Source: a virus
Lineage: Duplodnaviria; Heunggongvirae; Uroviricota; Caudoviricetes
Length of the DNA stretch: 4,083 nucleotides
Reading direction: 5' to 3' (one strand)
IMG/VR virus record: IMGVR_UViG_2713896781_000018
Shown here: positions 1 through 4,083 of the stretch, piece by piece
How the letters are laid out: every line of letters starts with the position of its first letter
Numbering within the stretch: position 1 is the first letter of the stretch
Made by a program: the position numbers and the translations under genes
Notes under the pieces: model-generated
Seen by the model: only the letters and a program-made list of their open reading frames with translations
Told to the model about the DNA's origin: nothing
Database searches by the model: none

Positions 1-396
1 ACGGTGGAGGTGGATGAGGTTCCTGTTTACCGGCAGAAAAAATCAGAGCAGGAGGATAAACCCCGTCGCCGTGAGGTGGCTGCAATACCACAGCCGGACG
101 AAAAAAATCCGGAGATGCCTCCGCCCGCGGTGATATCTCATGGTATTGAATATATGGAGGATGGTCTTCCCGATCCGGTGAAAGCTATGGGGCAGATCCT
201 GGTGGAAAACCTGATAATTGACCCGAAACTGGCACTGGATGCGGCCTGGCGACTGGCGCAGTTCACACACCATAAAAAAGGCGATGCCGGTAAAAAATCG
301 GCAAAAGGTGATGCCGCGAAAAAAGCGGCTAACCGTTTTGCGGTGCCACCACCTCCCCGACTGGTGGTGAATAACCAGAATGAGGAAAGCGGATGA
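1..396 (+). CDS. Putative phage terminase small subunit, probably 5'-partial (frame open from base 1; first in-window start is GTG at 4)
   Basis: ORF in frame 1 ending at TGA 394-396, which overlaps the ATG (393-395) of the downstream terminase large subunit gene (ATGA coupling). Position directly upstream of terL is typical for terS. C-terminus is lysine-rich and basic (KKGDAGKKSAKGDAAKKAANRF) followed by PPPP. No HTH or other diagnostic motif recognised by eye, so the functional call rests mainly on synteny. Confidence 0.4.
   Translation, partial: TVEVDEVPVYRQKKSEQEDKPRRREVAAIPQPDEKNPEMPPPAVISHGIEYMEDGLPDPVKAMGQILVENLIIDPKLALDAAWRLAQFTHHKKGDAGKKSAKGDAAKKAANRFAVPPPPRLVVNNQNEESG
382..386 (+). 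promoter_or_regulatory. Shine-Dalgarno-like GAGGA upstream of the terminase large subunit start
   Basis: GAGGA at 382-386, 6 nt upstream of ATG 393; lies inside the 3' end of the upstream ORF, consistent with translational coupling. Confidence 0.4.
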
Positions 397-2494
397 TACC
401 TGTATGGAGCACGGCATGTCCGGACTGGGCAGAGCGCCTGAAAAAGGGGCTGTCGATTATTCCGGCTCCGATTTATCCGGACCAGGCTGCACATGCACTG
501 GCGATTTTTAAACAACTGCGGATTGTGGATGCACCGGGTAGCCCGACATTCGGGGAGTCCTGTGCACCGTGGGTGTTTGACCTGGTGGCGGCCCTGTTTG
601 GCTCCTACGATGCGCAGACCGGTGTTCGCCATATCAAGGAAGTGTTTATCCTTATCCCCAAGAAAAACAGTAAGTCCACGCTGGCCGCGGGGATCATGAT
701 GACGGCGCTGTTACTGAACTGGCGGCAGGCGGCGGGCTACACCATTCTGGCCCCGACCGTGGAGGTGGCGGCTAACGCCTTCAACCCTGCCAGGGATATG
801 GTACGACGGGACGATGATCTGGATGACCTCTGTCAGGTGCAGACACATATCCGGACCATCACCCATCGGGTGACGGACACCACCCTGAAGGTGGTGGCAG
901 CCGATCCGAATACGGTGTCCGGTATCAAGNNNNNNNNNNNNNNNNNNNNNNNNNNNNNNNNNNNNNNNNNNNNNNNNNNTTTATCCTTATCCCCAAGAAA
1001 AACTCGAAGTCCACGCTGGCCGCGGGGATCATGATGACTGCACTGTTACTGAACTGGCGGCAGGCGGCGGGTTACACGATTCTGGCCCCGACTGTGGAGG
1101 TGGCGGCCAACGCCTTCAACCCTGCCCGGGATATGGTACGACGTGACGATGATCTGGATGACCTCTGCCAGGTACAGACCCATATCCGGACCATCACCCA
1201 CCGGGTGACGGACACCACCCTGAAGGTGGTGGCAGCCGATCCGAATACGGTGTCCGGTATCAAGNNNNNNNNNNNNNNNNNNNNNNNNNNNNNNNNNNNN
1301 NNNNNNNNNNNNNNGGACACCACCCTGAAGGTGGTGGCAGCCGATCCGAATACGGTGTCCGGTATCAAGTCCGTGGGTACGCTGATTGATGAGTTGTGGC
1401 TGTTTGGCAAGCAGTGCAAGGCGGAGGACATGTTACGTGAAGCCATAGGCGGCCTTGCCTCCCGCCCGGAAGGGTTTGTGGTGTATACGACCACCCAGTC
1501 GAATGAACCGCCCGCCGGGGTGTTCAGACAGAAACTGCAGTACGCCCGGGATGTGCGCGACGGCAAAATTCATGATCCGCACTTTCTGCCGGTGATATTT
1601 GAACACCCTCCTGAAATGGTGGAAAGCGGGGCTAACCTGCTGATGGAAAACCTCGCCATGGTCAATCCGAATCTCGGCTATTCAGTGGATGAGGCCTTTC
1701 TGTACCGGGAGTACCGTAAAGCCCGGGAAGCCGGTGAAGAGACATTCCGGGGGTTCATGTCAAAACACGCCAATGTGGAAATTGGTCTTGCCCTGCGCTC
1801 TGACCGCTGGGCGGGGGCTGATTTCTGGGAAGAGCAGGGCCGTTGTATCAGCCTGGACGATATCCTGCGTCGTGCTGATGTGGTGACGGTGGGGATTGAC
1901 GGCGGGGGCCTGGATGATCTGCTGGGAATGTACGTGACTGGCCGTGACAGGGAAACCCGCGAATGGCTGGGCTGGGGCCATGCCTGGGTGCATGAAACCG
2001 CGGTGGTCAGACGGAAGAGTGAGGCATCCCGGTTTCAGGATTTTGTGGCCTGTGGAGACATGACGATTGTCCGTCGGGTCGGGGATGACACGGCGGAAGT
2101 GGCGGAGTATGTGCGTCGTATTCATGAGGCTGAGTTACTGGATCATATCGGTATTGACCCGTCAGGTGTGGGGCAGATTCTGGATTCACTGGCGGAAGCC
2201 GGGATCCCCGATGAGAGTGTGGTGGGGATAAGCCAGGGCTGGAAACTGGGCGGGGCCATCAAAACCACCGAGCGCAAACTGGCTGAGGGAGTGCTGGTGC
2301 ATGGTGGTCAGCCACTGATGGCCTGGTGCGTTGGCAATGCCCGGGTGGAGCCTAAAGGTAACGCCATTCTTATCACCAAACAGGCCAGCGGACGGGGAAA
2401 AATTGACCCTCTGATGGCGCTCTTCAATGCGGTGTCCCTGATGTCCCTGAATCCGGAACCGAAAAAGAAAGCGTATGAGGTTTTTTTCATATAA
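393..2494 (+). CDS. terL: Phage terminase large subunit (Terminase_1 / HK97-like family), reading frame artificially broken by two 50-N gaps and a duplicated block
   Basis: Translation has a Walker-A-like stretch ([14 protein letters not shown]) in the N-terminal ATPase part and a [10 protein letters not shown] stretch typical of the start of the terminase nuclease domain; stop TAA at 2492-2494. The ORF track splits it into 393..1034 (frame 0) and 1031..2494 (frame 2) only because each N run is 50 nt (not a multiple of 3). Removing one copy of the 285-bp block and the 55-bp overlap gives about 1662 nt (about 553 aa), a normal terL size. Confidence 0.8.
645..929 (+). repeat. Copy 1 of a 285-bp block inside terL (abuts first N gap)
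   Basis: Same length and register as 980-1264. About 15 nucleotide differences in 13 codons, every one synonymous (e.g. AGT/TCG Ser, AGG/CGG Arg, CAT/CAC His); encoded peptide [12 protein letters not shown]...VSGIK is identical in both copies. Confidence 0.85.
930..979. other. Scaffold gap (50 N)
   Basis: Run of exactly 50 N characters. Confidence 0.95.
980..1264 (+). repeat. Copy 2 of the 285-bp terL block (synonymous-variant allele), between the two N gaps
   Basis: Aligns base-for-base with 645-929 apart from synonymous third-position (and one Ser-codon family) differences. Confidence 0.85.
1265..1314. other. Scaffold gap (50 N)
   Basis: Run of exactly 50 N characters. Confidence 0.95.
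1315..1369 (+). repeat. 55-bp exact repeat of the last 55 bp of both 285-bp blocks (contig-end overlap)
   Basis: GGACACCACCCTGAAGGTGGTGGCAGCCGATCCGAATACGGTGTCCGGTATCAAG occurs at 875-929, 1210-1264 and 1315-1369; the third copy runs straight into unique terL sequence. Confidence 0.85.
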
Positions 2495-2518
2495 CCCTGC
2501 TCACCCTGTAACCATCAT

Positions 2519-2540
2519 GAACCGCTGCGGCGGTTTTTTT
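2519..2540 (+). terminator. Candidate weak intrinsic terminator / attenuator hairpin with T-tract between terL and the protease-capsid ORF
   Basis: ACCGC (2521-2525) can pair with GCGGT (2530-2534) around a 4-nt loop (TGCG), extendable by flanking A-T / G-T pairs, followed directly by a run of seven T (2534-2540). Stem is short, so strength is doubtful. Confidence 0.3.
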
Positions 2541-2546
2541 ATTTTC

Positions 2547-2552
2547 AGGAGG
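2547..2552 (+). promoter_or_regulatory. Shine-Dalgarno AGGAGG for the protease-capsid ORF
   Basis: Perfect AGGAGG at 2547-2552, 5 nt upstream of GTG 2558. The ATG at 2556 is followed immediately by an in-frame TGA, so GTG 2558 is the usable start. Confidence 0.6.
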
Positions 2553-2557
2553 CTGAT

Positions 2558-4083
2558 GTGACTCTTAAACGGGCCTGTTCCCTGCTGACGGTGAAATCCT
2601 TCAGTGAGGATGAACGGGTGATCACCGGGATTGCGTCAACGCCTTCTCCGGATCGGGATGGTGACATCCTGGAGCCGGAGGGGGCGGAGTTTGGCAGTAC
2701 GATCCCGTTTCTCTGGCAGCATGACCATTCCCGCCCTGTAGGCCAGTGTACGGTGCGTCGGGTCAGGGAAGGGCTGGAAATCACGGCAATGCTGGTGAAG
2801 CCGGAGCCGGGGATGCCCTCCCAGATGGCAGCCCGGCTGGATGAGGCCTGGGCTGCCATTAAGACCGGGCTGGTCAGGGGGCTTTCTGTGGGCTTCCGGC
2901 CCCATGAATACACTTATCTGGACGGAGGCGGACTGCATTTTCTGCGCTGGGAGCTGATGGAGGTGTCTGCCGTCACCGTGCCCGCGAATGCGGAATGCAC
3001 CATCCGGACCATTAAATATTTCGACCGCCCGTTTTCTGCCGCGTCCGGCAACCGGAGACCGGTGGTGAAAATCGCATCTTCTGCCGGCGCTTCGGCACAG
3101 TCAATAACCTCTTTTCATAAGGAAAAGTCAGCAATGAATACTGGTGAACAGATTAAAAGTTTTGAAAACAAGCGTGCGGCGCTGGCAGCCTCCCTTGAGG
3201 AGATCATGAACAAAGCCGCAGAGGAAGGCCGCACACTGGATGTGGAAGAGGAAGAGCACTACGACAACACCGCAGCGGAAATCCGTCAGGTGGATGCGCA
3301 CCTGAAGCGTCTGCGTGAACTGGAAGCCGGTAAGGCCGCCACGGCACAGCCGGTGAAACAGGCCGGTAACGGGAATGTGGCCACGGTGGCTTCAGCGCCG
3401 GTGATCCGTGTTGAGCAGAAACTGGAGAAGGGGATTGGTTTCGCCCGCTTTGCCAAATCACTGGCCGCGGCTAAAGGTGTCCGCTCTGAAGCCCTGGAAG
3501 TGGCCCGTCGTCAGTATCCGGATGACAGCCGTCTGCATCATGTCCTGAAATCGGCGGTGGGGGCAGGGACCACCACGGACCCACAGTGGGCAGGCAGCCT
3601 GTCTGAATATCAGGAATATGCGCAGGACTTTATTGATTACCTGCGTCCGCAGACCATTATCGGGCGATTTGGTCAGGGCGGGATCCCTGCACTTCGTCTG
3701 GTGCCGTTCAATATCCGCGAGCATGCCCAGGTGTCCGGTGGTGCTGCCGGCTGGGTGGGGGAGGGTAAGGCCAGACCCCTGACGAAGTTTGATTTTGAGT
3801 CCATCACCTTCAGTCATGCGAAGGTGTCGGCCATTGCGGTACTGACGGAAGAGCTGATCCGCTTTTCCAGTCCGGCAGCTGATGCACTGGTCCGTAATGC
3901 GCTGGCAGAAGCGGTGGTGGCGCGTCTGGACACAGACTTTGTGGACCCGAAAAAAGCTGCAGTGGCAGATGTCTCCCCGGCGTCCATCACCCATGATGTG
4001 AAGGGCACGGCATCAACCGGTAACCCGGATGCGGATGCCGAGGCCGCGTTTGGCCAGTTTGTGACGGCAAATCTGCAGCCCAC
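2558..4083 (+). CDS. Prohead protease / major capsid protein fusion (HK97-family prohead serine protease domain N-terminal, HK97-fold major capsid protein C-terminal); 3'-partial, continues beyond window
   Basis: Translated codon by codon from GTG 2558 to base 4083 in frame 2 with no stop; absent from the ORF track, apparently because it has no stop inside the window. N-terminal ~190 aa (MTLKRACSLLTVKSFSEDERVITGIASTPSPDRDGDILEPEGAEF...LWQHDHSRPVG...GLSVGF...) resembles the HK97 prohead protease family with candidate His and Ser motifs. From the in-frame Met at 3134 (MNTGEQIKSFENKRAALAASLEEIMNKAAEEGRTLDVEEEEHYDNTAAEIRQVDAHLKRLRELEAGKA...) it resembles the charged, helical N-terminal delta/scaffolding region of HK97-type capsid proteins, then a capsid body (...AAGWVGEGKARPLTKFDFESITFSHAKVSAIAVLTEELI...). 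Confidence 0.8.
   Translation, partial: MTLKRACSLLTVKSFSEDERVITGIASTPSPDRDGDILEPEGAEFGSTIPFLWQHDHSRPVGQCTVRRVREGLEITAMLVKPEPGMPSQMAARLDEAWAAIKTGLVRGLSVGFRPHEYTYLDGGGLHFLRWELMEVSAVTVPANAECTIRTIKYFDRPFSAASGNRRPVVKIASSAGASAQSITSFHKEKSAMNTGEQIKSFENKRAALAASLEEIMNKAAEEGRTLDVEEEEHYDNTAAEIRQVDAHLKRLRELEAGKAATAQPVKQAGNGNVATVASAPVIRVEQKLEKGIGFARFAKSLAAAKGVRSEALEVARRQYPDDSRLHHVLKSAVGAGTTTDPQWAGSLSEYQEYAQDFIDYLRPQTIIGRFGQGGIPALRLVPFNIREHAQVSGGAAGWVGEGKARPLTKFDFESITFSHAKVSAIAVLTEELIRFSSPAADALVRNALAEAVVARLDTDFVDPKKAAVADVSPASITHDVKGTASTGNPDADAEAAFGQFVTANLQP
3119..3136 (+). promoter_or_regulatory. Internal Shine-Dalgarno-like AAGGA plus in-frame ATG (3134) at the protease/capsid domain boundary; possible independent start for the capsid protein
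   Basis: CATAAGGAAAAGTCAGCAATG: AAGGA at 3119-3123, 10 nt before ATG 3134, which is in frame with the fusion ORF and begins the capsid-like sequence. An out-of-frame TAA sits at 3118-3120 just before the SD, looking like a standard stop-RBS-start gene junction. Confidence 0.35.

Follow-up and report, generated by a model that had tools for sequence, protein, structure and literature searches.

A partly doubled terL gene in an Escherichia coli prophage scaffold, very probably a product of short-read assembly

The window, by which we mean the whole 4083-nt stretch of DNA analysed here (position 1 is its first letter), shows 285 nt of a terL gene twice. We consider it very probable that this duplication is an artefact of short-read assembly and scaffolding and not a genomic feature. 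In the window we recognise the terS/terL/protease-capsid module of an EHEC-type lambdoid prophage of E. coli, and the gene underlying the doubled block is a known EHEC prophage terminase, with no new biology.

Layout of the scaffold and identity of its genes

Two runs of exactly 50 N each, placeholder gaps at 930-979 and 1265-1314, set apart three pieces: contig 1 (1-929, from the start of the window to the first N run), contig 2 (980-1264) and contig 3 (1315-4083). The two versions of the doubled block, each 285 nt long and corresponding to terL codons 85-179, are copy A (645-929), which closes contig 1, and copy B (980-1264), which is contig 2. An exact 55-mer, GGACACC...GGTATCAAG, is found three times, at 875-929, 1210-1264 and 1315-1369. 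Read literally, the gene is out of frame, as the spacing from copy A to copy B is 335 nt (335 mod 3 = 2), and the result is two ORFs, 393-1034 and 1031-2494. When 930-1369 is removed, a single ORF of 1662 nt encoding 553 amino acids is obtained. Collapsed coordinates used below equal window coordinates up to 929 and window coordinates minus 440 beyond that point.

All genes are on the plus strand. Contig 1 opens with the 3' 396 nt of terS (1-396), which in finished genomes is a 564-nt terminase small subunit gene ending at this point; its product (4-396) gave no Pfam match at E <= 0.001, despite the RefSeq name terminase small subunit. The terS stop codon TGA overlaps the terL start codon (ATGA, 393-396), and terL codons 1-179 follow at 393-929, codons 85-179 being in their allele A version. 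Contig 3 carries terL codons 180-553 with the stop codon (1370-2494) and, downstream, the 5' 1526 nt of a fused prohead protease/major capsid ORF (2558-4083). The latter runs to the end of the window without a stop codon and contains Pfam Peptidase_S78 and Phage_capsid in the same ORF. In finished genomes this gene is a single CDS of 1938-1941 nt annotated as "phage major capsid protein". Both parts of terL were delimited from the ORF listing and from Pfam matches (TerL_ATPase in the first, TerL_nuclease in the second). The collapsed TerL protein matched PF03354 (TerL_ATPase; E = 2e-11, residues 63-224) and PF20441 (TerL_nuclease; E = 3e-9, residues 276-535), both exceeding the gathering cut-offs, and is identical over 553 of 553 residues to RefSeq WP_025404317.1, the annotated TerL of O145 strains RM9872 (locus L001) and RM11626-C1 (L085). 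Its position between terS upstream and the fused protease-capsid gene downstream is the one seen in relatives.

Two features of the surrounding region deserve mention on their own. A consensus scan detected a terminator-like hairpin followed by a T run (2519-2546, plus strand; GAACCGC-TGCG-GCGGTTT) between the terL stop at 2494 and the protease-capsid start at 2558, and thus inside what is expected to be a single late operon. Further downstream, the portal gene, located 3' of the capsid gene about 2.2 kb past the terL stop, is annotated as a "frameshifted" pseudogene that overlaps a 222-nt ORF in all six finished genomes (L001-L004, L085, L086; at L085, for example, 6393-8769). Such recurrence suggests a programmed frameshift or a problem of the annotation model, rather than decay.

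Two natural alleles of the doubled block

Copies A and B differ at 15 nucleotides in 13 codons, and all differences are silent, so that both copies encode the same 95-residue peptide. The changes comprise AGT/TCG (Ser) at 669-671, AGG/CGG (Arg) at 792 and eleven third-position substitutions. The first-pass annotation had described two copies, at 645-929 and 980-1264, with an identical peptide, about 15 silent differences and flanking 50-N gaps, and this description was exact in every detail. Nei-Gojobori counting assigns the 285-nt block approximately 73 synonymous sites and 212 non-synonymous ones, with a pS of 0.17. One random change would be silent with a probability of about 0.26, and the probability that 12 independent single-site changes are all silent is about 8e-8. 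Consequently, both versions have evolved under purifying selection, as the first-pass annotation had proposed in calling them functional alleles. The selection seen in 13 of 13 changed codons is consistent with a functional terL.

One of the variant codons behaves differently from the rest. The serine codon in the Walker-A-like motif PKKNSKST of TerL (669-671 and 1004-1006) is AGT, AGC or TCG among near-identical prophages (L005-L079), and thus switches between serine codon families at a local divergence of only about 5%. Its state does not follow that of the other 12 variant codons; L008, for example, has TCG in an otherwise allele A block. This independent segregation points to recombination and not to stepwise mutation. 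Synthetic recoding was also considered, because AGT to TCG and AGG to CGG recall the design rules of the 57-codon genome, and was rejected: the leucine codon TTA is kept in both copies, no scheme is apparent in the remaining 11 changes, and natural genomes commonly carry either allele.

The module was found in 1253 of 5426 finished E. coli genomes, at a median of 2 and a maximum of 7 places per genome. Stx1a-converting phages and the PPompW prophages of E. coli O145:H28 match the window at 98-99.5% DNA identity, and the best matches of contig 3 are O145 strains (99.9%). Hundreds of finished genomes have allele A at 100% identity, and hundreds have allele B; in five of these (RM9872, 95-3192, RM12581, RM13514 and E110019) both are located at distant loci of one chromosome. 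In RM9872 (NZ_CP028379), B is at 1,405,776 and A at 1,592,878 (1.406 and 1.593 Mb), whereas the respective positions in E110019 are 1,056,157 and 2,632,065. Among approximately 40 close copies, taken from finished loci and IMG/VR contigs, A and B are two common haplotypes of a recombining set, and mixed haplotypes of the 285-nt block are seen in L008, L009, L034 and L068.

In these relatives terL is a single gene. It is annotated as one 1662-nt gene, between the 564-nt terS and the protease-capsid gene, at all six finished loci (at L004 as a pseudogene), and a 553-codon match is present in 29 of 29 full-length IMG/VR relatives at >=96% identity. No terL duplication was found in the six finished loci or in about 70 IMG/VR loci. 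Eight of 80 IMG/VR contigs end within terL, which indicates that draft assemblies often break at this gene. These results bear out two suggestions of the first-pass annotation, namely that two related prophages were the source of the alleles, which have exact matches at separate loci within single finished chromosomes, and that the true gene is one copy of about 553 amino acids. As a separate observation, the terL of the A-carrying prophage of E110019 (L004; NZ_CP035751.1, 2630940-2632601) has a stop at codon 358 and is the annotated pseudogene mentioned above, which implies that some co-resident copies of the module are decaying.

Contig ends and the length of the assembler overlap

We compared the contig ends with sites at which natural copies that share the adjacent vertex are dimorphic. 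In collapsed coordinates, such sites are 0, 644, 866, 938 and 3644. Site 0, immediately before contig 1, is G or A among natural copies that have bases 1-63 in common; site 644, before contig 2, is G or T; and site 3644 (window 4084), after contig 3, is C or T among copies with a common last 63 nt. The last difference between A and B is at 866, and the two copies are identical over 867-929. Contigs 1 and 2 end at 929 = 866 + 63, contig 3 begins at 875 = 938 - 63, and 938 (window 1378) proved to be a common T/G dimorphism. In a scan of vertex lengths from 21 to 127, only 63 accounts for all six contig ends. The third copy of the 55-mer (1315-1369) is thus where contig 3 overlaps the ends of contigs 1 and 2, and its length is twice 63 minus the 71-nt stretch (867-937) that separates variant site 866 from 938. 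What the triple repeat reflects is overlapping contig ends and not the k-mer size; the vertex overlap is very probably 63 nt.

Simulated graphs gave the same boundaries. With two RM9872 prophages and 63-nt vertices, the allele unitigs end at 929, a shared 71-nt unitig spans 867-937 and the downstream unitigs start at 875. When a third prophage with T at 644 upstream of B (L003) was added, the unitig 645-929 was identical to window 980-1264 over its exact 285 nt, and a unitig boundary at position 1 was also obtained. Copy B is therefore recovered as a single de Bruijn unitig carrying the second terL allele. The three-copy simulation did not regenerate the right-hand boundary of contig 3, for which the population dimorphism at 3644 is the only support. 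The start of contig 2 at 645 requires a third source copy, that is, two B-type copies unlike at 644, and polymorphism at 644 is seen across genomes (L001 has G, L003 has T). About 12% of sites are polymorphic in our sample, and some ends could adjoin a variable site by chance; chance is nevertheless an unlikely explanation, because all ends fit jointly and the variant predicted at 938 was confirmed.

A more familiar source of a 55-nt overlap would be an assembler run at k = 55, which is a common default (SPAdes, for example), and each of the three contig ends carries a repeat of exactly 55 nt. Two edges leading into the same 55-mer vertex would need different bases just before it, though, and A and B are identical over 867-929. 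Sites 874 and 930 are monomorphic in approximately 40 natural copies, which leaves the ends at 929, 929 and 875 unexplained, and the same RM9872 graph built with 55-nt vertices ends its allele unitigs at 921 and starts the downstream ones at 883. Since path-extending assemblers can append a shared edge to both contigs, we keep this origin of the overlap as an improbable one. The first-pass annotation had read the 55-bp repeat at 1315-1369 as a de Bruijn contig-end overlap; the overlap itself stands but does not imply a k of 55, as only a 63-nt vertex fits all ends. Its suggestion that a scaffolder had laid terL variants in series agrees well with contig ends that fall on de Bruijn vertex boundaries.

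The most probable origin of the window in short-read assembly is as follows. The source would be a draft assembly of an E. coli genome that is most similar to STEC O145 and has several lambdoid prophages with nearly identical terS-terL-head modules. When placed in a de Bruijn graph of 63-nt overlaps, these prophages would merge over long shared stretches and split at each difference. Contigs 1 and 2 would stop 63 nt past the last difference at 866, at the vertex where A and B come together again, and contig 3 would begin 63 nt ahead of the next variant site, 938. The shared 71-nt unitig would be too short for retention, and its loss would leave all three pieces with 55 nt in common. The scaffolder would then have seen links to contig 3 from A as well as from B and set the two in series, with gaps of the minimum size, 50 N. 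This scheme predicts that the prophage with allele A left a contig that starts with window 875-929 followed by TCCGTGGG and then G (the GGGGACACTGA type), and that other contigs end in ...AAGGAAGTT or ...AAGGAAGTG, overlapping the first 63 nt of copy B. Both ends of the window adjoin dimorphic sites, and for this reason the 4083-nt window is probably a whole scaffold made only of repeat-graph fragments. ABySS at k = 64, which gives 63-nt overlaps, may have been the assembler of this scaffold. The default minimum gap of abyss-scaffold is 50. In the literature searched we found neither an O145 draft assembled with ABySS nor a statement of this default. We infer the number of prophages, the order of contigs and the assembler, and rely on relatives for the copy number of the module and the linkage of the pieces in the source.

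A and B might also have come from different cells, either from a mixture of two strains or from a lysogen accompanied by phage of another type, free or induced; the first-pass annotation had named a mixed population as an option. Graph and scaffold would then look the same, and the window itself does not discriminate between the two origins. We judge a mixture very unlikely, as it is unnecessary: finished single chromosomes routinely hold both alleles, and the module reaches seven copies. Furthermore, three or more distinguishable copies are needed to produce the ends at 1, 645 and 4083, as a poly-lysogenic EHEC genome would supply.

We consider a genuine partial tandem duplication of terL codons 85-179 more improbable still. 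It would have arisen by unequal recombination between two co-resident prophages and, as part of the same reading, would have left a frameshifted terL pseudogene with real sequence under the 50-N runs. Co-resident lambdoid prophages do recombine, recombinant haplotypes of the block are known (L008, L009, L068), and terL pseudogenes occur, as at L004. If true, the duplication would be a frozen recombination intermediate of inter-prophage exchange inside an essential packaging gene. Against it stand the two gaps of exactly 50 N, and the junctions present in the window consist of N runs only. The third piece restarts on the same 55 nt that close both copies, all piece ends fall on vertex boundaries of one overlap length, and prophages with an ordinary single copy suffice to regenerate copy B as a unitig. 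The absence of the arrangement from the six finished and approximately 70 IMG/VR loci also speaks against it and, with the other points, for assembly as its source.

Linkage of the pieces and relation to known systems

Contig 3 carries 938T and 941G. Among natural copies, 938T is found in 7 of 7 B carriers and in none of 11 A carriers, all 11 of which have 938G, and the best match of contig 3 directly adjoins allele B in finished O145 genomes. The closest finished prophage (L085, O145 RM11626-C1) differs from the version composed of window 1-644, copy B and 1370-4083 by 3 mismatches in 3643 nt, and from the version with copy A by 18. Judging from these matches, copy B is most probably the version present in the real prophage gene, followed by contig 3. 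Allele A most probably comes from another prophage, whose downstream sequence would be on another contig. Deleting copy B is thus probably a wrong collapse that joins parts of two different prophages, while the encoded protein is unchanged whichever copy is kept.

Contig 1 is identical, with 0 mismatches, to a combination of L001[1-668] and L002[420-929] from one O145 chromosome, and the best single natural sequence has 2 mismatches. It may therefore be a chimeric path across a 249-nt stretch shared by two RM9872 prophages; natural U-A combinations also exist (L004 and L086). A chimeric origin of contig 3 from the two RM9872 copies was considered as well and was rejected, as a crossover interval of 30 nt falls short of the required 63.

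Calls of an ORF, a frameshift, a pseudogene or a "duplication" across 645-1369 are artefacts, and gene-calling programs would return terL as two fragments. The warning of the first-pass annotation against such calls is justified by the contrast between the two literal ORFs and the single 553-residue one. The problem extends further: SNP, allele and prophage-typing calls, as well as linkage, are unreliable across the whole scaffold, because even deletion of copy B probably joins two prophages. On the other hand, contig ends together with population polymorphism can recover the overlap length of an assembler, and they can reveal a short scaffold that was built wholly from repeat-graph fragments.

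The properties of the assembly are in line with published descriptions. ABySS proceeds through unitig, contig (paired-end merging) and scaffold stages, with branching defined by k-1 overlaps and N runs introduced "for unresolved repeats" (PMC5411771), and short reads have been reported to fail on paralogous prophage genes of STEC (PMC5320650). The window closely resembles the repeat-induced breaks and serial "bubble" contigs of short-read assemblies of poly-lysogenic STEC and EHEC strains. These involve the same near-identical prophages and fixed-length N placeholders, and their contigs, as here, end one overlap length before or after a variant site. The difference is that in the present case the alleles are distinguished by silent changes only, which gives the scaffold its tidy look of a "synonymous duplication".

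At the level of the gene, the window matches the TerL of EHEC lambdoid prophages (WP_025404317.1), including those of Stx1a-converting phages and the PPompW prophages of O145:H28. All 553 of 553 residues are the same, Stx1a phage Stx1_14744 matches at 99.5% identity in DNA, and both the TerL_ATPase and TerL_nuclease domains and the order terS, terL, fused protease-capsid gene are shared. Only the layout differs from that of EHEC prophage terL, the gene being split and partly doubled by assembly. Finally, the two alleles fit the mosaic exchange known among co-resident lambdoid prophages: A and B act as recombination blocks, A-left/B-right mixtures are found, and the flanks re-assort. Such exchange accounts for two alleles per genome, but not for their tandem arrangement here.

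Follow-up and report, generated by a model that had tools for sequence, protein, structure and literature searches.

In lambda (C/Nu3), herpesviruses (UL26/UL26.5) and the archaeal tailed virus HFTV1 (gp17/gp17.5), an internal in-frame start has been demonstrated in a gene for capsid assembly, according to the HFTV1 preprint. The full-length protein of each of these systems has a protease at its N terminus, initiation at the internal start yields the C-terminal assembly protein alone, and the protease enters the procapsid on a minority of the assembly subunits. HK97, by contrast, encodes its protease gp4 and its capsid protein gp5 in two distinct, neighbouring genes that follow the portal gene and targets the protease non-covalently; gp5 combines the HK97 fold with an N-terminal helical delta domain, and there is no separate scaffold. 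The delta region of HK97 comprises 103 aa.

Fusion of a protease with the major capsid protein (MCP) in one ORF is itself already known and has long been annotated, as in BP-4795 ('putative major head protein/prohead protease') and in ORF003 of the Pseudomonas phage PAJU2 ('prohead protease fused capsid protein'), while nested expression of such a gene may be unreported. PAJU2 ORF003 is listed in UniProt as a 'capsid polyprotein', and the literature on it speaks of self-cleavage, not of a nested gene. Protease and MCP also share one ORF in the actinobacteriophage 'major capsid and protease fusion protein', in Rhodobacter RcC phages and in the NCBIfam model NF045541, and fusions are mentioned at annotation level in PMC8601537, in announcements of actinophage genomes and in PMC8306868, which refers to Uchiyama 2009.

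Here we analyse a 4,083-nt stretch of tailed-phage DNA (the window) containing most of such a fused gene, which serves as the head gene in a lambdoid, long-tailed prophage of E. coli belonging to the Stx1a, Stx2c or 'PPompW' type. The head genes of Stx-type siphophages (BP-4795, 2851 gp17, 1717, YYZ-2008 and the Stx1a, Stx2c and PPompW prophages) are 95–99.8% identical to it in protein and DNA, form the same 645-aa fused ORF and stand in the same order (HNH, TerS, TerL, fusion, portal); there is no substantive difference, and the window holds a copy of their gene. PAJU2 ORF003 is 48% identical over residues 1–642, with the same architecture and module order (portal downstream) in a different host. 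We posit that this gene is probably expressed as a nested pair, a full-length protease-MCP and the MCP alone, the latter from an internal start whose use we infer from sequence features at the junction of the two domains.

A continuous protease-capsid gene in a lambdoid head module

The frame opened by GTG 2558 (Table 1) contains no stop up to the window end at 4083, a run of 508 codons. The window end truncates the gene and leaves the final 137 codons outside; the complete gene, as in LC567819, has 1938 nt and encodes 645 aa. The frame is absent from the program-made ORF list because it overruns the window end. No in-frame ATG occurs 5' of GTG 2558 after the preceding stop, and the annotated CDS begins at this GTG in both LC567819 and NZ_CP031353.

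Table 1. Coordinates of features in the window, with the basis of each assignment
Feature	Position	Strand	Basis
Terminase small subunit gene, C-terminal part	4..396	+	PHROG 641, E 7e-34; annotation of relatives
Terminase large subunit gene	393..2494	+	Pfam TerL_ATPase, TerL_nuclease
Intrinsic-terminator-like hairpin GAACCGC-TGCG-GCGGTTT, then T-run	2519..2545	+	between TerL stop (2494) and head gene
Shine-Dalgarno AGGAGG for full-length start	2548..2553	+	anti-SD duplex -10.3 kcal/mol
GTG start codon of full-length fusion protein	2558..2560	+	matches annotated CDS start of relatives
Prohead serine protease domain, aa 1-156	2558..3025	+	Pfam PF04586, BLASTP, AF2
Predicted catalytic His55	codon 2720-2722	+	alignment to gp4 His65
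Predicted catalytic Ser110	codon 2885-2887	+	alignment to gp4 Ser114
Linker, aa 157-192	3026..3133	+	predicted disordered; hypervariable, indels
Internal Shine-Dalgarno-like AAGGA	3119..3123	+	10-nt spacer to ATG 3134
Met193 codon (in-frame ATG), putative internal capsid start	3134..3136	+	homologous to separate MCP starts
Delta (scaffolding-like) domain, about aa 193-341, end approximate	3134..3580	+	AF2 secondary structure; TIGR01554
HK97-fold capsid shell domain, about aa 342-645 of full protein	3581..4083	+	PF05065; Foldseek

The window is part of a draft assembly, in which the neighbouring terminase gene contains two 50-N gaps (931–980 and 1266–1315) with duplicated flanks and is thereby artificially lengthened; its counterpart in LC567819 is by alignment uninterrupted, at 1662 nt. 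These defects, some 1.3 kb upstream, are what favours reading the fusion as an assembly or sequencing artefact, in which a lost stop or an indel falsely merges two genes. Positions 2558–4083 are themselves without N and without duplication, and match complete genomes of E. coli O145, as well as records of Stx phages, at 99.8% identity. The uninterrupted ORF is found in 1249 of the 5426 complete E. coli genomes, about a quarter (counted where at least 80% of 2400–4083 was present at 90% identity or more), as well as in 92 phage records carrying the same stretch; among 80 close IMG/VR loci, 71 keep the ORF whole at 640–647 codons, PGAP annotates one 645-aa CDS, and the ORF is also unbroken in relatives down to 34% identity from other proteobacterial classes. 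The independent complete genomes refute an artefact, to which we assign practically no probability. An earlier note, made from the letters of the window, had described a protease-like domain running in frame into a capsid-like domain, and had raised an indel at 3000–3140 as something to exclude; the 508 open codons and the matches to both families described below bear out this observation, and the agreement of genomes, phage records, PGAP and IMG/VR loci excludes the indel.

The head module has the order TerS, TerL, protease-MCP, small ORF, portal, such that the fused gene is a single ORF upstream of the portal gene, whereas the HK97 pair lies downstream of it. Annotated relatives have no scaffold gene between TerL and portal. 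A terminator-like hairpin precedes the fused gene, and in HK97 a putative terminator is annotated at the equivalent spot ahead of the protease gene; as the search gave two terminator-like sites where chance alone would yield 1.2, the hairpin alone is weak evidence.

Protease and capsid domains

Profile searches of the truncated window translation returned the two families that the earlier note had predicted, in the predicted order. Pfam Peptidase_S78 (PF04586) matched aa 48–151 (E 6e-8; 33.4 bits, the cut-off being 21), while the stricter equivalog model TIGR01543 scored 44.6 bits, under its cut-off of 59, and the protease is therefore a family member but not an equivalog of HK97 gp4. The two are nonetheless homologous by BLASTP (30% identity, E 2e-8), the alignment pairing His55 and Ser110 with gp4 His65 and Ser114, the catalytic residues of the HK97 protease. 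Both residues are invariant in sets of 34 and 60 diverged homologues, and the AF2 model has a pLDDT of about 85–90 across aa 1–142. A Foldseek search of the PDB with the full-length model listed 50 matches, all of them capsid proteins, with no protease structure among them. On sequence grounds the N-terminal part belongs to the HK97-type prohead serine proteases of MEROPS family S78, with predicted activity.

In the capsid half, NCBIfam TIGR01554 (major_cap_HK97) matched aa 204–463 (E 9e-17; 61.3 bits against 27.5), beginning at profile position 3, and Pfam Phage_capsid (PF05065) matched aa 386–463 (E 1e-6; 28.7 bits against 24.2), both scores being those of the truncated window protein. Foldseek matches in the PDB included the Bxb1 capsid (E 1.4e-14, TM to target 0.64), HK97 gp5 entries (E about 1e-10, TM to target 0.63–0.75) and the capsids of D3, T5, GTA and cf-PICI. 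When the capsid half was compared with HK97 gp5 by pairwise BLASTP, the alignment was not significant, and a sequence search of the PDB gave only one weak capsid match (9d9w, E 0.005). A weak, non-significant local similarity places the mature N-terminal region of gp5 near aa 340. AF2 predicts a long helical hairpin at 195–262 (helices 195–223 and 229–262) followed by helices at 293–331, and the resulting delta region, about 150 aa, is longer than that of HK97. As modelled, the C-terminal part is thus an HK97-fold MCP with an N-terminal helical delta domain replacing a separate scaffold. The domain boundary at 3133/3134 that had been proposed from the letters agrees with these results, position 3134 being the first of the in-frame ATG of Met193 and the start of the delta domain.

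The 626-position profile of PHROG 617 spans both halves (E 6e-80 and 2e-115). Together with the uninterrupted ORF containing both domains and the full-length homology, this makes the gene a member of the PAJU2/Stx-siphophage type of fusion. NF045541 represents a different fusion lineage; on that model the window protein reaches 52.7 bits, where the cut-off is 525. Public annotations call the gene 'prohead protease' in some cases and 'major capsid protein' in others.

A conserved putative start signal at the domain junction

Protease and capsid domains are joined by a linker with pLDDT below 50 over aa 154–192 in the AF2 model, whose columns are mainly gaps or variable both in 151 cluster representatives (38–54% identity) and in 15 enterobacterial homologues. 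At its end Met193 is invariant in the 15 homologues, preceded by about 20 hypervariable residues with indels, and the ordered delta helices are predicted to begin right after it, from residue 195. The same column contains M in 117 and V in 12 of the 151 representatives, again with gap-rich flanks; valine is how an internal GTG start would read in translation. In E. coli-type copies an invariant 'cataaggaaaag' stands between variable flanks.

At the nucleotide level, the homologous codon is ATG in 74 and GTG in 7 of 81 non-identical fused junctions. It is preceded at 5–12 nt by GGA, GGAG or AGGAGG in 71 of the 81 and by AAGGG- or AAGGT-type motifs in the remaining 10. Pairing of the upstream 17 nt with the anti-SD averages -7.8 kcal/mol at these junctions versus -2.5 kcal/mol at all other in-frame codons, and energies of -4 kcal/mol or lower occur at 98.8% of junctions versus 22% of background positions. 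In strength the internal SD equals the one serving the N-terminal start, whose mean is -7.3 kcal/mol. The junctions share ancestry and their counts do not represent independent events; among 26 clusters of less than 60% MCP identity, all have ATG or GTG and 25 have an SD of -5 kcal/mol or lower.

The SD motif is translated in different ways, as K-G (AAA GGA), K-E (AAG GAA/GAG) or Q/E-E-G (CAG GAG GGC), and codon choice upstream of the internal start is biased, with GGA making up 43% of Gly codons versus 6.6% gene-wide and GAG 81% of Glu codons versus 52%. Selection at this motif is thus on nucleotides, not residues. Local RNA folding around the site is weaker than elsewhere (-4.5 to -5.9 versus -8 to -11 kcal/mol) and GC content lower (0.45 versus about 0.6). 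Such dips resemble those of genuine initiation regions. In the window itself, the folding energies of the two initiation regions (-10.2 and -6.9 kcal/mol) both fall inside the range of shuffled sequences.

Because of the conserved SD and ATG or GTG at the junction, the capsid protein is most likely also made alone, and probably in excess. The strength of the signal differs between lineages: PAJU2 has the stronger internal SD, AGGAGGG 6 nt ahead of an ATG at codon 197, whereas the internal SD of the E. coli lineage is modest (AAGGA, -6.2 kcal/mol, 10-nt spacer) and weaker than its N-terminal counterpart AGGAGG (-10.3 kcal/mol), although that one serves a GTG codon. For this phage, therefore, sequence alone predicts no excess of the short form. 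The public Stx-phage-type records examined contain no annotated internal start.

The principal alternative is that the gene is a polyprotein only, in which each subunit would have a protease attached on entering the prohead, and this protease would afterwards excise itself together with the delta domain. It accords with the one continuous ORF and one annotated start, and with the published proposal for PAJU2 ORF003, which is described as a capsid polyprotein with proposed autocatalytic cleavage; the short conserved linker motifs AASG (161–164) and xGAxx (176–180) could be cleavage sites, and by our estimate the prohead interior could fit one 21-kDa protease per subunit. For the same reason a steric argument against one protease per subunit was rejected as not decisive. 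A polyprotein does not, however, account for an ATG or GTG, a correctly spaced SD, a codon bias and relaxed RNA kept across the examined fused lineages, and we consider it unlikely, though it is the most serious of the alternatives. The statement in the earlier note that the protease would be attached to every capsid subunit is accordingly probably wrong, given an SD and ATG or GTG at the ancestral capsid start in 81 of 81 junctions; its suggestion that a covalent link is the route of the protease into the prohead is plausible, and the in-frame protease-capsid fusion is genuine.

Fused and separate genes among relatives

Relatives with separate genes place the ancestral capsid start at the same position. 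Residue 1 of two stand-alone MCPs (P0262 and P0266) aligns to residue 193 of the query, and the separate MCP genes of four relatives (L011, L014, L108 and vB_SBP9) begin at the homologous Met. Fused and unfused states alternate between close relatives of 60–78% identity; the unfused MCP of L011, for example, is 78% identical to the fused MCP of L010. Such toggling is easily understood if the MCP uses its own start in both states, while under a polyprotein-only arrangement it would shift the protease:MCP ratio from sub-stoichiometric to 1:1.

The fusion also reaches relatives of 38–54% identity, and the enterobacterial clade is uniformly fused (more than 100 clusters at 90% identity, with mutual identities of 73–100%). 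The earlier note was right that such fusions are known, as the BP-4795 and PAJU2 annotations attest, but its implication that they are rare does not apply to this lineage, where fusion is the rule. Full-length matches score higher, which biases the sets of relatives towards fused genes, and the fused share (89 of 94 loci, and the majority of the 150 best representatives) was for this reason rejected as an unbiased frequency.

The mixture of states also bears on the possibility that the internal SD and ATG are relics of recently lost stops, or that the SD-like motif merely pauses ribosomes. Where the genes are adjacent and in frame, as in L108, in which TAA is followed immediately by ATG in the same frame, and in vB_SBP9, a stop-to-sense change suffices for fusion; both forms occur among relatives of 60–78% identity, and about 8% of random in-frame positions reach SD energies of -6 kcal/mol or lower. 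If fusion has recurred in recent times, start signals could persist as its relics, a point that counts against nested expression. As to pausing, a delay in elongation could let the protease domain fold. Set against recent loss of stops are the uniform fusion of the whole enterobacterial clade and the persistence of GGA and ATG where the sequence and length of the linker have almost wholly diverged, a pattern that holds in the 26 clusters of less than 60% identity as well. A pause motif, moreover, needs neither a start codon at a fixed distance nor substitutions restricted to ATG-to-GTG. We therefore regard relics or pausing as improbable, and more so than a polyprotein.

A proposed nested gene pair with the capsid protein as the short product

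We propose the following scheme for nested expression, in which the use of the internal site, the ratio of the products and the cleavage events are all inferred. Initiation at GTG 2558 would give the full-length protease-MCP, which would co-assemble as a capsid subunit and so bring the protease, tethered to a delta domain, inside the prohead. Initiation at ATG 3134, with the AAGGA at 3119–3123 in front of it, would give the MCP alone, of which most of the shell would consist. Once assembly is complete, the protease would cut off the delta domains and itself. The extension to the whole family, in which the MCP would be made mainly from the conserved internal start and a minority of subunits would carry the protease, is more tentative, and we put it at slightly less than an even chance.

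This gene shows the sequence signature of a nested pair, an internal SD and in-frame start, in 81 of 81 junctions. The nested product of lambda C/Nu3, UL26/UL26.5 and HFTV1 is a separate scaffold, whereas here it would be the capsid protein with a built-in scaffold domain; since the nested product would be the capsid protein itself, the gene would work like the lambda C/Nu3 class without being a strict member of it. The difference from HK97 lies in the sharing of one ORF by protease and MCP, where HK97 relies on non-covalent targeting. A full-text literature search found no report of an internal start within a protease-MCP fusion, although an earlier description is possible, and no expression data for both products with the short one in excess. 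To our knowledge, nested expression of protease-capsid fusion genes has not been reported before.

If the internal start is used, the description of these proteins as single 'polyproteins' would be wrong and their annotation as one CDS for either a protease or a capsid protein incomplete, and the ratio of the two initiation sites would set the dose of protease per prohead. The free switching between fused and separate genes among relatives would gain a simple explanation. HK97-type phages in which the capsid protein includes the scaffold would then join lambda, herpesviruses and an archaeal tailed virus in nesting protease and scaffold, adding evidence for an assembly programme shared across this virus lineage.

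Layout of the window and assembly state

The 4083-nt window is a plus-strand segment of a phage head-packaging module in which the terminase genes precede a long open frame with its own Shine-Dalgarno (SD) motif. This SD motif is preceded by a terminator-like hairpin, and HK97 also has an annotated putative terminator right before its protease gene (L178 3309-3335). The gene for the terminase large subunit (TerL) is broken by two 50-N runs (931-980 and 1266-1315), each preceded by a repeat of one TerL segment (645-930, 981-1265 and 1316-1370) whose copies lie about a dozen SNPs apart. Alignment to an uninterrupted TerL, a single 1662-nt gene, indicates that the runs and repeats are artefacts of scaffolding in a draft assembly containing several near-identical prophages. 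The region 2558-4083 contains no N and no duplication, and the continuous frame for a prohead protease and a major capsid protein (MCP) described there in the earlier note is borne out. An assembly artefact joining two genes was ruled out, the gene being uninterrupted in complete E. coli genomes, phage records and IMG/VR loci.

Features of the window and regions of phage records in which protease/capsid is followed by portal
Feature	Position	Strand	Remarks
Terminase small subunit, C-terminal part	4-396	+	PHROG 641, E 7e-34
Terminase large subunit	393-2494	+	Pfam TerL_ATPase and TerL_nuclease
Terminator-like hairpin and T-run	2519-2545	+	between TerL stop and SD/GTG of head gene
Strong SD motif	2548-2553	+	AGGAGG
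Protease-MCP fusion frame	2558 onward	+	GTG start; 508 codons open to window end
Protease/capsid-then-portal, phage record LC567819 (L001)	9159-14054
Protease/capsid-then-portal, PAJU2 (L176)	2032-6057
Protease/capsid-then-portal, vB_SBP9 (L177)	2007-5639

Domain architecture of the fused frame

Both expected domains were recovered by profile search of the window translation, with Peptidase_S78 (aa 48-151) and Phage_capsid (aa 386-463) matches above the Pfam gathering scores and a match to TIGR01554 (HK97-type MCP) starting at aa 204; the 626-position profile of PHROG 617 spans the protease and capsid halves as a single family. The N-terminal 192 aa are 30% identical to HK97 gp4 (E 2e-8), and in that alignment His55 and Ser110 pair with gp4 His65 and Ser114, the catalytic pair of the HK97 protease. 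Both residues are unchanged across 34 and 60 diverged homologues in two alignments. A full-length homologue, 95% identical, was modelled with AlphaFold2 (mean pLDDT 77.9); the model has a compact domain at aa 1-142, disorder at aa 154-192, long helices at 195-262, further helices to 331 and an alpha/beta domain thereafter, which Foldseek matched to capsid proteins from Bxb1 (E 1.4e-14), HK97 (about 1e-10), D3, T5, GTA and a cf-PICI. Taken together, the profile matches, the model and the Foldseek matches give the order protease, linker, delta (scaffold-like) domain and HK97-fold shell domain.

Within a linker that is variable elsewhere, two motifs, AASG (aa 161-164, window 3038-3049) and AGASA (aa 176-180, 3083-3097; consensus PGASG), are kept in distant relatives and also occur at the C-terminus of unfused proteases (AASGKSVRVVK in L011, a relative with separate genes); they could serve for autocleavage or, as a tail, for binding to the capsid.

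Distribution and gene order

The fused form is common among homologous prophages. Of 5426 complete E. coli genomes, 1249 carry region 2400-4083 at no less than 90% identity and 80% coverage (up to seven copies per genome), as do 92 phage records, most of them from Stx1a-, Stx2c- and Stx2a-converting phages or 'PPompW' prophages; complete E. coli O145 chromosomes match it at 99.8% identity. In these records a single CDS, 1938 nt long and coding for 645 aa, covers the fusion under the name 'phage prohead protease', 'phage major capsid protein' or 'major head protein/prohead protease'. Of 80 close IMG/VR loci, 71 keep the ORF intact at 640-647 codons, fused homologues at 73-77% identity occur Enterobacterales-wide, and homologues at 38-54% identity form more than 100 clusters (50%-identity clustering), among them ORF003 of Pseudomonas phage PAJU2 (48% identity across residues 1-642), annotated as 'prohead protease fused capsid protein'. 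Actinobacteriophages and Rhodobacter RcC phages, too, have fused capsid/protease genes as a standard annotation. The statement in the earlier note that such fusions have been described therefore stands, whereas their supposed minority status does not apply to this lineage; the fusion gene is already known and, taken alone, ordinary. A later paper (PMC8306868), citing Uchiyama et al. 2009, refers to PAJU2 ORF003 as a 'capsid polyprotein' with proposed autocatalytic cleavage.

One IMG/VR relative (L163, 2501-2677) has an early in-frame stop in the protease domain, yet its match runs to the capsid end; this may reflect a pseudogene, a sequencing error or an interrupted gene. In a few database proteins the fusion is extended further, by a TerL ATPase domain (P0001, 1079 aa), a portal domain (P0003, 784 aa) or about 440 additional N-terminal residues (P0123 and P0132, about 1090 aa); all are probably gene-calling or assembly artefacts.

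Gene order in phage record L001 and the O145 chromosome (L002) is HNH, terminase small subunit, TerL, fusion, small ORF, portal, connectors and tail. Throughout this family the portal lies 3' of protease/capsid with one or two small ORFs between, whereas HK97 has the reverse order of portal, protease, capsid. The portal region of about 2.7 kb (L001 11308-14054; L002 11308-12884) is annotated in the phage record as a pair of 'portal' CDS and in the chromosome as a frameshifted incomplete pseudogene followed 3' by an unannotated stretch; these prophages either have a long portal region in two parts or commonly carry a defect there.

The ancestral capsid start

The domain boundary was correctly placed at 3133/3134 in the earlier note, and the informative feature there is the in-frame ATG at 3134 (Met193). 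Met193 and Asn194 are unchanged in 15 enterobacterial homologues, in which the 20 residues N-terminal of Met193 are hypervariable and of unequal length; across 151 representatives aligned with MAFFT, the column holds Met in 117 and Val in 12, and neighbouring columns are mostly gaps. Protease and capsid genes are separate in a Pelagibacterium MAG and Snodgrassella alvi, where their frames differ, and in two contigs from IMG/VR and Burkholderia phage vB_SBP9, where a stop divides a shared frame. All of these unfused capsid genes start at the homologous Met (MSKFAEQITAFEQKRA... and MTLAEQIKALQEK..., compared with MNTGEQIKSFENKRA... in the window), and stand-alone capsid proteins from the representative search align their own residue 1 to query residue 193. 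Such conservation, combined with the starts of the unfused relatives, identifies Met193 as the ancestral capsid gene start codon. The protease TAA abuts the capsid ATG in the same frame in an unfused relative (L108 3083-3088), and a 9-nt gap separates stop from start, again in frame, in vB_SBP9 (L177 2553-2567); both junctions are one substitution short of the fused form. One unfused capsid protein shares 78% identity with a fused one.

Start signals inside the fused frame

In junction DNA of 94 relatives, a sample skewed toward fused genes, the ORF is continuous in 89, and in every one of these the aligned internal position is ATG or GTG (in four of them once moved by one or two codons). Of 81 non-identical junctions, which are not independent events, 71 have a four-base SD core 5-12 nt (mostly 8-9 nt) upstream, and the other 10 have AAGGG/AAGGT-type motifs. 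The purine-rich motif is AAAGGAA or AAGGAA in Enterobacterales, whereas contigs from alpha-, beta- and gamma-proteobacteria have AAGGAGG, CAGGAGGG or GAGGAGGG. The mean predicted energy of pairing with the 16S 3' end is -7.8 kcal/mol at the 81 junctions versus -2.5 at all remaining in-frame codons of these genes (-4 kcal/mol or lower in 98.8% versus 22%), and the internal site is as strong as the genes' own N-terminal starts (mean -7.3). Among 26 clusters of <60% capsid-domain identity, ATG or GTG is kept in all 26 and pairing of -5 or lower in 25.

The internal SD is conserved at the nucleotide level: in its different registers GGA/GGAG gives Lys-Gly, Lys-Glu, Gln-Glu-Gly or Glu-Glu-Gly, and in the five codons upstream of the start GGA makes up 43% of Gly codons (6.6% gene-wide) and GAG 81% of Glu codons (versus 52%). 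E. coli-type copies keep 'cataaggaaaag' and the ATG unchanged amid variable codons on either side. Mean folding energy in 40-nt windows is -4.5 to -5.9 kcal/mol near the internal start versus -8 to -11 in the flanks, and GC drops to 0.45; raised folding energy and low GC are what initiation regions usually show. We consider it quite improbable that the SD and ATG are a relic or a ribosome-pause motif, which fits poorly with a uniformly fused enterobacterial clade whose linker has thoroughly diverged while motif and ATG are kept.

A proposed nested gene pair

The simplest account, and probably the correct one, is that the MCP is translated from the internal site at ATG 3134, alongside a longer protease-MCP product from GTG 2558. 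The view of the earlier note that the protease is attached to every capsid subunit is probably wrong given the conserved ATG/GTG and SD at the internal capsid start; production of a polyprotein only is sterically allowed, but would leave those signals unexplained and seems unlikely. A literature search, incomplete for key papers, found no description of an internal start in a protease-MCP fusion, and we suggest only tentatively that the nested reading is both real and unreported. PAJU2 has AGGAGGG, a 6-nt spacer and ATG at codon 197. In the E. coli gene the internal SD is moderate (AAGGA with a spacer of 10 nt, -6.2 kcal/mol), whereas the GTG start has AGGAGG at -10.3 kcal/mol, so that the product ratio is not predictable for this phage. 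Of all the features described, only the conserved internal start merits experiment.

Under the nested model, the capsid gene would have kept its own ribosome-binding site in use for translation, and loss of the protease stop codon would have added a second, longer product. This full-length protein would co-assemble via its capsid part, thereby placing the protease, flexibly linked to the delta domain, inside the prohead. Targeting of the HK97 gp4 protease is non-covalent; here a covalent tether would replace it. Lambda C/Nu3, herpesvirus UL26/UL26.5 and the recently described HFTV1 gp17/gp17.5 follow the same logic; their nested product is a separate scaffold, whereas here it would be a capsid protein with a built-in scaffold domain. 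Nesting would also account for the alternation of fused and separate genes among close relatives, because the switch would change little.

What the first reader, a model, noticed from the sequence alone, without database searches (positions are those of the whole stretch)
3111..3136. Gene-junction-like signal buried inside the fusion ORF: out-of-frame TAA, SD and in-frame ATG
TCTTTTCATAAGGAAAAGTCAGCAATG looks like a classic stop-RBS-start boundary, but the TAA (3118-3120) is in frame 1 while the ORF is in frame 2. Frame 1 is open from 3016 to this TAA, so a single 1-nt indel in that ~100-nt stretch would end the protease exactly at this TAA. Either the fusion arose recently by a 1-nt indel from two separate genes, or the assembly carries an indel error, or the internal SD and ATG still drive separate initiation of free capsid protein. 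The last would give both fused and unfused capsid protein from one ORF.
Basis: seen in the sequence. Interest (0 to 1): 0.55.

Follow-up and report, generated by a model that had tools for sequence, protein, structure and literature searches.

The report
Internal capsid start in protease-capsid gene
The signal is real and is most likely a conserved internal ribosome-binding site and start codon, so that one phage gene makes both a protease-tagged capsid protein and the plain capsid protein; it is not a frameshift or an assembly error.

Summary
The window is the head module of an EHEC lambdoid (Stx-type) prophage. One ORF starts at GTG 2558 and is 645 aa in complete genomes. It joins an HK97-type prohead protease, a variable linker, a helical scaffold ("delta") domain and the major capsid protein.

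The reported TAAGGA (3118-3123), 10-nt gap and in-frame ATG (3134) are there. Taken alone they are not significant.

The fusion is neither an assembly error nor recent. The same frame occurs in over 1,250 E. coli records and in 630-680 aa homologs across many bacterial phyla.

The third reading, internal initiation, is strongly supported by comparison. In 53 fused homologs below 85% identity:
- The aligned codon is always ATG (48) or GTG (5).
- A Shine-Dalgarno core lies 5-12 nt upstream in 52.
- That core sits in all three codon registers and encodes different amino acids.
- Synonymous codon choice there is skewed towards the G-rich core.
- The site lies in the least structured part of the gene.

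Unfused relatives start their capsid gene at this same codon.

The out-of-frame TAA is incidental. It is the UAA of an extended SD in the E. coli clade only.

The likely mechanism is a nested gene pair, like lambda C/Nu3, but with the capsid protein as the short product. No experiment has tested this.

The parts
2519..2545 (+). Terminator-like hairpin (GAACCGC-TGCG-GCGGTTT) and T-run between terL and the fusion gene. This is context, directly upstream of the full-length start.
   Evidence: A comparable T-run directly precedes the SD of the full-length start in many homologs.
2546..2551 (+). AGGAGG Shine-Dalgarno of the full-length ORF, 6 nt before GTG 2558.
   Evidence: Anti-SD duplex -10.3 kcal/mol (L001, identical here).
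2558..2560 (+). GTG start codon of the full-length protease-linker-delta-capsid protein (645 aa in complete genomes).
   Evidence: Aligns with M1 of homologs.
2558..2977 (+). HK97-type (Peptidase S78) prohead protease domain, aa 1-140. H55 (LWQHD) and S110 (GLSVGF) are conserved.
   Evidence: Pfam PF04586 on aa 48-151. hhalign to HK97 gp4. Invariant residues. Beta-rich model segment 6-140.
2978..3133 (+). Protease C-terminal tail and linker (aa 141-192). It contains the conserved AASGN..PVVK motif, then a hypervariable stretch with indels.
   Evidence: pLDDT about 25 over 141-193.
3100..3160 (+). A/T-rich, weakly structured translation-initiation region (GC 33% against about 60% for the gene).
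3118..3123 (+). TAAGGA, the internal Shine-Dalgarno element. The element lies across codons CAT-AAG-GAA (H-K-E).
   Evidence: An SD core at the same place in 52 of 53 homolog representatives.
3134..3136 (+). In-frame ATG (Met193), the proposed start codon of the free delta-capsid protein (453 aa).
   Evidence: Invariant in A1 and A3. ATG or GTG in 99 of 99 fused loci. Residue 1 of unfused homologs.
3140..3340 (+). Helical scaffold (delta) domain, helices aa 195-222 and 229-261.
   Evidence: pLDDT 70-78 in this stretch. Coiled-coil-like sequence.
3134..4083 (+). Coding sequence of the delta domain and HK97-fold major capsid protein. It runs off the window end and stops 414 nt beyond in complete genomes.
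   Evidence: TIGR01554 on aa 204-584 and PF05065..

Best explanation
The ORF is a nested gene pair translated from two starts in one frame.

- Ribosomes starting at GTG 2558 make a 645-aa protein: prohead protease, flexible tail/linker, helical delta (scaffold) domain, HK97-fold capsid protein.
- Ribosomes that bind the internal site (UAAGGA 3118-3123, ATG 3134, in an A/T-rich unstructured stretch) make the 453-aa delta-capsid protein alone.

Inferred steps:
- The short product is the bulk building block of the procapsid.
- The long product co-assembles through its capsid part and so carries a limited number of protease domains into the shell.
- There the protease removes delta domains and itself, as in HK97.

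What is shown: the two-domain architecture, and purifying selection on a start codon plus SD at nucleotide level.

What is inferred: actual initiation, the ratio of the two products, and the assembly role.
For: Fusion and domains:
- Pfam S78 and Phage_capsid hits. TIGR01554. hhalign to HK97 gp4 with H65 aligned to H55 and the GMSVGF serine aligned to S110.

Start codon:
- M193 is invariant among 20 and 30 enterobacterial homologs although it follows a linker with indels.
- 115 of 150 50%-cluster representatives have M in that column. Most of the rest have M or V within 1-3 residues. The overall Met frequency is 2.4%.
- At DNA level, 99 of 99 fused loci have ATG (94) or GTG (5).
- All five Val codons there are GTG, P = 0.003 from own-gene codon usage.

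Shine-Dalgarno:
- 52 of 53 representatives below 85% identity have an SD core 5-12 nt upstream (median 8).
- The core sits in all three codon registers (36/14/2) and encodes KE, KG, QE, EE, RR, RS, LE, TE, KD and others.
- Mean anti-SD energy is -8.3, against -2.65 for 706 other internal ATGs (Mann-Whitney P = 1.5e-26). It is also stronger than at the genes' own first starts, -6.9.

Synonymous choice there favours the core:
- GAG in 34 of 42 Glu codons, against 23.1 expected.
- GGA or GGG in 15 of 15 Gly codons, against 3.2 expected.

Structure:
- The -30..+30 window is less folded than the gene mean in 53 of 53 representatives.
- It is among the 10% least folded windows in 77% of them.

Homology of the start:
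- Unfused capsid proteins begin at query residue 193 (P0262, P0266).
- Split loci use the same ATG and SD.
- Split forms are scattered among fused clades.

Other points:
- No promoter-like site was found in 2400-3400.
- The same signature occurs in three other protease-capsid fusion genes: Lactococcus c2/Nocturne116/GE1 and Microbacterium phage Anseraureola.
- The nested protease/scaffold scheme is established for lambda, HSV-1 and HFTV1 (paper 10.64898/2026.09.13.751334).
Against: - No experimental datum (Ribo-seq, N-terminal proteomics, Western blot) for this gene was found.
- In the window's own clade the internal SD is modest (UAAGGA, -6.2) and weaker than the upstream AGGAGG (-10.3). The short product need not be in excess there.
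- Homologs are phylogenetically related, so the P-values overstate independence.
- In one large subclade the core is always encoded by [KQE]-E-G after a semi-conserved LxP tail. Some protein-level constraint on those residues cannot be fully excluded.
- Elongating ribosomes from the upstream start would partly occlude the site.
Confidence: 0.8

Rival explanations
1. Non-functional relic. The SD and ATG are leftovers of an ancestral gene boundary. All capsid protein is made as the full-length fusion and freed by the protease.
For: - Split relatives exist with the capsid start at the same codon, so the boundary is ancestral in some sense.
- Published descriptions of similar fusions mention only proteolytic release (Nocturne116, PMC13595954).
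- In the window alone the SD is not exceptional.
Against: - A relic in a hypervariable, indel-rich linker should decay. Instead the start codon is kept in 99 of 99 loci and the SD in 52 of 53 representatives, across 38-77% identity.
- Synonymous codon choice is skewed towards the core.
- Val occurs only as GTG.
- A conserved dip in RNA structure is present.
Confidence: 0.1
2. The conserved purine-rich element and the Met serve something other than initiation. Examples are a protein-level linker or cleavage motif (PKEG-like), or an SD-like translational pause between domains.
For: - 36 of 52 cores share one codon register and encode x-E-G in a large subclade.
- A semi-conserved V/L-x-L-x-P tail precedes it.
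Against: - The core also occurs in the other two registers with unrelated residues (RR, RS, KD, KV, TG).
- In split relatives it is read in the protease's other frame (for example IPRIYS*).
- Codon choice is biased beyond amino-acid identity.
- A pause does not explain an invariant ATG or GTG at fixed spacing, nor its identity with the start of unfused homologs.
Confidence: 0.06
3. Sequencing or assembly indel, or a very recent 1-nt frameshift, joined two separate genes. The protease should end at TAA 3118.
For: - The window is a draft scaffold with N-runs and duplicated pieces in terL.
- Frame 1 is open from 3016 to 3120.
Against: - The frame is identical, with no indel, against complete genomes.
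- 1253 E. coli records and thousands of fused homologs share it.
- The frame-2 peptide, not the frame-1 peptide, is the conserved one.
Confidence: 0.01
4. Programmed -1 frameshift on the T-run (C TTT TCA, 3111-3117). It would terminate a fraction of ribosomes at TAA 3118 and give free protease, with re-initiation at ATG 3134.
For: A P-site tRNA-Phe could re-pair on TTT one base back. The stop lies 16 nt before the ATG (seen in sequence).
Against: - No canonical X XXY YYZ heptamer is present.
- The T-run and the out-of-frame stop are not conserved. Stops occur in 16/53 and 14/53 representatives, against a 29-30% background, and TAAGG in 3 of 53.
- The SD lies downstream of the putative slip site, not upstream of it.
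Confidence: 0.02

Closest known systems
Phage lambda C / Nu3 (also HSV-1 UL26/UL26.5 and Haloferax virus HFTV1 gp17/gp17.5): nested in-frame protease and scaffold genes
   Same: - One ORF with the protease domain at the N-terminus.
- An internal in-frame start with its own ribosome-binding site yields the C-terminal assembly part without protease.
- The long form carries the protease into the procapsid (Shaw and Murialdo 1980, cited; the rest from general knowledge).
   Different: - There the short product is a separate scaffolding protein and the capsid protein is another gene.
- Here the short product is the capsid protein itself with its built-in scaffold (delta) domain.
- The protease here is the HK97/S78 type, not the lambda C (S49-like) type or the herpes assemblin sequence family.
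- The two products have not been shown experimentally here.
Phage HK97 gp4 protease and gp5 capsid protein with delta domain
   Same: - Same protease family (hhalign E 7e-6, 33% identity over 129 columns, catalytic His and Ser aligned).
- Same capsid family (TIGR01554).
- Scaffold function built into the capsid protein N-terminus.
- The protease gene lies immediately upstream of the capsid gene.
   Different: - In HK97 the two genes are separate and in different frames. gp4 ends at 4025 and gp5 starts at 4028. The protease is recruited non-covalently.
- In HK97 the portal gene precedes the protease. Here the portal lies downstream of the capsid gene.
[quoted passage not shown]
   Same: - Same three-part architecture in one ORF.
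- I find an in-frame ATG with an SD-like element, in the least structured window, exactly at the protease/scaffold boundary: c2 codon 131, Nocturne116 145, GE1 137, Anseraureola 166.
   Different: - Only distantly related sequences from Gram-positive hosts. The capsid Pfam families partly differ (PF06673, PF25209).
- The papers read describe the fusion and proteolytic release, not an internal start.
- My evidence for these is one sequence per lineage.
NCBIfam NF045541 'prohead protease/major capsid protein fusion protein'
   Same: It is a curated family with the same annotated architecture. It gives a weak match to aa 49-269.
   Different: The score is 53 bits against a cut-off of 525, so this is a different family.
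Split relatives of the same family (for example Burkholderia phage vB_FUBS1; loci L019, L023, L024, L095, L106)
   Same: - Same module order: terL, protease, capsid, small ORF, portal.
- Capsid proteins are 56-73% identical to those of fused neighbours.
- Same capsid start codon and SD.
   Different: A stop codon ends the protease before the capsid start. In L019, L095 and L106 the two genes are in the same frame, and in L095 the stop directly abuts the ATG (TAA ATG). In the other split loci the frames differ.

Membership tests
Peptidase S78 / HK97-family prohead protease | Match to the family profile above its curated threshold | tested here: met
   PF04586: 33.4 bits against a cut-off of 21, aa 48-151.
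Peptidase S78 / HK97-family prohead protease | Reaches the NCBIfam equivalog TIGR01543 cut-off | tested here: not met
   44.8 bits against a cut-off of 59. It is a divergent member rather than an equivalog.
Peptidase S78 / HK97-family prohead protease | Catalytic His and Ser conserved | tested here: met
   - hhalign with HK97 gp4 aligns FFNH65K with LWQH55D, and GMSVGF with GLS110VGF.
- H55 and S110 are invariant in A1 and A3 and at least 90% conserved in 150 representatives.
- Their identity as the catalytic residues is from memory of the HK97 literature.
Peptidase S78 / HK97-family prohead protease | Proteolytic activity in procapsids | not testable with these tools
   Needs biochemistry.
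HK97-family major capsid protein with N-terminal delta (scaffold) domain | Match to capsid profiles above threshold | tested here: met
   - TIGR01554: 80.3 bits against 27.5.
- PF05065: 28.7 bits against 24.2.
- Direct hhalign to HK97 gp5 alone found nothing.
HK97-family major capsid protein with N-terminal delta (scaffold) domain | Helical N-terminal domain preceding the HK97 fold | tested here: inconclusive
   The AF2 model is poor overall (pLDDT 44). It does give helices 195-222 and 229-261 at pLDDT 70-78, directly after M193.
HK97-family major capsid protein with N-terminal delta (scaffold) domain | Delta domain removed by the protease on maturation | not testable with these tools
   Needs the N-terminal sequence of virion protein.
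Nested in-frame protease/scaffold gene pair (lambda C/Nu3 type) | Single ORF with an N-terminal protease domain | tested here: met
Nested in-frame protease/scaffold gene pair (lambda C/Nu3 type) | Internal in-frame start codon with its own ribosome-binding site, under selection | tested here: met
   This is comparative evidence only.
Nested in-frame protease/scaffold gene pair (lambda C/Nu3 type) | The short product is a separate scaffolding protein, distinct from the capsid protein | tested here: not met
   The short product would be delta domain plus capsid protein (TIGR01554 on the 453-aa product). It is therefore a variant, not a member in the strict sense.
Nested in-frame protease/scaffold gene pair (lambda C/Nu3 type) | Two polypeptides demonstrated in infected cells | not testable with these tools
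   No data were found in the literature searches.
NCBIfam NF045541 prohead protease/major capsid protein fusion protein | Score at or above the curated cut-off | tested here: not met
   53.1 bits against 525.
Programmed ribosomal frameshift site | Slippery heptamer and a conserved out-of-frame stop | tested here: not met
   No X XXY YYZ heptamer is present. Out-of-frame stops occur at background frequency in homologs.

The most novel reading that the evidence does not exclude
Protease-scaffold-capsid 'fusion' genes of tailed phages in general are not simple polyproteins. They would be nested gene pairs in which a conserved internal start supplies most of the capsid protein, and the full-length form is a minor protease carrier.

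This would apply to the large Gram-negative prophage family seen here, to the Lactococcus c2, Nocturne116 and GE1 groups, and to small actinobacteriophages.

Gain or loss of a stop codon in the linker (in L095 a single one, directly abutting the capsid ATG) would switch a lineage between covalent and non-covalent protease delivery. The capsid supply would not change, which would explain the repeated fused/split interconversions.
Probability: 0.5. Interest if true: 0.65.

Novelty: new variant of a known kind. Interest (0 to 1): 0.5.

Why it matters
These genes are annotated as one protein, called either "phage major capsid protein" or "prohead protease". This holds in thousands of enterobacterial prophages, including Stx-converting phages of EHEC. 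The papers and annotations I could read describe such fusions as a single protein released by its own protease, which would put one protease domain on every capsid subunit.

A conserved internal start would resolve that stoichiometry problem. It would extend the classical lambda C/Nu3 and herpesvirus UL26/UL26.5 logic to capsid proteins with a built-in scaffold. It would add an unannotated 453-aa product to many genomes. It would also explain how lineages toggle between fused and split genes.

The idea is directly testable with initiation-site profiling or simple mutants.

Tried and rejected
- **Assembly error or recent indel.** Tested against complete genomes and distant homologs and rejected.
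- **Frame-1 peptide as a lost protease C-terminus.** No resemblance to protease C-termini of split relatives. Frame 2 carries the conserved AASG..PVVK motif.
- **Relic stop.** TAAGG occurs in only 3 of 53 representatives, and out-of-frame stops are at background level.
- **Programmed frameshift on the T-run.** No conserved slippery site or stop.
- **Internal promoter.** No promoter-like site in 2400-3400. This is a weak test.
- **Structure prediction.** The AF2 model from 30 close homologs was poor (mean pLDDT 44). I ran no fold search and used only the disorder and helix pattern.
- **PDB sequence search.** Only a marginal capsid hit (9d9w, E 0.005).
- **hhalign to HK97 gp5.** Found nothing. 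The capsid assignment rests on TIGR01554 and Pfam.
- **Literature.**
  - Seven full-text searches found no report of an internal start in a protease-capsid fusion.
  - Duda et al. 2013 (PMC3709472) and Podgorski et al. 2023 (PMC10071307) are not held. Prior description there cannot be excluded.
- **Moraxella phage Mcat13.** Its 'coat protein' match turned out to be an ordinary separate protease gene.
Full report
**What the window is.**
The 4083-nt window holds four features:
- the end of a small-terminase gene (4-396);
- a large-terminase gene (393-2494) broken by two N-runs;
- a 63-nt spacer with a terminator-like hairpin;
- an ORF that starts at GTG 2558 and runs off the end.

Megablast places the ORF in lambdoid prophages of EHEC and in Stx1a-, Stx2c- and Stx2a-converting phages. 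In complete genomes it is one 1938-nt CDS of 645 aa. RefSeq calls it "phage major capsid protein", and some phage records call it "phage prohead protease".

The N-terminal part is a Peptidase S78 (HK97-type) prohead protease:
- Pfam 33.4 bits against a cut-off of 21.
- hhalign to HK97 gp4 gives E 7e-6, with HK97 His65 aligned to H55 and the GMSVGF serine aligned to S110.

The C-terminal part is an HK97-family capsid protein (TIGR01554, 80 bits against 27.5).

An AlphaFold model was poor overall (pLDDT 44). It does show a beta-rich domain at 6-140, a disordered stretch at 141-193, and two long helices at 195-261 with pLDDT 70-78. These correspond to protease, tail/linker and delta (scaffold) domain. 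Met193 sits exactly at the start of the helical domain.

**The observation.**
All stated elements are present:
- TAA 3118-3120 is in frame 1.
- Frame 1 is open from 3016.
- TAAGGA lies at 3118-3123, followed by a 10-nt gap.
- ATG 3134 is in the ORF's frame.

In the single sequence this is not statistically remarkable. The anti-SD duplex energy is -6.2 kcal/mol. About 15% of codon positions of the same gene, and 2 of its 11 other internal ATGs, reach that value.

One thing is locally unusual. GC falls to 33% at 3100-3159, against about 60% for the gene. The 60-nt window around the ATG is in the least-folded 1% of the gene.

**Artefact or recent indel?**
No, for four reasons.
- 1253 E. coli records cover the region. 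The best hits align 1584 nt to 1584 nt in one piece. Across 2990-3140 the window differs from a complete genome by three substitutions and no indel.
- Fused proteins of 644-648 aa with both Pfam domains occur at 72-77% identity in Salmonella, Enterobacter, Klebsiella, Serratia, Kosakonia, Pantoea and others.
- An exhaustive HMMER search gives 1183 cluster representatives at E below 1e-30. The best 150, at 38-54% identity, are almost all 630-680 aa and match end to end. Fused loci also occur in contigs from distant phyla.
- The frame-2 peptide of 3016-3117 carries the AASGN..PVVK motif shared with fused and split proteases. The frame-1 peptide looks like nothing.

**The internal start.**
The linker before Met193 is hypervariable and has indels. 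Even so, Met193 is invariant in the enterobacterial alignments.

Among the 150 diverse representatives, 115 have Met in that column. Most others have Met or Val within three residues. The background Met frequency is 2.4%.

I then collected DNA for 99 fused loci and reduced them to 53 representatives below 85% amino-acid identity. The results are as follows.
- **Start codon.** The aligned codon is ATG in 48 and GTG in 5. All five Val codons are GTG, although GTG makes up only 18-45% of Val codons in those genes (P = 0.003).
- **SD core.** A core (AAGGA, GGAGG, AAGGAGG and similar) lies 5-12 nt upstream in 52 of 53, with a median of 8 nt.
- **Register and residues.** The core sits in all three codon registers and encodes KE, KG, QE, EE, RR, RS, LE, TE, KD and others.
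- **Strength.** Mean anti-SD energy is -8.3 kcal/mol. The 706 other internal ATGs average -2.65 (Mann-Whitney P = 1.5e-26). The first starts of the same genes average -6.9.
- **Synonymous choice.** Codon choice is skewed towards the core: GAG in 34 of 42 Glu codons against 23.1 expected, and GGA or GGG in 15 of 15 Gly codons against 3.2 expected.
- **RNA structure.** The -30..+30 window is less structured than the gene mean in all 53. It is in the lowest decile in 77% of them.

Because the sequences are related, the P-values overstate independence. The pattern is nonetheless one of nucleotide-level purifying selection on a translation-initiation region.

**Relation to split genes.**
Unfused capsid homologs begin exactly at query residue 193 (P0262 and P0266; P0198 and P0229 start at 194).

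Ten loci have separate protease and capsid genes, and they use the same start codon and SD.

In L019, L095 and L106 the two genes are in the same frame. L095 reads ...CAC AAG TAA ATG ACC.... In the other seven the capsid gene lies in another frame.

Split forms are scattered among fused clades in a neighbour-joining tree of the capsid part. Each has a fused nearest neighbour at 56-73% identity.

So fused and split states interconvert repeatedly. In L095 one base change in the abutting stop codon would be enough. This is easy to understand if the capsid protein is translated from its own start in both states.

**The TAA.**
It is not conserved. TAAGG occurs in 3 of 53 representatives. Out-of-frame stops within 33 nt upstream are no commoner at the junction (16/53 and 14/53) than elsewhere (29-30%).

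In the E. coli clade the TAA is simply the UAA of an extended UAAGGA match to the 16S 3' end. A programmed -1 shift on the T-run has no conserved support.

**Mechanism proposed.**
There are two products from one frame:
- a 645-aa protease-delta-capsid protein from GTG 2558, with AGGAGG 6 nt upstream;
- a 453-aa delta-capsid protein from ATG 3134.

By analogy with lambda C/Nu3, HSV-1 UL26/UL26.5 and HFTV1 gp17/17.5 (Shaw and Murialdo 1980, cited), the long form would co-assemble and deliver a limited number of protease domains into the procapsid. The short form would build the shell.

The selected start site and the domain architecture are shown. Initiation in vivo, the product ratio and the assembly role are inferred.

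In the window's clade the internal SD is weaker than the upstream one. In many other clades it is stronger. The ratio may therefore differ between lineages.

**Comparison with what is known.**
- Protease-scaffold-capsid fusion ORFs are described. [quoted passage not shown] This protein does not belong to NF045541 (53 bits against 525).
- Nested protease/scaffold genes are classical.
- I found no report that combines the two, meaning an internal start that yields the capsid protein. Two key papers were not available.
- As a side test I examined four other fusion genes: c2 l5, Nocturne116 ORF18, the GE1 capsid gene and Anseraureola gp5.
  - Each has an in-frame ATG exactly at the protease/scaffold boundary.
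  - In each the ATG follows an SD-like element at or near the 5th percentile of its own gene.
  - In each it lies in the least-structured window of the gene.
  - Pfam's Lactococcus capsid family PF06673 begins at c2 l5 residue 131, which is that very Met.
  - These are single sequences per lineage, but they suggest the arrangement is general.

**Verdict.**
- The artefact and recent-indel readings are rejected.
- The TAA is incidental.
- The internal-initiation reading is well supported by comparison (confidence about 0.8) and awaits experiment.
- It is a new variant of a known kind (nested protease genes), of moderate interest.

Noticed in passing
window 645-1369 (N-runs 930-979 and 1265-1314): The terL gene is interrupted by two 50-nt N-runs. 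These flank a 300-nt segment present twice at 95% identity (645-944 and 980-1279) and a 55-nt piece present three times (875-929, 1210-1264, 1315-1369). It looks like a scaffolding artefact in which reads from two similar prophage copies were laid end to end, so the terL ORF as given is not real.
   Followed up: partly
window 2519-2545; also the upstream flanks of L003, L020, L025, L034, L071, L073, L077, L090, L098: A terminator-like hairpin plus T-run sits between terL and the protease-capsid gene, directly before the SD of the full-length start. A T-run in the same place recurs in many distant homologs. HK97 also has an annotated putative terminator just before its protease gene. This may be a conserved transcriptional or RNA-processing feature ahead of the head genes.
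   Followed up: partly
L117 9418-10860 (c2 l5, codon 131); L118 619-2169 (Nocturne116 ORF18, codon 145); L119 777-2348 (GE1, codon 137); L121 3807-5393 (Anseraureola gp5, codon 166): Four other protease-scaffold-capsid fusion genes from Gram-positive hosts each have an in-frame ATG with an SD-like element in the least structured window, exactly at the protease/scaffold boundary. The c2 full-length start is TTG. Pfam PF06673 starts at c2 residue 131.
   Followed up: partly
L001 6208-8954 and L002 6208-8954 (downstream of the window): The portal gene lies downstream of the capsid gene, after a 73-aa ORF. This order is unusual compared with HK97 and lambda. RefSeq annotates the portal as 'frameshifted; incomplete' in one genome, and a Stx1a phage record annotates it as two overlapping portal CDSs (6208-7572 and 7569-8954).
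   Followed up: no
proteins P0001 (1079 aa), P0123 (1094 aa), P0132 (1091 aa): Some database proteins carry about 440 extra N-terminal residues before the protease-capsid fusion. P0001 also has the large-terminase Pfam domain PF03354. They are either read-through or assembly artefacts, or terL-protease-capsid triple fusions.
   Followed up: no
window 2556-2561: ATGTGA: an ATG followed immediately by TGA overlaps the GTG start codon of the full-length ORF by one base, giving a one-codon mini-ORF in another frame behind the same AGGAGG. Most homologs use ATG at the full-length start instead of GTG (47 of 53).
   Followed up: no
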